Virus record (IMG/VR): IMGVR_UViG_3300021962_009794
DNA length: 64,000 bases
Origin: a virus
Lineage: Duplodnaviria > Heunggongvirae > Uroviricota > Caudoviricetes
Strand: one strand, 5' to 3'
Part shown: positions 1-64,000 of the stretch, piece by piece
Layout: each line of letters opens with the position of its first letter
How positions within the stretch are numbered: the first letter of the stretch is position 1
Translations under genes and position numbers: made by a program
The notes under the pieces: generated by a model
The model's database searches: none
Told to the model about the DNA's origin: nothing
The model's input: the letters and a program-made list of their open reading frames with translations, nothing else

Positions 1-271
1 AGATAGATCCGTAATAAGCTCTGATTGCGTCTTCTGCAAGTTTTTCTAGTTCTTTCTCTTTTCCTGCTTGGATTTGTCTTGCTCTAGAAACCAATGACAT
101 GAATCTAGGGATATCAGCTCCGTGTCTTCTTTGAAGTGCATCTAATCTTTCTTTGGCTCTACCTTCAACTTTTGAAAGGTAATCTCCTTCGCTTCCGCCT
201 TCCCCAGGTATCCCTGGATTATCTCTTAAAGAAGCCTCGTCTACTAATTGTGTGAATGACTTAAGATTCAT
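1..271 (-). CDS. hypothetical protein, 3' end beyond window (starts MNLKSFTQLVDEASLRDNPG...)
   Basis: Open frame on minus strand from ATG (complement of 269-271) to the window edge; coding-like composition; not in ORF track because it is truncated. Confidence 0.4.
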   Translation of the reverse strand, partial: MNLKSFTQLVDEASLRDNPGIPGEGGSEGDYLSKVEGRAKERLDALQRRHGADIPRFMSLVSRARQIQAGKEKELEKLAEDAIRAYYGSI

Positions 272-527
272 ATCTGTCTTTTAATTTTGAAATGTCGAAT
301 TTTATAGGTGCTTTAGACTTCTTAAGCTCTCTCATAAATCTATCAACAACGTTAGCTGCTTTAGCTTTAGGAGCTGGATCAACAGCTGGTTTGTCCCTTC
401 TGATTGGGCTTGGCCTTGAAGGAGTAGGTCTAGTTCCAGGATCAACCCCAGGCTTGGTAGTTGGCTGGCTAGGAGCAGTTTGGGGCTTAGCTGCCAAAAA
501 CTCGTCTATTTTGGTGAAAACTTTCAT
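261..527 (-). CDS. hypothetical Pro/Thr-rich small protein
   Basis: 88-aa ORF; TATATATC promoter motif at 547-554 about 20 nt upstream of its start. Confidence 0.4.
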   Translation of the reverse strand: MKVFTKIDEFLAAKPQTAPSQPTTKPGVDPGTRPTPSRPSPIRRDKPAVDPAPKAKAANVVDRFMRELKKSKAPIKFDISKLKDRYES

Positions 528-546
528 AGTTGGTTTTTAATTTGAA

Positions 547-554
547 TATATATC
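547..554 (-). promoter_or_regulatory. GATATATA-type promoter-like motif (minus orientation)
   Basis: tatatatc about 20 nt upstream of the minus-strand start at 527; member of a motif recurring upstream of many start codons. Confidence 0.35.
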
Positions 555-557
555 ATC

Positions 558-566
558 GATATAAAT
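558..566 (+). promoter_or_regulatory. GATATAAAT promoter-like motif
   Basis: 10 nt upstream of the ATG at 576; variant of the recurring GATATATA(A/G) element. Confidence 0.3.
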
Positions 567-575
567 TTATACCTT

Positions 576-2120
576 ATGATGAAATATAGTTTCCCAACAT
601 TTTCTGAGAAGCAAGCCCTGATGGAAAACGTCCAGGCTGCTAAGGACTATCTTTTAAAGAGATATGCTTTAGCAAAGAAGATAAAAACCTCCGAGATCGA
701 CGAAGAAACCAAAAAAAAGATACTAGACGATCCTAAATTTAAGGAAATTAAGGACTTAACTGCAAAATTTCCGGGGTACACACCAATGTTCGTGAGATTT
801 AGATTCGATCAAAAAGCTCACATGGAGGAACTAAAAGAGATTTTTGATAATCTAATGAAATATAGACAAACTCTAGGACAGGATTTGTCTATGAACATTA
901 ATGATTATGCTAAAATAGAGCCTACTGAAGATGATATCCGTCCAGGATATGAGGTTTTGGGAGACGACCTTAGAAACATTGAGAGAAAAAGAAAACTAAG
1001 AAAGTTTTACTCTGAACTAACAGGTAAAATGAGAAAGGTTTTTGCAAAAGCAACAGACAAACAAATTGACGACCTTACAGAAATCTCCAACCAATTAGAA
1101 CAGTTGAAAGACAAAGACGGAAAAAATGCTTGGAAAGAATTCACCAAAGGTCTAAAGAAATACGAAGACACCAGAACTTATCCTGAGTATAAGGATGAAA
1201 AGGTGGCTTTCTCGGATATTATTAAAGATGCCTTAGAATTTGTAGAAGGATGGGACCAAGATGAATCTGGATTACTTAAGAAACTTAAGGATCTAGGTCC
1301 AATGGCTGGTATTCTTTATTCTAAAGACGGTTACATCGTGGAATCTGCAAGAACACCGGAAGCTCAAAGAGCAATATGCTCAGACACAACATGGTGTATC
1401 AGAAATGATTCAACATTCTGGACATATGGTGGCGGCAGAGTACAGATTAATATCTATAACGGAAACGTTCCAGTTACCGATATCCATAGCTTAGTTGGAA
1501 TCACAGTTAACCAAGACGGATCGATTCACACTGATGCAACAAGACCTAATAACAGATTAAAAGACAAAAACGGTAACAATTTCAGAACATTAAAAGATGC
1601 GCTAGAAGGACTTGGTTATCCCAAGGATCTAGTTGATACCGTTATGTCTAAGTTCAAAATGGAGTGTGACATTAAGATCGCTCTTGAAAGATACTACAAA
1701 GACGGATCAGGTCTTACTGTTAGAAACATCATCGAATCACTTATCGCAACTTCAAAAGGTTTCTTAGCTGGTGCTATGCCACAGGAAGACTGGGAAAAAA
1801 TCTCTGGATTGGTCGCTCAGATCATCTTCGATGTTAAAGGTCTTAAGAAAAGTGACTTTATGAAAGAGTTTAAACAATACGGTATCTTTAGTGAAGCAAC
1901 ACTAAACGTATTCAACAGACTTATAGGCGACGATTACACCAAAGATGATATCGAGGAGATATTAAAAGCAACCGAAAAAGGAATCGAGGAGATTAAGTAT
2001 GTTTTGGAACTCAATGCAGAAGGAAGCCTACCATTAAAATCCGCCCAAATTGAGAGCATGAAAAATGTGATTAAGGAGGAGGAAAACATAGCCAAAAGAA
2101 TTAAATCTAAATTAAAATGA
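576..2120 (+). CDS. hypothetical protein, tandem paralog A (514 aa)
   Basis: Long ORF sharing two blocks with the next gene: GILYS.DGY.V.S.RT.EAQ...CS...WCI and a C-terminal IIESLI..SK...E.WE.ISG.VA.II...K.DFMKEFK..GIF...NVF...IG.DYTK.DIE.IL block. Confidence 0.8.
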   Translation: MMKYSFPTFSEKQALMENVQAAKDYLLKRYALAKKIKTSEIDEETKKKILDDPKFKEIKDLTAKFPGYTPMFVRFRFDQKAHMEELKEIFDNLMKYRQTLGQDLSMNINDYAKIEPTEDDIRPGYEVLGDDLRNIERKRKLRKFYSELTGKMRKVFAKATDKQIDDLTEISNQLEQLKDKDGKNAWKEFTKGLKKYEDTRTYPEYKDEKVAFSDIIKDALEFVEGWDQDESGLLKKLKDLGPMAGILYSKDGYIVESARTPEAQRAICSDTTWCIRNDSTFWTYGGGRVQINIYNGNVPVTDIHSLVGITVNQDGSIHTDATRPNNRLKDKNGNNFRTLKDALEGLGYPKDLVDTVMSKFKMECDIKIALERYYKDGSGLTVRNIIESLIATSKGFLAGAMPQEDWEKISGLVAQIIFDVKGLKKSDFMKEFKQYGIFSEATLNVFNRLIGDDYTKDDIEEILKATEKGIEEIKYVLELNAEGSLPLKSAQIESMKNVIKEEENIAKRIKSKLK

Positions 2121-3583
2121 GAATAGTACTAGAATCTTTCAGAGTTTGGCTAGATATTCAAAGAATTGACGAAAACATCTCTGCTACTAAAGGTTTTATG
2201 CAGAGTAGATATGCCGAGCAACTTAATAAGAGAGCAAATGAACTAACTCCGGAAGAGAGAGAAGAAGCATTAAGAGACGAGGGCTATTTAAAGATCGTTG
2301 ATCTAACTAAGGGTTACCCCGGATATGCAATGCCATTCATTAAGTTCTATTTTGAACAAGGTGTAACATTAGAACAGCTAGGGGAAATCCTAAACATAGC
2401 AAGGAACGAAAAGCACATACTCCAGCAGTTAAGTAAACCAATAGATCAGTGGGCAAACACTGCAGAAGTGGATGGGCTTACTGGATTCGCTCAATTGACC
2501 AATGAGATTAGTGCTATAAGAAGAGCCAAAGAAGCTAAATGGTTTGTTGATGATATGCCTAGAGAATTAAGAGACAGGTATCGTTCAGCAAGTAAGGATA
2601 AACAGGAAGCATTGAATGATCTAGCTATCGAATTAAAAAAATTGGACGGTAGAATAGTAAAACGCTTAATTGCTAAAATTAAATCCCTGTCAACTTGGCC
2701 TATAGAGGACGTAACTTCTTATGTAGCCAGCTACGTTAAAGGCTACCAAAATTTAGGACTCCAGAAGAAAATGGAGGAATTAGAAAACATCGCTCCGCAA
2801 GCTGGTATTCTTTATTCTGATAGTGGTTATCTGGTAATGAGTATGCGTACCGAGAAAGCACAAAAAGAATTATGCTCTGTTGGAGTTTGGTGTATTAACA
2901 AAGGAAGTTTTTACAACTATGCTGATAAGGGACTTCAGATTAACATTTTCAATTTTTCTTTAGAATCAACCGATCGAATGTATCTCGTCGGAACAACTAT
3001 AACATTCGATGGAAAAGTTACCAATTGTCACGATATAAATAACACCTCGATTCTTAGATCTACCGATCCTAGAAAAAACTATGAAATGCTAGGATATCCG
3101 GAGGATTTGATAGAAGAAGTAATGAACAAATTCGACAGAGAATGCAACATTAAAAAGGCAGTCGATATGTTCTATAAAAGATCAAACGATCTTACTGTTC
3201 AGAAAATAATCGAATCCCTGATAATATCATCTAAAGCTCTAATAGAAGGAACCATTACGGAAAAAGAATGGGAAAATATCTCCGGAATTGTTGCAGAAAT
3301 AATTGCTGAACAGAAGAAGATAACCAAAAATGATTTCATGAAAGAATTCAAAGAAATGGGAATATTCAACCAGGCAGGTTTAAATGTTTTTGATGCTATC
3401 ATCGGAAACGATTACACTAAATCGGACATAGAGGATATATTAGCAAGTACTGAATTTGTCATCGCAGAAATAGAAAATATTCTTAATAGTGGAGGTGGAC
3501 GAAATCAAAAGGATCTCGAAAAGTTCCAAACCGTACTAAAAAACAAAGATGAAATAATAGAAAAAATCAAAGCTAAATTATAA
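2117..3583 (+). CDS. hypothetical protein, tandem paralog B (488 aa)
   Basis: Overlaps the previous stop by 4 nt (ATGA); same conserved blocks as paralog A. Confidence 0.8.
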   Translation: MRIVLESFRVWLDIQRIDENISATKGFMQSRYAEQLNKRANELTPEEREEALRDEGYLKIVDLTKGYPGYAMPFIKFYFEQGVTLEQLGEILNIARNEKHILQQLSKPIDQWANTAEVDGLTGFAQLTNEISAIRRAKEAKWFVDDMPRELRDRYRSASKDKQEALNDLAIELKKLDGRIVKRLIAKIKSLSTWPIEDVTSYVASYVKGYQNLGLQKKMEELENIAPQAGILYSDSGYLVMSMRTEKAQKELCSVGVWCINKGSFYNYADKGLQINIFNFSLESTDRMYLVGTTITFDGKVTNCHDINNTSILRSTDPRKNYEMLGYPEDLIEEVMNKFDRECNIKKAVDMFYKRSNDLTVQKIIESLIISSKALIEGTITEKEWENISGIVAEIIAEQKKITKNDFMKEFKEMGIFNQAGLNVFDAIIGNDYTKSDIEDILASTEFVIAEIENILNSGGGRNQKDLEKFQTVLKNKDEIIEKIKAKL

Positions 3584-3584
3584 T

Positions 3585-4829
3585 ATGGAAAAAGTTTCAA
3601 AATACGACGAATTCATAGGAGAAGCTTATTGGAGCAAATCTTGGTTAAATCCTCCAGGAAGAGATCTAATAGATTCATTCGATGGCAATCTTCCGTCAGC
3701 AAGAGACCTTAAAAGAGGACTTGGGGTAACTGTTCAAAGATTAGATGATCAAAAAATAAGACTCCATATAGCTGGAAGCTCAATGCCTAAAACTGCTATG
3801 TGGGTTAATGAGGACGGAAACTACTGTTCAGAACACTACTCAAGCAAACCTGGATTAGAAACTTACGGTTTTGCCAGCTTTGATACTCCACAAGAACTAT
3901 TCAGACACATCTGGCTTAGAATCGTTAAGAACGGTATACCAGCTTCACTCATAAGTAAGAGAGATGTTAACGAGAAGGTTAATTTTGATGAGATGTATCC
4001 TGCAGGTGAAGAGCTTGATCTTGACGAAATCAGGGAAAGATTAAAACCACTGATGGGTGGGGATCAATTAGCACATCCTTCCAATTCGGAGCTTCTAGAA
4101 CTTGCAACAATGCAAAGATTGATTGAGCTCGACTTCGTGGGAAAAATGGACAGATATTCAGGAAATAAGAGCGTTAGCTTAGTAAGAGACATTTCCAAAG
4201 GCGGTAAAGTTAAATACTACTTCTACCTAAGAGCATTAGAAAGAGCTAAACAGCTTTATGGTGATCTAATTAAAGATCTAGTGGGTGGAGACGCTCACGG
4301 ACAAATGATTCAGAAAACCGACTACGAAACATGGACTGTTACAAACACCCAAAGAATGCCGATCAACTCAGTTAACTTCAGAACAGGCGAAAACACACTA
4401 AGATGTAGATTGGAAGACGTTGAGATGTTTAACGCGATTTTCATTGCTATTGCAAAAAGAACTTTTAAAAGAGCTAAAGGTAGAAAGCTAGACGAGAAAT
4501 TAGTTATACCCGGATGGAGAGCGTCAGCTGATGATAAACAAACAATGGAAGAGCTAAATGATCTTCTAGCAGACTATTTCCATGATGCAGCTGCAGAAGT
4601 GAGCCAAACAGTTTTCTTTGACAAAGAACACGACTCAACAGCAGTACACGAGAATGCTAAAGCAATTCTAATCAAGTACCTTTTAAAAGAAGGGTCAATG
4701 TCAGTTAAGAGCCTAATCACAGGAAACGATAAAATGACTCAGTATGTTGATATGGCAACTAAGATTGAAGACATCGACGGATTAACTAAGAGATTGATCA
4801 ACGTTTCTAGAGCATTAAGATACGTATAA
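3585..4829 (+). CDS. hypothetical protein (414 aa)
   Basis: Uninterrupted ORF tightly packed after the paralog pair. Confidence 0.7.
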   Translation: MEKVSKYDEFIGEAYWSKSWLNPPGRDLIDSFDGNLPSARDLKRGLGVTVQRLDDQKIRLHIAGSSMPKTAMWVNEDGNYCSEHYSSKPGLETYGFASFDTPQELFRHIWLRIVKNGIPASLISKRDVNEKVNFDEMYPAGEELDLDEIRERLKPLMGGDQLAHPSNSELLELATMQRLIELDFVGKMDRYSGNKSVSLVRDISKGGKVKYYFYLRALERAKQLYGDLIKDLVGGDAHGQMIQKTDYETWTVTNTQRMPINSVNFRTGENTLRCRLEDVEMFNAIFIAIAKRTFKRAKGRKLDEKLVIPGWRASADDKQTMEELNDLLADYFHDAAAEVSQTVFFDKEHDSTAVHENAKAILIKYLLKEGSMSVKSLITGNDKMTQYVDMATKIEDIDGLTKRLINVSRALRYV

Positions 4830-4830
4830 T

Positions 4831-5826
4831 ATGAAAGAATTAAAACCGATATCTAATTTTCTATCAGAAAGAAGAAGACAAGACATCTGTTCGGGGTGTG
4901 GAAAAAGTATAGAGGATCAAGAAAAAGAGTGTCCAACATGTGGAGCATTTCCCCATAAAGCATATCACGAAAGAGCAGCAGCCAAAACTTTAGGTATTTC
5001 TAAATGGCTTCAGAATGCTCCCGTTATGCAACCAAATCAAAAATTAAGCGAAAATATAACAAAACCAGAAAATATGAACAACATAATTAAATTCGGTGAA
5101 TTTGTAGAATCAAGAATTCACGAAAGCGAAACAGAATGGGATTTCCTAGACCAAGCTTGCTTAGAAGAAGGTTTAGACGAAATGATAGATGAAATCTTAA
5201 ACGAAGGATTACTTTCCAACCCTTCTGAATTGGCAGGAAAATTAACCTCTATAATGACATCTTCCACTAGCAAGGTATCCAAAGGTATGGGACAAGAATC
5301 GGTAGACCCTAAGTTAGAAGGAATATTAAAAGGATTGAGTAAAGGTATAGCAGAAACAATGTCAAAAGCTGGAGGCAATCCGGGTGAATTCAGAAAGGCA
5401 CTTGCAGGAAACAAAGAAATGAAGAAGATCTCCGACATTTTCACGAACTCTTTGAAAAAGTTAATCGATTCGGCTAAGTCAGATCCCACTGTTTTATTCT
5501 CTAAACAATTCGGTCAAACTCTTGCAGGTCTATACATAGTTCGTAAAGTAGCTAAGGGAGCAATAGCTAAGCAAAATAAGGATTTTGCAGACTCATTTAA
5601 CATGTCGTTATCTAAAGCTGTGAATATGAAATCCGCTACTCCAATGAACATGAAGCCTAAAAAATCATCTACTGCTAAACCTGGTGCTAAACCAGCTGAG
5701 ACTAAAACTGCTGATGCAAAACCGGCTGAGACTAAACCGGAAGCAGCACCACAACCAGCTTCATCGACTTCTTCTACTAGCACAGAAACAACTACAACTA
5801 CCCCAGAGGATAAGAAGACAGCATAA
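4831..5826 (+). CDS. hypothetical protein with N-terminal CxxC...CPxC zinc ribbon and C-terminal AKPAETK / S-T-rich low-complexity tail
   Basis: CSGCGKS...CPTCG motif; KPAETK repeats and STSSTSTETTTTTP tail visible in the translation. Confidence 0.65.
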   Translation: MKELKPISNFLSERRRQDICSGCGKSIEDQEKECPTCGAFPHKAYHERAAAKTLGISKWLQNAPVMQPNQKLSENITKPENMNNIIKFGEFVESRIHESETEWDFLDQACLEEGLDEMIDEILNEGLLSNPSELAGKLTSIMTSSTSKVSKGMGQESVDPKLEGILKGLSKGIAETMSKAGGNPGEFRKALAGNKEMKKISDIFTNSLKKLIDSAKSDPTVLFSKQFGQTLAGLYIVRKVAKGAIAKQNKDFADSFNMSLSKAVNMKSATPMNMKPKKSSTAKPGAKPAETKTADAKPAETKPEAAPQPASSTSSTSTETTTTTPEDKKTA

Positions 5827-5848
5827 GAATCCTCTTATAATTTTAAAA

Positions 5849-5876
5849 ATCCAGCTCAAAAGGCTGGATTTTTTGT
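5849..5876 (+). terminator. rho-independent terminator
   Basis: tccagc-tcaaaag-gctgga hairpin followed by TTTTTT, directly after the stop at 5826. Confidence 0.6.
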
Positions 5877-5935
5877 GAAAATATTTTTTTTATCCGCGCT
5901 ACCATATTACTTTTGCTTCAAAGAAGCTATGTATT

Positions 5936-6160
5936 ATGGACATAAAAATATGGGACGCTAGAAACCGTCAATGGCTTGAGCCGATGTCAATTTATTTTGG
6001 CAAGGGAAACACAATCTGGAAAATCAATGCAGTTAAAGTAGGCGAGGATCCGCTTTCTGACGGATGGTATGACATCCAGGGCGAAGATCTGAAGAAGGTA
6101 GCTGTTATTGGAGACATTAAGCACAACGTCCACCTTGTGGAAAAAGAAAAGAAAAAATAG
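5936..6160 (+). CDS. hypothetical small protein (74 aa)
   Basis: ORF with ATG start after the terminator. Confidence 0.45.
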   Translation: MDIKIWDARNRQWLEPMSIYFGKGNTIWKINAVKVGEDPLSDGWYDIQGEDLKKVAVIGDIKHNVHLVEKEKKK

Positions 6161-6161
6161 A

Positions 6162-6764
6162 ATGAATAATTTTGATCTAATAAGAAAAATGCTGAGCTTT
6201 CCTGACGAGAATGCTTTTTACTTCCTTCAGATACTTAAAAGAAGAAAGGATAATCCAGATCTCAGAAAGGATATGGTTCTGCTTTCTGATTATTACATTT
6301 ATAGTCTGGAGCAGTTTGATGACCTAAAGCAGAGAATTATAGATCAATGTGACACAGAGAATGCTAGGGCATACTTTAGACTTAATCGTAGGGACGCTAA
6401 GAAGGTCGCTATGCAAGTTTTAAAAAGAACGGTAGATCATATTATGTCTGAAAATTATCGTGCAGTTAAGAACGCCTTTGCGTCCTGTGCGGGTGAATAT
6501 CATTCAGATCCAGATAAGAAGTGGATTGTCGATATAGACTGTGTTAGCATAGACACGTTTAATCACGCAGAAGTTTACAATGAAGTCAGAAATTTGATAT
6601 TGGATCTACAATCAGAGGCAGGAAAAGAACCGATGCTAAATCTTATAAGAAGCAAAAGCGGTGTTCATATTGTGACACGACCATTTAATCTAAATAAATT
6701 CAAATCCAGATTCCCCGATATTGATGTCCATAAGGACAACATGGTTATATTATACTGTAAATAA
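6162..6764 (+). CDS. hypothetical protein (start MNNFDLIRKML)
   Basis: ORF-track ORF 6108..6764 trimmed to the first ATG (6162) that does not overlap the previous gene. Confidence 0.6.
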   Translation: MNNFDLIRKMLSFPDENAFYFLQILKRRKDNPDLRKDMVLLSDYYIYSLEQFDDLKQRIIDQCDTENARAYFRLNRRDAKKVAMQVLKRTVDHIMSENYRAVKNAFASCAGEYHSDPDKKWIVDIDCVSIDTFNHAEVYNEVRNLILDLQSEAGKEPMLNLIRSKSGVHIVTRPFNLNKFKSRFPDIDVHKDNMVILYCK

Positions 6765-6781
6765 TTATCCTTATGAACATT

Positions 6782-6790
6782 GATATATAA
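6782..6790 (+). promoter_or_regulatory. GATATATAA promoter-like motif
   Basis: 19 nt upstream of the ATG at 6809. Confidence 0.35.
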
Positions 6791-6808
6791 TAAAAAAAAT
6801 ACCAATCA

Positions 6809-7510
6809 ATGTATCATTATGTTTATAAATTGGAGCATTTGGAAACGTCAGAATTTTACATAGGAAGCAGAAGCTGTAAATGCCACCCAACGATGGATAA
6901 TTATAAGGGATCTATGCTGACATGGAAACCAGATAAGAGTATGCTAAAAAAAATTATTTTAGATGATAGTTTTAAAAACAGGGAGGAAGCAATCCTATTT
7001 GAGGCAGAGATGATTATTAAAAGTATAAATGATCCTCTTAATATGAATTTTTCAATTCCAGGAAAGTTCTTCCATACAGTAGGTATGGTAACTGTGATAG
7101 ACAAAGATGAAAATATATTTTTAGTAAGCAAAAATGATAAAAGAATAGAGAGTGGAGAACTTGTATACTTATGGAAAGGTAAAACCCACACGGATAAAGC
7201 TAAAGAAAAAATGTCGGATTCCGCTAAAAATAGAAAAATCACCGAAGAGATGGAAAAATTCAGAAGAGATGAAATATCTAAAACTCTTAAGGGTATTCCT
7301 AAAAGTAAAGAGTTTTGTGAAAATATGTCGCAAACAAGAAAGGGTGGGAACAATCCATATTCTAAATATCTAAGAGACAATAACATAGAGCATCACTCAA
7401 AGGGTAAAATATATGAAAAAGCGTTATGCCCTCATTGTAACAGAATGATATCAACTACGATTATACACGTTGCACACTTGGACAATTGTAAATCTAGAAA
7501 TAATATATGA
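6809..7510 (+). CDS. GIY-YIG family homing-endonuclease-like protein
   Basis: N-terminal HYVYKLEHLETSEFYIGSRS (GIY...YIG spacing); C-terminal CPHCN...HLDNC zinc-finger-like segment. Confidence 0.55.
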   Translation: MYHYVYKLEHLETSEFYIGSRSCKCHPTMDNYKGSMLTWKPDKSMLKKIILDDSFKNREEAILFEAEMIIKSINDPLNMNFSIPGKFFHTVGMVTVIDKDENIFLVSKNDKRIESGELVYLWKGKTHTDKAKEKMSDSAKNRKITEEMEKFRRDEISKTLKGIPKSKEFCENMSQTRKGGNNPYSKYLRDNNIEHHSKGKIYEKALCPHCNRMISTTIIHVAHLDNCKSRNNI

Positions 7511-8955
7511 CAGCAAAGAAAAAAAGAAAACCAATAATAGATTTAGAATCTCTTAACTCAGATCAGAAGACAGCTTTTGAGGATTTAAGAGATTTCATCT
7601 GTGATAAGGGAGATGATAGCGTCTATGTTTTAAAAGGTTGGGCGGGTACAGGAAAGACCTATTGTGTGAGCGTTCTTGTTAGATACGTTCTCGAGGTCAT
7701 ACACCCAACTCATAATTGGTATAAGATTGGAGTTACTGGGCCTACAAATAAATCCGTGAGAGTTATTAAGAAAACAAGCGGACTTAGAAATTCAAGGGTT
7801 ACATTTCAAACTATCCACAAACTTCTTGGTCTAACAGAAAGGATAACCAAAGACGGCCAACAGGAGTTCGTCAATCAAGGTGATTTCCAGCCAAAGATCA
7901 AGACTGTAAAGCTCCTGATCATCGATGAGGTTTCGATGTTGAACGACGATCTATTTCAGGCTATCCTAAAATACCGGGACAAGATAAAGGTTATCTGCAT
8001 GGGAGATCCTGCTCAGATTCCTCCGGTGGGAAGACCTGATTGTATTCCGTTTAGGGAAGAACTTGCTGAAAGTTACAGAATCAAGACTCTAGATCTAAAA
8101 CAGATCATGCGTCAGAAATCAGATAATGCTATTATCGAATCTTCTGTGGCTATACGTTCCGATTTAGGTAAGGCAAAAAATCCGGTTGAACCTGTCACCA
8201 AACTAAATGCTAAAGGTGAGGGTATAGAATTTTTGAACCTGAACGATCCTGATATAAGAAAAGGATTCTCCGAAAGACTGAAAGGATATTTCGTAACTGA
8301 GGATTTCAAAAAAGATTCGGAGTACGCCAAGATTATTGCATGGAGAAATAAAACAGTTGCAACCATGAATGACGTTATCCGCAGGGTTATCTACGGAGAC
8401 GAGGCTTTGGGTTCTAAGATATTAGTTGGCGAGAAGCTCATTGCTAATAGCCCGATTATTCAGGGGGAGAGCATAGTGCTAAATACCAACGAAGAGTTCA
8501 CAGTGGAAAGCTTCGAGATCAAAAACGACGATCTACGATATAAGATTTCAGATCACCCTGATGCAGATCCATTAGCAGTAACTCTCAAATATTACAGTGC
8601 GACTGTTTCCTATCTTGACGACGAGGAAGATCTTATTAAAGTAAACATAGAAATCCTTCATGAGGATAGCGAGGATGAATTTAAAAAATTAGCGAACATC
8701 TTTAAATTAAGGGCTATTGAAAAGAAGGGTAAAGATAAGAGCTGGATTATCTACTACAACTTCCTCCGAAAGTACGCTGATGTGAATTACGGATATTGTA
8801 TAACCGCACACAAAGCGCAGGGAAGCACCTATAACACCACGTTTGTGCTTGAAGACGATATTGACATGAATTGGGATATCGTCGAGAGAAACAGAATCAA
8901 GTACACAGCTTACACCAGATCTAGTAAAAAACTATACGTTCTAAAAAGATTCTAA
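7507..8955 (+). CDS. dda: Dda/RecD-like superfamily 1 DNA helicase
   Basis: Walker A VLKGWAGTGKTY; Walker B LLIIDEVSML; C-terminal CITAHKAQGSTY and AYTRSSKKLYV motifs typical of the Dda/RecD2 family. Confidence 0.85.
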   Translation: MTAKKKRKPIIDLESLNSDQKTAFEDLRDFICDKGDDSVYVLKGWAGTGKTYCVSVLVRYVLEVIHPTHNWYKIGVTGPTNKSVRVIKKTSGLRNSRVTFQTIHKLLGLTERITKDGQQEFVNQGDFQPKIKTVKLLIIDEVSMLNDDLFQAILKYRDKIKVICMGDPAQIPPVGRPDCIPFREELAESYRIKTLDLKQIMRQKSDNAIIESSVAIRSDLGKAKNPVEPVTKLNAKGEGIEFLNLNDPDIRKGFSERLKGYFVTEDFKKDSEYAKIIAWRNKTVATMNDVIRRVIYGDEALGSKILVGEKLIANSPIIQGESIVLNTNEEFTVESFEIKNDDLRYKISDHPDADPLAVTLKYYSATVSYLDDEEDLIKVNIEILHEDSEDEFKKLANIFKLRAIEKKGKDKSWIIYYNFLRKYADVNYGYCITAHKAQGSTYNTTFVLEDDIDMNWDIVERNRIKYTAYTRSSKKLYVLKRF

Positions 8956-9017
8956 TAATTATTTTTTTACCCCGAAAGATTTACTTATCATTGTGGTAAA
9001 ATAATTAAAAGAGAATT

Positions 9018-9497
9018 ATGTTAGTAGACTTATCTAAGGGGGAAGAAGAGGTTCTTTCGGGAATAAGAAAGGATAGGAGATACAATGAGGGCAACTTCGA
9101 AATCAAGTACATCGAGCTTTCAGCGGAGATTCGTTCTGTTGTAGAGGCAGCAAAGATCTACATTCTTGACAACTATAAGAAGGTGAAAGATTACAAAGAT
9201 CTCCATCTCATGTTGAGATGTGCCAATCACGACGGAACTCAATACTTTGGACCAAAGAGCAAAAAACCTAAGAAAGATCAGGGGATAATTAGCAAAACAT
9301 TAGAGAATGCCATAAAGCGTCTTGACAAGCAGACAATCCAGATCAAGAAATTCGATGAAGCTGTTTATGATTGGACTGACGGAGACTTCTCTGTTGTTTT
9401 CAACGGAGTTAATTACAATTGGATTGACGGCAATTCGATAGTGGACATAGCATCTTATATAGAGAGAAAAATTGAGGAAGGTAATAAGGTTTTATAG
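9018..9497 (+). CDS. hypothetical protein (159 aa)
   Basis: ORF ending at TAG 9495-9497. Confidence 0.55.
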   Translation: MLVDLSKGEEEVLSGIRKDRRYNEGNFEIKYIELSAEIRSVVEAAKIYILDNYKKVKDYKDLHLMLRCANHDGTQYFGPKSKKPKKDQGIISKTLENAIKRLDKQTIQIKKFDEAVYDWTDGDFSVVFNGVNYNWIDGNSIVDIASYIERKIEEGNKVL

Positions 9498-9822
9498 AGA
9501 CGAGAACAAAAGATGGTACGCAGATCTACCTGAGTACATTGCACAAGGAGGAACTGTGGAAGAGTGCGAGATGGTTTCCGGTGCCGATGATTGGCTAGAC
9601 TACATCTCGGGAAACCGAGATGCCGTTGTTTTAACTTTATCTGATCAGAATTCGCTATCCGAGAAAATGCTTTTATATGAGAGCGACGAATACGGTGCTA
9701 CTTATATAGCACACACCTACAAGGAAGAAGACGTTAACCAAGTACTTTGGCTTTGTCCAGTTACTGTTTTTGTATTCGGTAACTATCCAAGCACAATTTA
9801 CTATCACGTAATAAAGGAATGA
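9472..9822 (+). CDS. hypothetical protein (no ATG start; TTG at 9472 or internal ATG)
   Basis: ORF in the +1 frame overlapping the previous gene's end; start uncertain. Confidence 0.4.
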   Translation: MRKVIRFYRDENKRWYADLPEYIAQGGTVEECEMVSGADDWLDYISGNRDAVVLTLSDQNSLSEKMLLYESDEYGATYIAHTYKEEDVNQVLWLCPVTVFVFGNYPSTIYYHVIKE

Positions 9823-10958
9823 AATACGATTTAAACATATTAAACGAATACATTGAGCGTGGACTTCTGATAAAGAATCCGCATCCAACTTTGCCTCTGG
9901 ATATCTATAACTATTCAAGAGATTGCCAGTTTAGTGAATCTTGGGATGAGATCACGTTAAATATGAGAGGTACTGTTCTGGATCGTGAAGGCAACATCGT
10001 GGCTAGGGTTTTTCCTAAGTTCTTTAACATGGAAGAACATAAGTCAGGAGAAATACCAAATGAGGATTTTGAGGTGTTTGAAAAGATGGACGGATCCCTA
10101 GGAATTCTTTTTCACTACGAAGGGGAATGGCATTTAGCTACCCGTGGATCCTTTGCCTCAGACCAAGCAATAAAGGGTAAAGAGATTCTGAGCAGATACA
10201 GGTACGAAAAGTTGATCCCAGGATACACTTACCTTTTTGAAATCATCTATCCAGAAAACAGAATCGTTTGTGACTACGGGTACGAAGATTTAGTTATGCT
10301 TGCTGTTATCGATAACAAGGACGGATACGAGCTTAGAATCCACGACAACGACATACATCTTGAAGGTATTAGATTCGCGAATCTCTACAACAATCTAGGA
10401 TTCAAGATTGTTAAGAAGTACGACGGGGTTCAAGATTATAAGCAACTGAAATCGATGATCAAGAACAATGCTGAAGGATTTGTAATCAAATTCAAATCTG
10501 GATTCAGAATGAAGATCAAAGGGGAGGAGTACGTTAGGTTGCATAGGTTGCTAACCAACTTCTCAAACGTTGATATCTGGGAGCTGTTAAAAGACGGTAG
10601 AGATCTTGATGAATTTCTAGACAGAGTTCCTGATGAGTTTGACAAATGGGTTAAGAAAACTATTCGGGATTTACAATATCATAAATACGCAATCGAGGAG
10701 AGAGCAGGTAAGACCCACGATTATTTTAGATATGGTAAGTATAACGATCGTGAAACTGAACCTACTAAGAAAGAGTTTGCTGAGCATCTAGAATTTTGTA
10801 AGGTTGAACCAAGCATAAGATCTATATGTTTTGCAATATGGGACGGAAAGAACTACGATCACATCACCTGGAAGATAATAAAACCAAAATATCAAAAACC
10901 ATTTTGGAATAAAGAGGAAGAAATTCCAGCGGATTCAAAATGGCTTAAAAAAGATTAA
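9819..10958 (+). CDS. ATP-dependent RNA ligase, T4 Rnl1-like
   Basis: Nucleotidyltransferase motif I EKMDGSL (T4 Rnl1 has KEDGSL); KFFN segment upstream; motif IV/V EGFVIKFKSGFRMKIKGEEY (T4 Rnl1 has EGYV...FKIK...Y). Confidence 0.75.
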   Translation: MKYDLNILNEYIERGLLIKNPHPTLPLDIYNYSRDCQFSESWDEITLNMRGTVLDREGNIVARVFPKFFNMEEHKSGEIPNEDFEVFEKMDGSLGILFHYEGEWHLATRGSFASDQAIKGKEILSRYRYEKLIPGYTYLFEIIYPENRIVCDYGYEDLVMLAVIDNKDGYELRIHDNDIHLEGIRFANLYNNLGFKIVKKYDGVQDYKQLKSMIKNNAEGFVIKFKSGFRMKIKGEEYVRLHRLLTNFSNVDIWELLKDGRDLDEFLDRVPDEFDKWVKKTIRDLQYHKYAIEERAGKTHDYFRYGKYNDRETEPTKKEFAEHLEFCKVEPSIRSICFAIWDGKNYDHITWKIIKPKYQKPFWNKEEEIPADSKWLKKD

Positions 10959-10961
10959 GAA

Positions 10962-11603
10962 ATGAAAATTATATTAGAAAAAAATCAGAACATATTTTTT
11001 ACGAGTGACACTCATTACAATCACTCAAATATTTGCCGCGCCACTTCTAATTGGCCGGGAGGAAGAGGCACACGAGACTTTCACTCTTTGGGTGAAATGA
11101 ACGATGCTATTGTAAGCGGTATTAACTCAGTTGTTGGACCGGACGATTACCTAGTTCATCTAGGTGATTGGAGCTTTGGTGGATTTGAATCCATTGCGGA
11201 GTTCAGAAAGAAAATAGCTTGCAAGAACGTGATACTATTTTTAGGCAACCACGATCACCACATCCGAAATAACAAGGAGGGCGTACAAGGCCATTTCAAG
11301 CAAGTTTCAAGCTACGATATTATAGATATCCGTAGGCCAGAAGGCAAGGAGATGGGTAAATACCAATTCGTATGCTGTCATTTTCCGATAGCAAGTTGGG
11401 ATGGTATGAATAAGAACGTTCCGCATTTACATGGGCACGTTCATTTACCACCTAAATTAAAAATCCACGAAGGACAGGCAATGGATGTGGGAGTAGATGG
11501 AAACAATCTCGAGCCTTACAGCTTAAATGAGATACTAAAGATTATGAAGGGAAGGCCAGTTAGGCACCTGGTATTACCCCAAGATCATCACTCGGAAGAA
11601 TAA
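10962..11603 (+). CDS. calcineurin-like metallophosphoesterase
   Basis: TSDTHYNH, HLGDW, GNHDHH and GHVH metal-binding motifs in canonical order. Confidence 0.7.
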   Translation: MKIILEKNQNIFFTSDTHYNHSNICRATSNWPGGRGTRDFHSLGEMNDAIVSGINSVVGPDDYLVHLGDWSFGGFESIAEFRKKIACKNVILFLGNHDHHIRNNKEGVQGHFKQVSSYDIIDIRRPEGKEMGKYQFVCCHFPIASWDGMNKNVPHLHGHVHLPPKLKIHEGQAMDVGVDGNNLEPYSLNEILKIMKGRPVRHLVLPQDHHSEE

Positions 11604-11613
11604 AAACAGAAAA

Positions 11614-11787
11614 ATGGTAACGCAAGAAATTTTAGACACATTCGTCTTCACCACAATCGGGGGAGAAAAATTTGGAGTTAATGATCCGACAGCTCACGAT
11701 GAGATTATTGGATATTACCCAACAAGACAAGAAGCTGAGAATGCTTTTAAGGAGTATATTGAAAAAGAAGGGATAATTTTCGAATAA
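11614..11787 (+). CDS. hypothetical small protein (57 aa, MVTQEILDTFVFTTIGGEKFG...)
   Basis: ORF below the track's 60-aa cut-off that fills the gap between two genes; its stop overlaps the next ATG (TAATG). Confidence 0.4.
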   Translation: MVTQEILDTFVFTTIGGEKFGVNDPTAHDEIIGYYPTRQEAENAFKEYIEKEGIIFE

Positions 11788-12236
11788 TGGAAAATGTAAG
11801 AAACGAAGAATACAGCACTTTGAATCCAACACTATTTCTTGTAAGAGGAATACCAGGATCAGGTAAGTCTACTTTCGCAAAGCACATCTGGAACGAGTAT
11901 GCAGTTTGTGAGGCTGATAAGTTTTTTCACAACAAAGAGACTGGTGAATACAACTTTGACGCATCAAGATTGAAAGAAGCTCATGAATGGTGCAGAAACG
12001 AGGTTGAGACTAGAATGAAAGATCACCAGGTTAATCCTCAGTATTATCCAGAGATCGTGGTTTCAAATACATTCACACAAGAATGGGAAATGCAGGCTTA
12101 TATCGATCTTGCCAAAAAATACGGTTATCAAGTCACAACATTAATCGTAGAGAACCGACACGGTAACTCAAATGTCCACAACGTTCCCGAGGAAACGCTG
12201 GATCGTATGAGACAAAGATTCGATGTAAAACTTTAA
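11787..12236 (+). CDS. P-loop polynucleotide-kinase-like kinase
   Basis: LFLVRGIPGSGKSTFAK Walker A at the N-terminus; size and layout like the T4 Pnk kinase domain. Confidence 0.6.
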   Translation: MENVRNEEYSTLNPTLFLVRGIPGSGKSTFAKHIWNEYAVCEADKFFHNKETGEYNFDASRLKEAHEWCRNEVETRMKDHQVNPQYYPEIVVSNTFTQEWEMQAYIDLAKKYGYQVTTLIVENRHGNSNVHNVPEETLDRMRQRFDVKL

Positions 12237-12239
12237 GAA

Positions 12240-13004
12240 ATGGAGGAGAACGAAAAAGTGATACCCATGACACTATCCCAAGCAAGGGAGAAGTTCGGGA
12301 AGGCAAGAAAGGCATTTGAAATCATGATTGATGATACGCCATACGTGGTTTATGATATCGATGGTTATGAGCATCAGAATGGAAAATGGAATGGTACGCC
12401 TGCCACATGGTGGCTTGATTTCTCCTCTCCCGCAGTTAAAGGAGAGATCACTCCGGAGAGGAATTTGGTTCCTTACGTCGATATAGGTGTTAATAGAATT
12501 TGCTGGGAAGTTAGATTCAAGCAAAGTAATTACGCAAAACATAAGTGGGACGAGTGGGACATAAGAAGCTCCGGCCAATGTCAGATTTATGCAAACGGTA
12601 AACTTATATACAGTTTTGGATCACGTGACGTTGCCTATGCCTTAAGCAAAGCACAATATCTGATGGTTAACCTGATGGAGCATCCGTATAACTTTCTAAA
12701 TCCAGAGGGGGAAAGAGGGAGGAAGATATGGTATTATGGTCTTCCTGCCACAGTAGAACCCTCGCATTGTCACGGCGAGATAAGGGTTGCACCTGACTAC
12801 ACCCAAATGGAGCAGGAAAGATGGTGGAAGGAATATAGTATAAGGAAAAAACCTATTGATCTCCCCAAAGAAGGTGAAGAATGGGAAACCGAAAGACAGG
12901 ACAGAGAGATGGAAGAGGAGCGTTTTAGAGAGACCAAAGATTATGGCTTCATTAATCACGGTGATGCACTCTGGGACGGCATGATAAACTGGTTTAGAAG
13001 ATAA
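12240..13004 (+). CDS. hypothetical protein (254 aa)
   Basis: ORF. Confidence 0.55.
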   Translation: MEENEKVIPMTLSQAREKFGKARKAFEIMIDDTPYVVYDIDGYEHQNGKWNGTPATWWLDFSSPAVKGEITPERNLVPYVDIGVNRICWEVRFKQSNYAKHKWDEWDIRSSGQCQIYANGKLIYSFGSRDVAYALSKAQYLMVNLMEHPYNFLNPEGERGRKIWYYGLPATVEPSHCHGEIRVAPDYTQMEQERWWKEYSIRKKPIDLPKEGEEWETERQDREMEEERFRETKDYGFINHGDALWDGMINWFRR

Positions 13005-13005
13005 A

Positions 13006-13449
13006 ATGAAAAAAATGAAAACATATAATTTATTCTTGGACGACTACAGACTTCCTGTTGATTGCTCAAGGTACATGCCCAATCCGGGATTATATAATCT
13101 TAATCAATGGGTTATAGCTAGAAACTACGACGAGTTTGTTAGCTTCATCGAGAAGAATGGTTTACCTGACATGATCTCTTTTGATCACGATCTAGCAGAC
13201 GAGCACTACTCAAATGACATGTATGCAGGTAACGAGGTTTACGATAAGAACTACGAGAAGTTCACAGAGAAAACCGGTTATGATTGCGCTAAGTGGTTGG
13301 TTGACTACTGTATGGATAAAGATCAAGATCTTCCCGAATACATAGTTCATTCAATGAATCCAGCAGGCGGGAAAAATATCTGGCAATATTTAGAGAATTA
13401 TCGAAAATTCAGGGAAGAAGAAGAGTATAAAAAGTATCACGGAGGATAA
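13006..13449 (+). CDS. hypothetical protein (147 aa)
   Basis: ORF. Confidence 0.55.
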   Translation: MKKMKTYNLFLDDYRLPVDCSRYMPNPGLYNLNQWVIARNYDEFVSFIEKNGLPDMISFDHDLADEHYSNDMYAGNEVYDKNYEKFTEKTGYDCAKWLVDYCMDKDQDLPEYIVHSMNPAGGKNIWQYLENYRKFREEEEYKKYHGG

Positions 13450-13452
13450 ATA

Positions 13453-13665
13453 ATGGCGGAACCAAGGAAAACAGTGATCCATGAGGAGCTCAACGAGAAA
13501 CAACAGAAAATGTACGATGAATGGTTATCCCACATCAAAGCAATCTACGGTGAGTATGGATTATTCACTTGGAAGATATCGCCAACCGGTATCGGAAGTG
13601 GAATCGTGGTTTATAGCCACCAAACAAAAACTGAATTAGATTTAACCGATGTCGATAGCTGGTAA
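13453..13665 (+). CDS. hypothetical small protein
   Basis: ORF. Confidence 0.45.
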   Translation: MAEPRKTVIHEELNEKQQKMYDEWLSHIKAIYGEYGLFTWKISPTGIGSGIVVYSHQTKTELDLTDVDSW

Positions 13666-13972
13666 AGATTTATGTGATTGTGGTAAAGTAGCAGTTTGGT
13701 GCTATATGCCAGGTTACTCTGACGGTAATCCGGATCATTGTGACGAATGCGTTCCTAGGGGATGCGATTGTAACCACAATTACGTCGATCCTAATTCATA
13801 CCATCCGGCACTTAATGAGCCTTACTTACCTGAAGGCGAGGAAGGAAAAGACTGGATGTGGATAGAGAAAGACGTTATGTGGACTACTCTAGATGACAAA
13901 GGAAGAGAATATCCATGCTGCGAGTACATGTACTCAGAAAACGGCTGGGACAAAGAAGAACATGAAGAATAA
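13649..13972 (+). CDS. hypothetical Cys-rich small protein
   Basis: CDCGKVAVWCY...HCDECVPRGCDCNH metal-binding-like cysteine pattern. Confidence 0.45.
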   Translation: MSIAGKDLCDCGKVAVWCYMPGYSDGNPDHCDECVPRGCDCNHNYVDPNSYHPALNEPYLPEGEEGKDWMWIEKDVMWTTLDDKGREYPCCEYMYSENGWDKEEHEE

Positions 13973-14195
13973 AATATATTTTTACGTAGGCATCATCTCA
14001 TCAGATGAGAGGGATTTGAAAGAATTCATTAACAACATGATCGAAGACAGCGATCAAAAGTATTTTGTTGAAGTCATTGATCAATATGACGATCCGTATG
14101 GATATTACACTTACCAGCTAAGAGGGTCTTGGGATGCTTATAAATGTTTCCTAGACAGACCTTTTGTTAGATCATTAACCCACCATGAAGAATAA
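13962..14195 (+). CDS. hypothetical small protein (start MKNKIYFYVG)
   Basis: ORF 13893..14195 trimmed to the ATG at 13962 that overlaps the upstream stop. Confidence 0.45.
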   Translation: MKNKIYFYVGIISSDERDLKEFINNMIEDSDQKYFVEVIDQYDDPYGYYTYQLRGSWDAYKCFLDRPFVRSLTHHEE

Positions 14196-14460
14196 CCCAC
14201 CAGAAATTTTTATTTGCGAGTGCCACTCCACCGAGCATCAGATGGTCTTTTTATATGGAGAAGACGATGATTTCCCTATGTTGTATGCCCACGTGCACCT
14301 CAATAAAAAATCCTTTTTCCAGAGACTCAAATATGCGGTTCAATATCTATTAGGTAGACAATCAAGATTTGGTGCTTTTGAAGAATTTATATTTAATCCG
14401 GATGATGCAGAGAGACTGCAGAAAGCGGTAGATTACCTAAAACAATCCAATGAAGTTTGA
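14185..14460 (+). CDS. hypothetical small protein
   Basis: ORF. Confidence 0.45.
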   Translation: MKNNPPEIFICECHSTEHQMVFLYGEDDDFPMLYAHVHLNKKSFFQRLKYAVQYLLGRQSRFGAFEEFIFNPDDAERLQKAVDYLKQSNEV

Positions 14461-15511
14461 CTTTGATGACATACTTATCCAGCCAGCTGAGATAAGCCAA
14501 ATAGAATCCAGAAAACAGGTAAATGTTTTCTGTGAGGATAATTACCTTCCTCTATTTACCGCTCCGATGGATACAGTGGTCAGCGATGATAATTATAGCT
14601 TCTTCCAGAATTCAGGTATAAGAGTCATAAGGCCAAGAAAAGCACCATCATTTGGTGTTAAGCTTGACAGTGACTTCAACGACTTTTTATCTTTTGGAAA
14701 GGATGAGTTTAAACAAATATTTTTGGATAGTGGAAAAATATCAGTAGCCGAAAAATATTACATTCTCATAGACATTGCAAATGGACACATGCAAAGTTTG
14801 CTAGACATGACTGCAGAGGCTAAATCTCTTTACGGTAACGATCTTATCTTAATGGTCGGCAATGTTGCAAATCCGGAAACTTATAAGCTTTTTTCCGATG
14901 CAGGTGCAGACTACGTTAGAATAGGTATAGGTAACGGAGGTGGATGTTTAACCACAGTACAAACAGGGGTTGGATATCCTATGGCATCTTTGGTGCATGA
15001 GTGCTATCAAATAAGCTGTGAATTAGCATCGCCGGCTAAAATCGTTGCCGACGGGGGATTTAAAAGTTACGCAGACATCATTAAGGCGCTCGCTTTGGGC
15101 GCAGATTATGTTATGCTTGGTTCAATATTGAATAAAGCTTTGGAGAGCGCAGGCGACACCTATTTAGCTAATACGAAGGGGGAAGGCTGGACCGAACCTG
15201 GTGAGAAGATCAATCAATATGCTATGGAGACTGAGAAGCTATTCAAATACGGAACTAAGATGTTTAAGAAGTTCAGAGGTATGAGCACCAAAGAGGCTCA
15301 GAAGTCTATGGGTAAGACTGAGTTAAAGACAAGCGAGGGTGTTAGTCGAATGCAACCGGTTGAATATACATTAGTAGGATGGAGAGATAATTTTGTAAGC
15401 TATCTTAGCTCTGCAATGAGTTACAGTAATGCCTCCTCGCTGAAAGAATTTATAGGAAATGCTAAATGGAACATCATTTCACAGAACTCTCTAAACAGAT
15501 TTAAGAAGTGA
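14450..15511 (+). CDS. IMPDH/GMP-reductase family protein (GMP-reductase-like, no CBS insert)
   Basis: N-terminal FDDILIQPA...LPLFTAPMDTV; GADYVRIGIGNGGGCLTTVQTGVGYP; ADGGFKSYADIIKALALGADYVMLGS. Confidence 0.65.
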   Translation: MKFDFDDILIQPAEISQIESRKQVNVFCEDNYLPLFTAPMDTVVSDDNYSFFQNSGIRVIRPRKAPSFGVKLDSDFNDFLSFGKDEFKQIFLDSGKISVAEKYYILIDIANGHMQSLLDMTAEAKSLYGNDLILMVGNVANPETYKLFSDAGADYVRIGIGNGGGCLTTVQTGVGYPMASLVHECYQISCELASPAKIVADGGFKSYADIIKALALGADYVMLGSILNKALESAGDTYLANTKGEGWTEPGEKINQYAMETEKLFKYGTKMFKKFRGMSTKEAQKSMGKTELKTSEGVSRMQPVEYTLVGWRDNFVSYLSSAMSYSNASSLKEFIGNAKWNIISQNSLNRFKK

Positions 15512-16233
15512 GACCAAGAATAAAGATCTGTCACTTACTACTGGATCCAAACCAGCCACAGGATATTCCCTCCGATAAATGGAATTCTGTTATGGCTAAA
15601 CAGAGAGCTTCTGTTTCCGCGTTTGAAAAAATATCAAGTAACTTTGCTTGCTATTCCCAAATGTATTCAGTTGTTAATAGAACTGAATTACCTTCTGAAA
15701 ACTGTGCTCAACCAGAAATAATAGACCGATCAAAAGATTTCATCAACAACCCACCAGTACTTTCTTATGGTCACTACGGTGCTTATGTTGCCCACAGATC
15801 AGCTGTGGAAGATTTCGGAAACTACGATGCTTTGATCGTTGTTGAAAGCGACGTTGTGTATGACCTAAGTCCAGAAGAATTCACTCAGAAGATATACGAT
15901 GCTTATGAATTTGGATTAGCCAGATCTGGTGCTATGTTTACTTTCGGTGCTGTTAGCTATGGTACAGCATCAAGAGCTTCGGTTAGTGACACTGCAATCT
16001 ATATGGGTGACTACAAACAGATAGATCATTTCCTGTGTGCTCACTGTTATATGATATTTGAATCAGAAAAAGAAAGCATTCAGAGCAAATTAGCCAATAG
16101 TGGATGGCATGCATGGGATATTTGGCTCTATTGGAATTACGATACTCGAGTTCCTATATTTTCTACTTTAGAGCCAATTGTTCATGAGCCGGAGGGTTAT
16201 TCTGTTATAGATTACCAGAAAAAAATATTATAA
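15508..16233 (+). CDS. hypothetical protein, possible GT25-like glycosyltransferase
   Basis: LSYGHYGAYVAHRSAVEDF...ALIVVESDVVYD loosely matches the GT25 core; weak. Confidence 0.5.
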   Translation: MRPRIKICHLLLDPNQPQDIPSDKWNSVMAKQRASVSAFEKISSNFACYSQMYSVVNRTELPSENCAQPEIIDRSKDFINNPPVLSYGHYGAYVAHRSAVEDFGNYDALIVVESDVVYDLSPEEFTQKIYDAYEFGLARSGAMFTFGAVSYGTASRASVSDTAIYMGDYKQIDHFLCAHCYMIFESEKESIQSKLANSGWHAWDIWLYWNYDTRVPIFSTLEPIVHEPEGYSVIDYQKKIL

Positions 16234-16502
16234 TGGCTCTATACAATCCAAAACCAAAACCGATCTTTGTAATTAGAATGCCTAGACAGTCTTCGTCAGA
16301 AGCAATGACGATCATGGCAGAGAACGTTGGGAAAAATATGGCTGACTACCATGTTCTGGTTGTTAAAGATATGTGGAGCAGTGAATCCAATGTTAGATTT
16401 GAGGTGTTCAACTCAGACTCCTTTCAGCAGATAGAATTCGAAAAGCTACAAAAAAGGTTGCTAACTTTAGCAACCGATACAATGAAATACGAGAAATTTT
16501 AG
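16233..16502 (+). CDS. hypothetical small protein
   Basis: ORF. Confidence 0.4.
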   Translation: MALYNPKPKPIFVIRMPRQSSSEAMTIMAENVGKNMADYHVLVVKDMWSSESNVRFEVFNSDSFQQIEFEKLQKRLLTLATDTMKYEKF

Positions 16503-17077
16503 TGATCTTTTAAATTAGCCTTAGCTCTCTTATAAAGAGCTTTATCACCCATCTTTGTAGTTTTACCGCCAGTAAGAAAAGAATTTACTCTAGCCATTGC
16601 CCATTGTTGAGGAGTAGTTCCTGGGATATGTCCAACTTTCCAAGCAGCATATCCTCTAGACCAAACTTGCTTTAGTATGCCTAAAGGAAATCCTGTTTTA
16701 TCTGATTTCTTTTTTAAAGCTTTGTAAACAGGACTGTTCTTACCCATTTTAGAAGCCTCTTCTAACATTTCAGCTGTTATGCTTTCGTCCTCTAAAACTA
16801 TCTCTTCGAAGATGTTCTCTGGCTCTTCATAAGAATCGTAGCTAATCACGTTGTTTGCCTCGTATTCTTCGCCCTCTCCAAACATCTCTTTATACTTCTT
16901 GGTGTATTTGCTAGTTTTAGTCGGAACTGGTTTACCCTTTCCTGCTTTGCCACTTTTATAATCAGCATCCCAAGGTCCGTATGCTGAACTGTCATCATCG
17001 GCCTTATCTCCATGCTTTTTAATCTCCCTTTTCATAATATTGGGATTTGTAGTTAGATATTTCTTAGGATATTTCAT
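16499..17077 (-). CDS. hypothetical Lys-rich protein (isolated minus-strand gene)
   Basis: 192-aa ORF; TATATATC motif at 17082-17089 just upstream of its start. Confidence 0.55.
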   Translation of the reverse strand: MKYPKKYLTTNPNIMKREIKKHGDKADDDSSAYGPWDADYKSGKAGKGKPVPTKTSKYTKKYKEMFGEGEEYEANNVISYDSYEEPENIFEEIVLEDESITAEMLEEASKMGKNSPVYKALKKKSDKTGFPLGILKQVWSRGYAAWKVGHIPGTTPQQWAMARVNSFLTGGKTTKMGDKALYKRAKANLKDH

Positions 17078-17081
17078 GCAT

Positions 17082-17089
17082 TATATATC
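17082..17089 (-). promoter_or_regulatory. GATATATA-type promoter-like motif (minus orientation)
   Basis: 5 nt upstream of the minus-strand start at 17077. Confidence 0.35.
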
Positions 17090-17153
17090 AAAAAAACAGC
17101 AGTAAAATTTTTTTATACCGATCATATATCATACTTTTGAGAAAAACAAGAAT

Positions 17154-18008
17154 ATGAGTCATTTCACAGTTATGGTTATCGGGGAGAATCCAGAAGAGCA
17201 ACTAGCTCCCTACCAAGAAAACAACATGGGCGACTGTCCGGAAGAATACATGGAATTTGTGGACGAGACCGAATCTCTCAAACAAAGTTGGGAAGATCTA
17301 ACGGAAGACGAGAAATCCGAATTCAAATCATTCGAGGATTTCGCAGAGAATGAGGGATACAAAGAGAATGAAGGTAAATTCGGCTACTGGGAAAATCCCA
17401 ATGCCAAATGGGACTGGTATGTTCTAGGAGGAAGATGGTCAGGATTTCTTAAGCTTAAAGAAGGGGCTGATGGAGAAGTCGGGAGTGCAGGGTTATTCAG
17501 TTCTCCTGCGGAGGAAGGAACAGCAGACTCTGCGTTCAAGAAAGACATAGACTTCTTTAACATGAGAAAGGATGCAGCCGAGAAAGCTGGAGAACTTTGG
17601 GACAAGGTGAAGAAGATCGTAAAAGGATGCCCAGAACCATTAGAATGGAAGCACGTAAGGGAAAACATGTTTCCTGGAGATATTGATGGTGCTAGGGAAT
17701 ATTACAGAAATCAGGAAGCTGTTCTAAAATTAGACGAATGGAACAAGGAGAATAGTCATGAGTTATTCGGTATTAATCTTGAAGATTTCAACTGCACCAG
17801 AGAAGATTACTGCATCGATGCAGCAAATGGTTCATTCGTAACATTTGCAGTTCTCAAAGATGGCAAATGGTATGAACGAGGTGAAATGGGCTGGTGGGCA
17901 AGCATAAGCAACGAAAAGTACAGGGACGAGTGGAATTCGGAGGTTGCCAAGATGATCGACGAATTACCAGATGACACACAAATCTCAATCTACGATTGTC
18001 ACATTTAA
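17154..18008 (+). CDS. hypothetical acidic protein (284 aa)
   Basis: ORF. Confidence 0.55.
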   Translation: MSHFTVMVIGENPEEQLAPYQENNMGDCPEEYMEFVDETESLKQSWEDLTEDEKSEFKSFEDFAENEGYKENEGKFGYWENPNAKWDWYVLGGRWSGFLKLKEGADGEVGSAGLFSSPAEEGTADSAFKKDIDFFNMRKDAAEKAGELWDKVKKIVKGCPEPLEWKHVRENMFPGDIDGAREYYRNQEAVLKLDEWNKENSHELFGINLEDFNCTREDYCIDAANGSFVTFAVLKDGKWYERGEMGWWASISNEKYRDEWNSEVAKMIDELPDDTQISIYDCHI

Positions 18009-18468
18009 TATGATCAAGAACAACGAAAATACATCACTATGCTCCGGCTGTGGTCAATGCTGCAAAAGGCTACCTGGAATAGTTTCTCCTTCGGATTTGG
18101 AAGAGGTAACTGTCGATTCACTTATCTCTCTTTTTAAAGCCGGATACCAGTTCGATTACTGGGAGGGAGATCTTACAGGTAAATCTGAGCATTCGGACAT
18201 GACGTTCTACTATCTAAGACCTCAGACTAAAAAATCAGCAGGTAGAATAGTAGATGGATCTTGGGGAGGTGAATGTGTTTTCTTGACAGAATCAGGTTGT
18301 TCTAAGTCTTTCGAGGAAAGACCCGCTCAATGCAGAGCTTTGATTCCAGTGGAAAATCACGGATGCCATGTTCCGATCCCTTATGAGAAGAAAACAATGA
18401 TTCAAGAATGGATACCGTATAATGGAATAATTTCTCAAACCATCGATAAAATATACGAAGAACAATAA
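17971..18468 (+). CDS. CxxCxxCC cysteine-cluster protein (YkgJ/UPF0153-like)
   Basis: CSGCGQCCKRLPG motif near the N-terminus. Confidence 0.5.
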   Translation: MTHKSQSTIVTFNMIKNNENTSLCSGCGQCCKRLPGIVSPSDLEEVTVDSLISLFKAGYQFDYWEGDLTGKSEHSDMTFYYLRPQTKKSAGRIVDGSWGGECVFLTESGCSKSFEERPAQCRALIPVENHGCHVPIPYEKKTMIQEWIPYNGIISQTIDKIYEEQ

Positions 18469-18469
18469 A

Positions 18470-18679
18470 ATGGAAACCGATTTAAGAACTTACAAGAACT
18501 CTACCAGAAGAGCATCCGAAGTAATAACAGTTGAAGATTTTAACATCGCAGTTAGTAACAAAGAGCTAACTAAGTGGGATGGTCACGGATACTGGGTAAA
18601 AGATGGATTGGAATCAGAAGACATGGTTTTCTCTGATCCCCAGCTAGATGCAACCCACGTTTCATGGTACAACAAATAA
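18470..18679 (+). CDS. hypothetical small protein
   Basis: ORF. Confidence 0.4.
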   Translation: METDLRTYKNSTRRASEVITVEDFNIAVSNKELTKWDGHGYWVKDGLESEDMVFSDPQLDATHVSWYNK

Positions 18680-18689
18680 AATAGGAAAT

Positions 18690-19307
18690 ATGCCAACAGG
18701 ATACACAGCAGGAGTGGTTGACGGAACCACCAAAACATTCAAAGATTTTGCAAAGATTTGCATGAGAGCTTTCGGGGCAGCGATTCATATGAGAGACGAA
18801 CCTCTGAGCAAGAAATATGAACACAGGGTTCCAGACGATTTCTATTACGAAAGAATTGAGGAAGCAAAGAAAAATCTTGCAGAACTCGATACGCTACCTG
18901 ACGAGCACTTCATTAAAGAGGAGCACGAGAAAATAAAGGATGATATCAGATACTACTCCGAAAAAATGAGAAAGGTTAAAGAAGCTAGAGAGAGATTAGA
19001 TTCCTTGCTGGAAGAAACATCTGAGTGGGAACCACCAACCACAGATCATGTGGAATTTAAGAATTTTATGATTCAACAACTCACCGAAACAATAAAATAT
19101 GATGGTGACGTTGAATATTATGAAGGAGAAATTGAGCGTCTTTATAAAAAATTAGATACCCCTATTGATCTGGACTCTGTTAAGAAAGATCTCAGAGAAT
19201 CTTACGAAGCTAATCTAAATAGGAGTCAAAAAAGTCTTGATGAAGAAATCGAAAGATGTAAAAAATCCCACGATTGGGCGGATCAATTATTAAAATCAAT
19301 AGAATAA
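18690..19307 (+). CDS. hypothetical coiled-coil protein
   Basis: ORF-track ORF 18648..19307 trimmed to the ATG at 18690 after the upstream stop. Confidence 0.5.
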   Translation: MPTGYTAGVVDGTTKTFKDFAKICMRAFGAAIHMRDEPLSKKYEHRVPDDFYYERIEEAKKNLAELDTLPDEHFIKEEHEKIKDDIRYYSEKMRKVKEARERLDSLLEETSEWEPPTTDHVEFKNFMIQQLTETIKYDGDVEYYEGEIERLYKKLDTPIDLDSVKKDLRESYEANLNRSQKSLDEEIERCKKSHDWADQLLKSIE

Positions 19308-19309
19308 GA

Positions 19310-20398
19310 ATGGAAAGGAAATTAGCATCCATACAAAGAATCGGAAACATACTTCCCATCGAGGGAGCAGACGCAATAGAAATCGTAACTGTTAACTCTT
19401 GGAAGGTTGTTTCTAAGAAGGGAGAATTTAATGAAGGGGATCTTTGTGTTTATTTCGAAATTGATTCGTTCTTACCTGTGAGAGAAGAATTCGAATTTCT
19501 TAGAAAATCATCTTATAAAAAGATGGGTGATGTCGAAGGATTCAGATTAAAGACAATCAAATTAAGAGGCCAGGTTTCTCAAGGACTTTGTCTTCCACTC
19601 AATATATTGGAAGGTCCAGATGAATTCGTAATCGGTGTCAGCAAGCAGCCTTGGGGAGATCAGCTTCAGATTGGACCTTATGATGACGCTTTTGTTATCG
19701 AGGAAGGTGCTGATGTAACAGAATACCTAGGTGTTCTTAAGTACGAGCCACCAGTTCCAGCAGAACTTGCAGGAAAGGTTAAAGGTCTATTCCCAGGTTT
19801 CATTAGAAAAACGGACGAGGAGAGAATCCAGAACATGACTAAGGAATACGACAGCATGCTTGATAAGCACTATTACGTAACAGAAAAACTCGACGGAAGT
19901 TCAGCTACATATTATTTCAAGGATGGTGTATTTGGCGTGTGTTCAAGAAATTTGGAGCTATTAGAAACAGAGGGAAATACTTTCTGGAAGGTTGCTAGAG
20001 AATTGCTTATCGAAGAGAAATTAAGAAACATAGGGGAGAATTACTCTATCCAAGGTGAGCTTATCGGAGAAGGCGTTCAGGGTAACCCCTACAAAATTAA
20101 AGGTCAAACTGTATTGATCTTTAACATTTTCAACATCGACAAGCAAGAGTATCTTAGTCTTGATGACATGGTTCATTTTCTACACAAAATAAATGTAGAC
20201 GATAAGCCTTTGGAGCTTGTGCCTGTCGTTAATTACGATTACAAATTACCTCCAACAATCGAGGAGATCATCAGATATGCTGACGGTAAATCAAGATTGA
20301 ATGAGGGAACAGATAGAGAGGGTATAGTTATCAGAAATAGAGACAAGAGTATTTCTTTTAAAGCTATATCAAATACGTTTTTATTAAAAGAGAAGTAA
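19310..20398 (+). CDS. second ATP-dependent RNA-ligase-like nucleotidyltransferase
   Basis: Motif I EKLDGSS with no Arg, which points to RNA rather than DNA ligase or capping enzyme; EGIVIRN and SFKAIS motif IV/V-like; N-terminal OB-like domain. Confidence 0.55.
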   Translation: MERKLASIQRIGNILPIEGADAIEIVTVNSWKVVSKKGEFNEGDLCVYFEIDSFLPVREEFEFLRKSSYKKMGDVEGFRLKTIKLRGQVSQGLCLPLNILEGPDEFVIGVSKQPWGDQLQIGPYDDAFVIEEGADVTEYLGVLKYEPPVPAELAGKVKGLFPGFIRKTDEERIQNMTKEYDSMLDKHYYVTEKLDGSSATYYFKDGVFGVCSRNLELLETEGNTFWKVARELLIEEKLRNIGENYSIQGELIGEGVQGNPYKIKGQTVLIFNIFNIDKQEYLSLDDMVHFLHKINVDDKPLELVPVVNYDYKLPPTIEEIIRYADGKSRLNEGTDREGIVIRNRDKSISFKAISNTFLLKEK

Positions 20399-20399
20399 C

Positions 20400-20534
20400 A
20401 TGAAAGGAATTAGTGAGGTTTTTACAACAACGGAGATTACATTATTCTTCGGAGGATTATTTTTAGGTATTTCAATTGGAATGTTTATTGGATACAAGTG
20501 TGCAAAATACTTAGTGGAGAAAGAAGATGAATAA
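20400..20534 (+). CDS. hypothetical small single-TM protein (44 aa)
   Basis: MKGISEVFTTTEITLFFGGLFLGISIGMFIGYKCAKYLVEKEDE fills the gap; below the ORF-track cut-off. Confidence 0.35.
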   Translation: MKGISEVFTTTEITLFFGGLFLGISIGMFIGYKCAKYLVEKEDE

Positions 20535-21087
20535 GAACCTAAAAGATATAAGCGATTGGTTCGAAAGTGAGGAAGGTAAAGCTTCATTGGAGAAGTACGC
20601 GGAAAAACTCAGAAACGATATGAACCATAAAATGGTTTGGATTGATAGGTTTAAGAAGTGGGCTGAACCCGATATGGATGCAGCAATCGAAAAACTTTGT
20701 GCATGGTATGAATCTGACAAGTATCGGGACAGGGAGTATAAGAGAGGATACGAGCCAAGAGAACGACTTCTGTGGTTAGCATTCAACTATGCGGAGGAGC
20801 ATTGCAAAGAGTGTGACGACGAAGAGTATTTGAATGACTTCACAGGTCAAGCATACTACATCGGATCATACGTTATCCAGGTGATGCACGGACAAGGTTC
20901 AGTATTAAGAGTCGATAAACTTAAAGGACCAATCAAACCGAGCAGAAAGGAAAGAATCGCATTAATGATCGAGAGCCGAATAAAATCAGAGTACACTAAG
21001 CATTCAAAGAGTTTACCTGATGATTGGGCTAAGATCGCATCTCACAAAATCTTAGCCTCTTTGGAGGATCTGGAAAACAGTATATGA
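20527..21087 (+). CDS. hypothetical protein (186 aa)
   Basis: ORF. Confidence 0.55.
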   Translation: MNKNLKDISDWFESEEGKASLEKYAEKLRNDMNHKMVWIDRFKKWAEPDMDAAIEKLCAWYESDKYRDREYKRGYEPRERLLWLAFNYAEEHCKECDDEEYLNDFTGQAYYIGSYVIQVMHGQGSVLRVDKLKGPIKPSRKERIALMIESRIKSEYTKHSKSLPDDWAKIASHKILASLEDLENSI

Positions 21088-22118
21088 AAATAATAATCAC
21101 AGGAGGAGCCGGATACATCGGTTCACATACGGCGGTTGAAGCTATCAGAGCAGGACACGAGGTAATTATAATCGATGACCTTTCCAATTCTTCGAGAGAT
21201 TCTATTAATAACATATATAAGGCTTCCGGAAAGATACCTTTATTCTATGAGGCATCGATGTTAAAGAATCCATTAGACATCTACGACCAGATTGGTGAGC
21301 ACGCAAGACATGCAGATGCACTTATACATTTTGCAGCTTTCAAATCTTCACCAGAATCAAAAGAGAATCCGCTTTCTTATTACAGAAACAATGTTGATTC
21401 TCTGATGACTGCGATCAGGCTTTGCGAAATCTTCAGCATAAAGAATTTCATCTTTTCTAGCTCTGCGACAGTTTACGGACATCCTAACTATTTACCGATC
21501 AATGAAGTCCATCCGATATTAAAGGGATCTACTCCTTACGGTTGTTCAAAGATTATGGGAGAATGGATACTGGAAGACTGCACAGCAGTAAAAAATCTAA
21601 AATCTGTAGCTCTAAGATATTTTAATCCAGCAGGAGCAGATCACACATATCTGTTAGGGGAAAGTCCAAAAGGAAAGCCAGGTAATTTGGTACCGATCAT
21701 CACACAGGCAGCTGCTGGGGTTTATGAACAGCCAATCAAAGTTACAGGGGTTGATTACCCAACACCAGATGGATCTGCTATTAGAGATTACATCCACGTA
21801 ACAGATCTAGCCCAAGCACATTTGGCCGCACTGGAGTGGCTAGATAAGCAGGAAATTCACACCTTTGAGACATTCAATATAGGAACAGGTAAAGGCACAT
21901 CTGTTTATGAAATGATAGAAACTTTCGTCATGGACGTTGAGCCAGATCTTATTGTCTGTGAAAAAGCAGATAGAAGACCTGGGGATCCAGCTGAAGTTTG
22001 GTGTGATCCTTCGAAAGCTAAAGAAATTCTAGGATGGGAGGCTAAGCTAACCACCCTTGACATTCTTAAAAGTGCATGGGAATGGGAGAAGAGAGTTGGG
22101 GGTGGCTGGGATATATAA
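21084..22118 (+). CDS. galE: UDP-glucose 4-epimerase / NAD-dependent epimerase
   Basis: MKIIITGGAGYIGSH Rossmann motif; YGCSK catalytic YxxxK; size typical of GalE. Confidence 0.85.
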   Translation: MKIIITGGAGYIGSHTAVEAIRAGHEVIIIDDLSNSSRDSINNIYKASGKIPLFYEASMLKNPLDIYDQIGEHARHADALIHFAAFKSSPESKENPLSYYRNNVDSLMTAIRLCEIFSIKNFIFSSSATVYGHPNYLPINEVHPILKGSTPYGCSKIMGEWILEDCTAVKNLKSVALRYFNPAGADHTYLLGESPKGKPGNLVPIITQAAAGVYEQPIKVTGVDYPTPDGSAIRDYIHVTDLAQAHLAALEWLDKQEIHTFETFNIGTGKGTSVYEMIETFVMDVEPDLIVCEKADRRPGDPAEVWCDPSKAKEILGWEAKLTTLDILKSAWEWEKRVGGGWDI

Positions 22119-22121
22119 TCC

Positions 22122-22763
22122 ATGCAAAATCTTAAACTGTACGAAGAATTTAGCCACCCAAAGGAGGAGGATCTAGCTCTGGAGATTGCTGAATTTTTCG
22201 ATGCGGTAGATATCTTCAAAAGGAGAAGGTATGGTCAAAAATTCAAAGCAAAGCTTGGAAAAAATTACACCCCTGAAAAAATCATAAGTCTAATCGGATC
22301 TTTAAAAGAAAAGAATTACGAGATTGAGTTATATCCTAATATGGACGAAAGAGCTTTAAGAGCTCTTATATCAGCTAGTAATATAGACTATTCAAATCCA
22401 ATAGAAAATCTAGAATATGGCTTAACCATTATAATAGTATCCAACTTCATGAGATACAAATCCTGTATTAATATACACAACGGGATAGTTTCTTATGACG
22501 TTCTGAATAAATCAAGCATGCAAGAAATTGCTCTTAATGAGTTTAATGAGAATAACATCGAAATGTTATTCTGGAATGGTAAGAATATGGTTAATGGAAA
22601 ATTCGAACAGACCGAGATATTCCGCGAAGACGGGATGACAACTCTGATCTTCGAAAGTTACGAAACTTCTGACGGCGAAGAATATGTTATGTCTGTTAGC
22701 GCTACCGGAAGTTTTAATGCTGGATACGATCTGGAGGATATTGAGGACATAGATTTCCTTTAG
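22122..22763 (+). CDS. hypothetical protein with MQNLKLYEEF propeptide-like N-terminus
   Basis: Member of the M-x-x-[IL]-K-L-[FY]-E N-terminal motif family. Confidence 0.55.
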   Translation: MQNLKLYEEFSHPKEEDLALEIAEFFDAVDIFKRRRYGQKFKAKLGKNYTPEKIISLIGSLKEKNYEIELYPNMDERALRALISASNIDYSNPIENLEYGLTIIIVSNFMRYKSCINIHNGIVSYDVLNKSSMQEIALNEFNENNIEMLFWNGKNMVNGKFEQTEIFREDGMTTLIFESYETSDGEEYVMSVSATGSFNAGYDLEDIEDIDFL

Positions 22764-23217
22764 CCTTCATTATAACTATCTGATTCTCTGCGTGTTTTAT
22801 TAGATATTCATTAACACCAGGTACTTTCAATAAATAAGCCCTTTCATAAGCATAACAAAGTGCTTCCTCATCATTACCGTCCATCTCTACCCCATCCATT
22901 AATAATTTTAGATGAAGCGACTCATGTACAATGACCGCACAAATGTCATCTATATCATTAGATCTCATATCTTTAGATGAGATGATGATAGTTCCTTTTT
23001 TTCCGTATCCGCCATAGCAGCTAGAAAAGTTTCCGCCCCAGAATGAAATTGTGTCACAAACTTCCAGAATGTGACTATAATAAGCAGAGTCGACCATTTT
23101 TATTTTATTTAAGGCTGAATCAACTTTAAGATCCCAGAAATCTCCAGCCTTGTCTACTTTGATTTGAGCAGAAGAAACTAAAGGGATAAATAGTAGGAAA
23201 CAAATTAAGTAACGCAT
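22714..23217 (-). CDS. secreted HExxH-motif protein (isolated minus-strand gene)
   Basis: Signal peptide MRYLICFLLFIPLVSSAQ; VIVHESLH motif. Confidence 0.5.
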   Translation of the reverse strand: MRYLICFLLFIPLVSSAQIKVDKAGDFWDLKVDSALNKIKMVDSAYYSHILEVCDTISFWGGNFSSCYGGYGKKGTIIISSKDMRSNDIDDICAVIVHESLHLKLLMDGVEMDGNDEEALCYAYERAYLLKVPGVNEYLIKHAENQIVIMKAKGNLCPQYPPDRIQH

Positions 23218-23226
23218 CTTTTATAT

Positions 23227-23724
23227 ATGGAAAGAAAAAACAATAAACCGAAGAGAAACCAAGTAAAACCGAAAATAGAGCAAAAAAATGACCAAGAGGT
23301 CAGTGATTTAGAGGTAGCTAAAAAGATGCTAAAGATCTACCAAAGTGCAGCAGATAGAAAATTAGAATTTAATTTATCATTTGAATCAGTTAAAAAACTA
23401 CTAAGCTACCAAACCTGCTATTACACCAATAAAAAATTCGAGGAGGAAGGCAACTATTCCAGAAGCTTTGATCGGGTTGACTCGGCTAAAGGCTATGTAG
23501 AAGGAAATGTCGTTGCTTGCACAGTTGATATAAACGGTAAGAAGAGCAACCTATCATTTGAGGAAATAGAGTGCATTTATAAGAAAATATCTCCATTTAA
23601 AGAGAAATCAGCAAAACCAGCAAAAATAGAGGAGTCTTCCGAGGTTACTGAGGTAACCATTATCCCACAAGAAGAGGTCTCCGAGGGATATATAGAGAAT
23701 GCAGAATCACCTACTGAAATATAA
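23227..23724 (+). CDS. hypothetical protein (165 aa)
   Basis: ORF. Confidence 0.5.
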   Translation: MERKNNKPKRNQVKPKIEQKNDQEVSDLEVAKKMLKIYQSAADRKLEFNLSFESVKKLLSYQTCYYTNKKFEEEGNYSRSFDRVDSAKGYVEGNVVACTVDINGKKSNLSFEEIECIYKKISPFKEKSAKPAKIEESSEVTEVTIIPQEEVSEGYIENAESPTEI

Positions 23725-24496
23725 GAATTGGCTGGCAGAGTCAGAAACTCCGGAGACTTATAACTTAACTCAGGAGGACATCGACTATATTCAGAATAAC
23801 TGTAAAGTATTAAGTGTTCTTAAAAAATCAGGATTATCGGAAGGAATATTCAAACACTTAAATAGTCGCGATTATTTCTATGCGAAGATATCCACAAAAG
23901 ATCTTGAGAAATATATTAAGCTTCTAGAGAAGACAGAGATAGAGTTTGTTCCAAGCTACTTTGAAGAGACAAACAATATCATAATACATTTTACCAGAGA
24001 TCGCAAGCTGGAAATAGGAAAGCACACCTCAGACATATTAGACTCCGGATCATTATCCCACAGAGGAAATACTAGGGAATTTAAAGTAAAATGGAGTGCT
24101 GATAGCAGAGATCAGGTTCTAGAGGTAGTAAATCAATCTATCGAAGAGATCATAAAGGAAATCAAGAAGGTTAGAGTCATGATCCAGGTGGGTAAAAAAA
24201 ATATTCCGGATTCTCTAAAACCAACGATTAAAAAGAGAATATTGGAAAATTATAGAAGTGTGGTTGACTCTTTCTTTTATGAAGGAAAATTACCCGAATT
24301 GGAGGAAACAAATATTGGATGGGTCATAGCGGAAATCTACTCATCAGATAAAACTATACTAAATACAATTTCTGATATAGAGGACAGGGAAACCCTTGAT
24401 TCCATCCTAAGATCGCTAGAAAAGATGGAGGAAACGGATATCGTTAAGATCGTGAAAGCATACGTTAGATCATCCAGAATATTAAAGCATCTCTAA
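23699..24496 (+). CDS. hypothetical protein (265 aa)
   Basis: ORF overlapping the previous gene by 26 nt. Confidence 0.5.
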   Translation: MQNHLLKYKNWLAESETPETYNLTQEDIDYIQNNCKVLSVLKKSGLSEGIFKHLNSRDYFYAKISTKDLEKYIKLLEKTEIEFVPSYFEETNNIIIHFTRDRKLEIGKHTSDILDSGSLSHRGNTREFKVKWSADSRDQVLEVVNQSIEEIIKEIKKVRVMIQVGKKNIPDSLKPTIKKRILENYRSVVDSFFYEGKLPELEETNIGWVIAEIYSSDKTILNTISDIEDRETLDSILRSLEKMEETDIVKIVKAYVRSSRILKHL

Positions 24497-24873
24497 TGAG
24501 GAACATTAAACTATATGAGCTTTGGGATAAGAAGGAAGATGATGGGGTGGAGATGCTGGTTAAAATTCTAGATGATCTAAAACCCACAATAATATCTCAC
24601 TTCAATGCAAGAACGATGGATGTGGATTTCGTTGAGGTTTCTGATCCCCAGCAATTTGTTCTTGAGTATTGGCCTAAATCATTCGACAACAGAATACCAC
24701 AAAGAATCTCATACTACATAGACGATATTGCGGAAACCCTTTCAGAAGAAATTGGGACTAAAATAGATTGGCAGTTCTCACCTAATGGTAACGTTCAAAG
24801 ATTGGAATTCAACCTTGAGAATGAAATTGATCCTAAATACTTCAGCGCCAAAGACCGCATGAGGTTCTCTTAA
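24496..24873 (+). CDS. hypothetical protein with MRNIKLYELW propeptide-like N-terminus
   Basis: Member of the N-terminal motif family. Confidence 0.55.
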   Translation: MRNIKLYELWDKKEDDGVEMLVKILDDLKPTIISHFNARTMDVDFVEVSDPQQFVLEYWPKSFDNRIPQRISYYIDDIAETLSEEIGTKIDWQFSPNGNVQRLEFNLENEIDPKYFSAKDRMRFS

Positions 24874-24943
24874 TCTCAAACAAATCCTCCGATTTATTTT
24901 TTTACCTCGGAATCATTCCTTATTTTTGTCTAAAATATAAGGT

Positions 24944-25309
24944 ATGAGATTCCTATTATCAATTTTTCTTATCACAATCATTGGCTGCACCAAGGCAGCA
25001 ACAACCCACAATGTAAGGGTTATAACATTTGCAGTAGATCAGTCTGGAGACTACGTAAAGCCATCCAACACTGCAATGTATTTAAACAAGACACAATGCG
25101 TTTGTTTTAGCGACTCCGTGTATGGCTACAACACAAATCCAACATTTACTCTCGAAAACGTAAATGACGGAGACGAACTACACATCATTTCCTTCGTTAA
25201 CGCTGGAGAAGAGATTCAATATAAGACTGTAGTTGTCTACGTCGACAATAAAATGATATTGAACATTTCCAATTCTCAGAACATAAACCAAAAAATTAAG
25301 TTAAGATGA
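24944..25309 (+). CDS. putative lipoprotein
   Basis: MRFLLSIFLITIIGC signal peptide plus lipobox. Confidence 0.55.
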   Translation: MRFLLSIFLITIIGCTKAATTHNVRVITFAVDQSGDYVKPSNTAMYLNKTQCVCFSDSVYGYNTNPTFTLENVNDGDELHIISFVNAGEEIQYKTVVVYVDNKMILNISNSQNINQKIKLR

Positions 25310-25899
25310 ACATGCAACAATGGTGCGTAGATCAGCACGCTAAAACAAATCATTGGTACGATACCTATCTGCCATACGAATTCCATCTAAGAATGGTCGC
25401 AAATGTCGCAAAAGATTTTCAACATCTTCTTGACAATGAAGTAGATTATTACACGGGAAAACAAGAAATTGACAAAGGCCAAGATCTAACCTTAACCTTA
25501 CGAACTGCTTGTTTACGAGCTGCTTGGGGTCACGATTTAATTGAAGACACTCGCAATTCTTATAACGATGTTAAGGAAATACTTGGACAAGAAGCTGCAG
25601 ATATTATCTATGCTGTTTCAAACGAGAAAGGAAAGAATCGTAAAGAAAGAGCAAACGACAAATACTACGAGGGAATCCGTAACACTCCAGGTGCGGTCTT
25701 TGTAAAGATGTGTGATCGTATTGCCAACGTCCAGTACTCAAAGATGACCAAGAGTCGTATGTTTGAGATGTATAAGAAAGAAAATACAGAGTTCACAAGA
25801 TCATTGGGTTTCATAGGTGGTGATTCTATTACAGTTGAGTACCCAGGTCACGAATATTACAAAATGTACAAATATCTTATTAACCTTTTTGAAAAATAA
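25306..25899 (+). CDS. HD-domain phosphohydrolase, small-alarmone-hydrolase-like
   Basis: RAAWGHDLIEDT (RelA/SpoT-type HD motif); downstream MCDRIANV. Confidence 0.55.
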   Translation: MNMQQWCVDQHAKTNHWYDTYLPYEFHLRMVANVAKDFQHLLDNEVDYYTGKQEIDKGQDLTLTLRTACLRAAWGHDLIEDTRNSYNDVKEILGQEAADIIYAVSNEKGKNRKERANDKYYEGIRNTPGAVFVKMCDRIANVQYSKMTKSRMFEMYKKENTEFTRSLGFIGGDSITVEYPGHEYYKMYKYLINLFEK

Positions 25900-25901
25900 T
25901 T

Positions 25902-26378
25902 ATGAGCCAACCGTGGTTAAGAGCTAGCATTAAAATAACAAAGCCTATCGTTCTAATAGATATGGATGGGGTTATCTGTGACTTTGACAAAAGAGCAAAG
26001 GAATTAGAAGCACAGGGTATAAAGGGACATAGCCTATTTAAGCACCCGACTGCATACAAAGATCTCGAGCCTATTGAAGGTGCAATAAGTGCATGGGATG
26101 CTTTGCAGGACAAGTACGAGACCTACATTTTAAGTACACCACCTTGGAGCAATCCTGATGCATGGGCAGAGAAAAGAGTTTGGGTAGAAACACATTTAGG
26201 TAAATCTGCCAATAAGAAGCTTATCCTTTGCCATCACAAGGGATTGGTTAAGGGTGATTTTCTTATCGACGACAGAATTGCCAATGGTGTAGCTGATTTC
26301 GAGGGAGAACATATTCATTTCGGAACCGATCAATTTCCGGGATGGAAATCGGTATTGACTTACTTAGGTATAAAATAA
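25902..26378 (+). CDS. HAD-superfamily 5'(3')-deoxyribonucleotidase-like
   Basis: LIDMDGVICDF motif I at the N-terminus, as in NT5C-type deoxynucleotidases. Confidence 0.6.
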   Translation: MSQPWLRASIKITKPIVLIDMDGVICDFDKRAKELEAQGIKGHSLFKHPTAYKDLEPIEGAISAWDALQDKYETYILSTPPWSNPDAWAEKRVWVETHLGKSANKKLILCHHKGLVKGDFLIDDRIANGVADFEGEHIHFGTDQFPGWKSVLTYLGIK

Positions 26379-26379
26379 A

Positions 26380-27114
26380 ATGAGTGATCGATCCATCCAT
26401 TGTCCAGTCTGCAAATCCAAACTAGAGGTAACCCACAGAGACCGTTACGAAGATATGAGCGAACACGTATCAAATCCAAACGGAACACCTTCTATGAAAG
26501 ACGGTTACCAGTGCACTAACGTAGACTGGTGCGAAGCTTCGTATCTGAACTTCACATGGATAAAAGACGGAGATTGCTACACTAATCCTCCGGAGGGTGT
26601 TAGCTGGTCTGAAGCCAATCGACGTTTGGAGAAAGCGAGCGCCTCTGGTATGATGTTCGCTCTCAATTCATGGAACCATTATTACAATCTAGGAAAGAAA
26701 AAGATAGAAGAAAGGAAAATGTCATTTCGTATAGGAAAATATAAGATCGACATAAAGCCTAAAGAGAAGGGCTACAAATATCCTGAGCATAAGCAATATA
26801 TGCCAAGCACATTTCGATGGGGATATGAGATATGGAAAGAGTCAGAGAATAGCAATGGCTTTTATACTTCGGTCATTCCGACACACAGAATGGTACTTCA
26901 CTGCATCGGATCTTTCAAAAGATCATATAAATCTGCTATTTATAATCCAGAGAAAAATAAGAGCTCTATAAAGGATTGCATGGATAGAATAAATTGTACT
27001 CATTGGGGAACTAAGGACGATCGTACATTTGCTAAGATATCTTCATTTCTGATAAGGGTAATGTATCCTAGAAAATGTAAAAAAATTAAAGCAATTTCAA
27101 TAAATTTAAAATAA
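26380..27114 (+). CDS. hypothetical protein with N-terminal Cys cluster
   Basis: ORF; CPVCKS...H motif. Confidence 0.5.
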   Translation: MSDRSIHCPVCKSKLEVTHRDRYEDMSEHVSNPNGTPSMKDGYQCTNVDWCEASYLNFTWIKDGDCYTNPPEGVSWSEANRRLEKASASGMMFALNSWNHYYNLGKKKIEERKMSFRIGKYKIDIKPKEKGYKYPEHKQYMPSTFRWGYEIWKESENSNGFYTSVIPTHRMVLHCIGSFKRSYKSAIYNPEKNKSSIKDCMDRINCTHWGTKDDRTFAKISSFLIRVMYPRKCKKIKAISINLK

Positions 27115-27116
27115 TT

Positions 27117-27485
27117 ATGGGACCAAAAGGAAACGTCTGGATAAAGACAACATTCGAGGCCACTAAGATTTGGCCAAATCCCCAGTTCAATTTTTTGACA
27201 GGTGAGGAAATCAATCTGGAAAAAGAATACAAAGAGGCATTGGCCGGAAAGATGGTCACTGTTATGGACATTGCTAATGATGACAGTGGTTATTTAGTTC
27301 TGGGAAAGACCAAGGACGGCGGGGATTTTCTTTGGATGATCGAAAAGGAAGATACGAGAGGATTTATTCCGATCATCAAAAAGAATGGCATTCTAATGCC
27401 AGCTGATTTGAGTCCGATTGAAGAGTTTAAATACATGGCGGAACATTACTCCAGAATGAGTGAAAACTTTAAAACAGAAGAATGA
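27117..27485 (+). CDS. hypothetical protein (122 aa)
   Basis: ORF. Confidence 0.5.
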   Translation: MGPKGNVWIKTTFEATKIWPNPQFNFLTGEEINLEKEYKEALAGKMVTVMDIANDDSGYLVLGKTKDGGDFLWMIEKEDTRGFIPIIKKNGILMPADLSPIEEFKYMAEHYSRMSENFKTEE

Positions 27486-27491
27486 TACCGG

Positions 27492-28070
27492 ATGAAACTA
27501 ATATTCTTAGATATAGACGGAGTTCTTAATTGCGAGAACGCTTACCGAAGAGGTGAGTGCCAATACCAGGAATGGATTTGGGAAGACGGTCGCAAGGATC
27601 ACTATCAGCGATTTTGTAAACGCAGCAAAGATCTGCTAAATCAACTCATTGATGCAACTGAAGCGAAAATCGTTATCTCATCTAGTTGGAGAACAAGTGG
27701 TATTGAATTTATGAAGAAAGTTTGGGAGCTTGAAGATATGCACGGTGAAATAATAGGGATCACCCCGTCAATGAGAACTTCGGGAATAAGTATTCCACGA
27801 GGAATGGAAATTCATTACTACTTAGAGCATGACTTGGGGTTCCGTCATATCAACTGGTCAGCTGACGAGCAACAAAAACTAATGGACAAGTCGGGCGTAG
27901 AAAACTACATTATCATTGATGATGACAGTGACATGCTATACGGGCAGCGTAATCACTTCGTCCACGTTCTACCTTCACCCAGAAACAAAGAAGGATTTAA
28001 CCAGAAGTATTACAAAGAAGCTTTATCTAAATTAAGTAAAACAGTAACGGATCTAAATTATAAAAAATGA
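27492..28070 (+). CDS. HAD-superfamily hydrolase/phosphatase
   Basis: MKLIFLDIDGVLN motif I; IIIDDDSD aspartate motif. Confidence 0.55.
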   Translation: MKLIFLDIDGVLNCENAYRRGECQYQEWIWEDGRKDHYQRFCKRSKDLLNQLIDATEAKIVISSSWRTSGIEFMKKVWELEDMHGEIIGITPSMRTSGISIPRGMEIHYYLEHDLGFRHINWSADEQQKLMDKSGVENYIIIDDDSDMLYGQRNHFVHVLPSPRNKEGFNQKYYKEALSKLSKTVTDLNYKK

Positions 28071-28915
28071 AAGACGCACTAGGCGATAGAATGAAAGATT
28101 TCTACGAAGACAGGACAAGAACAAAACTTCCGAGAAGAAGTTACACAATAATCAGAATCGACGGAAAGGCTTTCCATACTTACACAAGAGGTTTAGAAAG
28201 ACCTTTTGATATGTGGCTCATGGAAGACATGGACGCAACTGCAGCTTACCTCTGTAAGAATATTCAGGGTGCTAAATTTGCATACGTTCAGTCAGATGAG
28301 ATCTCAATTCTAATTACAGATTTTGATGATCTAGGAACACACGCTTGGTTTGATAACAATCTACAAAAGATGGCTTCAGTTTCTGCTTCAATGGCAACTG
28401 CCAGATTCAACCAACTTAGATTAATTAGAGAAGCTAAGAACGGGGGAGACTTAGTTAAATCACAGATCTCACAATTTCCGATGGCTATGTTTGACGCCAG
28501 GGTATTTCAAATTCCATTTGCAGCTGAGGTTGAAAACTATTTCATCTGGAGACAGCAAGACGCTACAAGAAACTCTATCAGTTCAGCTGCACAAAGTGTT
28601 TATAGCTCTAAAGAATTACACGGGGTTAAGAGTGACGGTATGCAGGAAATGCTCTTCCAAAAGGGGATCAACTGGAACGATTACAGTCCAAGAGAGAAAA
28701 GAGGATCTGTTATCAGAAAGGTAGAGAAACAATTTGTGAGGAGAGAAACAATGGCAGAGGTAACCGATACTACAGTAGTCATTCCTGAATCTGCTACCTA
28801 TAAAAGAAATGTTTGGGAAGCAGATCCAGAAACACCAATCTTTACACAGAACAGGGAATATCTAAGATCTCTCTTTCCTAATTACGAACAACAAAAAGAG
28901 GAAGAAAATGTTTAG
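28067..28915 (+). CDS. Thg1-like protein (tRNA-His guanylyltransferase family 3'-5' nucleotidyltransferase)
   Basis: RMKDFYEDRTRTKLPRRSYTIIRIDGKAFHTYTRGLERPFD and AYVQSDEISIL follow the Thg1 N-terminal signature. Confidence 0.75.
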   Translation: MKDALGDRMKDFYEDRTRTKLPRRSYTIIRIDGKAFHTYTRGLERPFDMWLMEDMDATAAYLCKNIQGAKFAYVQSDEISILITDFDDLGTHAWFDNNLQKMASVSASMATARFNQLRLIREAKNGGDLVKSQISQFPMAMFDARVFQIPFAAEVENYFIWRQQDATRNSISSAAQSVYSSKELHGVKSDGMQEMLFQKGINWNDYSPREKRGSVIRKVEKQFVRRETMAEVTDTTVVIPESATYKRNVWEADPETPIFTQNREYLRSLFPNYEQQKEEENV

Positions 28916-29165
28916 AGCAAAGTATGTAATAGTTGGAGGAAGCGCAATTGTTTTCTCAGCAGCGATCCAGCATAGCGAAATGGTTGGGTACAATCAAAAA
29001 TGTGATGGAGCAGGCTTTGTTACGTTCTTCACCAAGGTGGATTCGTATGGGGATACTATCATCGCTGCCGATGCTTACGGAGAATCTGTTTCACTGGGTA
29101 TAAAATCCAGAGGAGAAGAAGACTCTATAATTATCACAAGACAAATCTCAAATCCATTCGGATAA
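28908..29165 (+). CDS. hypothetical small protein
   Basis: ORF. Confidence 0.4.
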   Translation: MFRAKYVIVGGSAIVFSAAIQHSEMVGYNQKCDGAGFVTFFTKVDSYGDTIIAADAYGESVSLGIKSRGEEDSIIITRQISNPFG

Positions 29166-29620
29166 TGCTTAAGATAAAGGATGCAAAATCGATAATTAGA
29201 GAAGTACCTATACTTGAGATAGGTGTTCCTAATAGTGTAGGAAACATTTATACCGAAAAATCAGTTACATCCATATTTAAGATTCTCGAAGAGAGAGAAT
29301 ACTTCTGCGGAGAATTAGTTGACTCGATGGAGCAATCTGGCGAGTACACTACCAGACTAGAAGAGGCTTCACATACAGTTCCCCACATGTTTATAGATGA
29401 TAATTTTCTTGTTGCTGTTGTCAAATTCAGAATGACAAAAAACGGAAAGATCGCTTTAAAAATGTTCGAAGAGGGAATGGTAACAATTAGGCCCACTTTA
29501 AGGGGAAAGATTGACGAAGAAACAAAGGAGATTATTGTTAACGATGTTTTAGGCCTAGATCTCCTTCCTATTAACGACAAACTGCTGCAGAAAGAAATAT
29601 CTTGGATTAACGTGAAATAA
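29165..29620 (+). CDS. hypothetical protein (151 aa)
   Basis: ORF. Confidence 0.5.
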   Translation: MLKIKDAKSIIREVPILEIGVPNSVGNIYTEKSVTSIFKILEEREYFCGELVDSMEQSGEYTTRLEEASHTVPHMFIDDNFLVAVVKFRMTKNGKIALKMFEEGMVTIRPTLRGKIDEETKEIIVNDVLGLDLLPINDKLLQKEISWINVK

Positions 29621-29667
29621 ATTTTTTATTTTCGCATATCCCTCTTACTTTTACAAAAAATAATTCG

Positions 29668-30435
29668 ATGACAAAAGAAGAACTATTCAATAAAGGTCTA
29701 CCAAAATGGCCAGCACTAGTGGTAAAGGGTAAACCTGTTACCGAAGATCAGGCTAAAGAAATCATTATCAGAACAGATAGTTTCTACTTTGGATGCAATG
29801 ACAGAGCATGGGAAGCAGAGATCAACTCAATGGTCTATGGTGATGGTGCTGGTAATGCTAGAAATGTCAATGATCTTGATGACTATCTCAGAAAAAAACA
29901 CAATATCGATGAGAAGAACTGGACAGCATATTATGAAGCAAAAGATTCATACTCTAAAAAATATGGTGTATTAGAAGATCTTAATCTACTTCATAATAGT
30001 AGAATTGCTTCTTCTTGGATCGGCGGACCTCACGGTTGGTGTGCTTGGAACGGTAGAATTGGTTGTTCGAATTACAACATCGGTAAATGGCCTTCGGTAG
30101 AGTGTGTTTACAACGAATGGGTTATTATAGCGGAAGCTTTTCCTTTCCTGGAACTTAAGTGTCAGCTTATGGATAGTGAGGCAGGGGAGAACGAAGAACC
30201 TAAACCTGTAGTTGAATATGAAATCAAAAACGGTAAGGTTAAGATCTACGAACCAAAAGATATTCTAGATTACCCTGTATTCGGAAGTGAAGATATGATC
30301 AGAAGATTCGCGGATCCACATGCAGAAAGAGGATGCAGTTCAAAAACCCTTAAGGAAGCTTTTGAGTTCGTAGAGAAAAAAATGGAAATTGACAAACAAA
30401 TCGAAAAGAAAGAAATATGGAAAGAGGTAAAATAA
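29668..30435 (+). CDS. hypothetical protein (255 aa)
   Basis: ORF. Confidence 0.55.
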   Translation: MTKEELFNKGLPKWPALVVKGKPVTEDQAKEIIIRTDSFYFGCNDRAWEAEINSMVYGDGAGNARNVNDLDDYLRKKHNIDEKNWTAYYEAKDSYSKKYGVLEDLNLLHNSRIASSWIGGPHGWCAWNGRIGCSNYNIGKWPSVECVYNEWVIIAEAFPFLELKCQLMDSEAGENEEPKPVVEYEIKNGKVKIYEPKDILDYPVFGSEDMIRRFADPHAERGCSSKTLKEAFEFVEKKMEIDKQIEKKEIWKEVK

Positions 30436-30680
30436 TGGAAGATAGCTTAACCTACGAAGAGATCAGAGAACTCACCAATCCTATAATGGAGATGTGTGAG
30501 ATCTATCAAAGAAGATCTCATAAGTTGGAAATGCTAGTTATCGATTACATCAAATGTAGTTGGTGGAATTTTCGTGCTAAGGTGAATTTAGAGAAAGAGA
30601 TACTGAAAGCAATAACGGAAGCCAATCAAGATTCTAGATTGGATGGGATATTCGAAAAATTCGGACAAAAAATAAAGTAA
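30435..30680 (+). CDS. hypothetical small protein (start MEDSLTYEE)
   Basis: ORF 30417..30680 trimmed to the ATG that overlaps the upstream stop (TAATG). Confidence 0.45.
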   Translation: MEDSLTYEEIRELTNPIMEMCEIYQRRSHKLEMLVIDYIKCSWWNFRAKVNLEKEILKAITEANQDSRLDGIFEKFGQKIK

Positions 30681-30706
30681 CTGGAGTAATCTACAAAAAG
30701 GATTAA

Positions 30707-30997
30707 GTGAACTGGAAAGACGAGAAAATGATGGACGGTGCAATAGTATTTATTTACTATTGCAATAAACTTCGGGAAGGTAAATTTCTTGAGGGTGGAC
30801 CTGTCATAACTCTATCCGCTTTTGATAGAGCAGTAGATCTGGTAGATTCGGGATTTAAAATAGGTGATGATTTTTGCATCGAATGTTGTATAGCACTTGA
30901 GATGGACGTCAGAATAGGCGAGTTGGTTATGAGCATGCAAGAATTAGGATTACCTGAGATGTTAAGAATATCAAAAGAAATTGAAGATAATAAATAA
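30707..30997 (+). CDS. hypothetical small protein
   Basis: ORF. Confidence 0.45.
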   Translation: MNWKDEKMMDGAIVFIYYCNKLREGKFLEGGPVITLSAFDRAVDLVDSGFKIGDDFCIECCIALEMDVRIGELVMSMQELGLPEMLRISKEIEDNK

Positions 30998-31067
30998 AAA
31001 TCTCGTTGACACAGGTACGAGAAAAAGAAAATCCTGTAAAAAAACAATAATCTAAAAAAAAAGAAAA

Positions 31068-32948
31068 ATGGCAGACAAAATGCAAATGTTACTTTCCTAT
31101 TCGTGGATGGTTATCCCAATCTTAGGAATTCTATTCTACAAATTCACTTTACGATTCTTCTTCGGAATGGTAATCATTCCAGAAGACAAGATCGGTTTAG
31201 TAACCAAAAAATTTGTTCTCTTCGGAGCAAACAAATCTCTACCTGACGGAAAAATCATCGCTCTAAACGGAGAGCCTGGTTTCCAAGCAGATACTCTAGC
31301 CCCTGGTTTATATTGGGGATATTGGGTTTGGCAGTATTCAATTGGACAAGCTGAACTAACTATAATTCCTAAAGGTAAAATTGGTTTACTCTCGGCTAAA
31401 GACGGTAAGCAATTGCCAACCGGTGCGATCTTAGCACGTCACGTAGAATGCGACAACTATCAAGATACTAGAGCATTCTTAACAAACGGAGGTCAAAGAG
31501 GTAAGCAAGTTGGATATCTTAATAACGGGGTTTATCGTATTAATCCTTACTTATTCGATTTAGCAATCTCTGACATCACCTACATTGAAGATGGTATGGT
31601 CGGCGTGGTAACCTCATTGGACGGTATTCCGTTAGACCAAGGTAACATCGCAGGTAATGCTATCGAGGGTCACAATAATTATCAGGACTTCGACAAATTT
31701 TTAGCTAACGGAGGGCAACGTGGTCTTCAAATCCAAGTCATTCAAGCTGGTAACTACTCATTAAACCCTTGGGCGGTTGAGATTGAGAAAGTTGAAATGA
31801 CTAAAATTCCAATCGGTCACGTAGGTGTAATCATCTCTTTCGTAGGTAAGGAAGGACAAGACGTAACTGGAGACGGATTCAAACACGGAAATATCGTAAA
31901 GAAAGGAGAAAAAGGTGTTTGTATCACTCCGCTGGATCCAGGTAAATACGCAATCAATCCTTATACTCATAAGATTGAGGTTGTACCAACAACAAACCTT
32001 GTATTGAACTGGGCAAATGCTCGCACAGAATCACACAACCTTGATAAAGGACTAAGCACGATCACTGTACGTTCTAAAGACGGTTTCCCATTCAACTTAG
32101 ACGTATCACAAATCATTCACATTCCTGCACCAGAGGCACCTAAAGTAATTGCCCGATTTGGTTCAATGCAGAATCTTGTATCGCAAGTTCTTGAGCCTAC
32201 TATCGGTAACTACTTCCGTAACTCTGCTCAGGATTCAGATGTTATCTCGTTCTTGTCTACACGTCAAAAACGTCAGGATGCTGCAAAAGAATCTATCTCT
32301 AAAGTTCTTGAGATGTACAACGTTCACGCAGTTGACACATTGATTGGAGACATCACTCCTCCTGAGTCTTTAATGAAAACATTAACCGATCGTAAGATCG
32401 CTCAAGAGGAAGAGGTTACATTTGAAACCCAACGTAAAGCTCAAGACCAACGTAAGACTTTAGAGTCTGCTAAGGCGCTGGCTGATATGCAAGGTCAAAT
32501 GGTATCTGCACAACAATCGGTAGAGATTTCACAACGTGAAGCTGAGGCGGCAGTTAAGAGATCGGAAGGTGAGGCTAAGGCTATGGAACTTAAAGCTGGA
32601 GCTCAGGCAAAAGCTAAGAAGTTAATGGCTGAGGCAGATGCTGCTCAGATCAAATTAACAGGGGACGCAGAAGCATCTAAGATTGCTGCTATCGGTAAAT
32701 CCACAGCAGAAGCTTACGAGCAACAGGTTAAAGCAATGGGAGCTGATAACTTCGGTAAATTAAAAGTTACTGAGATGATTGGTACAAACGGAATCAAAAT
32801 CATTCCTGAAGTACTTATCTCAGGTAACGACGGAGGAAATGGTCCAATCAGCGGATTACTTGGTATGGAATTACTGAAACAAATTCAAGAGAAGTCTGAT
32901 ACAAAGGACGTAAAAACAAATATAAAAGATGCAGGAGATCAAAAATAG
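31068..32948 (+). CDS. SPFH/band-7 flotillin-like membrane protein with internal duplication
   Basis: N-terminal TM helix; Ala/Glu/Lys-rich flotillin-like C-terminal coiled coil; internal repeats FLTNGGQRGKQVGYLNNGVYRINPY and FLANGGQRGLQIQVIQAGNYSLNPW. Confidence 0.55.
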   Translation: MADKMQMLLSYSWMVIPILGILFYKFTLRFFFGMVIIPEDKIGLVTKKFVLFGANKSLPDGKIIALNGEPGFQADTLAPGLYWGYWVWQYSIGQAELTIIPKGKIGLLSAKDGKQLPTGAILARHVECDNYQDTRAFLTNGGQRGKQVGYLNNGVYRINPYLFDLAISDITYIEDGMVGVVTSLDGIPLDQGNIAGNAIEGHNNYQDFDKFLANGGQRGLQIQVIQAGNYSLNPWAVEIEKVEMTKIPIGHVGVIISFVGKEGQDVTGDGFKHGNIVKKGEKGVCITPLDPGKYAINPYTHKIEVVPTTNLVLNWANARTESHNLDKGLSTITVRSKDGFPFNLDVSQIIHIPAPEAPKVIARFGSMQNLVSQVLEPTIGNYFRNSAQDSDVISFLSTRQKRQDAAKESISKVLEMYNVHAVDTLIGDITPPESLMKTLTDRKIAQEEEVTFETQRKAQDQRKTLESAKALADMQGQMVSAQQSVEISQREAEAAVKRSEGEAKAMELKAGAQAKAKKLMAEADAAQIKLTGDAEASKIAAIGKSTAEAYEQQVKAMGADNFGKLKVTEMIGTNGIKIIPEVLISGNDGGNGPISGLLGMELLKQIQEKSDTKDVKTNIKDAGDQK

Positions 32949-33819
32949 GATCTGTTGGAATAAGACAGATAAAGGTTCAGGTGAGATATTCTATTTAGCA
33001 ATGGAGTACACCGGAAAGGATCGGGACGGAAATGATACTGTTTCGATGAAGACTCTGAGAAAATTCTTTGAGTTAGAAACTTACATGATTAAATCAAAGG
33101 TTTCTAAAGAGCAGATAGCAGATCTGGAAAAGCTACATTCGGTAGATCCCAAAGCTATGCTAATCTCTACTATGGAAGAGGAGGATAAAAGAGGTCAGGA
33201 TAAGCTTATCTATAACATGATTAAGTATGCCGGAACTGTTAACGAAAAGATTGGATGGTCAACCATAGTTTTTAAAGCTAACGAATGGTTTGGATATCAG
33301 CCTAAGTTCAGGGTAAAAGAGGACTCGGACATATTCAGAAAGATAGTTTCCGTTTCTAATTTAATCCATAGGACAACGAGAAGATCAGATGCTGATTTTA
33401 TTATAGTAGGACCTGCTATGGGAGCTAGAATAATGAATCTACCGCAATTCGTTTACAACGACCCAAATCAGCCAGATCTAGATCGTAGTACAGGACTTAT
33501 ACATAAAGTTGGTAATCTCGGAAACAAATTCTCTGTAATAATCAATCCAATACTACATTGGAATGACGAGTCTATAGTTATAGGATCTAATACCTTTGAA
33601 GGACAGGAAGGAGTTTATCAGTATGAGATGGAACCAGAGGTAATTGAGACCGAGGGGATAAGTCCAACGAATTTTATGTCTGAGGTCATTCTCCACTACA
33701 AAAAAAGAATGGCTTTGGTAGCAACAGAAAATGCCCACTTAAAATACTATACTCTTAATACAACTACTAAAAGGCATAACATAGTAACTCATCTTATAGA
33801 TAAGATCTTTAAGAAATAA
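32929..33819 (+). CDS. hypothetical protein (296 aa)
   Basis: ORF. Confidence 0.55.
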   Translation: MQEIKNRICWNKTDKGSGEIFYLAMEYTGKDRDGNDTVSMKTLRKFFELETYMIKSKVSKEQIADLEKLHSVDPKAMLISTMEEEDKRGQDKLIYNMIKYAGTVNEKIGWSTIVFKANEWFGYQPKFRVKEDSDIFRKIVSVSNLIHRTTRRSDADFIIVGPAMGARIMNLPQFVYNDPNQPDLDRSTGLIHKVGNLGNKFSVIINPILHWNDESIVIGSNTFEGQEGVYQYEMEPEVIETEGISPTNFMSEVILHYKKRMALVATENAHLKYYTLNTTTKRHNIVTHLIDKIFKK

Positions 33820-33826
33820 ATTAAAA

Positions 33827-33864
33827 TGGGAGAACATAAAAAGTTTTCCCATTTTTGTTTTTTT
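33827..33864 (+). terminator. putative rho-independent terminator
   Basis: tggga...tccca stem followed by TTTTTGTTTTTTT, right after the stop at 33819. Confidence 0.45.
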
Positions 33865-33903
33865 CTTCCGGAGTTATTTATTAATATTGTAGAAATTACC
33901 TAT

Positions 33904-34251
33904 ATGAAAGTAATAATAGCAGGTAGCAGAGGATTCTCAGATTTCCAACTTCTTTACGCAAAGTGTGAGGAAGTACTGGCAAATGTCAGCGAAGCTGAGA
34001 TTGTAAGCGGAACTGCTAGAGGAGCGGACAAGTTAGGTGAGCACTACGCCAGTTTAAAAGGCCATAGCGTGCGTCAATTCCCTGCTGACTGGGATAAACA
34101 TGGTAAAGCAGCAGGATACATTAGAAACAAAGAAATGGCCGATTACGCAGATTGTCTAATAGCATTCTGGGACGGCGAATCAAGAGGTACAAAACATATG
34201 ATAGATCTTGCAACGGAAAGAGGTCTATCGGTTCACATAATAAACTATTAA
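33904..34251 (+). CDS. DUF2493/SLOG-like phage protein
   Basis: MKVIIAGSRGF...IVSGTARGADKLGEHYA...GYIRNKEMADYADCLIAFWDGESRGTKHMIDLA pattern; start moved past the terminator. Confidence 0.5.
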   Translation: MKVIIAGSRGFSDFQLLYAKCEEVLANVSEAEIVSGTARGADKLGEHYASLKGHSVRQFPADWDKHGKAAGYIRNKEMADYADCLIAFWDGESRGTKHMIDLATERGLSVHIINY

Positions 34252-34254
34252 AAA

Positions 34255-34476
34255 ATGAGTCATTTCATAGAACTTAAAAACGCATTCGGATCGGATAGAA
34301 CAGTGGAGATTAACTCCATGTTCATAGAAAGCATGTGCCCGATGCAAAGAGGAGATAATTTTTTCACCCAAGTAACCACTTTCAGTGGTTCTAGATTTGA
34401 GGTCACTGAAACTCCTAAGGAAATCAAAAAATTGATGGAGACTAAAAAAATCAACTACTTCAATCAACAACCATGA
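34255..34476 (+). CDS. hypothetical small protein
   Basis: ORF. Confidence 0.45.
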   Translation: MSHFIELKNAFGSDRTVEINSMFIESMCPMQRGDNFFTQVTTFSGSRFEVTETPKEIKKLMETKKINYFNQQP

Positions 34477-34712
34477 GCAGATACACAATCAGAAAAGAAA
34501 ACAAACAACTAACGTACGGTCATGACCATGCGTTAGGATATTTCTACGACATCACAGATCTAAACGAGCCAGAGGATTCACGAAATTATCTCATTGAAGA
34601 GAAAAGCTATTTTCTAAATGGACTAACCAGAAATGAATTTGCTTCGATCCTAAAAGAATGGGGAGCAAGAGAAACCCACATGATGGCATTAGCACTCGAT
34701 CAACCATTTTAA
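34473..34712 (+). CDS. hypothetical small protein
   Basis: ORF. Confidence 0.45.
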   Translation: MSRYTIRKENKQLTYGHDHALGYFYDITDLNEPEDSRNYLIEEKSYFLNGLTRNEFASILKEWGARETHMMALALDQPF

Positions 34713-34724
34713 AATACAACAGAC

Positions 34725-35210
34725 ATGGGACTAGATATTTCAGCTTACAGCAAAATCACCAAGACAACTAATCTCGACGAAGCAACTATTTTCGTTTACC
34801 GTGGAGAATATTACAACGACCAGGCTAAAGACATCGAGCAAGGAACTTACGTAGAATGTAGCGAATCTGAGAATATTGGATTTAGAGCAGGATCGTATTC
34901 GGGTTACAGCGTTTTTAGAAATCACTTAAGCGAAATGATACTAGGAGCAGATGCAAGAACAGTTTGGGCTGAAGAGGAGAAATATGTAGGAAAGCCTTTC
35001 TATGAGCTGATTAATTTCTCAGATTGTGAAGGTAACTTTGGTCCACAAGTTTCCGCTAAGCTCCATAAGGACTTTGTAGATCACAGAGAAGTTTTCCACG
35101 AAAAGATTAAAAATAAAAATCTGTATGAAGGCTATTATGAAAGTGTTTATGATAACTTCATGAAGGGATTTGAATTAGCTTCACGAGGAGGAATTCTTTC
35201 TTTCCATTAA
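34725..35210 (+). CDS. hypothetical protein (161 aa)
   Basis: ORF. Confidence 0.5.
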   Translation: MGLDISAYSKITKTTNLDEATIFVYRGEYYNDQAKDIEQGTYVECSESENIGFRAGSYSGYSVFRNHLSEMILGADARTVWAEEEKYVGKPFYELINFSDCEGNFGPQVSAKLHKDFVDHREVFHEKIKNKNLYEGYYESVYDNFMKGFELASRGGILSFH

Positions 35211-35249
35211 ACCGAAACGAATTATAAATTTCAGCATAAAATATAATCA

Positions 35250-35558
35250 ATGAAGAACACAATCTTTTTTACCGTAATTTTTTTATGCCTTTTAGCAACT
35301 TCCTGCGTATCAGAAACAGGAAAGGCAATAGATAAGGCTGTCGACGGGGATGTTATAGTTTCAGGTAACGACACTTTTGACATAAAGGTTGACACTCATA
35401 CAGTGATTAGCTCAGAGAGATTACCACCAAGAAATGTTATGGAAGAGGCATCTCCGGTTTGGCTAAACACTACAGATCTGGACAGCACATTCAAATCAAG
35501 AACCTACATACCTATCGGATCTACACAGGTATATAAAACAGCTAAAAGAAGAAAATAG
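35250..35558 (+). CDS. putative lipoprotein
   Basis: MKNTIFFTVIFLCLLATSC signal peptide plus lipobox. Confidence 0.5.
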   Translation: MKNTIFFTVIFLCLLATSCVSETGKAIDKAVDGDVIVSGNDTFDIKVDTHTVISSERLPPRNVMEEASPVWLNTTDLDSTFKSRTYIPIGSTQVYKTAKRRK

Positions 35559-35561
35559 ATT

Positions 35562-35819
35562 ATGGATTTTAAATTTGTAACAGTCTCTCTTGAAACAATT
35601 CTAGGCGAAAACGATGAGTTCGACAAATCTTTTTTTGCCTATCTTGAAGAATATTCTATATCACATAAAATCATAGACGAATCTGCAACCGAATGGCCTA
35701 CGGTAGAATACACAGGCGGTCCTATATCAATAACAAACATGTTAAAGGAAAGGTTTGGAATGTCACAGGAAGAGATTGACGAATTATACCCAGAAATCAA
35801 CAACACACAAAATGTATAA
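35562..35819 (+). CDS. hypothetical small protein
   Basis: ORF. Confidence 0.45.
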   Translation: MDFKFVTVSLETILGENDEFDKSFFAYLEEYSISHKIIDESATEWPTVEYTGGPISITNMLKERFGMSQEEIDELYPEINNTQNV

Positions 35820-36006
35820 ATCTAAGAAAGAAAAACCGATAGTATTAGAAGTTGATCAGATTTACCAGATCGACGGAAAGAAATATCTAGTTGATGAGAC
35901 AACATTCAACAAAACGTACGTATGGATGCTAGATGAAAAAGGTGAACCCTACGGCAGAAGACGTATAATAGGTGGATTAAAGAGCAAAGAAATAATTAAG
36001 CTCTGA
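35812..36006 (+). CDS. hypothetical small protein (start MYKSKKEK)
   Basis: ORF 35755..36006 trimmed to the ATG overlapping the previous stop. Confidence 0.4.
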   Translation: MYKSKKEKPIVLEVDQIYQIDGKKYLVDETTFNKTYVWMLDEKGEPYGRRRIIGGLKSKEIIKL

Positions 36007-36007
36007 T

Positions 36008-36817
36008 CTATCTAAGCTTGTCCATCTGGGCCTGTAGCTCGTCAGGCTGAGCAAGTTTACCTGTGGCTGTAGAGTGGGCGCCAGCTAATATACGAGCCAT
36101 AAATCCTGCAGGTTTTGCTTTAAGATTTCCCAGTTCTTCTTCGTATCCGCTAACAACCTGATCCGAAGGAGAAGAATTTAGGGGAGATAAAGGTATTTTA
36201 GATTTATCGATAGCGGCAGCAAATTCTCTTTCGAACTCAGGAGTTCTATCATTTTTGAAATAATCTATAAATCCAACTAGCTCAGCGCTATCAATTTTTC
36301 TTCTATTAACACCTACCCTATCACCCTCTCCAGATTTCTGGTCATTGGTATTACCCTCGACAGTTACAAATTCTCTTCTGGCAACATCTACGCTTAATAC
36401 TATACCGGTGTGACCCAATCCTTTACCTTTTCGAGTCATTATAAATATTTGTCCAGGTTTTATTAAACTTGGATTTGCTTTCGCATTTTTTATATCTATT
36501 TTTGCGGTACGGTCTGAAGAATCCCACATGTTCATAACACCACCAGTCTTAGGAAGTGGGTTAGCTATGTGAAGCCTTTTTGTTGCTTGATCGAATATGT
36601 AATAAACGAAAGCTGCACACCAGGGTAGGCCTGGTTTAAGACCAACTGAAGAAAGATATTGATTTACCATTCTTCCAGTGTTGGAACCTTTAGGCTCTTC
36701 TTTTATATCTTTATTTCCTGCTATTACTCCAGCAAAAACGTCACCTGCTTGGCCTGGATCTGTGAGATCTATTTGTGCTTCCTTTATGAAGTCTTCGAAT
36801 AATTTAATTCTTTTCAT
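36008..36817 (-). CDS. CHAP-domain peptidoglycan hydrolase with MKRIKLFEDF propeptide-like N-terminus
   Basis: PGLPWCAAFVYYIF (CHAP catalytic Cys context) and GLGHTGIVL (His); N-terminal motif-family member. Confidence 0.65.
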   Translation of the reverse strand: MKRIKLFEDFIKEAQIDLTDPGQAGDVFAGVIAGNKDIKEEPKGSNTGRMVNQYLSSVGLKPGLPWCAAFVYYIFDQATKRLHIANPLPKTGGVMNMWDSSDRTAKIDIKNAKANPSLIKPGQIFIMTRKGKGLGHTGIVLSVDVARREFVTVEGNTNDQKSGEGDRVGVNRRKIDSAELVGFIDYFKNDRTPEFEREFAAAIDKSKIPLSPLNSSPSDQVVSGYEEELGNLKAKPAGFMARILAGAHSTATGKLAQPDELQAQMDKLR

Positions 36818-36825
36818 GGCGTTTT

Positions 36826-37395
36826 TTATGAGAAATCTATTCTACTGGCTACAGTTTTATAGAGTTCTGTTATTATTCTTTCTAATATCTCTTCTTTATC
36901 TATCTCAGCATCAGAAACATCCAATGAATCTTCAAACAACTTTCCAGTAACAGTGAGTTCTGTTGAATATCTATCTTCATTCACCTCTAAAGTGGTATCA
37001 ACACTATTGATATTGATCTTGATGTTTTCTGCAAAAACGTCAAATCTATTATGGGAAGAATCTATTGCTCTTTCTACTTCCTCTTTAGAAAATCTGGGTC
37101 CTTTAGATTCCGGATCTTGCTCCAAATTTCTTACTAACAATCTAGAGAATCCTGAAACATCAAAATTAAATTCAACGTGATCCAAGGAAGATTCTATGTC
37201 CAGAGATCCATATTTTAATGTCCACTCCAGTGTTACCTTTACATTGTCTTCGTCTACAGAATAATAATCAGATAGATCGTCTTCAACAGCTCGAAATGCG
37301 TTTTCCACATCATCCTTAGTGTATCCTTTGAGGTTAACCGCAGTTTCCTCATTAAGTCTACTCCTAAAATTATTAAATGATGTTACGCTTCCCAT
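36826..37395 (-). CDS. hypothetical protein (189 aa)
   Basis: ORF in the minus-strand operon. Confidence 0.5.
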   Translation of the reverse strand: MGSVTSFNNFRSRLNEETAVNLKGYTKDDVENAFRAVEDDLSDYYSVDEDNVKVTLEWTLKYGSLDIESSLDHVEFNFDVSGFSRLLVRNLEQDPESKGPRFSKEEVERAIDSSHNRFDVFAENIKININSVDTTLEVNEDRYSTELTVTGKLFEDSLDVSDAEIDKEEILERIITELYKTVASRIDFS

Positions 37396-37400
37396 ACTAA

Positions 37401-37868
37401 TTATGCTCCTTGGTTATCGGAGAAAAATCCGCTAAGTTTAGTTAAGAAAGAAGATTTAGAAGTATCAGGCTTTAATTCGTTTGCTTCCACATCTTTATCT
37501 GTTAAACTACCAAGTAATCCAGGAATAGATTGAACCATCATCTTAGCAATGTTTGATGATTGCGACTTCATAGATTGAATAAATGTGGGATTTAATCCAG
37601 GTACGCTCGCCAATATTCCTTCTATTTTCTTCTGTAGGTAAGATGCTGCTGAATTGGGGTCAGTGTCTGACATTCTAGTTATTCTCTCGGCTTCACCTGA
37701 TGCTAATACTGACTGAGCCATAAGACCTGCTATAAGCTTCATAGCATCGTCAGATACCCCTGACATGCTAAAATCTATTGTACCGAAAACTGGGGGAGCT
37801 ACTTCTTCTCCTGCTGGTGCCGCTCCTGGCTGTGGGTTAAATAAGTTAAATTCTAATAAATGTTCCAT
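37401..37868 (-). CDS. hypothetical protein (155 aa)
   Basis: ORF; TATATATC motif at 37873-37880 upstream. Confidence 0.5.
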   Translation of the reverse strand: MEHLLEFNLFNPQPGAAPAGEEVAPPVFGTIDFSMSGVSDDAMKLIAGLMAQSVLASGEAERITRMSDTDPNSAASYLQKKIEGILASVPGLNPTFIQSMKSQSSNIAKMMVQSIPGLLGSLTDKDVEANELKPDTSKSSFLTKLSGFFSDNQGA

Positions 37869-37871
37869 GTT

Positions 37872-38132
37872 TTATATATCTGTTTTTTTAGTGTCCTCAG
37901 ATTTTCCGGTCTTTTTAGCCGAGAATATCTTTTCGATAACGGTTAACCCTAATCCTCCTCCAGCAATTAGCGCTAAAGAATCGTACATAAATTCAGGTGT
38001 AACGAAGTCTTTAGCTTTGAAAGTAGCCACCCATGTTATAGCTATAATGTTAAAAAGGGTAAATAGGGCAGCAAATCTTTTGCTTGATGTGTCGCTTTGT
38101 CCTGAAAGAAGATCCATAAAGAATTTTTTCAT
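37872..38132 (-). CDS. small two-TM membrane protein (holin candidate)
   Basis: MKKFFMDLL... with two hydrophobic helices; start moved to the ATG 21 nt downstream of the promoter motif at 38153-38160. Confidence 0.4.
   Translation of the reverse strand: MKKFFMDLLSGQSDTSSKRFAALFTLFNIIAITWVATFKAKDFVTPEFMYDSLALIAGGGLGLTVIEKIFSAKKTGKSEDTKKTDI
37873..37880 (-). promoter_or_regulatory. GATATATA-type promoter-like motif (minus orientation)
   Basis: 5 nt upstream of the start at 37868; overlaps the stop of the upstream gene. Confidence 0.3.
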
Positions 38133-38152
38133 AGTTGTTTTGGTTTTTCTTC

Positions 38153-38160
38153 TATATATC
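38153..38160 (-). promoter_or_regulatory. GATATATA-type promoter-like motif (minus orientation)
   Basis: 21 nt upstream of the minus-strand ATG at 38132. Confidence 0.35.
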
Positions 38161-38186
38161 CTAGGGGGTTTGGGTAAAGAAGGGTG

Positions 38187-38195
38187 GATATATAA
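38187..38195 (+). promoter_or_regulatory. GATATATAA promoter-like motif
   Basis: 4 nt upstream of the ATG at 38199; divergent from the minus-strand motif 30 nt away. Confidence 0.35.
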
Positions 38196-38198
38196 AGC

Positions 38199-38633
38199 AT
38201 GAATCACATTTTAGAATACGAAATGCTCACGGAAGCATTAGACTGGAGGCAAAATGGGTGGGTTCTCATCAAGGGGGTTCCTCAAAATGATGGCAAATGC
38301 TACATTTTTGCTGCACAGATAAAGGAAATTCAGAACTTAGCCAGAACTAAAGTTGACGGAACACCTGGCATACCTGTTTGGATGTGCACTCTGTACCCTA
38401 AATTCTACGGTATAGGTCTAAGATCCGGTAAATTAGCTGCAAAAGAACTTTCTGCAGTTTCCGACGTTTATATGCAAAAATGGATCGGGTTAAACAATTA
38501 CAGAGTTGGTTTAAATCACCACAAAACGATAGGATGGAGGGAAACTATTAAAGACACCTCTTTAGCAAATGTGTTATCAAACCAGGAATGGATAGCCAAA
38601 ACAGATTGGGCTAAGTTTCCTGAATTACAATAA
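38199..38633 (+). CDS. hypothetical protein (144 aa)
   Basis: ORF. Confidence 0.5.
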   Translation: MNHILEYEMLTEALDWRQNGWVLIKGVPQNDGKCYIFAAQIKEIQNLARTKVDGTPGIPVWMCTLYPKFYGIGLRSGKLAAKELSAVSDVYMQKWIGLNNYRVGLNHHKTIGWRETIKDTSLANVLSNQEWIAKTDWAKFPELQ

Positions 38634-39218
38634 TTACTTTTTAGGCTTAGTGAGGTCTGCAAGGATCCAACGATCTCTATCTTCTAAAGGGATTTCGGAA
38701 AGATCAGTATAAGGAATTCTTTCCAGCTCCAGATAATTCTTTATTATCCCGTCCAATTTCATAATCTCCTCTTTGTTGTGGTATCTTATACCATCGTTCT
38801 GATCATCTTCCTCGAGGAAGGGTGGAACGTAGTAGATCTTATGCCACTGGTTTAGAGACTTAAGTATTTCCTTCTGAAGATGATTTATTGTTGCGATATC
38901 CTTCAGACTTAGATTGTGACTGAATAAAGATCTGAAGTAAAAGTAGTTTAGGATAGAACTAGAATCACAGATGATGAATTCTTTAGACCCAACATACATT
39001 CTTTCTCTTCCCAGTTGCTGGTAGAATATTATGATCTGATCAGTAGGAGTATTAGGTATTCCCCACTCTGCAATGTAGTCTGTTGCTGCTTCACCAACAA
39101 ATATAGAGTTTCTCTTTGATATCTTTAAGCTGTGATGAACTGAGGCTGCTAAAGTGCTTTTGCCTGATGATGGTGCTCCTATTATCGAAACTAAACGTGA
39201 CTCCTGATTCTCCTTCAT
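38634..39218 (-). CDS. P-loop NTPase/kinase (AAA_28-like)
   Basis: LVSIIGAPSSGKSTLA Walker A at the N-terminus. Confidence 0.5.
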   Translation of the reverse strand: MKENQESRLVSIIGAPSSGKSTLAASVHHSLKISKRNSIFVGEAATDYIAEWGIPNTPTDQIIIFYQQLGRERMYVGSKEFIICDSSSILNYFYFRSLFSHNLSLKDIATINHLQKEILKSLNQWHKIYYVPPFLEEDDQNDGIRYHNKEEIMKLDGIIKNYLELERIPYTDLSEIPLEDRDRWILADLTKPKK

Positions 39219-39340
39219 ATCATTGATTTATATTTGTTGTATCCAAAATTCTATAAAATGATCCAATAAAAGGTGGAAATTTATTTTTTTGTATCGGGAT
39301 TATTACTTAGGTTTGCGTCTATAAAATATAAAAAGAAAAA

Positions 39341-39895
39341 ATGGAAACAGGAAAAATCATTAAGTACTCGATTATTGCATTAGTTGCAATCGTGTTTGTT
39401 GGAATATTCTCCAGCGTAATCTCTACCTCGAATGAAGAAGTAGATTTAAGAAATCGATTCAAACAAAAAATGGATGAGCGTACAGCTTTCTATGACAAGA
39501 TGTGGAAGACGATTTCTCAAAAATCTCAAATCGCAATCAAGAACGATAGCTCATTCACTAACAACATTAATATCATCATGGCAGGGCGTAAGGATGCACA
39601 GGGGGTATTCATGAAGTGGGTTCAGGAGAGCAATCCTAATGCTAACTACGAAGCAGTTTCAGCTTTATATGCGGACTTAAGTCGTGCAGTAGAAGGCCAA
39701 CGGGACGGATTCTTCATGGAAGAAAAAATGATACAAGGAATCGTTTTAGAGCACGATAATATAATGTCAAAGTTCCCTTCAGGATTTATTCTATCAATGT
39801 TCGGAAGGAGCAAATTGGTTTACAAGCCAATCACCTCAGATAGAACTGACGGTGTTATCCAATCAGGTAAAGATAACGACGTAAACGTATTTTAA
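39341..39895 (+). CDS. membrane-anchored hypothetical protein
   Basis: N-terminal TM helix IIKYSIIALVAIVFVGIFSSVI. Confidence 0.5.
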   Translation: METGKIIKYSIIALVAIVFVGIFSSVISTSNEEVDLRNRFKQKMDERTAFYDKMWKTISQKSQIAIKNDSSFTNNINIIMAGRKDAQGVFMKWVQESNPNANYEAVSALYADLSRAVEGQRDGFFMEEKMIQGIVLEHDNIMSKFPSGFILSMFGRSKLVYKPITSDRTDGVIQSGKDNDVNVF

Positions 39896-39957
39896 TTACA
39901 CACAAAAATCGGGATCGATCCTAACGGGTTGATCCCTTTTTTATAAAAGAAAGAAAC

Positions 39958-41178
39958 ATGTCAATTTGGTTTTGTCTATTGATCCCCATTGTAGCAGCAT
40001 TAGTAATGCTCAAATGGTTCCCTAAGTATATGGCCTGGTGGGAGGGCGTCATTCCTTTAATTGTGTGTTTCGTTTTCATCGGTATATTTAAGTTCACCGT
40101 AGAAAAGGTAAGAGTAAATGATACAGAATATCACGGAGCTCTTATTGTAGAAGCAAGGTATTACGAGTATTGGGAAACGTATGTCCATAGGACCTGTACA
40201 AGAACAGTAAGCTGCGGTAAAAACTGCACAACAACAATATCGTATGACTGTTCGTATTGCGACGAAAATCCAGAACACTGGACGGTAGTAAACTCTCTAG
40301 GGAACGAATATGAAATATCTAAAGAGTTCTATGACTTTCTAGTAAAGAAATGGAAGGACACACCAGAATTCGTCGAGCTAAACAGAGATATCGACGACGG
40401 TGGATTTGGTTGCGGTAAAGATGGAGACATGTACAGGGTAAACTGGAATAAAGACCCAATGACAGCAGAAGCAACCACAACCGATCACTGGTACGAAAAC
40501 AGGGTTCAAGCTGCACACACAGCATTCGATTATCCGGAAGTTACCGAAGATGATGTTAAGAGCTATGGGTTATTCGATTACCCTGAACTAAAAGATCATC
40601 AACAAGAAACCGTATTAGGATTAGACAAAGTTAAATGGATGTCCAGACGCGAGTCAGATACAATGAAGCAATGGGCTAAATTTTTAAACGGGCATCTAGG
40701 AGTAAAGAAACATGCAAGGATCTATTTTCTATTCTTCACAGATAAGCCATCCTTATCGGCTAACATGCAGGAGGCTTATTGGGACGGAGGGAATGACAAT
40801 GAACTTGTAGTCTGTGTGGGATTAAGTAGCAAGACAAAGGAACTCCAATGGGTTCGTCCTTTTACTTGGTCGCCAGAAAGACGAATCATTCCAGACGTAA
40901 GAGAAATGATTATGGACCACAAGAAATTCAAACCTGACTATATCGCAGAATCTGTTTGGACAAATGTGGAAAAAGAATATAAAAGGAAGGACTTTAAAGA
41001 ATTTTCTTACATCACAGTAGAACCTCCAACTTGGGCTAAATGGACAACGTTCTTTATAACGTTAATCATAACAGGATTGGTGTGCTGGTGGGCGATCGCA
41101 AATGAAATTGATTCTGAATATGATCCAATAAAAGAATATTTTGTAAATAGAAGAAATAGAAATAACCATGGATATTAA
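39958..41178 (+). CDS. Cys-rich membrane protein (N- and C-terminal TM helices)
   Basis: TM helices at both ends; multiple Cys in the middle (CTRTVSCGKNCTT...CSYCDE). Confidence 0.55.
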   Translation: MSIWFCLLIPIVAALVMLKWFPKYMAWWEGVIPLIVCFVFIGIFKFTVEKVRVNDTEYHGALIVEARYYEYWETYVHRTCTRTVSCGKNCTTTISYDCSYCDENPEHWTVVNSLGNEYEISKEFYDFLVKKWKDTPEFVELNRDIDDGGFGCGKDGDMYRVNWNKDPMTAEATTTDHWYENRVQAAHTAFDYPEVTEDDVKSYGLFDYPELKDHQQETVLGLDKVKWMSRRESDTMKQWAKFLNGHLGVKKHARIYFLFFTDKPSLSANMQEAYWDGGNDNELVVCVGLSSKTKELQWVRPFTWSPERRIIPDVREMIMDHKKFKPDYIAESVWTNVEKEYKRKDFKEFSYITVEPPTWAKWTTFFITLIITGLVCWWAIANEIDSEYDPIKEYFVNRRNRNNHGY

Positions 41179-41590
41179 AAAATCAAGCCACCTAAATCGT
41201 CATTCAGATACGATAGTAGTTGAAAGAATATCGTTGACTGAATTTATAATGTCAGGATACTCTGATTTTTATCGGACTTCTCATACCGATGACAATAAGC
41301 TTATAATGTTTGATCCTCCAGGAGGACCTTACACCACAGCCAAACACGGAAATCAACCAGGAGCTGATATGGGTTACTATGAGGAAGAATGGAAAGGTCT
41401 TGTAGTGGAAACAATGAATTTTGTGGAGGATGGAATTAAATTAACCTGTTTCTATGAAACAAAAGTGGACTGGATTGACATAAAAGACAAGGGGGAATTT
41501 GACGAGGATCATGCTTTAAGCGAAGTTCTAAATGACATGATCAAAGATATAGACGTCGATGAACTATTAGATAACAAAGAAAATCAATAA
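41168..41590 (+). CDS. hypothetical acidic protein (140 aa)
   Basis: ORF. Confidence 0.5.
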   Translation: MDIKKSSHLNRHSDTIVVERISLTEFIMSGYSDFYRTSHTDDNKLIMFDPPGGPYTTAKHGNQPGADMGYYEEEWKGLVVETMNFVEDGIKLTCFYETKVDWIDIKDKGEFDEDHALSEVLNDMIKDIDVDELLDNKENQ

Positions 41591-41602
41591 CAAGTAAATA
41601 AT

Positions 41603-42286
41603 ATGAACTACAGATCAGAATTTGAAAAGTACGCTAGAAGCGAACACGGAATCTCCTCACTGAGATTGGATTACTTCGATAAAAGAATCCAATCGTCAAT
41701 GACGCCTTATATCTTAGAGGAAAGAGAAATGAGAGTTACTCAGATGGATATCTTCTCACGTTTAATGAGAGATCGCATTCTTTGGGTTGCTGGAGGAGTT
41801 GATGATGACATGTCGACTGTGGTTCAGGCTCAGCTGATGTTTTTAGATTCTGTTGACGACAGAGACATCACTATGCACATCGATTCACCAGGTGGATCTG
41901 TTAAGTCCGGTCTATCTATGATTGATGTTATGGAATACATCGCATGTGACATCAGAACAGTAAATACCGGAATGGCAGCATCAATGGGATCTGTTTTATT
42001 GGGAGCAGGTACTAAAGGTAAAAGAAGCTCTTTGAGATTCAGTAAGGTGATGCTTCACCAATCAAGCGGAGGATTTAGAGGAAATATCCAGGATGCAAAG
42101 ATTGATATGCAAGAGTGGGAAGAGGTTAACAAGATTCTTTTCGATCTTCTTGGAAGTTACTGCGGTAAGAAACCAGAGCAGGTCATGAAAGATGCAACTA
42201 GAGATTTCTGGTTAAGTGCAGAAGAGGCAGTAAAATACGGAATCATTGATGAAGTAGTTCTCAAGAAGGAGAAAAAAAGAAAATAA
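41603..42286 (+). CDS. clpP: ATP-dependent Clp protease proteolytic subunit ClpP
   Basis: Canonical ClpP blocks: RDRILWVAGGVDD, AQLMFLDS, IDSPGGSV, GMAASMGS (catalytic Ser), MLHQSSGG (His). Confidence 0.85.
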   Translation: MNYRSEFEKYARSEHGISSLRLDYFDKRIQSSMTPYILEEREMRVTQMDIFSRLMRDRILWVAGGVDDDMSTVVQAQLMFLDSVDDRDITMHIDSPGGSVKSGLSMIDVMEYIACDIRTVNTGMAASMGSVLLGAGTKGKRSSLRFSKVMLHQSSGGFRGNIQDAKIDMQEWEEVNKILFDLLGSYCGKKPEQVMKDATRDFWLSAEEAVKYGIIDEVVLKKEKKRK

Positions 42287-42711
42287 TGCAATCCATAGTT
42301 AACCGTAAGGCCAGATTTGAATACACGTTTATTGACACCTACACTGCGGGGATATGCCTAATTGGCTCCGAAGTTAAGGCTATCAAAGACGGCAGGGCTT
42401 CTATGGTTGACACATATTGCATTTTTAATAAAGAAGAACTTTGGGTTAAGGGACTAGGGATAACTCCTGGTCCTGGCTCATTTCAGCACGAAGCACTCAG
42501 GGACAAGAAACTTCTACTGAGAAAGAAAGAGCTAAAAAAGCTGAGATCGTCTTTGGATAAAGGTCTTACGATAATACCTGTTAAGATATTCGTAAACGAA
42601 AAGAATAGGTTAAAGATGGAAATAGCTTTAGCTAGAGGTAAGAAGCTTTATGACAAAAGGGAATCTATTAAGGAAAGGGATATAGAGAGGGACATGAGAA
42701 GGAACGATTAA
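42286..42711 (+). CDS. smpB: SsrA-binding protein SmpB
   Basis: NRKARFEYTFIDTYTAGICLIGSEVKA...KLLLRKKEL...KIALARGKKLYDKRESIKERD aligns with bacterial SmpB along its whole length. Confidence 0.85.
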   Translation: MQSIVNRKARFEYTFIDTYTAGICLIGSEVKAIKDGRASMVDTYCIFNKEELWVKGLGITPGPGSFQHEALRDKKLLLRKKELKKLRSSLDKGLTIIPVKIFVNEKNRLKMEIALARGKKLYDKRESIKERDIERDMRRND

Positions 42712-43286
42712 GTCCATCTCATAATATCGGTTGCTCTATTATAAAGGCTAACCAATTTATTTAGATCCTGTTCAGTCTTACCAATTTTCTTCAAGAATGA
42801 CTCTTTGGATTTTAAATCCAGATCTTTATAGATACCCATAAAGATTTCGACATCTTCTTTATAGATAGATTCCAGATAATTTTCTATATTAGGGATTTTA
42901 GATAGGTCAAACGGTATGCCTTGTTTATTATATCTTTTTCTAGCCCAGTTAACAAGATATGCAAATCGGGCATTCCAATCTGCCAAAGATACGATATTTG
43001 AATTAAAATTCTTTAATATGTGAGGTGCACCCTTTCCAAACATGCCTTTAATAGTTTTTCTAACCGGACCGTTACCATAGATAGTTATACATTCAGATGG
43101 ATCACTCATATAAAGAACATCATTATAGATTCTCATATTACCATGTCTCCATATTGTAGATGAAGTGCTATCATAAAATCCAAGCTTTTCTAACAACTTA
43201 AATAGTGGCAACCTTTTAACATCATCAATCGTATAATTATACGAAGAAGACTCAAATAAGGCAAAAGTTTGGAGATTTTTCATCAC
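42708..43286 (-). CDS. hypothetical protein with MMKNLQTFALFES propeptide-like N-terminus
   Basis: ORF; TATATATC motif at 43290-43297 just upstream. Confidence 0.5.
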   Translation of the reverse strand: MMKNLQTFALFESSSYNYTIDDVKRLPLFKLLEKLGFYDSTSSTIWRHGNMRIYNDVLYMSDPSECITIYGNGPVRKTIKGMFGKGAPHILKNFNSNIVSLADWNARFAYLVNWARKRYNKQGIPFDLSKIPNIENYLESIYKEDVEIFMGIYKDLDLKSKESFLKKIGKTEQDLNKLVSLYNRATDIMRWT

Positions 43287-43289
43287 AGT

Positions 43290-43297
43290 TATATATC
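43290..43297 (-). promoter_or_regulatory. GATATATA-type promoter-like motif (minus orientation)
   Basis: 4 nt upstream of the minus-strand start at 43286. Confidence 0.3.
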
Positions 43298-43420
43298 ATT
43301 AAAATAATAGAATGGAATACTTTGACCTCATATGCAATATAATAGTAGCAATACTAGGAATTTTTGGCTTATCACTATTCCTGTTTGTTATCATAAGAGA
43401 TAATTTTTTTAAAAACAACA

Positions 43421-43603
43421 ATGAAAGCAAAAGTAATAACATCGAAGACGGTTCAGGAAGCGATGAATACCTATGGTGAAGAATCGGTAAAAACCATCTT
43501 CGATCTCATCCAAAACAAGTCTCCGAGAGCGGTAATGGACGATTTAGAGGATGAAAATTTGAAAAAATGCCTTCTTTTTTTACTAAATAACGATATCGAT
43601 TGA
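43421..43603 (+). CDS. hypothetical small protein (60 aa)
   Basis: ORF; an alternative overlapping 55-aa TM ORF at 43312..43479 cannot be excluded. Confidence 0.3.
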   Translation: MKAKVITSKTVQEAMNTYGEESVKTIFDLIQNKSPRAVMDDLEDENLKKCLLFLLNNDID

Positions 43604-43700
43604 CAAAAAAGATGAAACATTATTAATTTGACCTGGTATAACGAACGTAACCCTATCGAGGTTGATCATAGATCTTTTTAGGTGTTTGTTTTGGTTCACG

Positions 43701-43732
43701 CCTCCAGGATTGGTTTCCTGGAGGTTTTTTTT
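43701..43732 (+). terminator. rho-independent terminator
   Basis: cctccagga-ttggttt-cctggagg hairpin followed by TTTTTTTT. Confidence 0.65.
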
Positions 43733-43762
43733 GATATATAGTAAACAAATAATTCAATATAA

Positions 43763-44140
43763 ATGAGACATCTAAAAGAATTCGGAAAATTAAATGAAGG
43801 CATGGCTAGAAACACCATGGTGGATTTTGAAGGCGAGGAATTTAATCTCAAAGGATTTAACTTCATAGTGGATTTTCAAGCTGAGGGTACAACCTATTTT
43901 GAGGCTCCAGAAAAGGAGGAAGGACACGGATTTCATGATGTAGGGGGTGGAGTTATCGTAGAGGACATAGGAATAACCATAAATAATCTCGAAGTTGATG
44001 TACTAGATACCTACATACCAGTTAAAGATCCATCAGTAATGGGTGTAATAGAAAGATATCTAGCAAACGAAGATTTCGTTTATGATGCTTTATCAGAAGC
44101 TCATGACGGAGAAGAAGAACCGGACTATCCCGAAGAATAA
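43763..44140 (+). CDS. hypothetical acidic protein (125 aa)
   Basis: ORF. Confidence 0.55.
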   Translation: MRHLKEFGKLNEGMARNTMVDFEGEEFNLKGFNFIVDFQAEGTTYFEAPEKEEGHGFHDVGGGVIVEDIGITINNLEVDVLDTYIPVKDPSVMGVIERYLANEDFVYDALSEAHDGEEEPDYPEE

Positions 44141-44167
44141 GGTGTAACCAAATCAAACACCGAGATA

Positions 44168-44203
44168 GGGATTAGCTTTAGTTAGCTGATCCCTTTTCTT
44201 TTT
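44168..44203 (+). terminator. putative rho-independent terminator
   Basis: gggattagc...gctgatccc stem followed by TTTTCTTTTT after the stop at 44140. Confidence 0.5.
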
Positions 44204-44567
44204 CAATTTTTGCAAGCAAGAAATACAGAACAAAGAAGGAGGCAGAAGCCATATAGAATAAGATGTCTGTGATTAAATACGAACCCGTCCACTTGGTAAC
44301 GATCGCAAAGAGTGCGTCGAATCCCAAGGGATTGAAAAACGTCGCCAGTATGAGTGCTATTGTTTTTAGTCTCTTTAATTTCATTAGTCGTTTTACTGCT
44401 GGGATCGTCCATAGTGGAAAATATTTTAACGTTTTAGCTCCTTAGTGGAAAAAATTCGCGGGATTCGAGTTATCCAATCCTATATATTGGAAAAGTTTAT
44501 CTTTTTTTGGAGAAAAATTTTTTTAAACCGAAACGGTTTGTTAAATTTGAGTATAATTAATAACAAA

Positions 44568-44642
44568 GGTCCCTTAGCTCAGTTGGTCAGTAGCGGCGGC
44601 CTCATAAGCCGAAGGTCACAGGTTCAAGTCCTGTAGGGACCA
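44568..44642 (+). tRNA. tRNA-Met (anticodon CAU; could be elongator Met or a lysidine-modified Ile2)
   Basis: Hand fold: acceptor GGTCCCT/AGGGACC; anticodon stem GCGGC/GCCGA with loop CTCATAA; T-arm ACAGG-TTCAAGT-CCTGT; discriminator A; no encoded CCA. Confidence 0.65.
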
Positions 44643-44725
44643 CAAAGTGTTGTCACCTTGAGAAAGTGATGTTATATAGTGGCTTTGACTGAGTGCCAAC
44701 AACACTAAGGGGTTCTCTCCCTTAA

Positions 44726-44802
44726 TACTCGGGTATCTCCTCATGCTTATACCATGTAGAAAGAGTAATTGGTTACATAAGGGTTCAAGTCCCTTCCCGA
44801 GT
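44726..44802 (+). tRNA. tRNA-like element (canonical acceptor and T arm, unresolved core)
   Basis: ACTCGGG/CCCGAGT acceptor, AAGGG-TTCAAGT-CCCTT T-arm, discriminator A. The 45-nt core does not fold into canonical D and anticodon arms by hand, and is preceded by a structured 85-nt spacer with nested hairpins. Confidence 0.35.
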
Positions 44803-44826
44803 ACAAAAACAAATTAAAAAAATAAT

Positions 44827-45144
44827 ATGCCAGAGTTTAGCACAGATGTGGACATAGATCCAAGTGAATTCGTAAGCGAATGCGGTAGAGCAGAAAAAAT
44901 TGAATTGATCGATCTAGTAGTCGAGGAATGTGCAGACGACACAGGGCTTAAGAAAGAGCTGATCAAGAGCATCAGAGAATACTTCCCGCAAAGTGCTCGG
45001 GAAATAATAGATCCAGCTACATCTTCTAAGAATACATTCATGCACGATGAGTTTTTAGGCAGTTTAAATAAGCTTAGCGAAGCTTATTACCGTTTATCTA
45101 ATGAAGATATTGAAAAGATAAACGAGCTCGCTAAACGCTTTTAA
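44827..45144 (+). CDS. hypothetical protein (105 aa)
   Basis: ORF. Confidence 0.5.
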   Translation: MPEFSTDVDIDPSEFVSECGRAEKIELIDLVVEECADDTGLKKELIKSIREYFPQSAREIIDPATSSKNTFMHDEFLGSLNKLSEAYYRLSNEDIEKINELAKRF

Positions 45145-45170
45145 ACGAGCTTTATCCGATATATAGGATT

Positions 45171-45851
45171 ATGAATGTCCTTAACTACAATCAATTCTCA
45201 AATCTCTCCGAATCGGACGGAGGGAAATCTTATACATTTGACGAACTATCACCCGAGGCTAAAAAAAATGCCATAGAGAAGAACCGTGATTATGACATCG
45301 AATCTTACGATTGGTGGGAACCTATCATCGAAGGATTTACTGGGGATCTGGAGGAGATCGGCATGATCAATGTGGACTGCCAGTTTTCTGGATTCTATTC
45401 ACAGGGTGACGGCGCATCTTTCACCGGAAGGGTATCGGACAATAGAAAATTTCTTAAATCTGTAGGGGTTACACCAGAGCTGGTTGGACTTGGTAGCAAA
45501 ATTTCAAGCAAATTTGAAAATGTACTAAACGAGATCTCGGATAACCTATACATCACAATACAGAGAGAAAGCAATAGACACTACCACAGCAAAACCGTTT
45601 CAGCTTTAGTTGAAGTTGACGGGGAAGATGAGATTGAGCTTGATCTTGGTCTGGGTATGATAATAGAGATAGATCTTAACGACGTTTGCGAAAAAATAGA
45701 GCCCGTAATTACAGATTGGGCTCAGAAAAAAAGTGACGATCTATACACAAAACTAGAGAGTCATTATGAGGAATTAATGTCAGACGAAAATATAGAATCC
45801 AATTTGAGATCAGGTGGTCATGAATTTGATGAAGAAGGAAACATGATATAA
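45171..45851 (+). CDS. hypothetical protein (226 aa)
   Basis: ORF. Confidence 0.55.
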   Translation: MNVLNYNQFSNLSESDGGKSYTFDELSPEAKKNAIEKNRDYDIESYDWWEPIIEGFTGDLEEIGMINVDCQFSGFYSQGDGASFTGRVSDNRKFLKSVGVTPELVGLGSKISSKFENVLNEISDNLYITIQRESNRHYHSKTVSALVEVDGEDEIELDLGLGMIIEIDLNDVCEKIEPVITDWAQKKSDDLYTKLESHYEELMSDENIESNLRSGGHEFDEEGNMI

Positions 45852-45900
45852 AAGAAGAAACAAAAAGATAATTCTAAGTATAAACCTAAAATCCACCCAC

Positions 45901-46086
45901 ATGGCAAGACAAAAGAAAAAACCCGAAGTCGAATTAAACGACGACATTAATTGGGATTATGATTCTTATCAGGGGAGATCTAGAAGACAAGTTGTCAATA
46001 ACGAAAACGTTGCCTACTATGTAATATTAGCTACGGTAGGATTCGGTATTGGGATTCTTTTCTATTGGATCGTTTCTAGTATTTAA
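45901..46086 (+). CDS. small C-terminal-TM protein
   Basis: 61-aa ORF with hydrophobic tail VAYYVILATVGFGIGILFYWIV. Confidence 0.45.
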   Translation: MARQKKKPEVELNDDINWDYDSYQGRSRRQVVNNENVAYYVILATVGFGIGILFYWIVSSI

Positions 46087-46103
46087 TCTTCTCCAATTAA
46101 TTA

Positions 46104-46128
46104 AAAGCACTCATTGAGTGCTTTTTTT
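46104..46128 (+). terminator. rho-independent terminator
   Basis: gcactc-att-gagtgc hairpin followed by TTTTTTT. Confidence 0.7.
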
Positions 46129-46187
46129 GTGGGTTTTATTTTTTTATCCCGTGAATTTAGATTATCTTTGGTAAAATTAAACACAAA

Positions 46188-46604
46188 ATGGTAGAAGAAA
46201 CTTTTGACATAAACGAGATCATAGGTATAAAACTGACCGAAGAAAGTGAAGTAGGGCGCTACAAATGGGTAGATGCCATACCAGAAAAGAGAATATTTTT
46301 CGGACTGATTAAAACCCAATCAGCAGTTCCCGCAGGATTCTTGGATCTGCACTCATGGGAAGGTGAAATATACACTGTGGAAGAGCTAGAAGAATATGGC
46401 TACAAAGTTTACATCATGGACGAAAGAATCATTAGCAAACTTTTACCCCAAGAACCTATGGTTTTTCGCAAACCCCACGTAAAAATTTATCTATCTCACG
46501 AACTTACCGTAGCGAAAGTATTCGAAACCAATAGGGAAGCTCGGTCTTGGGTAGACCAATTGAAATTAAAATCTGGAAAAACATTTGAAACAGTAGTCCG
46601 CTAA
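46188..46604 (+). CDS. hypothetical protein (138 aa)
   Basis: ORF. Confidence 0.55.
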   Translation: MVEETFDINEIIGIKLTEESEVGRYKWVDAIPEKRIFFGLIKTQSAVPAGFLDLHSWEGEIYTVEELEEYGYKVYIMDERIISKLLPQEPMVFRKPHVKIYLSHELTVAKVFETNREARSWVDQLKLKSGKTFETVVR

Positions 46605-46613
46605 AAAAACAAC

Positions 46614-47663
46614 ATGGAAAAGAAAAATATTTGGAATCAGGACGGTAACACATTTACCCTCGGAGAAACAACTAAGCACATCAAAACTCTCCCAGCAGGA
46701 GTGTATGTGTTGAATAAAAGCATGTTCGGATTTTATCTCGATAGGATAGAAGGGAAGTTCGAGTTTGGCCACAAACTATACGGCTTGGAAACAGCTCTTA
46801 TTGATCGTGTTATCAAAACATGGAACTCGACCAATAAGAATTTGGGTGTGCTTCTAAACGGTCTCAAAGGAACCGGTAAGACGGTAACTGCTAAAGTGAT
46901 CTGCAACAAACTAAATCTACCGGTTATTCTGATCAATGAAAATCCAGAAGGAGGAGGGATTCCCGATTTCCTAAACGAAATCGAACAAGATGTGATCGTG
47001 ATGATGGACGAGTACGAAAAAGTATTTGGCGAGGATGCAGAACTTTTGACTGTGATGGATGGAGTATTAACATCGACTTCCAGAAAGCTATTCATGCTTA
47101 CCACAAACAACACCTACATCAACGAAAACCTTTTACAAAGACCTAGCAGGATCCGATACCAAAAAACTTTCAAAGATCTTTCGCCAGAGGTCATTGAAGA
47201 GATTGTGGACGATCTTCTTAAGTACAAGAAGCACAAGGGAGAGCTAATCTCTTCAATATCTAATCTTGAGGTGATCACAATCGATGTTGTCAAATCTATT
47301 ATCGAGGAGATCAACATTCATAACGAGCCACCTTCAGTTTTCATGGACGTCTTTAACGTTAAAAAGATCACTGGGAAGTACACAGTGACCAAATTAACCG
47401 AAATGAAAGGCGGAGAGATTATAGAAGAGATCTTACACAAAGGTGTTAGGATCTATCCTAGAGAATTCGACGAGGATTACGTTGGAAGATACTTCGAAAT
47501 AGACGGGGATTATATAGGACAGATAACAAAGGTTCTGGACACGGATGTGATCGCAATCAAACCGAACAAAAGGGGAGCTAAAGAAATTATACTAAAGATT
47601 TCAGACTACAACTCCATCCACAAGAATTTCAAGTACAAAAATTTCGAACATCTCGTTTTCTAA
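46614..47663 (+). CDS. AAA+ family ATPase
   Basis: Walker A LNGLKGTGKTVTAK; Walker B VIVMMDEYEK. Confidence 0.6.
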   Translation: MEKKNIWNQDGNTFTLGETTKHIKTLPAGVYVLNKSMFGFYLDRIEGKFEFGHKLYGLETALIDRVIKTWNSTNKNLGVLLNGLKGTGKTVTAKVICNKLNLPVILINENPEGGGIPDFLNEIEQDVIVMMDEYEKVFGEDAELLTVMDGVLTSTSRKLFMLTTNNTYINENLLQRPSRIRYQKTFKDLSPEVIEEIVDDLLKYKKHKGELISSISNLEVITIDVVKSIIEEINIHNEPPSVFMDVFNVKKITGKYTVTKLTEMKGGEIIEEILHKGVRIYPREFDEDYVGRYFEIDGDYIGQITKVLDTDVIAIKPNKRGAKEIILKISDYNSIHKNFKYKNFEHLVF

Positions 47664-47672
47664 ATTATTAAT

Positions 47673-47954
47673 ATGTCTAGACTATTCAACTACTCAGGAG
47701 ATATTCAGGTCATCGGAGATGTTATCTCCGTTACGGATAACTCAGGGGACAATCATGTTATATCACAAATCTCTTCAAGAGATAGGATGAACGATATTGA
47801 GAATGAAATCAGCCAAATGCACCTTCTTCTCAATAAACTATGTCCTGGCACCTACGGAGCTATCGGATTAGGTCCAACTGTAGCGGAGAGGTTTGAAGAG
47901 TTTCTGAAAACAGGTCCTGAGTGGGTAAGCGTGAAAAAGGAAGAAAATAAATAG
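47673..47954 (+). CDS. hypothetical small protein
   Basis: ORF. Confidence 0.45.
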   Translation: MSRLFNYSGDIQVIGDVISVTDNSGDNHVISQISSRDRMNDIENEISQMHLLLNKLCPGTYGAIGLGPTVAERFEEFLKTGPEWVSVKKEENK

Positions 47955-48008
47955 ATTTACATTTTTTTAATACGAAATCAATGATTATATTTGTAATGTA
48001 AATCAAAT

Positions 48009-48088
48009 GGTCCTAGAGCTTAAACCGGCGTGGAAGTCGAGTCTGCCTCTAAAACAGATAGCATCGGGTTCAAATCCTGCTAGGATCA
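48009..48088 (+). tRNA. tRNA-like element with CUA triplet in an anticodon-loop-like context (possible amber-reading suppressor; non-canonical fold)
   Basis: Acceptor GGTCCTA/TAGGATC (one G-T wobble); T-loop TTCAAAT; internal stem GTCTG/CAGAT closing a C-T-CTA-A-A loop (positions 48047-48053, CTA at 48049-48051); the D-arm is overlong. Confidence 0.35.
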
Positions 48089-48111
48089 CGAAAAAGTTCT
48101 TTGAAAAATAT

Positions 48112-48182
48112 AGTCAGGTGGCGGAATTGGTAGACGCTAGTTATTTATACGAAAGTTACAGGTTCGAATCCTGTCCTGACTA
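48112..48182 (+). tRNA. tRNA-like element (Leu-type D arm, aberrant anticodon region)
   Basis: Acceptor AGTCAGG/CCTGACT; D-arm GCGG-AATTGGTAGA-CGC identical to a bacterial tRNA-Leu; T-arm ACAGG-TTCGAAT-CCTGT; region between D and T arms is only about 20 nt and has no 5-bp anticodon stem (only a small AC-GAAA-GT hairpin). Confidence 0.4.
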
Positions 48183-48422
48183 CACGGTTCGGTTCATCTC
48201 CGAATAGTATGCCCAATACGATGAGAAGTAGGATGATTACCTACATGGGACTTCTGATAGGGAAACGCTCTATCTGGTTTGACTAACCACGGAGAAGATC
48301 AAAGAGGCGTAAGAACAACGTACGTTTCATAAGTCTATTTCTAACTTTACAATAACCACTTACCAGTGGGAGTAAAGGACAGCCACGACACCTGCAAGTT
48401 GAATAAATTAGGGTGTTAATAC

Positions 48423-48506
48423 AGTCAGGTAGCGCACGGGTTAGCGCGTTGGTGAGCAATAAAAAGCAAAAGACAAAGGTAACAGGTTCGAGTCCTGTCC
48501 TGGCTA
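48423..48506 (+). tRNA. tRNA-like element (paralog of 48112..48182 with aberrant, extended anticodon region)
   Basis: Acceptor AGTCAGG/CCTGGCT; D-arm GCGC-ACGGGTTA-GCGC; T-arm ACAGG-TTCGAGT-CCTGT; a 33-nt A-rich stretch sits where the anticodon and variable arms should be. Confidence 0.4.
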
Positions 48507-48519
48507 CAAAAATAAAATT

Positions 48520-48984
48520 ATGAGGCAGTTAAAAATAGAATTGGAAGACATTTCACACATCACAGGATCGATATCTGACTATCAGTACTTACCTAACATT
48601 TTCACCCAACTAACAAGTGGAGAAGAAAGAGAAGGGTTAGTAAAATTTTGGAATGAGAAGGTGGTTAAAAGAGAAAAAGATACTTGGCTGAACCGACAAG
48701 AAATTAACTTTTGGCATGAAATCAATCTTCATGTGGTTAAACAAACTTGGGGTAATACCTCAGGAGGATGGCAAGGTATAGGAGGATCTGCAATGACTTC
48801 TACATATACCGTTATCATAGAGAATGATTGGTATGATTTTGCCTGCATTTATTATAATGGAAAGCTGGCTTACGTTTGTGAAATGGACGACAAATACAAA
48901 GAACATGTGACAAATGGATATAGAACTTTGCCAGGTTGCGGTAGCTGCAGAGAAAAATTGACAGTACTTTACAAGTCAAGATAA
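48520..48984 (+). CDS. hypothetical protein (154 aa; weak C-type-lectin-like WQGIGG...NGKLAYVCE pattern)
   Basis: ORF. Confidence 0.5.
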   Translation: MRQLKIELEDISHITGSISDYQYLPNIFTQLTSGEEREGLVKFWNEKVVKREKDTWLNRQEINFWHEINLHVVKQTWGNTSGGWQGIGGSAMTSTYTVIIENDWYDFACIYYNGKLAYVCEMDDKYKEHVTNGYRTLPGCGSCREKLTVLYKSR

Positions 48985-49034
48985 GAAGGAAATGAAACAT
49001 TTTTAAAAACAAATATATAATAAGCATGAACTAG

Positions 49035-49397
49035 ATTAAATTTCAACAACCGAAACTTGTCATCGTAACAAGACAAGACATCAACCCAGGTTACCAAGTG
49101 GTTCAGTCCACGCATTCAATCGCCGACTTTGCTTACGAGCATCCAGAAATATTCGGCAAATGGAAAGAAGAGTCAAACTCTATAATTTGTCTTTCCGCAA
49201 AATCACAAGAACACTTATTAAAACTTCATGAGAAATATTCTCATCTAACAGAGGCATCATTGTTTTTTGAGCCTGACGTAGACGAGTATACATCATTGTG
49301 CCTTTATGGATCGCCAGAGATTCGTAAAGGCCTTTCTCATTTGCCCCTATGTAATCCTAAAAATCAAATAAAAAAAGAAAGCTATGAAAACAAGTGA
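49035..49397 (+). CDS. PTH2-family peptidyl-tRNA hydrolase with uncertain start
   Basis: KLVIVTRQDINPGYQVVQSTHS...IICLSAKSQEHLLKL...SLCLYGSP aligns with the Pth2 fold. The first canonical start is a GTG at 49098, inside the conserved N-terminal strand. The in-frame ATG at 49026 is followed two codons later by an in-frame TAG (49032). Confidence 0.5.
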   Translation: MKFQQPKLVIVTRQDINPGYQVVQSTHSIADFAYEHPEIFGKWKEESNSIICLSAKSQEHLLKLHEKYSHLTEASLFFEPDVDEYTSLCLYGSPEIRKGLSHLPLCNPKNQIKKESYENK

Positions 49398-50013
49398 ATT
49401 TATTAAAATGCTACAAGAAGCAGATCCGAGTGGAGAAGCACACATCAGAATGGAAGGAGGTGTTCCCTTTGCAGCAGAACTCAAACCAGGATACTGGGAT
49501 GGCCCTTACAGTTACATCGACGAAGATGGAAATTGGAACTACAGCACACAGGGTAACAAAGTAGACATCCACTGCAAAGACGTTTATGATATGGTTTACG
49601 ATATGGTAGACGCCTATCGAATTCCTGAGTGGAAAGATGTTGAAGCAAAATTCAAATTCAGTCTGGGATATTCCATAGAATCACAGAGAAAGGAAAGAGA
49701 AAATGGGGTACTCAAAGAGGCTAAGGAAGCTTATGAATCTGCGGTTTCAAACGAAAGAAGATTTGAGACCGATGGCGAGGAGAGAGCTTCGACTAACTCA
49801 GATAAAGGATGGACATGGTTCCAAAATAAACTAGTAGATGACCCAGAGCTCAGACCGAACATGCACCATTATTATACCTGGAAAGTCTATGACGAGAATG
49901 GAAAGGATCAAGGGTCTAATCCACACAATGTCCAATCAGTTTACAAATCAGGACTTTTCGAAAAACACGACAATGGACTAATGGAAGGTTACTACCAATG
50001 GATTAAAAAATAA
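49384..50013 (+). CDS. hypothetical protein (209 aa)
   Basis: ORF. Confidence 0.55.
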   Translation: MKTSEFIKMLQEADPSGEAHIRMEGGVPFAAELKPGYWDGPYSYIDEDGNWNYSTQGNKVDIHCKDVYDMVYDMVDAYRIPEWKDVEAKFKFSLGYSIESQRKERENGVLKEAKEAYESAVSNERRFETDGEERASTNSDKGWTWFQNKLVDDPELRPNMHHYYTWKVYDENGKDQGSNPHNVQSVYKSGLFEKHDNGLMEGYYQWIKK

Positions 50014-50038
50014 TTAACAATAAAAATAAATAAAAATC

Positions 50039-50404
50039 ATGAAAACAAAAGAACAAATCAAACAAGAAATCGTTAACTATCTAACGAAAACATCAGAACA
50101 CACTTTCATTAAGCCGAAAGCAACTACCAAATGGATTAAAGAAGGTGTTTACTGTGAGTACGACTACAACGAGTTTAGTTACTTCAAAGTGATGGTACAG
50201 GATGGAGAATTTTTCTATCTAGAAAAGAGGGATAGGAATGACTACAAGCTGTATCCAATTAATATAGACAGCTCCATTAATTACTATGGTAACAATGCTA
50301 AGTGTGTCATTAGTCACAATCTTTTCTTAGATAAGAAAATGAAAAGTGTTAAGAGCAACTCATATCATCTAGGAGAAATAGAAAAGATAATGGAAGGCAT
50401 TTAA
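50039..50404 (+). CDS. hypothetical protein (121 aa)
   Basis: ORF. Confidence 0.5.
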   Translation: MKTKEQIKQEIVNYLTKTSEHTFIKPKATTKWIKEGVYCEYDYNEFSYFKVMVQDGEFFYLEKRDRNDYKLYPINIDSSINYYGNNAKCVISHNLFLDKKMKSVKSNSYHLGEIEKIMEGI

Positions 50405-50456
50405 AAAGCCTTCCTTTTATCCAGTTATCTCCGGGTCTATTCTTTATATTTGCCGA

Positions 50457-50993
50457 ATGAATAGGGCAGATAAAATAACGGATCTAATGTACGGATGCAA
50501 AGCTAATGATCCAAAAGCCCAAAGAGAACTATACGATCTACTTAGCCGAAAAATGGCAGCATACATTTCAAGATATGTAGATTCAAAAGAAGATGCTGAA
50601 GAAATAGTTAATACGGGATTCTGTAGGGTTTTTCGGAAAATACATCTTTATAGCGGAATAGGGGATTTCGAAGGATGGATTTCTGTTATAATAAAAAGAG
50701 CAGCCATAGATCATCTAAAGCGTAAACTGAAAGCAAGAGAATCGATGAATGTAGTGGAGTTAAAAGAATATGAAAACTTTAAGCATCCAGAAATCGGAGA
50801 TAGCGTGGATTACATCTATAAGAGTATGGAAGGACTACCCAAGAAAACAAAAAGAGTAATGGATCTTTTTATTAGAGGATTTAAGCACAGTGAGATTGGA
50901 GATATAATAGGGATTAGCGAGGGAACATCTAAGTGGCACGTTCACGAGGCCAAAAAGATTATGCTAGGTAGGATAACAAAAAAGGCGGGATAA
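50457..50993 (+). CDS. sigma-70-family (ECF-like) RNA polymerase sigma factor
   Basis: Region 2-like GFCRVFRKIHLY...GWISVIIKRAAIDHLKRK; region 4 HTH GFKHSEIGDIIGISEGTSKWHVHEAKKIM. Confidence 0.65.
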   Translation: MNRADKITDLMYGCKANDPKAQRELYDLLSRKMAAYISRYVDSKEDAEEIVNTGFCRVFRKIHLYSGIGDFEGWISVIIKRAAIDHLKRKLKARESMNVVELKEYENFKHPEIGDSVDYIYKSMEGLPKKTKRVMDLFIRGFKHSEIGDIIGISEGTSKWHVHEAKKIMLGRITKKAG

Positions 50994-51008
50994 CCCGCCT
51001 TTTTTTTA
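50984..51008. terminator. bidirectional rho-independent terminator
   Basis: ggcggg-ataa-cccgcc hairpin flanked by an A-run upstream and TTTTTTTTT downstream, between convergent genes. Confidence 0.7.
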
Positions 51009-51111
51009 GTTTTTACGTGACTTGATGAAGTCTAGTATAAAGAATACTGTTGCTGTCCAGCCCCAGACTATTGCAGGAGCCATTAGGATCGTTAAAAAAA
51101 TAGTGCTCATC

Positions 51112-52548
51112 TTACTTTTGATAATCTCTGATTACCACTTTGTTTACCTTCAAGTTAGGCGTTTGAATTCCGCCACTCTTATAAACAACAACATCATATT
51201 TGTCTGAAGTGTTAATCTCGTATTTGAAAACAGTCATTAGCTTACCGTCTTCGCTAACTGGATTACAACATCCTTTAAGACATGTTTTGTTTCTAGGGTC
51301 ACTATGGTTAGCACCAAAGAATGTCATAACACCTACGAAAGATTCGCTCTGCATGTCATATGGTTTACCTTCAGCGTGATTAACATAAACTTCATAGAAT
51401 CCGGTAGGATCTGTGTCGAATGTTGTGTAGATCTCTAAAAGAGTTTTTTGATGATTATACTTAGCAGGCTTATTTAAAGTGGCTACGTGAGTAGCAGCTT
51501 CTTTTAGAATTTTATTAGATGACTCAGAACCTATAATTTGTTTTGGTCCTATGTTAGCATCAGAAGCTTTTAAATTCTCCTTAACCTTTACGTCATCATA
51601 ATCATAGTCCATGTTGTAAACGATGGCTAATACCTCCTCCGGAGTGTAAACAACAGATTTACCATTCTCGTCGAAGAATTGATATTTCCATGGGTTGTCT
51701 TTTAACTGCTGTAGAGTAATCTTTTTACCGTTTGGAGAGTTTAACCATTGCTGAAACACTCTATCAATATTAGCGTGGTGAGCCCAGAAAATAGGATCGA
51801 AAGCTGCACTCGGTACTTCTGACATCATACCAAAATGAGAATTACGTTGATAGATCTTGTTGTAGTACCAAACAGATCCTGGATTGTTACCAGATCCGAT
51901 ATAGTTGTGCATTTGTCCGTGAATGTTCTGATCAAAGTAAGAATTGAATGTTTGGTAGTCAGTGATCTGCATCATCTTAGGATAAGTGCTCTGAATAACT
52001 CTTAATGTTCCGCCGCTGATTGGGTGACCGTTATTTAAAGAATCAAGTCTTGCTTCCTCGTATAAAGAACTGTTAACATCTCTCCATTTCTTAGGCATGA
52101 TCTTATCTCTCTTGTCGTAGTTAGTGTAACCCCAATAAGGTAATGCGAAATCAGATTTACCTGAAAGTTTTCTTACGATCTTTTCAAAATGCCAGATGTA
52201 TAATCTGTGCCAGATAAGGAAATTGATTTCTTCAGCACCACTGTGAGAGTGCGTGCACTCATCCCAAGCCATTTTTAATTCTGTCCAGTCGCTATATGAT
52301 TCACATAACTTATTAGAGTCGATATGTGAAGGAACCCAGTGAATAGCAGCTTGATAGTACCAGCTGGTTGGATCGTCACATCCTTTTAGTTTCATAACAG
52401 TCATTGCGCTATCAAGAGCTTCGATGTCAGCCAAAGCCTCAGACGAGTTGGCATTTTTTCTCACATATCTTAAATCGTTTTCGCTAGTAGTACACGAAGA
52501 TATGGCCGTGACTAATAGGGCAAATAGAATTACAATTTTTGTTTTCAT
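51112..52548 (-). CDS. secreted tyrosinase (type-3 copper polyphenol oxidase) lipoprotein
   Basis: Signal peptide plus lipobox MKTKIVILFALLVTAISSC; CuA site H...FLIWHRLYIWHFE; CuB site HGQMHNYIG...DPIFWAHHANIDR. Confidence 0.7.
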   Translation of the reverse strand: MKTKIVILFALLVTAISSCTTSENDLRYVRKNANSSEALADIEALDSAMTVMKLKGCDDPTSWYYQAAIHWVPSHIDSNKLCESYSDWTELKMAWDECTHSHSGAEEINFLIWHRLYIWHFEKIVRKLSGKSDFALPYWGYTNYDKRDKIMPKKWRDVNSSLYEEARLDSLNNGHPISGGTLRVIQSTYPKMMQITDYQTFNSYFDQNIHGQMHNYIGSGNNPGSVWYYNKIYQRNSHFGMMSEVPSAAFDPIFWAHHANIDRVFQQWLNSPNGKKITLQQLKDNPWKYQFFDENGKSVVYTPEEVLAIVYNMDYDYDDVKVKENLKASDANIGPKQIIGSESSNKILKEAATHVATLNKPAKYNHQKTLLEIYTTFDTDPTGFYEVYVNHAEGKPYDMQSESFVGVMTFFGANHSDPRNKTCLKGCCNPVSEDGKLMTVFKYEINTSDKYDVVVYKSGGIQTPNLKVNKVVIRDYQK

Positions 52549-52561
52549 TTTTTTGTTTTAT

Positions 52562-52960
52562 TTAGATTATTATTTTATCGTTTGTGGTCATAAAGTCCCT
52601 CTTTCTCATTATAGTCTTAAGGACCAGATCTAGTTCCCCGTTTCTGGGATCAAATTCAATAACGAAGGGAGTATTAAGATCAGTTCTCATATCCTGAAGT
52701 ACTGCCTCAGCATTTGGTGGCATTTGAGATATTCTTTTACCTGACTTCTCGTAAGCTCTTTTGAATAGGCCAATAAGCTCTTGCGGGGTAATTGGTTGTC
52801 TATTTCTTGGATCATTAACTCTTTCCCTGAAATGCTTACTAAATTCAACATCCAGTCCAAGCTCTTTGAATAGCCTATCTGCATAATCCTCTAAAATATC
52901 AAGCTCACTAGAAGTGATAGCCTCATTTAGTGAATTCCATTCGTTCCAATTGTGTATCAT
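52562..52960 (-). CDS. hypothetical protein (132 aa)
   Basis: ORF; TATATATC motif at 52977-52984 upstream. Confidence 0.55.
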   Translation of the reverse strand: MIHNWNEWNSLNEAITSSELDILEDYADRLFKELGLDVEFSKHFRERVNDPRNRQPITPQELIGLFKRAYEKSGKRISQMPPNAEAVLQDMRTDLNTPFVIEFDPRNGELDLVLKTIMRKRDFMTTNDKIII

Positions 52961-52976
52961 TAGATTTCTTTTTTTC

Positions 52977-52984
52977 TATATATC
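52977..52984 (-). promoter_or_regulatory. GATATATA-type promoter-like motif (minus orientation)
   Basis: 17 nt upstream of the minus-strand start at 52960. Confidence 0.35.
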
Positions 52985-53061
52985 ATGAAAAAATACCCCT
53001 TAAAATTTTTTTATCCCGTAATGTGATCGTATATTTGCATCATAATTTTAAATAATTAATT

Positions 53062-53469
53062 ATGTCTTACACAAAAAAGCCGGTTAACCCGAAAGCTCCG
53101 TCCAACAACGCTTTATGGACAAAGAAAGACGATGCAATTCTAAAAGAAATGGCATCCAACAAATCAACCACTGCTCAAATTGCAATTGCTTTAGGTCGAA
53201 CTAAGGCATCTGTTTGGGGACGTAAAAGTATGTTAGGAATCAAAGGTCGTTTGGCTTCTTCAAAAGGTCAAACCGTTGTTGCTCCTACCACTTTGACCTC
53301 AAACACTCGTAGAAGCCAAGAGGCAATGGTTAAGGTGAAGAATCCGAAACAAGTTAAGAGTGTTTCTGAACCTCGAGTAATCGATCAGAAGAGCATCTCA
53401 GCTGATTTTGCTACGTTGTCAGCATTAGCTAAACAAACAGGAGCTAAAATCGTTATCACTTTCGAATAA
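53062..53469 (+). CDS. GcrA-like HTH DNA-binding protein
   Basis: ALWTKKDDAILKEMASNKSTTAQIAIALGRTKASVWGRKSMLGI resembles the GcrA N-terminal domain. Confidence 0.45.
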   Translation: MSYTKKPVNPKAPSNNALWTKKDDAILKEMASNKSTTAQIAIALGRTKASVWGRKSMLGIKGRLASSKGQTVVAPTTLTSNTRRSQEAMVKVKNPKQVKSVSEPRVIDQKSISADFATLSALAKQTGAKIVITFE

Positions 53470-53494
53470 GGGATAACCACTAAAAATAAAAAAA

Positions 53495-53519
53495 GGCCTG
53501 ATCCCTCAGGCCTTTTTTT
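53495..53519. terminator. bidirectional rho-independent terminator
   Basis: A-run, ggcctga-tccc-tcaggcc hairpin, TTTTTTT; between convergent genes. Confidence 0.75.
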
Positions 53520-53535
53520 ATATGATCAAATTGTA

Positions 53536-54159
53536 TTATTGAAATTTGGTTGCTAGGTTAACTAGATTCTGAAAGTATCCCTTCCACTGAGGATCTAAGG
53601 CAACTAATTCTTGCATAGTAAATTTCTCAGGATTTCCTTTTAGATCAAGATCTTTACCGATTCTTTTATGAACGTTAAGGTAGCAATAATATCCAGATAG
53701 TGCCGGTGTAATAGTTTTCTTTGGCCCATTAACTTCGGCATTAAAATCCATATCAGCAAATGACTTATCCTTGGTAACATATCCAGCTATGAAAGCAGTT
53801 GGGAAATATCCAGTTTCTAATTGGGATTCTTCTTTTCTAACCGCGTTATTCCAAACACCTGCTCCTTTAGCCATACTCATGATCGAAAAGCAGCAATCAG
53901 CAAATCCCTCAAATTTAAAAGTTGATTTAGGAACCATACCGTAGTTAGGAACCTTCAAAGATTTACCAGCAAAGCTGGCTGCGAATTGTTTACAAGCTGC
54001 AAAATACTCAGAGTTCTTATCTCTATCGCTAGCTTCTTCGCCTTTAACCTTGGCTAAATAATCCTCAACCTCTACGCCTTTAGTTGCTTCGGGAGACTCT
54101 AGAGTCTCTGCGTTTGCGGCCTCGAAAATGTAGGATTCGAATAATTTAATACGTTTCAT
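53536..54159 (-). CDS. hypothetical protein with MKRIKLFESY propeptide-like N-terminus
   Basis: ORF 53536..54198 trimmed to the ATG that sits 19 nt downstream of the promoter motif at 54178-54185. Confidence 0.55.
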   Translation of the reverse strand: MKRIKLFESYIFEAANAETLESPEATKGVEVEDYLAKVKGEEASDRDKNSEYFAACKQFAASFAGKSLKVPNYGMVPKSTFKFEGFADCCFSIMSMAKGAGVWNNAVRKEESQLETGYFPTAFIAGYVTKDKSFADMDFNAEVNGPKKTITPALSGYYCYLNVHKRIGKDLDLKGNPEKFTMQELVALDPQWKGYFQNLVNLATKFQ

Positions 54160-54177
54160 TTTAATATGTTTTTTGTT

Positions 54178-54185
54178 TATATATC
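54178..54185 (-). promoter_or_regulatory. GATATATA-type promoter-like motif (minus orientation)
   Basis: 19 nt upstream of the minus-strand ATG at 54159. Confidence 0.35.
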
Positions 54186-55268
54186 TTAGTTGAACCATCC
54201 ACCTTGTAGACCCCTAGCCAGCTTGGAGAGATCTCTAATTCCAGTTCTTTTCAGTACGCCCTCTTTAGTATCAGGGTAAGCATCAAGTATGGTTATTTTA
54301 AGTGGATTGCTTTTAAAGTATGAATCAAGGATCTCGTTGCTCAATATTGTTGTGACCAAAGACCTCGCTTTATCATCATACCCCGGCTTAGCATCGTGAT
54401 TGGGTAATATGTTATATCCTCCGCCTACTTTGTAATATGTTTTGACACTACCTAATTCCAATACTTTAAGACATGTCTCAACATCAAAAGGTTTAATGTC
54501 AAAAAATCTTGTCATTAAATATTCAGCGCCGAAAGATAAATTCAGATCCTTTAAACTTTCCAATTCTGCGGTGCCTATATTAATCCCACCTTTAATACCT
54601 GCGGGGAATCCTTTTGTTGACTTTATACCTCCCCACACACTAATTTTTTTAACACTCGAAGGTGCAAAATCCTCTATGGAATAAATATCCCTCCCTATCA
54701 CATCAATGCTAAATTCTCCCTTTATTTTACCAAACTTGAATCCGATAGGATTATTGTCATTGTTGTAAATGTCTAGTTTAACCGCACCTTCGACGTCAAC
54801 TGAATTTGTATTGGGATTCCATTTCCAAGGGGCTTTAGTTGATTTGTTTATTAGGAGTATATCTTCTTTTGTCAAAGTTCCAGTTGCTTCTGGATTCATC
54901 CTCTTCATTTCCTTTGACCATCTATCCTTTAAATAATTAAAAAGATCCTCAAGGGTAAATGCGGTCTTATATTGCTTAATAAATCCAGAGCTTACACCCT
55001 TGTCCCTGATGTAACCCGACGATTGTAAAACAACTCCGCTTGGATACATGTATGGAACTTCTCTATTAACCACCATGATGGTACCATTTTTAGCCTGGAT
55101 AGGTGTGGTAACGTCTTCGAATCCCATTTCCTCGAGTTCTTTCCATAAATCCATCTCTTTCCAGTTTGTAGGCCATTTTGGATTTCCCTCCGCTTTAAAT
55201 TCTTCAGACAGAAGAATTCTCCTGTCAGAGGAATTTTGATATAGATCGTACTCAAGTATTCTTCTCAT
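54186..55268 (-). CDS. hypothetical protein (360 aa) with MRRILEYDLY propeptide-like N-terminus
   Basis: ORF. Confidence 0.55.
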   Translation of the reverse strand: MRRILEYDLYQNSSDRRILLSEEFKAEGNPKWPTNWKEMDLWKELEEMGFEDVTTPIQAKNGTIMVVNREVPYMYPSGVVLQSSGYIRDKGVSSGFIKQYKTAFTLEDLFNYLKDRWSKEMKRMNPEATGTLTKEDILLINKSTKAPWKWNPNTNSVDVEGAVKLDIYNNDNNPIGFKFGKIKGEFSIDVIGRDIYSIEDFAPSSVKKISVWGGIKSTKGFPAGIKGGINIGTAELESLKDLNLSFGAEYLMTRFFDIKPFDVETCLKVLELGSVKTYYKVGGGYNILPNHDAKPGYDDKARSLVTTILSNEILDSYFKSNPLKITILDAYPDTKEGVLKRTGIRDLSKLARGLQGGWFN

Positions 55269-56098
55269 TATAAATTGTTTCTGAATTCTTTAAATGTTCT
55301 GAAAGATTCTGATTCATTTGGCTTCTCGTCGGTGCTTAATTCTGTACCTTTCTCTTTCTCCCAATGGAATAGTGGTGTGTTCCAAGCAATCTCGAAAGTA
55401 TCCACTGCGTCTCTATATGATTCAGGGGATTCTTCGTTAGCGTCTCTTGTGTACTGCCAGCCCATGAAAAGCTCTTCAGGTACTTGGAATCCAAAGAATT
55501 CCAAAACCTTTCTTTGTGTGGTTAAGCTCTGATCAACCTGCCAGTTTTGACCTATCACAACCAAACCCGCCATTATATTCTCAACTGTGCTTTTCTCACC
55601 GAGTGTTGTGTGCATGTTTTCTATCCAGTCAAGTCTTTCTATGACCTTCTGGTAAATTGCATTAACGCTTCCCCATCTTTGTGATCCGAAGAATATGACT
55701 GCCTGGCTATCATAGATTGCGTTTGCTATCTTATAGAGTTCATCATCTTCGAAGTCATGTGAAGCCCAGCATCTAAGATGCCCGTGTGGGTTCTTTACAT
55801 CGTCTTTAACAGCAGATTCTTTAACGCCGCAGTTATTACCATGTACCTCACTAACACATCCTAAACAATTATGTATATTCAGTTTAGCAGCATCTATAAT
55901 CTCAACCTTAATATCACGTTGTTTTAGCTTATCTGCTAAGTTTCTAGCAAGCTGTGATGATTTTGGGCTCTCGCCAAATTTCTCGACGTAAGGGCTTCTG
56001 CTGGAGGTTGTAATAAAAGTCACCTTCTTGCATGGAGTAAGTTTCTCAATGAACCTCCTTACATCCTCTATCTCAAATCCGTATTTTACGTCTATCAT
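55268..56098 (-). CDS. hypothetical protein, possibly flavodoxin-fold
   Basis: VTFITTSSRSP...IIDAAKLNIHNCLGC resembles NAD(P)H-dependent FMN-reductase/flavodoxin-like proteins; weak. Confidence 0.5.
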   Translation of the reverse strand: MIDVKYGFEIEDVRRFIEKLTPCKKVTFITTSSRSPYVEKFGESPKSSQLARNLADKLKQRDIKVEIIDAAKLNIHNCLGCVSEVHGNNCGVKESAVKDDVKNPHGHLRCWASHDFEDDELYKIANAIYDSQAVIFFGSQRWGSVNAIYQKVIERLDWIENMHTTLGEKSTVENIMAGLVVIGQNWQVDQSLTTQRKVLEFFGFQVPEELFMGWQYTRDANEESPESYRDAVDTFEIAWNTPLFHWEKEKGTELSTDEKPNESESFRTFKEFRNNL

Positions 56099-56100
56099 AA

Positions 56101-56451
56101 TTAATATCTAGTTGGCATTCTATCGTTTCCGCCTCTTCCTTCTTGCATCTTAGCCATTACAAGACCAAATAAGAATGCGTTAAAAGCTTCGTAATGATCC
56201 GAAGCATAAATTACATTGTTATCTATTGCTACACCTGATTGTCCGTCTGGAGTGTGTCTAATTGATAAATTAGGGTACATTCTTTTAACATCAGCTTCAA
56301 GTCTTGCTCTCATAGCTTCCTGTTCTCTTGTTACTGGCTGCTCTTCATTAGATGGAACTGAAACATCAGATGTTTGTGTTCTCAATTGTGGAACGTTAGG
56401 CATCTCAGGAGATTCGTTTACAAAGCTTTCATACATTTTTATATTCAGCAT
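56101..56451 (-). CDS. hypothetical protein with MLNIKMYESF propeptide-like N-terminus
   Basis: ORF; promoter motif at 56472-56479. Confidence 0.5.
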   Translation of the reverse strand: MLNIKMYESFVNESPEMPNVPQLRTQTSDVSVPSNEEQPVTREQEAMRARLEADVKRMYPNLSIRHTPDGQSGVAIDNNVIYASDHYEAFNAFLFGLVMAKMQEGRGGNDRMPTRY

Positions 56452-56471
56452 GGTTATTCTTTTATTTGCTC

Positions 56472-56479
56472 TATATATC
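56472..56479 (-). promoter_or_regulatory. GATATATA-type promoter-like motif (minus orientation)
   Basis: 21 nt upstream of the minus-strand start at 56451. Confidence 0.35.
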
Positions 56480-56593
56480 TAAAAAAGAAAGACGAGAGTA
56501 GCGAATTCCCGTCTTTCAGTGATCGTAACCACTCCGGTCCTAAAATGGGGGATTAAACCCGCCGGATACTGTATATATGATACTAACGGAGGG

Positions 56594-56601
56594 GATATAT
56601 A
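56594..56601 (+). promoter_or_regulatory. GATATATAG promoter-like motif
   Basis: 5 nt upstream of the ATG at 56606. Confidence 0.35.
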
Positions 56602-56605
56602 GAGT

Positions 56606-57061
56606 ATGATGAAATTTATCAGAACCTTTGATGATTACGAGAATCAAATGGTTCCAACCAGTTTTAAAGTTACCGAGCCAGGAGTCAAAAATATTGCGGA
56701 CCAATTTCTAAGGGATCTTGGAAAGGATTACGATCTAAGGGTTGGCAAAGAGTTTGATCCGAAGAAAGGTAACTGTGCTTGGTATGTCCAAGAATTTTAT
56801 CAATGGGCGGAGAATAATAGAACACCAGTTAGAATAGTTTACTTTCCGGAGACAGAGAAAGCTAAAGATGCTCACATAGCAATTTTAATTGACGATTTAG
56901 TGCTCGATTTCGCTCATAAACAGTTTTCTAAAGACAAGAAAGAGAAATACGCTATATTGCCTTTAAAAGCTTATAAAAAGTACGGTTATTCGGATAAGAT
57001 GGAACTTTTGGACGAGGTTCCTAGCTGGATCGAAGACATTTACCCTTTAGACGAGAAATAG
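56606..57061 (+). CDS. hypothetical protein (151 aa)
   Basis: ORF. Confidence 0.5.
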   Translation: MMKFIRTFDDYENQMVPTSFKVTEPGVKNIADQFLRDLGKDYDLRVGKEFDPKKGNCAWYVQEFYQWAENNRTPVRIVYFPETEKAKDAHIAILIDDLVLDFAHKQFSKDKKEKYAILPLKAYKKYGYSDKMELLDEVPSWIEDIYPLDEK

Positions 57062-57062
57062 T

Positions 57063-57545
57063 TTAATTCTTCTTAATTTCTTTCTTCATCTTGTCAATCT
57101 TTTTAAGAATTGGCGAGATATCAGGTTTAGACTCGGGCCTCGGAGCTTGTTCCATTCTCATCATCATTGGTTCTTCTCCATCTGATCCATTACTTCTCAT
57201 AAGAACCTTAGGACGTTCTTCAAGGGTTTTACACTTGAAAGCTTCCGATCGTATCTCATCAAGCATCTTTATAAACTCACTTTCCCTTTGAAAGAGTTCT
57301 TGAGTACAAGATCTTTGACCTTCTCTAAGTCTTTGATCTAATGTGTCTATCTGGGTCTCAAGAGAGTTTATCCTTTCAGTTTGCTTTTCTATCTGATCTT
57401 CCAATTCCTTTCTGTCTGTAGTTATGGATGAAATGAAGCTAGGGGCAATGGTAATTATGGTGATAGTGGTTAGAACCATCAACAACGCCATTATTCTTTG
57501 TGTTCTGGTGAACTGTGCTAGTATTTCTGAGATGTACTTGAACAT
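57063..57545 (-). CDS. membrane-anchored coiled-coil protein
   Basis: N-terminal TM helix MALLMVLTTITIITIAPSFI followed by a coiled-coil segment. Confidence 0.45.
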   Translation of the reverse strand: MFKYISEILAQFTRTQRIMALLMVLTTITIITIAPSFISSITTDRKELEDQIEKQTERINSLETQIDTLDQRLREGQRSCTQELFQRESEFIKMLDEIRSEAFKCKTLEERPKVLMRSNGSDGEEPMMMRMEQAPRPESKPDISPILKKIDKMKKEIKKN

Positions 57546-57560
57546 TATCCTTGTTTTATT

Positions 57561-59246
57561 TTATATTCCATAGAAGCTTCTGGTTGCCTCGAAGTTCTGA
57601 GATATTTGAGAAGCGGTTAGGGCTGAGTTATACATCCTTACAACACCAAACTTACCATTGAACCATTGTCCGAATGTTGCACCCCCGTCGAAAGATCCCA
57701 TATATAACGAATGTGTTGTGTTTTTAATACTGGCAAAGGAGTGACTGTTACTTCCTTGGCTAACCCCATTAACATAAAGAGCAATTGAGTTTGAAGCAAC
57801 ATTAGTCCAGACTCCTACAATCTGATACCAAGTATTCGTTGACAATGTATAAGAAGGTGAAGTAATCGAAGTGGTGCCGTTACCAACCTCCATGTATGTT
57901 GAGCCTGAAGAATTTGTTCTAATACCATACCCCCAATCAGCTGCGTTACCTCCGTCAGTCTTACCTATCACGCATCTACTAGATCCAGCTATAACGGAGT
58001 GATTGATCCAAATCTCTACGGTCCAATCACCAGATCCTGGTTCTAATGTTGCGCTATCTGCTGTCGATGCAGTTGCATTTGTACCGTTGTAATTTAAGTA
58101 TGGATTGGTAAAGGTAACGTTGGTTAGTGTACTGGTCAAGGAGTTACCTGACATGTCACTTAATGATGTTCCCGATCCGGAATAACTATATAAATCTCCA
58201 GGATTATAGTAGAGAACTAGATTCTGAAGTACTGGAGAAAGGTATTTAGATGCGCCAGTATTATAGATTGACTGAACGCTAGAGAAATTTAGACCAGTAT
58301 TATAAACAAGAACCTCTGCTATCTTACCCGGGAAATATTCTGAGCCGTTTGTAACCCCTATAGTTAAGTTATTAGCATTCGGAACCGCATGACCTGATCC
58401 TGGGGTGTCTGAAGCTGCAGTGGCCCCATTTACCCAAATTGTTCTAGTTGTCCCGTTGAATGCTGCAACCACGTTAAACCATTGGAGAGATCTAAATCCG
58501 GAAGGATAAACCGCTAGATCGTTATTCCACCAATAGTTAACCAATCCATTAGTAGCAAGTATTCTGAAAGCATTCACCTGATTGTTTGAACCGTAATTAC
58601 CCCATCCGATCAATCCATATGCTCCAGCCATAGAATTGGCATTAATCCATAGACTAATAGTATATTGATCATTCTGTGTCGGAATAAGACTGGTTGAAGA
58701 GAAACTTACGTAAGATAAAGATCCGGTAAAATACATGTTATCTGGACCATTTGAACTATAAGTGACTGAGTTAAGAGTTCCGTTATTTCCGTTACCTGAG
58801 AGATCATACCAAGTTGATCCGCTTCCCGAATATGATGATGGATTCGAAGCATCCAGATATAAAACCATTCCGGAAGGTATAGTTGTAAACGAAGTCCAGT
58901 ACCCGTTGGTGTTTAGCCATGTTTTAGCGGCACTTCCTGTTGAAAAAGGTCCTCCACCAGAGAGTCTAGCAACAACATTAGAAATCGATATGAAAGACGA
59001 TTCGGTTAGATCAGTAGACCTATAAAATCCAACAGATCCAGAAACACCAGTTATTGGAGTTGGTTGGGTGTCACCAGGAACAGGTTCTGCGATAACATAT
59101 CCAGTATCCTCGTCTGGTCCATTCCACCACTCAAGACCCGTAGCAGAAAATCCTGCTGTGGGATAGCCTACAGCTAAACTACCAACCTGTTCAGTTCCCG
59201 CTATAGCTGATCCTGTATTGTATGAAAAGGGTCTTGCTGTTGCCAT
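57561..59246 (-). CDS. LamG/concanavalin-A-like double-domain protein (virion or fibre protein candidate)
   Basis: Two blocks with the LamG pattern (W.N....G..GL.G.....N..R.....G...W.N.......W.....NG; TVEIWINHS...YQIVGVWTN...LYVNG); rich in S/T/N/G. Confidence 0.55.
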   Translation of the reverse strand: MATARPFSYNTGSAIAGTEQVGSLAVGYPTAGFSATGLEWWNGPDEDTGYVIAEPVPGDTQPTPITGVSGSVGFYRSTDLTESSFISISNVVARLSGGGPFSTGSAAKTWLNTNGYWTSFTTIPSGMVLYLDASNPSSYSGSGSTWYDLSGNGNNGTLNSVTYSSNGPDNMYFTGSLSYVSFSSTSLIPTQNDQYTISLWINANSMAGAYGLIGWGNYGSNNQVNAFRILATNGLVNYWWNNDLAVYPSGFRSLQWFNVVAAFNGTTRTIWVNGATAASDTPGSGHAVPNANNLTIGVTNGSEYFPGKIAEVLVYNTGLNFSSVQSIYNTGASKYLSPVLQNLVLYYNPGDLYSYSGSGTSLSDMSGNSLTSTLTNVTFTNPYLNYNGTNATASTADSATLEPGSGDWTVEIWINHSVIAGSSRCVIGKTDGGNAADWGYGIRTNSSGSTYMEVGNGTTSITSPSYTLSTNTWYQIVGVWTNVASNSIALYVNGVSQGSNSHSFASIKNTTHSLYMGSFDGGATFGQWFNGKFGVVRMYNSALTASQISQNFEATRSFYGI

Positions 59247-59252
59247 GTTAAT

Positions 59253-59260
59253 TATATATC
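59253..59260 (-). promoter_or_regulatory. GATATATA-type promoter-like motif (minus orientation)
   Basis: 7 nt upstream of the minus-strand start at 59246. Confidence 0.35.
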
Positions 59261-59261
59261 A

Positions 59262-59286
59262 CAAAAAAAGCAGGGATGAACCTGCT
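59262..59286 (-). terminator. rho-independent terminator (minus strand)
   Basis: gcagg-gatgaa-cctgc hairpin with the T-run on the minus strand (plus-strand A-run 59263-59269); follows minus gene 59309..59899. Confidence 0.65.
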
Positions 59287-59308
59287 CTTTCTATTATGTA
59301 ATTGGGAT

Positions 59309-59899
59309 TTAAAATTTCACTCCAAATTTCTTAACAATGCCATTAAGTTTTGCAAGTTCTTCCTCGTTTAATTCCTCTTTCAACCAATAAGAGAGTTTTG
59401 TTAATCTTAGATTCGGATTCTTCTTATAGAATTCTTCTCTTGCTTTCCAATAAGCCTCTACGTTTCCTGTACCGCCATCTTTTTTCCAGAAATTCATGCT
59501 TGATATAACGTCCTTCATCATAGCAGGAAATATGTTCCATCTATTAGAAACCTGCTTACTGAATGCGTCTACTTTACCTGAGATCAATTCACCAAAGAAA
59601 GCTAAACCAGACCCACCGCCTGAAGAGTAGTTAAAATCAAACAGATCCCAAAGTGCCATAAGCTGAATTAGTTCTGCCTTGGTCTTAATCTTAGAAAAGA
59701 CGGAGAATATTGCATCCTCATCAGTTCCTGTACCTTGCATTGCTTTCCATAAAGTTTTACAGTTTTCTGCTGCCTGCTTTGCCGCCGGATTATCTTTAAT
59801 GTACTTAGCAATAACAGCCACCTTGTTTCTGTTATAAGCATCCTCTAGGATTGGCTCTGAAGAAGAATCGAATGTTTCGTATAATTTAATGTACTTCAT
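59309..59899 (-). CDS. hypothetical protein with MKYIKLYETF propeptide-like N-terminus
   Basis: ORF. Confidence 0.55.
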   Translation of the reverse strand: MKYIKLYETFDSSSEPILEDAYNRNKVAVIAKYIKDNPAAKQAAENCKTLWKAMQGTGTDEDAIFSVFSKIKTKAELIQLMALWDLFDFNYSSGGGSGLAFFGELISGKVDAFSKQVSNRWNIFPAMMKDVISSMNFWKKDGGTGNVEAYWKAREEFYKKNPNLRLTKLSYWLKEELNEEELAKLNGIVKKFGVKF

Positions 59900-59929
59900 T
59901 ATGGTAATTTTTTTATATCCTTATATATT

Positions 59930-60829
59930 TTAAATCATGCCTTTAATTTTGGTATATGTTGATAAAGCTTTGTACTTTCTGATCTCCTCTTGACTTAAAG
60001 CAGGATTGTCCTTGTACATCAGAATTCTATCCTCATCTGGCATGTCAGGCCAAAATTCTTCTAGTGCTTCCGTATATGTTCTTCTTCGACTTCCCCCTCC
60101 TTGATTCATTATCTCTATAATATTTTTTAGAGTGCCTGGAGAAACTGGGTTGTCCCGGCAGAAAATCCCGTTAGTCTTTGGTGCACCTTCTAGAGACACG
60201 ATAAGATTTCTACTACAGTAGATATCCTTCACTACCTCTGGTGCTCCTACTAATGAGGTGAGCTTATTGTCGCTACAGTTCAATGAGCTTAATAGTTCCC
60301 TAGGTGATCCTTCTAAAGTTGTGAGCTTGTTTTCAGATGCGTGAAGAGTATAGTAGACATTCTGGGGTGCTCCTACTAGTGAGGTGAGTTTGTTATTAGA
60401 GCAATCAAAAACTCTAGCAACCTTTTCTGGTGCGCCCTCTAAAGTTTCCAATATATTCACACTGCAATCAAAATCTCCACCAACTTCCCTCGGAGATCCT
60501 ATTAGGTTCTTAAGGGAGTTCTGTGCGCAGATAAAATTCGCACCAACAAAAACGGGTGAGCCAACTAAGGAGGTGAGAGCGTTGGAGCTGCAATCGAAAC
60601 TGCCCTTAATCTCTCCGAATTCTATTCCTTTAAAGTCTCGTAATTTTTGTCCCTGACAGACGAATTTCCCGTAAACATCAACCTTACCTGTTGAAGGATT
60701 ATACTCCCATGATCCATACGCTCCACCCAACACGCCCTTATCAAGCCATCTCATCTGTTCTTTAGTGAACACCTTTCTGATTGGCTCTGATTCGGATTCA
60801 AATACGTGGTATGGTGTAACGTGCTTCAT
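59930..60829 (-). CDS. repeat protein (about 23-aa LTSLEGAP-type leucine-rich-like repeats) with MKHVTPYHVFES N-terminus and conserved C-terminal module
   Basis: Repeats G.P..V.G.F.CS.N.LTSL.GAP; the C-terminal W..MPDEDRILMY...EE.RKYKAL..Y.KIK module is shared with 62015..62554 and 62583..63194. Confidence 0.55.
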   Translation of the reverse strand: MKHVTPYHVFESESEPIRKVFTKEQMRWLDKGVLGGAYGSWEYNPSTGKVDVYGKFVCQGQKLRDFKGIEFGEIKGSFDCSSNALTSLVGSPVFVGANFICAQNSLKNLIGSPREVGGDFDCSVNILETLEGAPEKVARVFDCSNNKLTSLVGAPQNVYYTLHASENKLTTLEGSPRELLSSLNCSDNKLTSLVGAPEVVKDIYCSRNLIVSLEGAPKTNGIFCRDNPVSPGTLKNIIEIMNQGGGSRRRTYTEALEEFWPDMPDEDRILMYKDNPALSQEEIRKYKALSTYTKIKGMI

Positions 60830-60833
60830 AATT

Positions 60834-60841
60834 TATATATC
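60834..60841 (-). promoter_or_regulatory. GATATATA-type promoter-like motif (minus orientation)
   Basis: 5 nt upstream of the minus-strand start at 60829. Confidence 0.35.
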
Positions 60842-60843
60842 CG

Positions 60844-60873
60844 CAAAAAAAGCAGACAAAAGCCTGCTTTTTA
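60844..60873. terminator. bidirectional-looking rho-independent terminator
   Basis: A-run, agcag...ctgct hairpin, TTTTT; follows minus gene 60891..61250. Confidence 0.6.
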
Positions 60874-60890
60874 GATTATGTAATTGATTC

Positions 60891-61250
60891 TTATGCTCTG
60901 TTCTTGATTCTTACAAGCTTATCATAAAGGAATCCTGCCTCGTCTTCAACATTTTGTAGATCTAAAGTCTTACCCTTATAAATAATCTCTGGAGTGTTCT
61001 TGTCGACAAGAAAAGAGTTGTCATTTATCCAAGCAACAATCACACCTGGTTTAATCTCTCTTACGTTACTTACCCAATCCTGCTGGCGAGCAGCTGAGGT
61101 AGCATTATGCAATGTTTCCAAAGATTTTCTGTCTTCTTTATTCTCGAATCCTAGTGCTTTCTTAGCACCGCTAGCAATTCTAGAAAAGAACCCTGCGGGT
61201 TTTTCCATTGGGCCTTCTTTGAAATCTTCGAATAGTTGGAGGTTTTTCAT
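60891..61250 (-). CDS. hypothetical protein with MKNLQLFEDF propeptide-like N-terminus
   Basis: ORF. Confidence 0.5.
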   Translation of the reverse strand: MKNLQLFEDFKEGPMEKPAGFFSRIASGAKKALGFENKEDRKSLETLHNATSAARQQDWVSNVREIKPGVIVAWINDNSFLVDKNTPEIIYKGKTLDLQNVEDEAGFLYDKLVRIKNRA

Positions 61251-61291
61251 TCAGTTCGTAATTTTTTATTCTTTATATATTCCGAACCAGA

Positions 61292-61978
61292 CTATTTCTT
61301 CTCAGTCATAGTAGGAATTGGAGTTCCAACAGGGTAAGGGAATCCTTGTTTAGCTGCTGTTACTGAAGTCTGCCCATTTTTAACAGGAACTGCTATACGT
61401 AAAGGAACTGCAGCTTCATTAAGTGGTCCGTAAACTTTAGCTAACACTATGCCAGTCTCTGTAGTGTCGAAGATCACACCAGGCATGGCAAACATGTTGC
61501 TCTCAGATGTAGCTGGATCTTCCATGTTGATCGTGAATGCTCTGTTCACTGGACTCATCATCTCCCATTGCTTATTTGCAGGGTTGAACTGAGGAATAGT
61601 TGTTGTGGTGTCGAAGTACCAGAATAAACTCCAAACTGTCTTATCACTTCCGTCTGGGGTTTGGAAGGCGGTAGCCACGTTGAAATCTCCCCAAGTACCA
61701 CCACTTCCATACATGGCTAGATTAGAGATAGAAGGTCCGTCAAGTACAGGACAGATAGCGCATCCCTCTTTATATTCAACACCTTGGATAACAATTGTCT
61801 TGCCGGTAGGTACTGCAGCAGATGCTCCACAGAAAGCAAATTTGCCTTTGTGAATTCTAAGCACACCAGCTTCATTCTCTTGTGCAACTTCTATTTGGGT
61901 CTCATGCTTCTTCTCTGAGCATGCTGTAAAGGCAAGCATTGCGGCTGCCATTAGTAATAGTTTTGTTGTTTTCATCAT
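61292..61978 (-). CDS. putative lipoprotein (228 aa)
   Basis: MMKTTKLLLMAAAMLAFTAC signal peptide plus lipobox; promoter motif at 61999-62006. Confidence 0.55.
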   Translation of the reverse strand: MMKTTKLLLMAAAMLAFTACSEKKHETQIEVAQENEAGVLRIHKGKFAFCGASAAVPTGKTIVIQGVEYKEGCAICPVLDGPSISNLAMYGSGGTWGDFNVATAFQTPDGSDKTVWSLFWYFDTTTTIPQFNPANKQWEMMSPVNRAFTINMEDPATSESNMFAMPGVIFDTTETGIVLAKVYGPLNEAAVPLRIAVPVKNGQTSVTAAKQGFPYPVGTPIPTMTEKK

Positions 61979-61998
61979 GGTTTATTATTTTATTACCC

Positions 61999-62006
61999 TA
62001 TATATC
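61999..62006 (-). promoter_or_regulatory. GATATATA-type promoter-like motif (minus orientation)
   Basis: 21 nt upstream of the minus-strand start at 61978. Confidence 0.35.
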
Positions 62007-62014
62007 GGGTGAAA

Positions 62015-62554
62015 TTAGATCACGTCTTTTATTCTATTGTAGAGTTTAAAAGCTTTCAGCTTTCTCTCCTCTTCGGGACTCACCCATTTTAAATCTGGTG
62101 TATATAAAGCTGCCTTGGTGTTGTCGCTAAGTGATGGCCACACCATCTCCAATGATTTTGGGTCCAGATTTTTCTCAATAGCCTCCATAGCTTCCGCTCT
62201 TTCCTCTTTGAAGTATTCTCTGTTCTCCTCCCATATATCATCCTCTGTTACTTCCTCTCCCGGAGATAAGCCATCACCATGTTCAATCGCATCGCCTATT
62301 AGAACCCCTCTGTTTAGCCACACATCGGTATATCCTGGTCCCTCTTTTGTCAGATCAACGAGTATAGAGAGGTCGGTATTCAAAGTTTCGGCAAATTCAT
62401 CAAGTTCATCGAGAAGATCCTCCGGCGGATCATCACCTTCAATAAACCAGCTCTCCCCTGATAGGGCTTTGATCTTATAGAATATTATAAGATCTTCTTT
62501 ATTAAATTTATCAAATTCGGATTCAAAAACTGTATATGGTGTGACGTGCTTCAT
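62015..62554 (-). CDS. hypothetical acidic protein with MKHVTPYTVFES N-terminus and shared C-terminal module
   Basis: ORF 62015..62650 trimmed to the ATG 6 nt downstream of the promoter motif at 62560-62567; C-terminal W...DLKWVSPEEERKLKAFKLYNRIKDVI. Confidence 0.5.
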   Translation of the reverse strand: MKHVTPYTVFESEFDKFNKEDLIIFYKIKALSGESWFIEGDDPPEDLLDELDEFAETLNTDLSILVDLTKEGPGYTDVWLNRGVLIGDAIEHGDGLSPGEEVTEDDIWEENREYFKEERAEAMEAIEKNLDPKSLEMVWPSLSDNTKAALYTPDLKWVSPEEERKLKAFKLYNRIKDVI

Positions 62555-62559
62555 AGAAC

Positions 62560-62567
62560 TATATATC
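62560..62567 (-). promoter_or_regulatory. GATATATA-type promoter-like motif (minus orientation)
   Basis: 6 nt upstream of the ATG at 62554. Confidence 0.35.
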
Positions 62568-62582
62568 CATGGATAAGGTGCG

Positions 62583-63194
62583 TCATAGCATGTTCTTGAT
62601 GTTGCTATAAAACAGAAAGGCCTCAATCTTTCTTTTCTCCTCGGAACCAATCCAATAAAAATTTGGTCTGTATAAAAGAACCTGATCCTCTATAGGAATC
62701 TCGCTCCATAGAAGTTCAACTGAATCCAGGTAGTTCTGATATAAAAGTCCTCCCATGAGGTGGGCTATTTTGTGAAGAACCTCTTCAGAAACTGGATTCG
62801 TTGAGACCCATAGCGCGCCACCGATCTTCCTGGGTAATCCCTCCAGACTGGTGAGCTGGTTTTTATTAAGGGTTAGATGTCCACCAACCTCACTAGGTGC
62901 GTTCTTCAGAGAGGTGAGGGGGTTGCTGGTGAGATACAGGTGACTCAAGATCTCCCTAGGGAATCCATCCAGAGTGGTGAACAGGTTGTCATCGGCGTTG
63001 AAGTACCCTGTGACCGTTCCAAACCTCACGCCCTTCAGATCTCTCAGACCCTGACGGCTGCAATCGAAATTACCCTTCACGCTCACCAGCCCAGTCGAGG
63101 CATCGTGGCTCAGATTGCCGCTGGTGCAGGAGGAGAGCCAATCAATTTGCTCTCTGCTTAGGACTGGGAGTTGTGGATTAGGAACAGTTCTCAT
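62583..63194 (-). CDS. GC-rich paralog of the 59930..60829 repeat protein, lacking the N-terminal propeptide motif
   Basis: STGLVSVKGNFDCSRQGLRDLKGVRFG, LTSLEG repeats and C-terminal W.EIPIEDQVLLY...EEKRKIEAF.FYSNIKNML match the paralog; start set at M55 of the track ORF; codon usage visibly GC-richer than neighbours. Confidence 0.45.
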   Translation of the reverse strand: MRTVPNPQLPVLSREQIDWLSSCTSGNLSHDASTGLVSVKGNFDCSRQGLRDLKGVRFGTVTGYFNADDNLFTTLDGFPREILSHLYLTSNPLTSLKNAPSEVGGHLTLNKNQLTSLEGLPRKIGGALWVSTNPVSEEVLHKIAHLMGGLLYQNYLDSVELLWSEIPIEDQVLLYRPNFYWIGSEEKRKIEAFLFYSNIKNML

Positions 63195-63346
63195 TGTACA
63201 GCAAATGTAAGAACTGTTTACGGGCGGAAAAAATGAAACCGGGCCTTTTCGGCCCTTTTCCCCAGATGGGCCCGGCCTCCAAATAGATATAGCATATATT
63301 CCGTCTCTTATAGAGCTAGATAGATAGAGAGATACTAAAGAACAGC

Positions 63347-63730
63347 ATGAGCACACAATCGCATATAGACAAGGTAAGCATGAAACCTAATCTACTACCA
63401 TACCCACACCATGTAGCAGCACCTAAGATAGAAGCACTAGATCTATCAACGTTCAATAAGCTACAGGCGCACAAGGTCACTAAGTCGCTACAGAAGAGAG
63501 CAGATGAGATAGCGAGCTTAATGAAGTCCTTACAAGAAGACTATGAGCTCAACCTACAGCTCTACTCGGCAACCAGATCTTTCGAGCCTGTACTAGGGGA
63601 GGTGTATCATCTATATGAGAAGCCAGATGGCACCCAGTTCTTAAGCCTTATAGCTCCCACCGAATGGAAGCAGAAGTACCTGTACTCTGGCACACTTAAC
63701 TCAGATGGCACCTGGAGCAGGGTACAGTAG
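63347..63730 (+). CDS. hypothetical protein (127 aa, GC-richer segment)
   Basis: ORF. Confidence 0.4.
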   Translation: MSTQSHIDKVSMKPNLLPYPHHVAAPKIEALDLSTFNKLQAHKVTKSLQKRADEIASLMKSLQEDYELNLQLYSATRSFEPVLGEVYHLYEKPDGTQFLSLIAPTEWKQKYLYSGTLNSDGTWSRVQ

Positions 63731-63735
63731 TCAAA

Positions 63736-63744
63736 GATATATAG
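63736..63744 (+). promoter_or_regulatory. GATATATAG promoter-like motif
   Basis: 5 nt upstream of the ATG at 63749; shows the phage motif persists in the GC-richer segment. Confidence 0.35.
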
Positions 63745-63748
63745 AGGC

Positions 63749-64000
63749 ATGAGACACCTACAGAAATACAGAGGATTTGGGATCAAAGAGAACATCACCC
63801 AAACAGAAGGCTGGGAGATTAGCGACAACTCCCTCTATAAGAAATACGTGTTCGAAGACTTCAATGTTGCCATGGAGTTTATGAACGAAGTAGCAGAGGT
63901 GTGTAACCAAATGAATCACCATCCCAAGTGGACCAACATCTATAAGACAGTAGAGTGCTGGCTCAGAACCCACGACGTGGAAGCCATCACGGATAATGAC
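63749..64000 (+). CDS. pterin-4a-carbinolamine dehydratase (PCD/DCoH), 3' end beyond window
   Basis: EVCNQMNHHPKWTNIYKTVECWLRTHDVEAITDND matches the PCD signature ([EDKH]-x-H-[HN]-P-x...-H-D); open to the window end. Confidence 0.55.
   Translation, partial: MRHLQKYRGFGIKENITQTEGWEISDNSLYKKYVFEDFNVAMEFMNEVAEVCNQMNHHPKWTNIYKTVECWLRTHDVEAITDND

What the first reader, a model, noticed from the sequence alone, without database searches (positions are those of the whole stretch)
41603..42711. Phage-encoded ClpP immediately followed by SmpB (trans-translation factor) with no recognisable tmRNA in the window
A bona fide ClpP (catalytic Ser/His context intact) ends exactly where a full-length SmpB begins, at 42286. 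SmpB is the obligate protein partner of tmRNA (SsrA), and ClpXP degrades ssrA-tagged proteins. A phage copy of both suggests manipulation of ribosome rescue, for example to survive translational stress caused by tRNA cleavage. Together with the PTH2 gene at 49.0 kb, the tRNA genes and the tRNA repair enzymes, this defines a translation-rescue theme. No tmRNA-sized gene was found by hand, so either the host tmRNA is used or a divergent tmRNA lies elsewhere.
Basis: partly seen in the sequence, partly recalled or inferred. Interest (0 to 1): 0.7.

Follow-up and report, generated by a model that had tools for sequence, protein, structure and literature searches.

The report
Phage ClpP-SmpB pair; tmRNA elsewhere
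A roughly 350 kb phage that probably infects Bacteroidota carries a real ClpP protease gene fused end-to-start with a real SmpB gene, and its close relatives also encode their own tmRNA about 78 kb away, so the phage seems to bring a ribosome-rescue kit, which is already known from huge phages.

Summary
ClpP (41603-42286) and SmpB (42286-42711) are adjacent on the + strand, and the ClpP stop overlaps the SmpB start (TAATG). ClpP is of the cellular type with Ser/His/Asp intact. SmpB passes the TIGR00086 cut-off and keeps a full C-terminal tail. Both genes are under strong purifying selection (dN/dS 0.02-0.09). ARAGORN and Rfam find no tmRNA in the window.

The open question was resolved by walking along a 348,582 bp relative whose SmpB is 90% identical. 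That contig carries a full-length tmRNA (RF00023, 62.6 bits) about 78 kb from smpB. The same tmRNA family occurs in 22 variants of this phage group. All keep G3:U70 and A73 and show compensatory stem changes. They share a conserved tag of about 25 residues ending in YAYAA, AIAA or AVAA. I did not show the tmRNA in the window's own strain; that is inferred from relatives on either side of it.

The closest cellular SmpBs found are, with one exception, from Bacteroidota (46-55% identity), and none of 80 such genomes has clpP next to smpB. Other huge phages (Lak, LR7456/LR7565 series) have both genes but far apart. Phage SmpB and tmRNA were reported by Al-Shayeb et al. 2020. This is a new member of a known kind, with a phage-specific clpP-smpB linkage.

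The parts
39911..39936 (+). Terminator-like hairpin plus T-run just upstream of the gene cluster; likely upstream boundary of the transcription unit
   Evidence: 11-pair stem with 6 GC pairs, followed by TTTTTT
39958..41178 (+). First gene of the cluster: 406 aa, Cys-rich, hydrophobic at both ends, function unknown (phrog_2087)
   Evidence: Its end overlaps the next gene by 11 nt. Conserved upstream of clpP in all close relatives.
41168..41590 (+). Second gene of the cluster: 140 aa, no family match
41603..42286 (+). clpP: cellular-type ClpP proteolytic subunit with Ser/His/Asp intact and the long N-terminal extension also modelled by NCBIfam PRK14514
   Evidence: dN/dS 0.02-0.09 among diverged relatives.
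42284..42288 (+). TAATG junction: the clpP stop overlaps the smpB start (translational-coupling geometry)
   Evidence: Relatives have a 7-nt spacer or, in one case, an inserted gene.
42286..42711 (+). smpB: full-length SsrA-binding protein with a complete C-terminal tail (G118-K-K-L-Y-D-K-R125 ... D141)
   Evidence: dN/dS 0.04-0.09 among diverged relatives.
44568..44643 (+). tRNA-Met(CAU), about 1.9 kb downstream of smpB (context)
48009..48506 (+). Cluster of three tRNA-like genes (48009-48088, 48112-48182, 48423-48506) with unusual D or anticodon arms, plus a conserved 240-nt spacer. Context only; tested and rejected as a tmRNA.

Best explanation
The window comes from a jumbo phage of about 330-350 kb, probably infecting Bacteroidota, that carries its own parts of the trans-translation (ribosome-rescue) pathway.

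Shown:
- A four-gene + strand cluster ends in clpP and smpB, with the clpP stop overlapping the smpB start.
- Both proteins keep the residues their bacterial counterparts need.
- Both genes evolve under strong purifying selection.
- Relatives with 90% and (by contig-length match) 64% identical SmpB also carry a full-length tmRNA. It has the alanine identity pair G3:U70, discriminator A73 and compensatory stem changes. Its tag reading frame of about 25 codons is conserved at the protein level and ends in YAYAA, AIAA or AVAA.

Inferred:
- The window's own genome carries the same tmRNA outside the window.
- Phage SmpB binds the tRNA-like domain of that tmRNA, and perhaps of the host tmRNA too.
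- Host AlaRS and EF-Tu load it onto ribosomes stalled on broken or stop-less mRNAs.
- The nascent chain receives the tag, and the Ala-Ala C-terminus sends it to a ClpX-type unfoldase feeding ClpP. The phage ClpP raises or replaces that proteolytic capacity.
- Making ClpP and SmpB from one message ties rescue capacity to disposal capacity.
- The likely benefit is to keep ribosomes and amino acids available during infection, when host mRNA decay and RNA-cleaving defences create many stalled ribosomes. The neighbouring RNA-ligase/kinase repair genes and extra tRNAs fit the same need.
For: ClpP identity and triad. SmpB identity and tail. Junction.

Purifying selection at dS about 0.3-2.6: SmpB dN/dS 0.04-0.09 and ClpP 0.02-0.09.

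Phage context: Gp23 capsid gene, PHROG hits, and IMG/VR contigs up to 348,582 bp.

tmRNA on the same 348 kb contig as smpB: ARAGORN and Rfam RF00023 at 62.6 bits, full length 1-374.

tmRNA family: in 16 of 18 further loci at 47-86 bits and on a 329,875 bp scaffold at 73.9 bits. SmpB P0072, 64% identical, is also recorded on a contig of exactly that length.

In 22 of 22 variants the acceptor and T stems are perfect, G3:U70 and A73 are invariant, and compensatory changes occur at six pair positions.

The tag frame is conserved with synonymous changes.

A 57.7 kb contig physically links an orthologue of the window's first gene to the tmRNA.

The closest cellular SmpBs found are, with one exception, from Bacteroidota, and none of 80 has clpP within 5 kb, so the linkage arose in the phage.

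Literature: tmRNAs and SmpB are listed among huge-phage translation genes (PMC7162821).
Against: - The tmRNA was not seen in the window, in the 10 kb upstream, or in about 7 kb downstream of near-identical contigs.
- No contig of the window's exact strain carrying the tmRNA was recovered, despite several look-ups.
- The exact-match tmRNA pattern did not hit samples 3300021961 or 3300008113, which hold window-identical contigs.
- Gene order upstream of the window differs somewhat from the 348 kb relative.
- No ClpX/ClpA-like unfoldase was found in about 230 kb of clade sequence held or in the neighbouring AAA protein, so ClpP would depend on a host partner.
- ClpP scores below the NCBIfam equivalog cut-offs (245 vs 361). 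It has His where E. coli has Tyr62 in the unfoldase-docking pocket.
- clpP and smpB are separated by an inserted gene in one relative, so coupling is not obligatory.
- No functional data exist.
Confidence: 0.7

Rival explanations
1. SmpB works only with the host tmRNA. The window's strain has no tmRNA of its own, and the phage simply tops up SmpB and ClpP, which become limiting after host shut-off.
For: No tmRNA in 64 kb of window plus about 17 kb of flanks in near-identical contigs. The tmRNA pattern had no exact hit in two samples that hold window-identical contigs. SmpB is of the Bacteroidota type, so it should fit a Bacteroidota host tmRNA.
Against: Every lineage of the group that could be examined at the syntenic locus has the tmRNA, including lineages whose SmpB is closer to (90%) and further from (64%) the window's. 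Only about a quarter of the genome of the window's strain was seen. The pattern scan needed an exact 21-mer.
Confidence: 0.15
2. The phage SmpB, or tmRNA-SmpB pair, acts against the host system: it competes for stalled ribosomes or for host tmRNA and so blocks or redirects host trans-translation, rather than rescuing ribosomes for the phage's benefit.
For: A phage tRNA-like-domain-only tmRNA (mycobacteriophage DS6A) is reported to inhibit endogenous tmRNA in E. coli (PMC11915505).
Against: SmpB keeps the hinge Gly, the Lys-Lys, the aromatic residue and the D-K-R of the tail, at full length. The phage tmRNA has a complete, conserved tag frame ending in an Ala-Ala degron rather than lacking one. 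A co-expressed ClpP fits completion of the pathway.
Confidence: 0.08
3. The ClpP is the phage's head-maturation (prohead) protease of the ClpP-related S14 type, and its position next to smpB is incidental.
For: The top PHROG hits are annotated 'head maturation protease' (phrog_94, 124 bits). A Gp23-type capsid gene lies about 8 kb upstream.
Against: NCBIfam head-maturation ClpP-related model: 68 bits against a cut-off of 120. Cellular ClpP models: 196-245 bits over their full length. The protein shares 38% identity with E. coli ClpP over 192 aligned residues. It has no scaffold or capsid fusion (227 aa). From general knowledge, T4-type capsids use a gp21-type protease, not ClpP. The linkage with smpB is kept across lineages at dS of about 1.
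Confidence: 0.04
4. The contig is bacterial or a mis-binned cellular fragment, so clpP and smpB are ordinary host genes.
For: NCBI carries the 90% relative of SmpB as 'MAG: Actinobacteria bacterium'.
Against: The closest cellular SmpBs found reach only 46-55% identity and, with one exception, are from Bacteroidota. The neighbours are phage genes: Gp23, Rnl1, PHROG families, lysis genes. Coding is about 95% with many small ORFs of unknown function. No bacterial genome shows this clpP-smpB adjacency.
Confidence: 0.02

Closest known systems
Bacterial trans-translation system (tmRNA/SsrA + SmpB, with ClpXP degrading tagged proteins)
   Same: SmpB passes the equivalog models and keeps the tail motif. 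The relatives' tmRNA is full length with G3:U70 and A73, and its tag ends in Ala-Ala. ClpP has the catalytic triad.
   Different: The parts are encoded by a phage. In bacteria smpB is not next to clpP (0 of 80 Bacteroidota genomes). No ClpX was found.
Translation gene sets of huge phages (Al-Shayeb et al. 2020, PMC7162821; Lak megaphages of Prevotella)
   Same: The paper names SmpB and tmRNAs. Here tblastn finds SmpB and ClpP in Lak-A/B/C, LR745206, LR756502 and LR756504. A Bacteroidota host is likely.
   Different: In those genomes the two genes are 240-360 kb apart. Examples: Lak-B5 at 112 kb vs 472 kb; LR745206 at 333 kb vs 75 kb. Identity is only 39-49% for SmpB and 43-64% for ClpP. This clade is smaller (330-350 kb), uses the standard code (TAG is a stop), and has clpP-smpB fused stop-to-start.
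Phage-encoded tmRNAs in other phages (crAss-like cr272_1/cr50_1 annotated SsrA; Streptomyces phages with tag ANSKFAFALAA; mycobacteriophage DS6A tRNA-like-domain-only form)
   Same: A phage carries a tmRNA gene. The IMG/VR loci fetched here show many more.
   Different: Those records were not found to carry SmpB in the tblastn search (one search lists none of them). The tag here is longer and belongs to a distinct conserved family shared with other low-GC phage contigs (L057, L110, L143).
ClpP-related prohead proteases (MEROPS S14 phage branch; NCBIfam NF045542)
   Same: Same fold family. The PHROG annotation points there.
   Different: The score is below that model's cut-off and far higher for cellular ClpP. 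There is no scaffold domain, and the gene is not in a head-gene block.

Membership tests
SmpB (TIGR00086 / PF01668) | Sequence scores above the curated equivalog cut-off over the full length | tested here: met
   TIGR00086: 159.6 bits vs 119.1. NF003843: 156.6 vs 130. Pfam: 158.4 vs 27, covering 3-140 of 143.
SmpB (TIGR00086 / PF01668) | C-terminal tail with hinge Gly, Lys-Lys, an aromatic residue and D-K-R, long enough to reach the mRNA channel | tested here: met
   The tail runs G118 K K L Y122 D K R125 ... D141, 24 residues from the Gly, comparable in length to the T. thermophilus tail as aligned. It aligns to solved SmpBs through residue 138-139. GKK, DKR, I128, K129 and R135 are invariant in 12 relatives. 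The roles of these residues are from my own knowledge of E. coli SmpB.
SmpB (TIGR00086 / PF01668) | A tmRNA partner encoded in the same genome | tested here: inconclusive
   Absent from the window. Present on the same 348 kb contig as the 90% orthologue. Not shown for the window's own strain.
SmpB (TIGR00086 / PF01668) | Binds the tmRNA tRNA-like domain and supports tagging | not testable with these tools
   Needs biochemistry or genetics.
ClpP (PF00574; TIGR00493 / PRK14514) | Family-level sequence match | tested here: met
   Pfam: 193 bits vs 20.2. 110 solved ClpP sequences matched, best E = 7e-48.
ClpP (PF00574; TIGR00493 / PRK14514) | Score above the NCBIfam equivalog cut-offs (strict orthologue of cellular ClpP) | tested here: not met
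   PRK14514: 245 vs 361. TIGR00493: 196 vs 308.6. This is a diverged ClpP, not an equivalog-level match.
ClpP (PF00574; TIGR00493 / PRK14514) | Ser-His-Asp catalytic triad | tested here: met
   GMAASMG, MLHQ and TRDFW align with S97, H122 and D171 of E. coli ClpP. They are conserved in five relatives.
ClpP (PF00574; TIGR00493 / PRK14514) | Tetradecamer that docks a Clp ATPase through the hydrophobic pocket | not testable with these tools
   No ClpX/ClpA was found in the sequence held. The pocket position equivalent to E. coli Tyr62 is His; its significance is unknown.
ClpP-related head-maturation protease (NF045542) | Score above the model cut-off | tested here: not met
   68 bits vs 120.
tmRNA (Rfam RF00023) | Covariance-model score above gathering, inside the window | tested here: not met
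   No hit even at E<=5 to 10. ARAGORN found none.
tmRNA (Rfam RF00023) | Covariance-model score above gathering, G3:U70 and a tag frame, in relatives of the window's phage | tested here: met
   47-86 bits at full length in 19 loci. G3:U70 and A73 in 22 of 22 variants, with compensatory changes. Conserved tag frame.
PTH2 peptidyl-tRNA hydrolase (PF01981), claimed at 49.0 kb | Score above the Pfam gathering cut-off | tested here: not met
   19.5 bits vs 23, with 39 residues matched. The ORF has no ATG start, and gene callers did not call it.

The most novel reading that the evidence does not exclude
The phage clade may run a private rescue-and-destroy circuit. Its own tmRNA writes a phage-specific tag of about 25 residues. 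The conserved internal motif VW(D/E)xINxFG would be read by a phage factor, or by the phage ClpP complex, which carries His at the Tyr62 docking position. SmpB and ClpP are made from one message. The whole circuit would serve as a counter-defence against host systems that stall ribosomes by cutting tRNAs or mRNAs, alongside the RNA-ligase repair genes and the odd tRNA-like genes next door.
Probability: 0.15. Interest if true: 0.75.

Novelty: new member of a known kind. Interest (0 to 1): 0.42.

Why it matters
If the inference holds, this phage group supplies the RNA (tmRNA), its protein partner (SmpB) and the protease core (ClpP) of bacterial ribosome rescue. That leaves only charging, delivery and unfolding to the host.

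The system could be used to ask what trans-translation is worth to a virus. It also offers a family of long, conserved tags whose internal motif has no known reader.

There is a practical point as well. ARAGORN at default settings missed about three quarters of these tmRNA variants that Rfam scores above threshold. Surveys that count phage tmRNAs with ARAGORN alone probably undercount them.

Tried and rejected
It did show that tmRNAs are common in viral contigs.

2. A tmRNA found next to a holin-like gene in L056/L057 belongs to a distant phage that shares only lysis genes with this one. It is not syntenic.

3. blastn hits of that tmRNA in the huge phages LR756502 and LR745206 are not tmRNAs by ARAGORN or Rfam. 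Whether those genomes have a tmRNA elsewhere was not determined.

4. The tRNA-like genes at 48.1 and 48.4 kb, and the element at 44.7 kb, were considered as a divergent or minimal tmRNA. This was rejected: there is no G3:U70, the D stems are normal, the D arm resembles tRNA-Leu, and they have no tmRNA-family hit and only tRNA matches.

5. The AAA protein at 46614-47663 was considered as a ClpX-like partner. It has only a generic AAA match, phrog_2376 'ATPase' and no solved relative.

6. I tried to tie the tmRNA to the window's exact strain through the neighbouring SLT and DUF2828 proteins. All contigs recovered came from other lineages or samples.

7. The L10-leader-like hit at 43614-43739 (29 bits, cut-off 44) is mostly a terminator hairpin.

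8. Megablast of 6 kb around the genes against GenBank phages found no match.
Full report
**What is in the window.** The DNA reads AAAATAATGCAA, so the TAA stop of the first ORF overlaps the ATG of the second. They end a run of four tightly packed + strand genes (39958-41178, 41168-41590, clpP, smpB). That run begins just after a strong terminator-like hairpin at 39911-39936. A convergent gene overlaps the smpB stop.

**ClpP.** The protein matches Pfam CLP_protease at 193 bits over nearly the whole profile. It matches NCBIfam cellular ClpP models at 196-245 bits over their full length. The ClpP-related head-maturation model gives only 68 bits against a cut-off of 120. It does not reach the strict equivalog cut-offs (245 vs 361), so it is a diverged ClpP. 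It hits 110 solved ClpP sequences (best E = 7e-48). The Ser, His and Asp of the triad align in GMAASMG, MLHQ and TRDFW. PHROG labels of 'head maturation protease' reflect the shared fold, not a better match. One difference from E. coli ClpP is His at the position of Tyr62, in the pocket where Clp ATPases dock. I cannot tell what this means.

**SmpB.** The protein passes both NCBIfam equivalog cut-offs (159.6 vs 119.1 and 156.6 vs 130). It aligns with solved SmpBs through residue 138-139. The tail GKKLYDKRESIKERDIERDMRRND is comparable in length to that of Thermus thermophilus SmpB as aligned. It keeps the hinge Gly, the Lys-Lys, an aromatic residue and D-K-R. From my knowledge of E. coli SmpB (G132, K133-K134, H136, D137-K138-R139), these are the residues needed for accommodation and tagging. 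They are invariant in twelve relatives.

**Are the genes in use?** Relatives were found in IMG/VR and in ENA, JGI and Logan assemblies. Between lineages with dS of about 0.3-1.1, SmpB has dN/dS of 0.04-0.09. ClpP has 0.02-0.09 at dS of 0.4-2.6. Both are clearly maintained by selection.

**What kind of genome.** The window is identical to part of an 85 kb ENA contig. Its relatives include IMG/VR contigs of 126,808 and 348,582 bp and an ENA scaffold of 329,875 bp. Neighbours include a T4-type Gp23 capsid protein, T4 RNA ligase 1, a second RNA ligase, an AAA_33 kinase, a sigma factor, lysis genes and many ORFs without matches. The crude coding fraction is 95%, and TAA, TAG and TGA are all used as stops. 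NCBI's label 'Actinobacteria bacterium' for the 90% SmpB relative looks like mis-binning. The closest cellular SmpBs found reach 46-55% identity. With one exception (a 4.9 kb contig labelled Limnohabitans), all are from Bacteroidota: Cytophagales, Chitinophagales, Sphingobacteriales, Bacteroidales and Flavobacteriales. This points to a Bacteroidota source and probably a Bacteroidota host.

**How special is the adjacency?** clpP-smpB adjacency holds in all close relatives. They have a TAATG overlap or a 7-nt spacer. In the 348 kb relative a nucleotide-sugar dehydrogenase gene has been inserted between the two. A relative with 55% identical SmpB has no clpP within 10 kb. Lak megaphages and the LR7456/LR7565 huge phages encode both proteins, but hundreds of kilobases apart. 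None of 80 Bacteroidota genomes has clpP within 5 kb of smpB. The linkage is therefore a derived feature of this phage clade. It suggests selection for co-expression, but it is not obligatory.

**The tmRNA question.**
- There is none within 10 kb upstream or about 7 kb downstream in near-identical contigs.
- I then walked along the 348,582 bp relative in 10 kb steps, using end proteins as queries.
- At contig position 200,185-200,650, about 78 kb from smpB (about 122.0-122.4 kb) and on the same strand, ARAGORN called a tmRNA. Rfam RF00023 confirmed it at 62.6 bits, E = 1.7e-23, model positions 1-374.
- A 21-mer from it found 10 IMG/VR contigs and 22 JGI metagenome contigs. Rfam scored 16 of 18 tested loci above gathering (47-86 bits).
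- The tmRNA is also on the 329,875 bp scaffold (73.9 bits). The SmpB relative P0072 (64% identical) is recorded on a contig of exactly that length from the same sources. Co-location there is inferred from the matching length.
- A 57.7 kb IMG/VR contig carries both an orthologue of the window's first gene and the tmRNA.

**Is the tmRNA real and functional-looking?** Across 22 variants:
- the 7-bp acceptor stem and the 5-bp T stem are perfectly paired in every one;
- pair 3:70 is always G:U (the alanine identity element);
- the discriminator is always A;
- compensatory double changes occur at acceptor pairs 4, 6 and 7 and at T pairs 1, 2 and 4.

ARAGORN's tag (EVEYAYAA) is only the end of a longer open frame. 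Homology among variants and the Rfam alignment place the resume codon at a GGC after AAAU or AAAC. This gives GKKSVWDAINSFGTPVTEVEYAYAA in the 348 kb phage and GKKANVWEAINNFGAPVTTKQAIAA in the 329,875 bp one. Across lineages the frame is kept and several changes are synonymous, for example GAC/GAT, CCT/CCC and GCT/GCA/GCG. An overlapping +1 frame is also open, but its substitutions are not conservative. The C-terminal A-x-A-A resembles the Ala-Ala end recognised by ClpX (my knowledge of the E. coli ssrA tag). The internal motif VW(D/E)xINxFG has no known reader. It resembles FEDAM(S/A)FVG in tags of other low-GC phage tmRNAs (L057, L110, L143).

**What remains inference.** I did not see the tmRNA in the window's own strain. 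Look-ups through the neighbouring SLT and DUF2828 proteins returned other lineages. The exact 21-mer did not hit two samples that hold window-identical contigs, although it did hit one such sample (Ga0315909) and two with neighbouring JGI identifiers. Gene order just upstream of the window differs somewhat from the 348 kb relative. The tmRNA is present in lineages both closer to and further from the window's than one another. I therefore put the chance that the window's genome has it at about 0.8-0.85. The best lead is ENA ERZ27247995 k141_136821. It carries the exact product of window gene 576-2120 at one end and runs 110 kb upstream.

**Mechanism.** The best-supported reading is a phage-borne trans-translation kit.
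- SmpB, and in all likelihood a phage tmRNA, rescue ribosomes stalled on damaged or stop-less mRNAs, using host AlaRS and EF-Tu.
- The tag's Ala-Ala end routes products to a ClpX-type unfoldase with ClpP.
- The phage ClpP, made from the same message as SmpB, adds proteolytic capacity.
- No Clp ATPase was found in about 230 kb of clade sequence, so a host partner is assumed.
- The RNA ligases, the kinase and the extra tRNAs in the window fit a broader theme of keeping translation running when RNAs are being cut. That link is circumstantial.
- PTH2 should be dropped from the theme unless better evidence appears.

**Comparison with what is known.** Al-Shayeb et al. 2020 list tmRNAs and SmpB among the translation genes of huge phages, and used ARAGORN to find tmRNAs. 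Their supplementary annotations include ClpP, ClpX, ClpS and SsrA-binding protein in several genomes. Annotated tmRNAs exist in crAss-like and Streptomyces phages. A tmRNA database paper notes a tag-less phage form that inhibits host tmRNA. Phage SmpB plus tmRNA is therefore a known kind. What is particular here:
- a smaller (about 350 kb), standard-code clade that is widespread in metagenomes;
- the stop-start fusion of clpP and smpB;
- a conserved long-tag tmRNA family that ARAGORN at default settings mostly misses.

**Verdict.** The finding is a solid new member of a known kind, of moderate interest.

Noticed in passing
window 48112-48182 and 48423-48506; relatives L008 13897-14030 and 14198-14268, L011 12466-12550 and 12650-12718: A family of tRNA-like genes shares the acceptor stem AGTCAGG/CCTGACT(A) and normal T arms; the window copy at 48112 and the L008 copies also share a tRNA-Leu-like D arm. 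The central (anticodon) part is unpaired, short, or replaced by inserts of 33-82 nt that differ between strains. Rfam tRNA scores them 42-43 bits by skipping the anticodon arm. Default ARAGORN misses them. Relaxed ARAGORN reads one as Lys(UUU) with a mismatched stem. They may be tRNAs that evade nucleases, or decoys. They are not tmRNA.
   Followed up: partly
window 48009-48088: A weak tRNA (26.5 bits, below the cut-off of 29) has the anticodon loop CUCUAAA, i.e. anticodon CUA (a possible amber suppressor), and an oversized D region. TAG still ends 17 of 102 crude ORFs, so there is no sign of recoding in this window.
   Followed up: partly
window 48183-48422: A 240-nt non-coding stretch lies between the two tRNA-like genes. 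It is 94% conserved in a relative (L008) and has several hairpins. One hairpin shows a compensatory change (CCACT...AGTGG to TCACT...AGTGA). No Rfam family matches. It may be an unknown structured RNA.
   Followed up: partly
window 44725-44806: Directly after tRNA-Met is a cloverleaf-like element with a 7-8 bp acceptor stem (ACTCGGG/CCCGAGT), a good T arm and aberrant other arms. The surrounding spacer (44644-44812) is 96-97% conserved in close relatives. Neither Rfam nor default ARAGORN calls it.
   Followed up: partly
window 9819-10958, 11787-12236, 19274-20398: An RNA repair set: T4-type RNA ligase 1, an AAA_33 (polynucleotide-kinase-like) kinase, and a second RNA ligase (PF09414/PHA02142).
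   Followed up: partly
window 49098-49397: A PTH2-like ORF scores only 19.5 bits (cut-off 23). It has no ATG start and there is an in-frame stop just upstream. The gene callers whose calls are on record did not call it. Its best PHROG hit is a family of unknown function (phrog_1866).
   Followed up: yes
L012 9130-10000 (348 kb relative, between clpP and smpB): A gene resembling UDP-glucose/GDP-mannose dehydrogenase (nucleotide-sugar dehydrogenase), judged by eye from its translation, is inserted between clpP and smpB in this lineage only.
   Followed up: partly
L329, L330, L335, L351, L363, L373, L393, L402 and others: Method note. Default ARAGORN called only about a quarter of the phage tmRNA variants that Rfam RF00023 scores above gathering at full length. 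Where it did call them, it reported only the last 8 residues of a tag of about 25 residues.
   Followed up: yes
L339/L340 1-20500; L402: The neighbourhood of the relatives' tmRNA holds DnaJ, a topoisomerase subunit, a family-B DNA polymerase with an intein in some lineages, an ATP-grasp (RimK-like) protein, a lytic transglycosylase, DUF2828/DUF7788, a metallophosphatase and RNase HII. Which genes lie between the transglycosylase and the tmRNA varies between lineages.
   Followed up: no
window 51112-52548 (-), 31068-33819 (+): A tyrosinase-family protein (478 aa) is encoded in a phage. A 626-aa Band_7/SPFH protein sits directly upstream of a short (296 aa) Gp23-family capsid protein. Both are unusual and neither was examined.
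   Followed up: no
L320 1228-1299 (348 kb contig, about 182.5 kb): A canonical tRNA-Lys(UUU) is encoded about 60 kb from smpB in the relative. It lies well away from the tRNA cluster seen in the window.
   Followed up: no

What the first reader, a model, noticed from the sequence alone, without database searches (positions are those of the whole stretch)
47955..48519. 565-nt non-coding locus with three tRNA-like elements that have canonical acceptor, D and T arms but no proper anticodon stem; one displays a CUA triplet
Elements at 48009-48088, 48112-48182 and 48423-48506 have 7-bp acceptor stems, GGTTC(A/G)A(A/G)TCC T-loops and discriminator A. Elements 2 and 3 have ordinary D-arms; element 1's is overlong. 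Elements 2 and 3 share the same acceptor and T-arm and differ by only two substitutions there. In every one, the segment where the anticodon arm should be is AT-rich and does not form a 5-bp stem with a 7-nt loop. Element 1 instead has a 5-bp stem (with a G-T pair) closing C-T-CTA-A-A. That is exactly the loop context (C32, U33, anticodon, A37, A38) of an amber (UAG)-reading anticodon, but with a C-A closing mismatch and an overlong D region. The 240 nt between elements 2 and 3 is also non-coding and looks structured. Possible explanations are unusual suppressor or recoding tRNAs, tRNA-derived decoys for a host anticodon nuclease (fitting the repair-enzyme theme), or pseudo-tRNAs.
Basis: seen in the sequence. 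Interest (0 to 1): 0.65.

Follow-up and report, generated by a model that had tools for sequence, protein, structure and literature searches.

The report
Anticodon-less tRNA look-alikes in phages
Two of the three elements belong to a large, apparently undescribed family of phage RNAs that keep the upper half of a leucine tRNA almost unchanged, replace the anticodon arm with an interchangeable piece of variable sequence, and are probably cut out of phage transcripts by the host's tRNA-processing enzymes.

Summary
Elements 2 (48112-48182) and 3 (48423-48506) score 43.2 and 42.4 bits on the Rfam tRNA model, but only with the anticodon arm skipped. Default ARAGORN calls neither. Element 1 (48009-48088) scores 26.5 bits, below threshold, and shows a CUCUAAA loop.

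Elements 2 and 3 are not isolated oddities. Their 5' and 3' halves recur in more than 200 uncultured, mostly freshwater phage contigs (~285 distinct copies). They match no host tRNA and no deposited phage genome. The acceptor stem, T arm and usually a tRNA-Leu-type D arm with the tertiary core stay constant, with compensatory changes. The middle is 14-146 nt, hypervariable, and has an anticodon arm only at chance rate.

Copies carry the same flanks as genuine tRNAs in these phages (U-1, C74). They abut structured ncRNAs, including the 240-nt RNA here (covariation in 23 of 42 pairs), and often sit 10-30 nt before start codons. In one phage lineage the same slot is empty in 52 contigs and filled in 19, with at least nine different middles.

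Best reading: portable tRNA-like processing cassettes with an exchangeable module. Expression, cleavage and the module's function are untested. Element 1 is a singleton, degenerate amber-type tRNA-like gene.

The parts
47986..47993 (+). TATATTTG, an exact match to the Bacteroidota -7 promoter consensus TAnnTTTG (consensus from my own knowledge). It lies 15 nt upstream of element 1 and is the likely start of the RNA array transcript.
   Evidence: Read from the sequence. The same motif is enriched 12-45 nt upstream of family members: 16 of 154 against 2.5% expected. It arrives together with the element in the filled tape-measure slot. Promoter activity is inferred.
48009..48088 (+). Element 1: a singleton, degenerate tRNA-like gene. 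It has a 7-bp acceptor stem (one G-U), a T arm with one mismatch, an overlong D region, and a 4-bp stem plus C-A mismatch closing the loop C-U-CUA-A-A (amber-type anticodon). It is not a member of the AGTCAGG family.
   Evidence: Rfam tRNA 26.5 bits, below the gathering score of 29. ARAGORN calls it only at the 80% threshold, as tRNA(cta), with the alternative 5' strand 48016-48022. Its 3' 23-mer has no exact match in IMG/VR. Its flanks, U-1 and C74, are like those of real tRNAs.
48112..48182 (+). Element 2: a family member with a minimal middle. Acceptor AGTCAGG/CCTGACT, A73, tRNA-Leu-type D arm (GCG-GAATTGGTAGA-CGC), a 20-nt unpaired AU-rich linker, and T arm ACAGG-TTCGAAT-CCTGT.
   Evidence: Rfam tRNA 43.2 bits with the anticodon arm skipped. 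A near-identical copy is in L100.
48184..48422 (+). A structured ncRNA of ~239 nt belonging to a conserved phage RNA family (180-240 nt). It is butted directly against element 2 (after C74) and against element 3 (a single base before A1).
   Evidence: 95% identical in L100, where a rho-independent terminator replaces element 3. There are 18 IMG/VR loci and 11 distinct sequences. The consensus fold has compensatory changes in 23 of 42 pairs. There is no Rfam match.
48423..48506 (+). Element 3: a family member with the same acceptor and T arm (U3-G70 wobble, T loop GAG), a class-I-type D arm (GCGC-ACGGGTTA-GCGC), and a 33-nt purine/A-rich unpaired middle.
   Evidence: Rfam tRNA 42.4 bits with a 22-nt insertion in the anticodon arm. 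The CCTGGCT variant is present in 10 other members. A related middle (TTGGTGAGCA[A/G]TAAA...) occurs in L096.
48520..48984 (+). A 154-aa ORF whose ATG lies 13 nt after element 3, behind an A-rich leader without a Shine-Dalgarno sequence (CAAAAATAAAATT). This is the typical 'element then ORF' arrangement.
   Evidence: 28% of family members have an ORF start 8-40 nt downstream, against 16% of ordinary tRNAs and 12% of random positions. A homologue exists in a 635-kb uncultured phage. There is no Pfam or PHROG match.

Best explanation
Elements 2 and 3 are non-decoding tRNA mimics of a phage-specific family derived from a class II tRNA-Leu. I read them as portable tRNA-like processing cassettes.

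What is kept:
- 7-bp acceptor stem with A73.
- T arm.
- Usually a Leu-type D arm.
- Core contacts U8-A14, A15-U48, G18G19/T loop and T54-A58.
This is what RNase P, the tRNA 3'-end machinery and the CCA-adding enzyme read.

What is replaced: the anticodon and variable arms, by an exchangeable module of 14-146 nt.

Proposed course of events in the window (all inferred):
1. A Bacteroidota-type promoter at 47986-47993 drives one transcript: element 1 - element 2 - 240-nt ncRNA - element 3 - ORF 48520.
2. Host RNase P cuts before position 1 of each element.
3. The 3' machinery cuts at 73/74.
4. This frees each element as a stable tRNA-shaped small RNA. It also gives the ncRNA both its ends and the mRNA a short A-rich leader.

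Shown: the anatomy, the family, conservation and covariation, tRNA-like flanks, precise abutment to neighbouring RNAs and ORFs, and cassette behaviour (presence/absence and module swapping).

Inferred: transcription, cleavage, stability, and whether the pay-off lies in the neighbours' ends, in the released module, or in both.

Element 1 is a separate, degenerate amber-anticodon tRNA-like gene processed in the same transcript.
For: Family and specificity:
- The 3' 25-mer and the 5' 26-mer each occur in at least 120 IMG/VR contigs.
- The 3' 25-mer occurs in only 16 MAG contigs, all from scattered taxa, out of 185,579 species genomes.
- No deposited phage record matches more than about 60% of element 2; the hits are generic tRNA parts.

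No anticodon arm:
- 3 of 134 members have one at the canonical position, against 2.35 in shuffles.
- 276 of 307 distinct copies are not callable by ARAGORN as full-length tRNAs.
- The calls ARAGORN does make are spread over at least 10 isotypes.

An RNA-level constraint on the upper half:
- Compensatory variants occur in the acceptor stem (AGTCAAG/CTTGACT, TGTCAGG/CCTGACA, AGCAAGG/CCTTGCT), the T stem (GAAGG/CCTTC, GATGG/CCATC, ACTGG/CCAGT, ACAAG/CTTGT) and the D stem (GCG/CGC and GTG/CAC).
- Positions 8-9 are UG in 201 of 208, position 48 is U in 187 of 208, and G18G19 are kept.

Processing signals are shared with real tRNAs of the same phages:
- U-1 in 81% of family members against 71% of real tRNAs.
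- C74 followed by A-rich sequence in 97% of family members (148/152); C74 also in most real tRNAs of these phages.

Genomic context:
- 85-92% are co-oriented with neighbouring ORFs.
- They abut the 240-nt ncRNA family on one or both sides without a spacer, and a second ~120-nt RNA.
- ORF starts are enriched 8-40 nt downstream: 28% against 16% and 12%.
- In L100 a terminator takes the place of element 3, so the element and a terminator are alternative ways to end the same RNA.

Known precedent: plant mitochondrial t-elements form mRNA ends in this way (PMC1920247, abstract listed).
Against: - There are no expression or end-mapping data.
- RNase P and the 3' enzymes do not need a fixed acceptor sequence, yet 215 of 285 copies keep AGTCAGG/CCTGACT/A73. 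Genuine tRNA-Leu genes in the same loci vary freely. This suggests an additional sequence-specific partner.
- The cassette is dispensable: 52 of 71 related phages have an empty site upstream of the tape-measure gene.
- Middles are either unrelated or more conserved than the flanking DNA. For example, flanks 88% with middle 100% identical, and flanks 94% with element 100%. Some show compensatory changes (L012/L044). This points to a function for the module itself rather than a mere spacer.
- Only 28% precede an ORF closely, and 32% lie within 1 kb of a normal tRNA.
Confidence: 0.42

Rival explanations
1. Natural 'tRNA scaffold'. The elements are trans-acting small RNAs whose effector is the variable middle (a base-pairing seed, protein-binding site, or RNA decoy such as an antitoxin or guide mimic). 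The constant tRNA half serves only to excise, stabilise and perhaps CCA-tail the RNA. The repertoire turns over under phage-host conflict.
For: - One slot has at least 9 unrelated middles and a presence/absence polymorphism: 19 filled, 52 empty.
- A second slot shows replacement at 97% flank identity.
- The same middles recur in other genomic contexts (L069~L078, L041~L114).
- Homologous middles are conserved at least as well as the flanks and show compensatory changes.
- There are several different copies per genome, up to 5 in 5 kb.
- Some copies have their own promoter-like box.
Against: - Middles are only weakly structured on average: mean z -0.98, with hairpin counts like shuffles.
- No complementarity to anything else in about 1.2 Mb of loci.
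- Element 2 has only a 20-nt AU-rich linker.
- The module swapping could be neutral gene conversion between repeats.
- No partner protein was identified.
Confidence: 0.27
2. Upper-half tRNA decoy or sponge. The constant acceptor/T/D half titrates a host factor that recognises tRNA bodies. Candidates are a tRNA-targeting defence nuclease that reads the elbow, acceptor stem or type-II tRNA shape, or a sensor. Lacking an anticodon loop, the decoy cannot be inactivated by cleavage there and cannot disturb decoding.
For: - The acceptor sequence is held far more tightly than in genuine tRNAs of the same phages.
- Copy number is high.
- The elements are accessory in distribution.
- The window invests heavily in tRNA/RNA repair and ribosome rescue: RNA ligases, Thg1-like, HAD_SAK_2, cREC_REC, SmpB, ClpP and a weak PTH2-like hit. 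This argues that the host attacks tRNAs.
Against: - The known phage-relevant tRNases I am aware of cut, and largely recognise, anticodon or variable loops, which are absent here.
- The model does not explain the precise abutment to ncRNAs and ORFs.
- It does not explain why middles are conserved when homologous.
- No cognate host system is identified.
Confidence: 0.13
3. Chargeable but non-decoding tRNA-Leu. Host LeuRS leucylates the elements. The charged RNA then serves outside normal decoding, either as an aminoacyl donor for a transferase, or with the phage SmpB as a minimal tmRNA-like rescue factor followed by peptidyl-tRNA hydrolysis.
For: [quoted passage not shown] - SmpB (42286-42711) sits next to ClpP, with no tmRNA detectable in the window.
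- SmpB homologues lie 1.3-2.4 kb downstream of family members in L026, L039 and L120.
- There is a weak PTH2-like ORF at 49098-49397.
- Phage use of aminoacyl-tRNA outside translation has precedent in Mom (PMC13219725).
Against: - About 27% of members, including element 3, have non-Leu D regions.
- There is no G3-U70, and U3-A70 or U3-G70 would not be read by AlaRS (established AlaRS identity rule, my own knowledge).
- No tag ORF or pseudoknots are present, and the low-threshold ARAGORN tmRNA call is spurious ('tag not identified').
- SmpB lies near only 3 of about 200 loci, all relatives of this phage.
- No transferase was identified.
- This model does not explain the positional pattern.
Confidence: 0.1
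4. Decaying tRNA pseudogenes or a selfish recombinogenic repeat with no RNA function. The conserved ends are kept only because they mediate recombination or mobility.
For: - Elements sit at synteny breakpoints: 102 of 148 pairs with one homologous flank lose homology across the element.
- There is an empty/filled polymorphism.
- The window and L100 differ by rearrangements bounded by elements.
Against: - Compensatory substitutions in all three helices and retention of tertiary-contact nucleotides are RNA-level signatures, not DNA-level ones.
- Flanks match tRNA processing signals.
- No transposase or integrase association was seen.
- No target-site duplication is visible beyond a 1-nt ambiguity at the filled/empty junction (read from the sequences).
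Confidence: 0.08

Closest known systems
Plant mitochondrial t-elements, and the tRNA punctuation model generally (Forner et al. 2007, PMC1920247)
   Same: Both are tRNA-like structures with acceptor and T arm but no decoding function. They are embedded in polycistronic transcripts and are recognised by RNase P and RNase Z, which creates the 5' and 3' ends of neighbouring RNAs.
   Different: Those are organellar, with few copies and no conserved family sequence. These are phage-borne and number in the hundreds of copies. They have a near-invariant acceptor/T arm, a retained D arm and tertiary core, an exchangeable middle, and a presence/absence polymorphism. Cleavage has not been shown here.
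mascRNA / menRNA tRNA-like 3' modules of MALAT1 and MEN-beta (PMC11693755)
   Same: A tRNA mimic placed next to a structured ncRNA so that RNase P defines the ncRNA's 3' end and releases a small tRNA-like RNA. Element 3, placed after the 240-nt RNA, has the same arrangement.
   Different: Those are eukaryotic, single-copy and have a fixed sequence. Here elements flank the ncRNA on both sides, and in L100 a terminator substitutes for the downstream one.
tmRNA tRNA-like domain with SmpB (PMC3985003)
   Same: It has the upper half of a tRNA and no anticodon, with a large insertion where the anticodon arm would be. It is processed by RNase P. This phage encodes SmpB and ClpP.
   Different: There is no G3-U70 alanine identity, a canonical D stem is present, there are no pseudoknots or tag reading frame, and the size is 54-200 nt. 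Neither ARAGORN nor Rfam tmRNA models match.
YrlA bacterial Y RNAs (PMC4201824; bioRxiv 10.1101/312249)
   Same: A bacterial and phage ncRNA with a tRNA-like module (T arm, D arm, acceptor-like stem) that lacks an anticodon, found near RNA-repair genes.
   Different: From my own knowledge of the family, in YrlA the 5' and 3' ends form the Ro60-binding stem and the acceptor-like stem is closed. Here the ends are those of a tRNA. No Rfam Y RNA family matched, and no Ro60/TROVE family appeared among the top 25 Pfam families of the window.
Minimalist tRNA-Leu substrates of LeuRS (reviewed in PMC9976931)
   Same: The same retained elements: A73, A14, the A15-U48 pair, G18G19 and A20a. The anticodon arm is dispensable for leucylation.
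   Different: Those are laboratory constructs. Charging of the phage RNAs is untested, and about a quarter of members, including element 3, lack the Leu-type D arm.
Engineered tRNA scaffolds (PMC3753655) and polycistronic tRNA-guide arrays
   Same: The same design principle: a tRNA body is used to excise and stabilise an arbitrary RNA inserted at the anticodon arm, or to cut arrays into units with host RNase P and Z.
   Different: Those are man-made. The engineered scaffold keeps the anticodon stem, which the natural family does not.

Membership tests
Canonical tRNA | 7-bp acceptor stem, discriminator base, and T arm with a GTTCRANYC-type loop | tested here: met
   All three elements meet this. 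Element 1 has one T-stem mismatch and one G-U pair in the acceptor stem.
Canonical tRNA | 5-bp anticodon stem with a 7-nt loop (U33, purine 37) at positions 27-43 | tested here: not met
   Elements 2 and 3: the arm is skipped by the covariance model and unpaired in the folds. Across the family the rate is at chance, 3 of 134 against 2.35. Element 1 has 4 bp plus a C-A mismatch and the loop CUCUAAA.
Canonical tRNA | Detected by standard tRNA finders | tested here: inconclusive
   The Rfam tRNA model scores elements 2 and 3 above the gathering score (43.2 and 42.4 against 29) but element 1 below it (26.5). Default ARAGORN finds none. At relaxed thresholds it gives mispaired, arbitrary isotypes. 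tRNAscan-SE was not available.
Amber suppressor tRNA (element 1 only) | CUA anticodon in a canonical loop, within an otherwise functional cloverleaf, in a genome that needs TAG read-through | tested here: inconclusive
   The loop C-U-CUA-A-A is present. However, the D region is 7 nt too long or the acceptor stem is mispaired, the score is below threshold, and its 3' 23-mer has no exact match in IMG/VR. TAG ends 9 of 82 ORFs, and late genes read through normally under the standard code.
tmRNA (one-piece or permuted) | G3-U70 alanine identity, a tRNA-like domain without a D stem, pseudoknots, and a tag reading frame with a resume codon | tested here: not met
   Position 3:70 is U-A in element 2 and U-G in element 3. 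A D stem is present. There is no Rfam or ARAGORN tmRNA hit at normal thresholds. The 80%-threshold call joins unrelated halves and reports 'tag not identified'.
YrlA / bacterial Y RNA | Ro60-binding stem formed by the 5' and 3' ends, a closed acceptor-like stem, and an Rfam model match | tested here: not met
   No Y RNA family matched in the Rfam scans, even at E up to 10. The ends here are tRNA-like acceptor ends.
Group I intron-containing tRNA-Leu | Intact anticodon stem and loop interrupted by a self-splicing intron of about 200 nt or more, with a group I core | tested here: not met
   Middles are 14-146 nt with no flanking anticodon stem. There is no Intron_gpI match. ARAGORN's intron mode merely joins the element 2 5' half to the element 3 3' half.
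t-element / tRNA-like processing signal (functional class) | A tRNA-like acceptor/T structure positioned exactly at the ends of neighbouring RNAs within one transcription unit | tested here: met
   The 240-nt RNA starts after C74 of element 2 and ends one base before A1 of element 3. The same holds in 13 of 19 (upstream) and 8 of 19 (downstream) homologous loci, counted by me from the sequences listed. The ORF starts 13 nt after element 3. Elements are co-oriented with neighbours in 85-92% of cases.
t-element / tRNA-like processing signal (functional class) | Actual cleavage by RNase P at -1/+1 and by the 3' machinery at 73/74 | not testable with these tools
   Only indirect evidence: U-1 and C74 flanks identical to those of genuine tRNAs in the same phages.
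Leucine-accepting tRNA (E. coli-type identity set) | A73, A14, A15-U48, G18G19 and A20a in the D loop (elements named in PMC9976931) | tested here: inconclusive
   Present in element 2 and in 208 of 285 family members. Absent from element 3, which has the D loop ACGGGTTA. Charging itself is not testable here.

The most novel reading that the evidence does not exclude
Freshwater phages that probably infect Bacteroidota carry a repertoire of small RNA genes built on a natural tRNA scaffold. The invariant tRNA upper half recruits the host tRNA-processing enzymes, and perhaps the CCA-adding and charging enzymes. The plug-in middle is the effector. Modules are swapped between slots and between phages, and gained or lost like accessory genes. 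This would make the system an RNA-based counterpart of protein accessory ('moron') or counter-defence genes.
Probability: 0.25. Interest if true: 0.85.

Novelty: new variant of a known kind. Interest (0 to 1): 0.72.

Why it matters
If the RNAs are made and cut as predicted, phages would be shown to use the tRNA-punctuation trick known from organelles and mammalian lncRNAs, and reinvented in synthetic biology as tRNA scaffolds and tRNA-guide arrays.

They would do so with one standardised, horizontally shared cassette. This would explain many 'odd', 'intron-containing' or 'undetermined' tRNA calls in phage and metagenome annotation, which inflate tRNA counts and suggest false codon-usage or recoding stories.

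The exchangeable middles and the empty/filled polymorphism mark these loci as fast-turnover accessory elements. In phages, such elements have repeatedly turned out to be host-takeover or counter-defence functions.

The near-invariant acceptor stem predicts a still unknown sequence-specific partner.

The finding also yields at least two new structured phage ncRNA families whose ends appear to be set by these cassettes.

Tried and rejected
1. Hidden ordinary anticodon arms. None was found by the Rfam model, default ARAGORN, a positional test against shuffles, or a search for anticodon-like hairpins anywhere in the middle.
2. Host tRNA or attP fragment. The 3' 25-mer is absent from all isolate genomes among 185,579 species. 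It occurs only in 16 MAG contigs.
3. Known phage feature. No deposited phage record matches more than about 60% of element 2. No paper in the library contains the sequences. Literature searches for phage tRNA-like, anticodon-less or decoy RNAs found no description.
4. Group I intron or split tRNA (element 2 5' half plus element 3 3' half). Only ARAGORN's intron mode suggests it. In L100 the downstream half is replaced by a terminator.
5. tmRNA, including the permuted form. Only a spurious 80%-threshold call and no Rfam tmRNA hit. The apparent short frame in the 240-nt RNA lies in a covarying hairpin (frames read by me from the sequences).
6. Middles as antisense to nearby genes. No matches outside other elements in about 1.2 Mb.
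7. Relatives of element 1. Its 3' 23-mer has no exact match in IMG/VR.
8. A conserved neighbouring protein. tblastn of all window ORFs against about 1.9 Mb of family loci found no widely shared neighbour. SmpB appears in 3 loci, all relatives of this phage.
9. Neutral drift as the cause of different middles. Rejected for the tape-measure slot: flanks are 86-93% identical while middles are unalignable and of different lengths, and for L158 against L147/L170. Neutral gene conversion between repeats is not excluded.
10. I did not build a covariance model or run formal pair-count statistics on the scaffold. The compensatory variants were counted directly instead.
Full report
**1. What is in the window**

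The stretch 47955-48519 carries no ORF of note. It lies between a 93-aa ORF that ends in TAG at 47954 and a 154-aa ORF that starts at 48520.

The Rfam tRNA covariance model finds three matches on the + strand:
- 48112-48182: 43.2 bits.
- 48423-48506: 42.4 bits.
- 48009-48088: 26.5 bits, below the gathering score of 29.

In the first two the anticodon arm is not aligned at all. It is replaced by 14 and 22 unaligned bases. Default ARAGORN reports only tRNA-Met at 44568-44643.

Relaxed ARAGORN forces mispaired 'Lys(ttt)' and 'Ala(agc)' calls on elements 2 and 3. With introns allowed, it joins the 5' half of element 2 to the 3' half of element 3. At the 80% threshold it calls element 1 'tRNA(cta)', using the alternative 5' strand GAGCTTA. 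Single-sequence folds give acceptor, D and T stems and leave the middle unpaired.

**2. Elements 2 and 3 belong to a large phage family**

The 25-nt 3' half (ACAGGTTCGARTCCTGTCCTGRCTA) occurs in at least 120 IMG/VR contigs, often several times per locus. The 5' half (AGTCAGGTGGCGGAAT[N]GGTAGACGC), searched on its own, also hit at least 120 contigs, many of them new.

Among one genome for each of 185,579 bacterial and archaeal species, the 3' half occurs only in 16 MAG contigs. These come from scattered taxa, 7 of them Bacteroidota, and mostly from lakes. In 50,697 deposited phage records, no match covers more than about 60% of element 2, and the hits are generic tRNA parts. No paper in the library contains the sequences. 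The family is therefore not a host tRNA, and it has no Rfam family of its own.

A generic scan of all fetched loci gave about 285 distinct members.

**3. Anatomy of the family**

The constant part:
- Acceptor stem: AGTCAGG/CCTGACT with A73 in 215 of 285 copies.
- T arm: ACAGG-TTCGAAT-CCTGT.
- Positions 8-9: UG in 201 of 208.
- D arm: Leu-type, 3 bp with an 11-nt loop (GAAT[T]GGTAGA), in 208 of 285.
- Position 48: U in 187 of 208.

These are the nucleotides of the tRNA tertiary core. They include the elements that PMC9976931 names for E. coli tRNA-Leu: A73 and A14, the A15-U48 pair, G18G19 and A20a. [quoted passage not shown]

All three helices show compensatory variants:
- Acceptor: AGTCAAG/CTTGACT, TGTCAGG/CCTGACA, AGCAAGG/CCTTGCT.
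- T stem: GAAGG/CCTTC, GATGG/CCATC, ACTGG/CCAGT, ACAAG/CTTGT.
- D stem: GCG/CGC and GTG/CAC.

The constraint therefore acts on an RNA.

Between the D and T stems lie 14 to 146 nt (median 54). These bases are A-rich, only mildly more structured than shuffles (mean z -0.98), and almost all unique: 134 sequences gave only 9 small clusters.

A canonical anticodon arm occurs at the chance rate at the canonical position (3 of 134 against 2.35 expected). Anticodon-like hairpins anywhere in the middle are also at chance (36 against 35.5 +/- 5.9). ARAGORN cannot of 307 distinct copies as full-length tRNAs. The calls it does make are spread over at least 10 isotypes.

Genuine tRNA-Leu genes in the same loci have normal anticodon arms and freely varying acceptor and T stems.

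**4. Context**

Family members have U at -1 (81%) and C at 74 (97%), followed by A-rich sequence. Genuine tRNAs of these phages show the same flanks: 71% U-1, mostly C74, followed by A-rich sequence. Members are co-oriented with neighbouring ORFs in 85-92% of cases.

An ATG-initiated ORF starts 8-40 nt downstream in 28% of members. This compares with 16% for ordinary tRNAs and 12% for random positions (examples). The leaders are A-rich and lack a Shine-Dalgarno sequence. The same is true of the window's own genes: 6 of 82 have an SD-like motif, and leaders are 48% A.

The Bacteroidota -7 consensus TAnnTTTG (consensus from my own knowledge) lies 12-45 nt upstream of 16 of 154 members, against 2.5% expected. 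It also lies at 47986-47993, just before element 1. Together with the MAG assignments, this points to Bacteroidota hosts. That is an inference.

**5. The 240-nt spacer**

It is 95% identical in the related contig L100. There it follows an almost identical element 2 but ends in a rho-independent terminator instead of element 3.

A conserved 3' block retrieved 18 loci with 11 distinct sequences of 180-240 nt. The consensus fold has 42 pairs, 23 of them with compensatory changes. No Rfam family matches.

By my count from the sequences, in 13 of 19 loci the RNA begins immediately after C74 of a family element. In 8 of 19 it ends one base before A1 of another. Otherwise a promoter-like box or a terminator takes that place.

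A second RNA of about 120 nt (CTGACACGCACGGCA...GACAGCTCGGAAAGACGAGCAAC) is likewise sandwiched between elements in several loci.

**6. Cassette behaviour**

Six related phages have flanks 86-93% identical, running from the tail chaperone gene to the tape-measure gene. They carry an element in the same slot with identical ends, but with unalignable middles of different length.

I then searched with the tape-measure 5'UTR alone and found 71 related contigs. Of these, 52 have an empty site (...CAGATAG|ACACATTCC...). The other 19 carry TATATTTGCAT[T/C] plus one element, or in two cases two elements. At least nine different middles occupy this slot. One of them is an almost canonical tRNA-Ile(UAU)-like module inside the family frame.

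A second case is L158 against L147/L170, with 97% identical flanks and unrelated middles. Conversely, where middles are homologous they are at least as conserved as the flanks. Examples are flanks 88% with middle 100%, and flanks 94% with element 100%. Some show compensatory changes, for instance L012 against L044: GTTGAA/TTCAAC and GAGCAA/TTGCTC around the same loop.

The same middles recur in other contexts. In addition, 102 of 148 pairs that share one flank lose homology across the element. The window and L100 also differ by rearrangements bounded by elements.

**7. Interpretation**

The conserved half is what RNase P, RNase Z and the exonucleases, the CCA-adding enzyme and EF-Tu recognise. 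The discarded half is what the ribosome needs. Combined with the tRNA-type flanks and the exact abutment to ncRNAs and ORFs, the best-supported mechanism is a portable tRNA-like processing cassette.

The host enzymes would excise each element. That would cut the phage transcript into a defined ncRNA, a short-leader mRNA, and a stable tRNA-shaped RNA carrying the variable module. The closest known analogues are plant mitochondrial t-elements (PMC1920247), mascRNA (PMC11693755) and engineered tRNA scaffolds (PMC3753655).

I put this at about 0.42, for three reasons:
- Cleavage is not shown.
- The near-fixed acceptor sequence is not needed for processing.
- The dispensability of the cassette, its module turnover and the conservation of middles all suggest that the released RNA has a function of its own.

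That last reading is the 'natural scaffold with effector module' rival (0.27). The other rivals are an upper-half decoy or sponge (0.13), a leucylated non-decoding tRNA used by a transferase or with SmpB (0.10), and a functionless recombinogenic repeat (0.08).

The RNA-repair and rescue context is real. It comprises two or three RNA ligases, a Thg1-like protein, HAD_SAK_2, cREC_REC, a PNK-like AAA_33 domain, ClpP at 41603-42286, SmpB at 42286-42711, and a weak PTH2-like ORF at 49098-49397. It is not specifically tied to the elements.

**8. Element 1**

Element 1 has a different acceptor (GGUCCUA/UAGGAUC) and T arm. It has tRNA-type flanks and the loop C-U-CUA-A-A on a 4-bp stem with a C-A mismatch. 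It has either a 7-nt surplus before the D stem or, with the alternative 5' strand, a mispaired acceptor stem. Its 3' 23-mer has no exact match in IMG/VR.

TAG is an ordinary stop in the window, ending 9 of 82 ORFs. Late genes, including a Gp23-like capsid gene, read normally under the standard code.

I regard element 1 as a degenerate amber-type tRNA-like gene. It is probably processed but of doubtful decoding capacity. A weak suppressor is not excluded.

**9. Novelty and score**

tRNA-like processing signals and tRNA upper-half mimics are a known kind of element. The following appear to be undescribed:
- A phage-wide, standardised, multi-copy family with an exchangeable middle and an empty/filled polymorphism.
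- The two ncRNA families it brackets.

I rate the finding as a new variant of a known kind, with interest 0.72.

Noticed in passing
window 44727-44803 (+): A fourth tRNA-shaped element, 77 nt long, lies 84 nt after tRNA-Met. It has acceptor ACTCGGG/CCCGAGT, A73 and T arm AAGGG-TTCAAGT-CCCTT. There is no D arm in the usual place. It has a hairpin CATG-CTTATAC-CATG whose loop reads like a UAU (Ile) anticodon loop, and a D-like hairpin GTAA-TTGG-TTAC where the variable arm would be. Neither ARAGORN nor the Rfam tRNA model calls it. Look-alikes with loops CTTATAC, CTGATAC and CTCATAA occur in other phage loci.
   Followed up: partly
window 48184-48422; L099, L100, L219-L234: The 240-nt spacer is a member of a conserved phage ncRNA family (180-240 nt) with strong covariation and invariant blocks (GAUGAGAA, CUAUUYCUAAC, GGACAGCCACRACACCUGYAAGUUG.AUAAAUUAGGGUGUU). 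It has no Rfam match and its function is unknown.
   Followed up: partly
L002, L022, L087, L011, L017, L031, L037, L038 (e.g. L002, minus strand, between its two family elements at 158-278 and 403-491 in + coordinates): A second recurrent RNA of about 120 nt sits between family elements. It starts CTGACACGCACGGCA and ends in the hairpin GACAGCTCGGAAAGACGAGCAAC, directly before the next element. It has no Rfam match.
   Followed up: no
window 41603-42286 and 42286-42711 (+): The phage encodes ClpP and SmpB side by side, but no tmRNA is detectable in the 64-kb window. SmpB homologues lie 1.3-2.4 kb downstream of family elements in L026, L039 and L120. One other family locus (L013) does carry a phage tmRNA.
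   Followed up: partly
window, whole (positions of most genes not mapped): The window holds a dense RNA-repair and tRNA-repair gene set: two PF09414 RNA ligases plus an Rnl1-type ligase, a Thg1-like 3'-5' polymerase, HAD_SAK_2, cREC_REC, a PNK-like AAA_33 domain and a YAcAr/SLOG domain. It also holds a tyrosinase-domain protein (51112-52548, minus strand) and a sigma factor (50457-50993).
   Followed up: no
several loci (sequences starting TGTAGGATGGTG..., TGACAGGTGGTG..., TGTAAGGTGTTG...): Another class of long (150-176 nt) tRNA-shaped elements has its own acceptor (TGTAGGA.../...CCTACAG), a Leu-like D arm and a conserved internal block (...GGGTTGACCACCAGC...). This suggests further 'tRNA frame plus insert' families in these phages.
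   Followed up: no
L235-L299 (tape-measure slot), e.g. L263, L273: At the empty/filled junction, filled haplotypes also recode the last four codons of the upstream gene synonymously (GCG AGA AGA AGG TAG against GCA AGG CGC AGA TAG). Two contigs carry tandem double elements separated by a 54-nt spacer, the start of which also follows the L069 element.
   Followed up: partly
window, all genes: Only 6 of 82 ORFs have a Shine-Dalgarno-like motif, and leaders are 48% A. TAA is the stop in 62 of 82 ORFs. Together with the TAnnTTTG boxes, this suggests a Bacteroidota host for a phage related to 200-300-kb IMG/VR contigs (L089, L120).
   Followed up: partly
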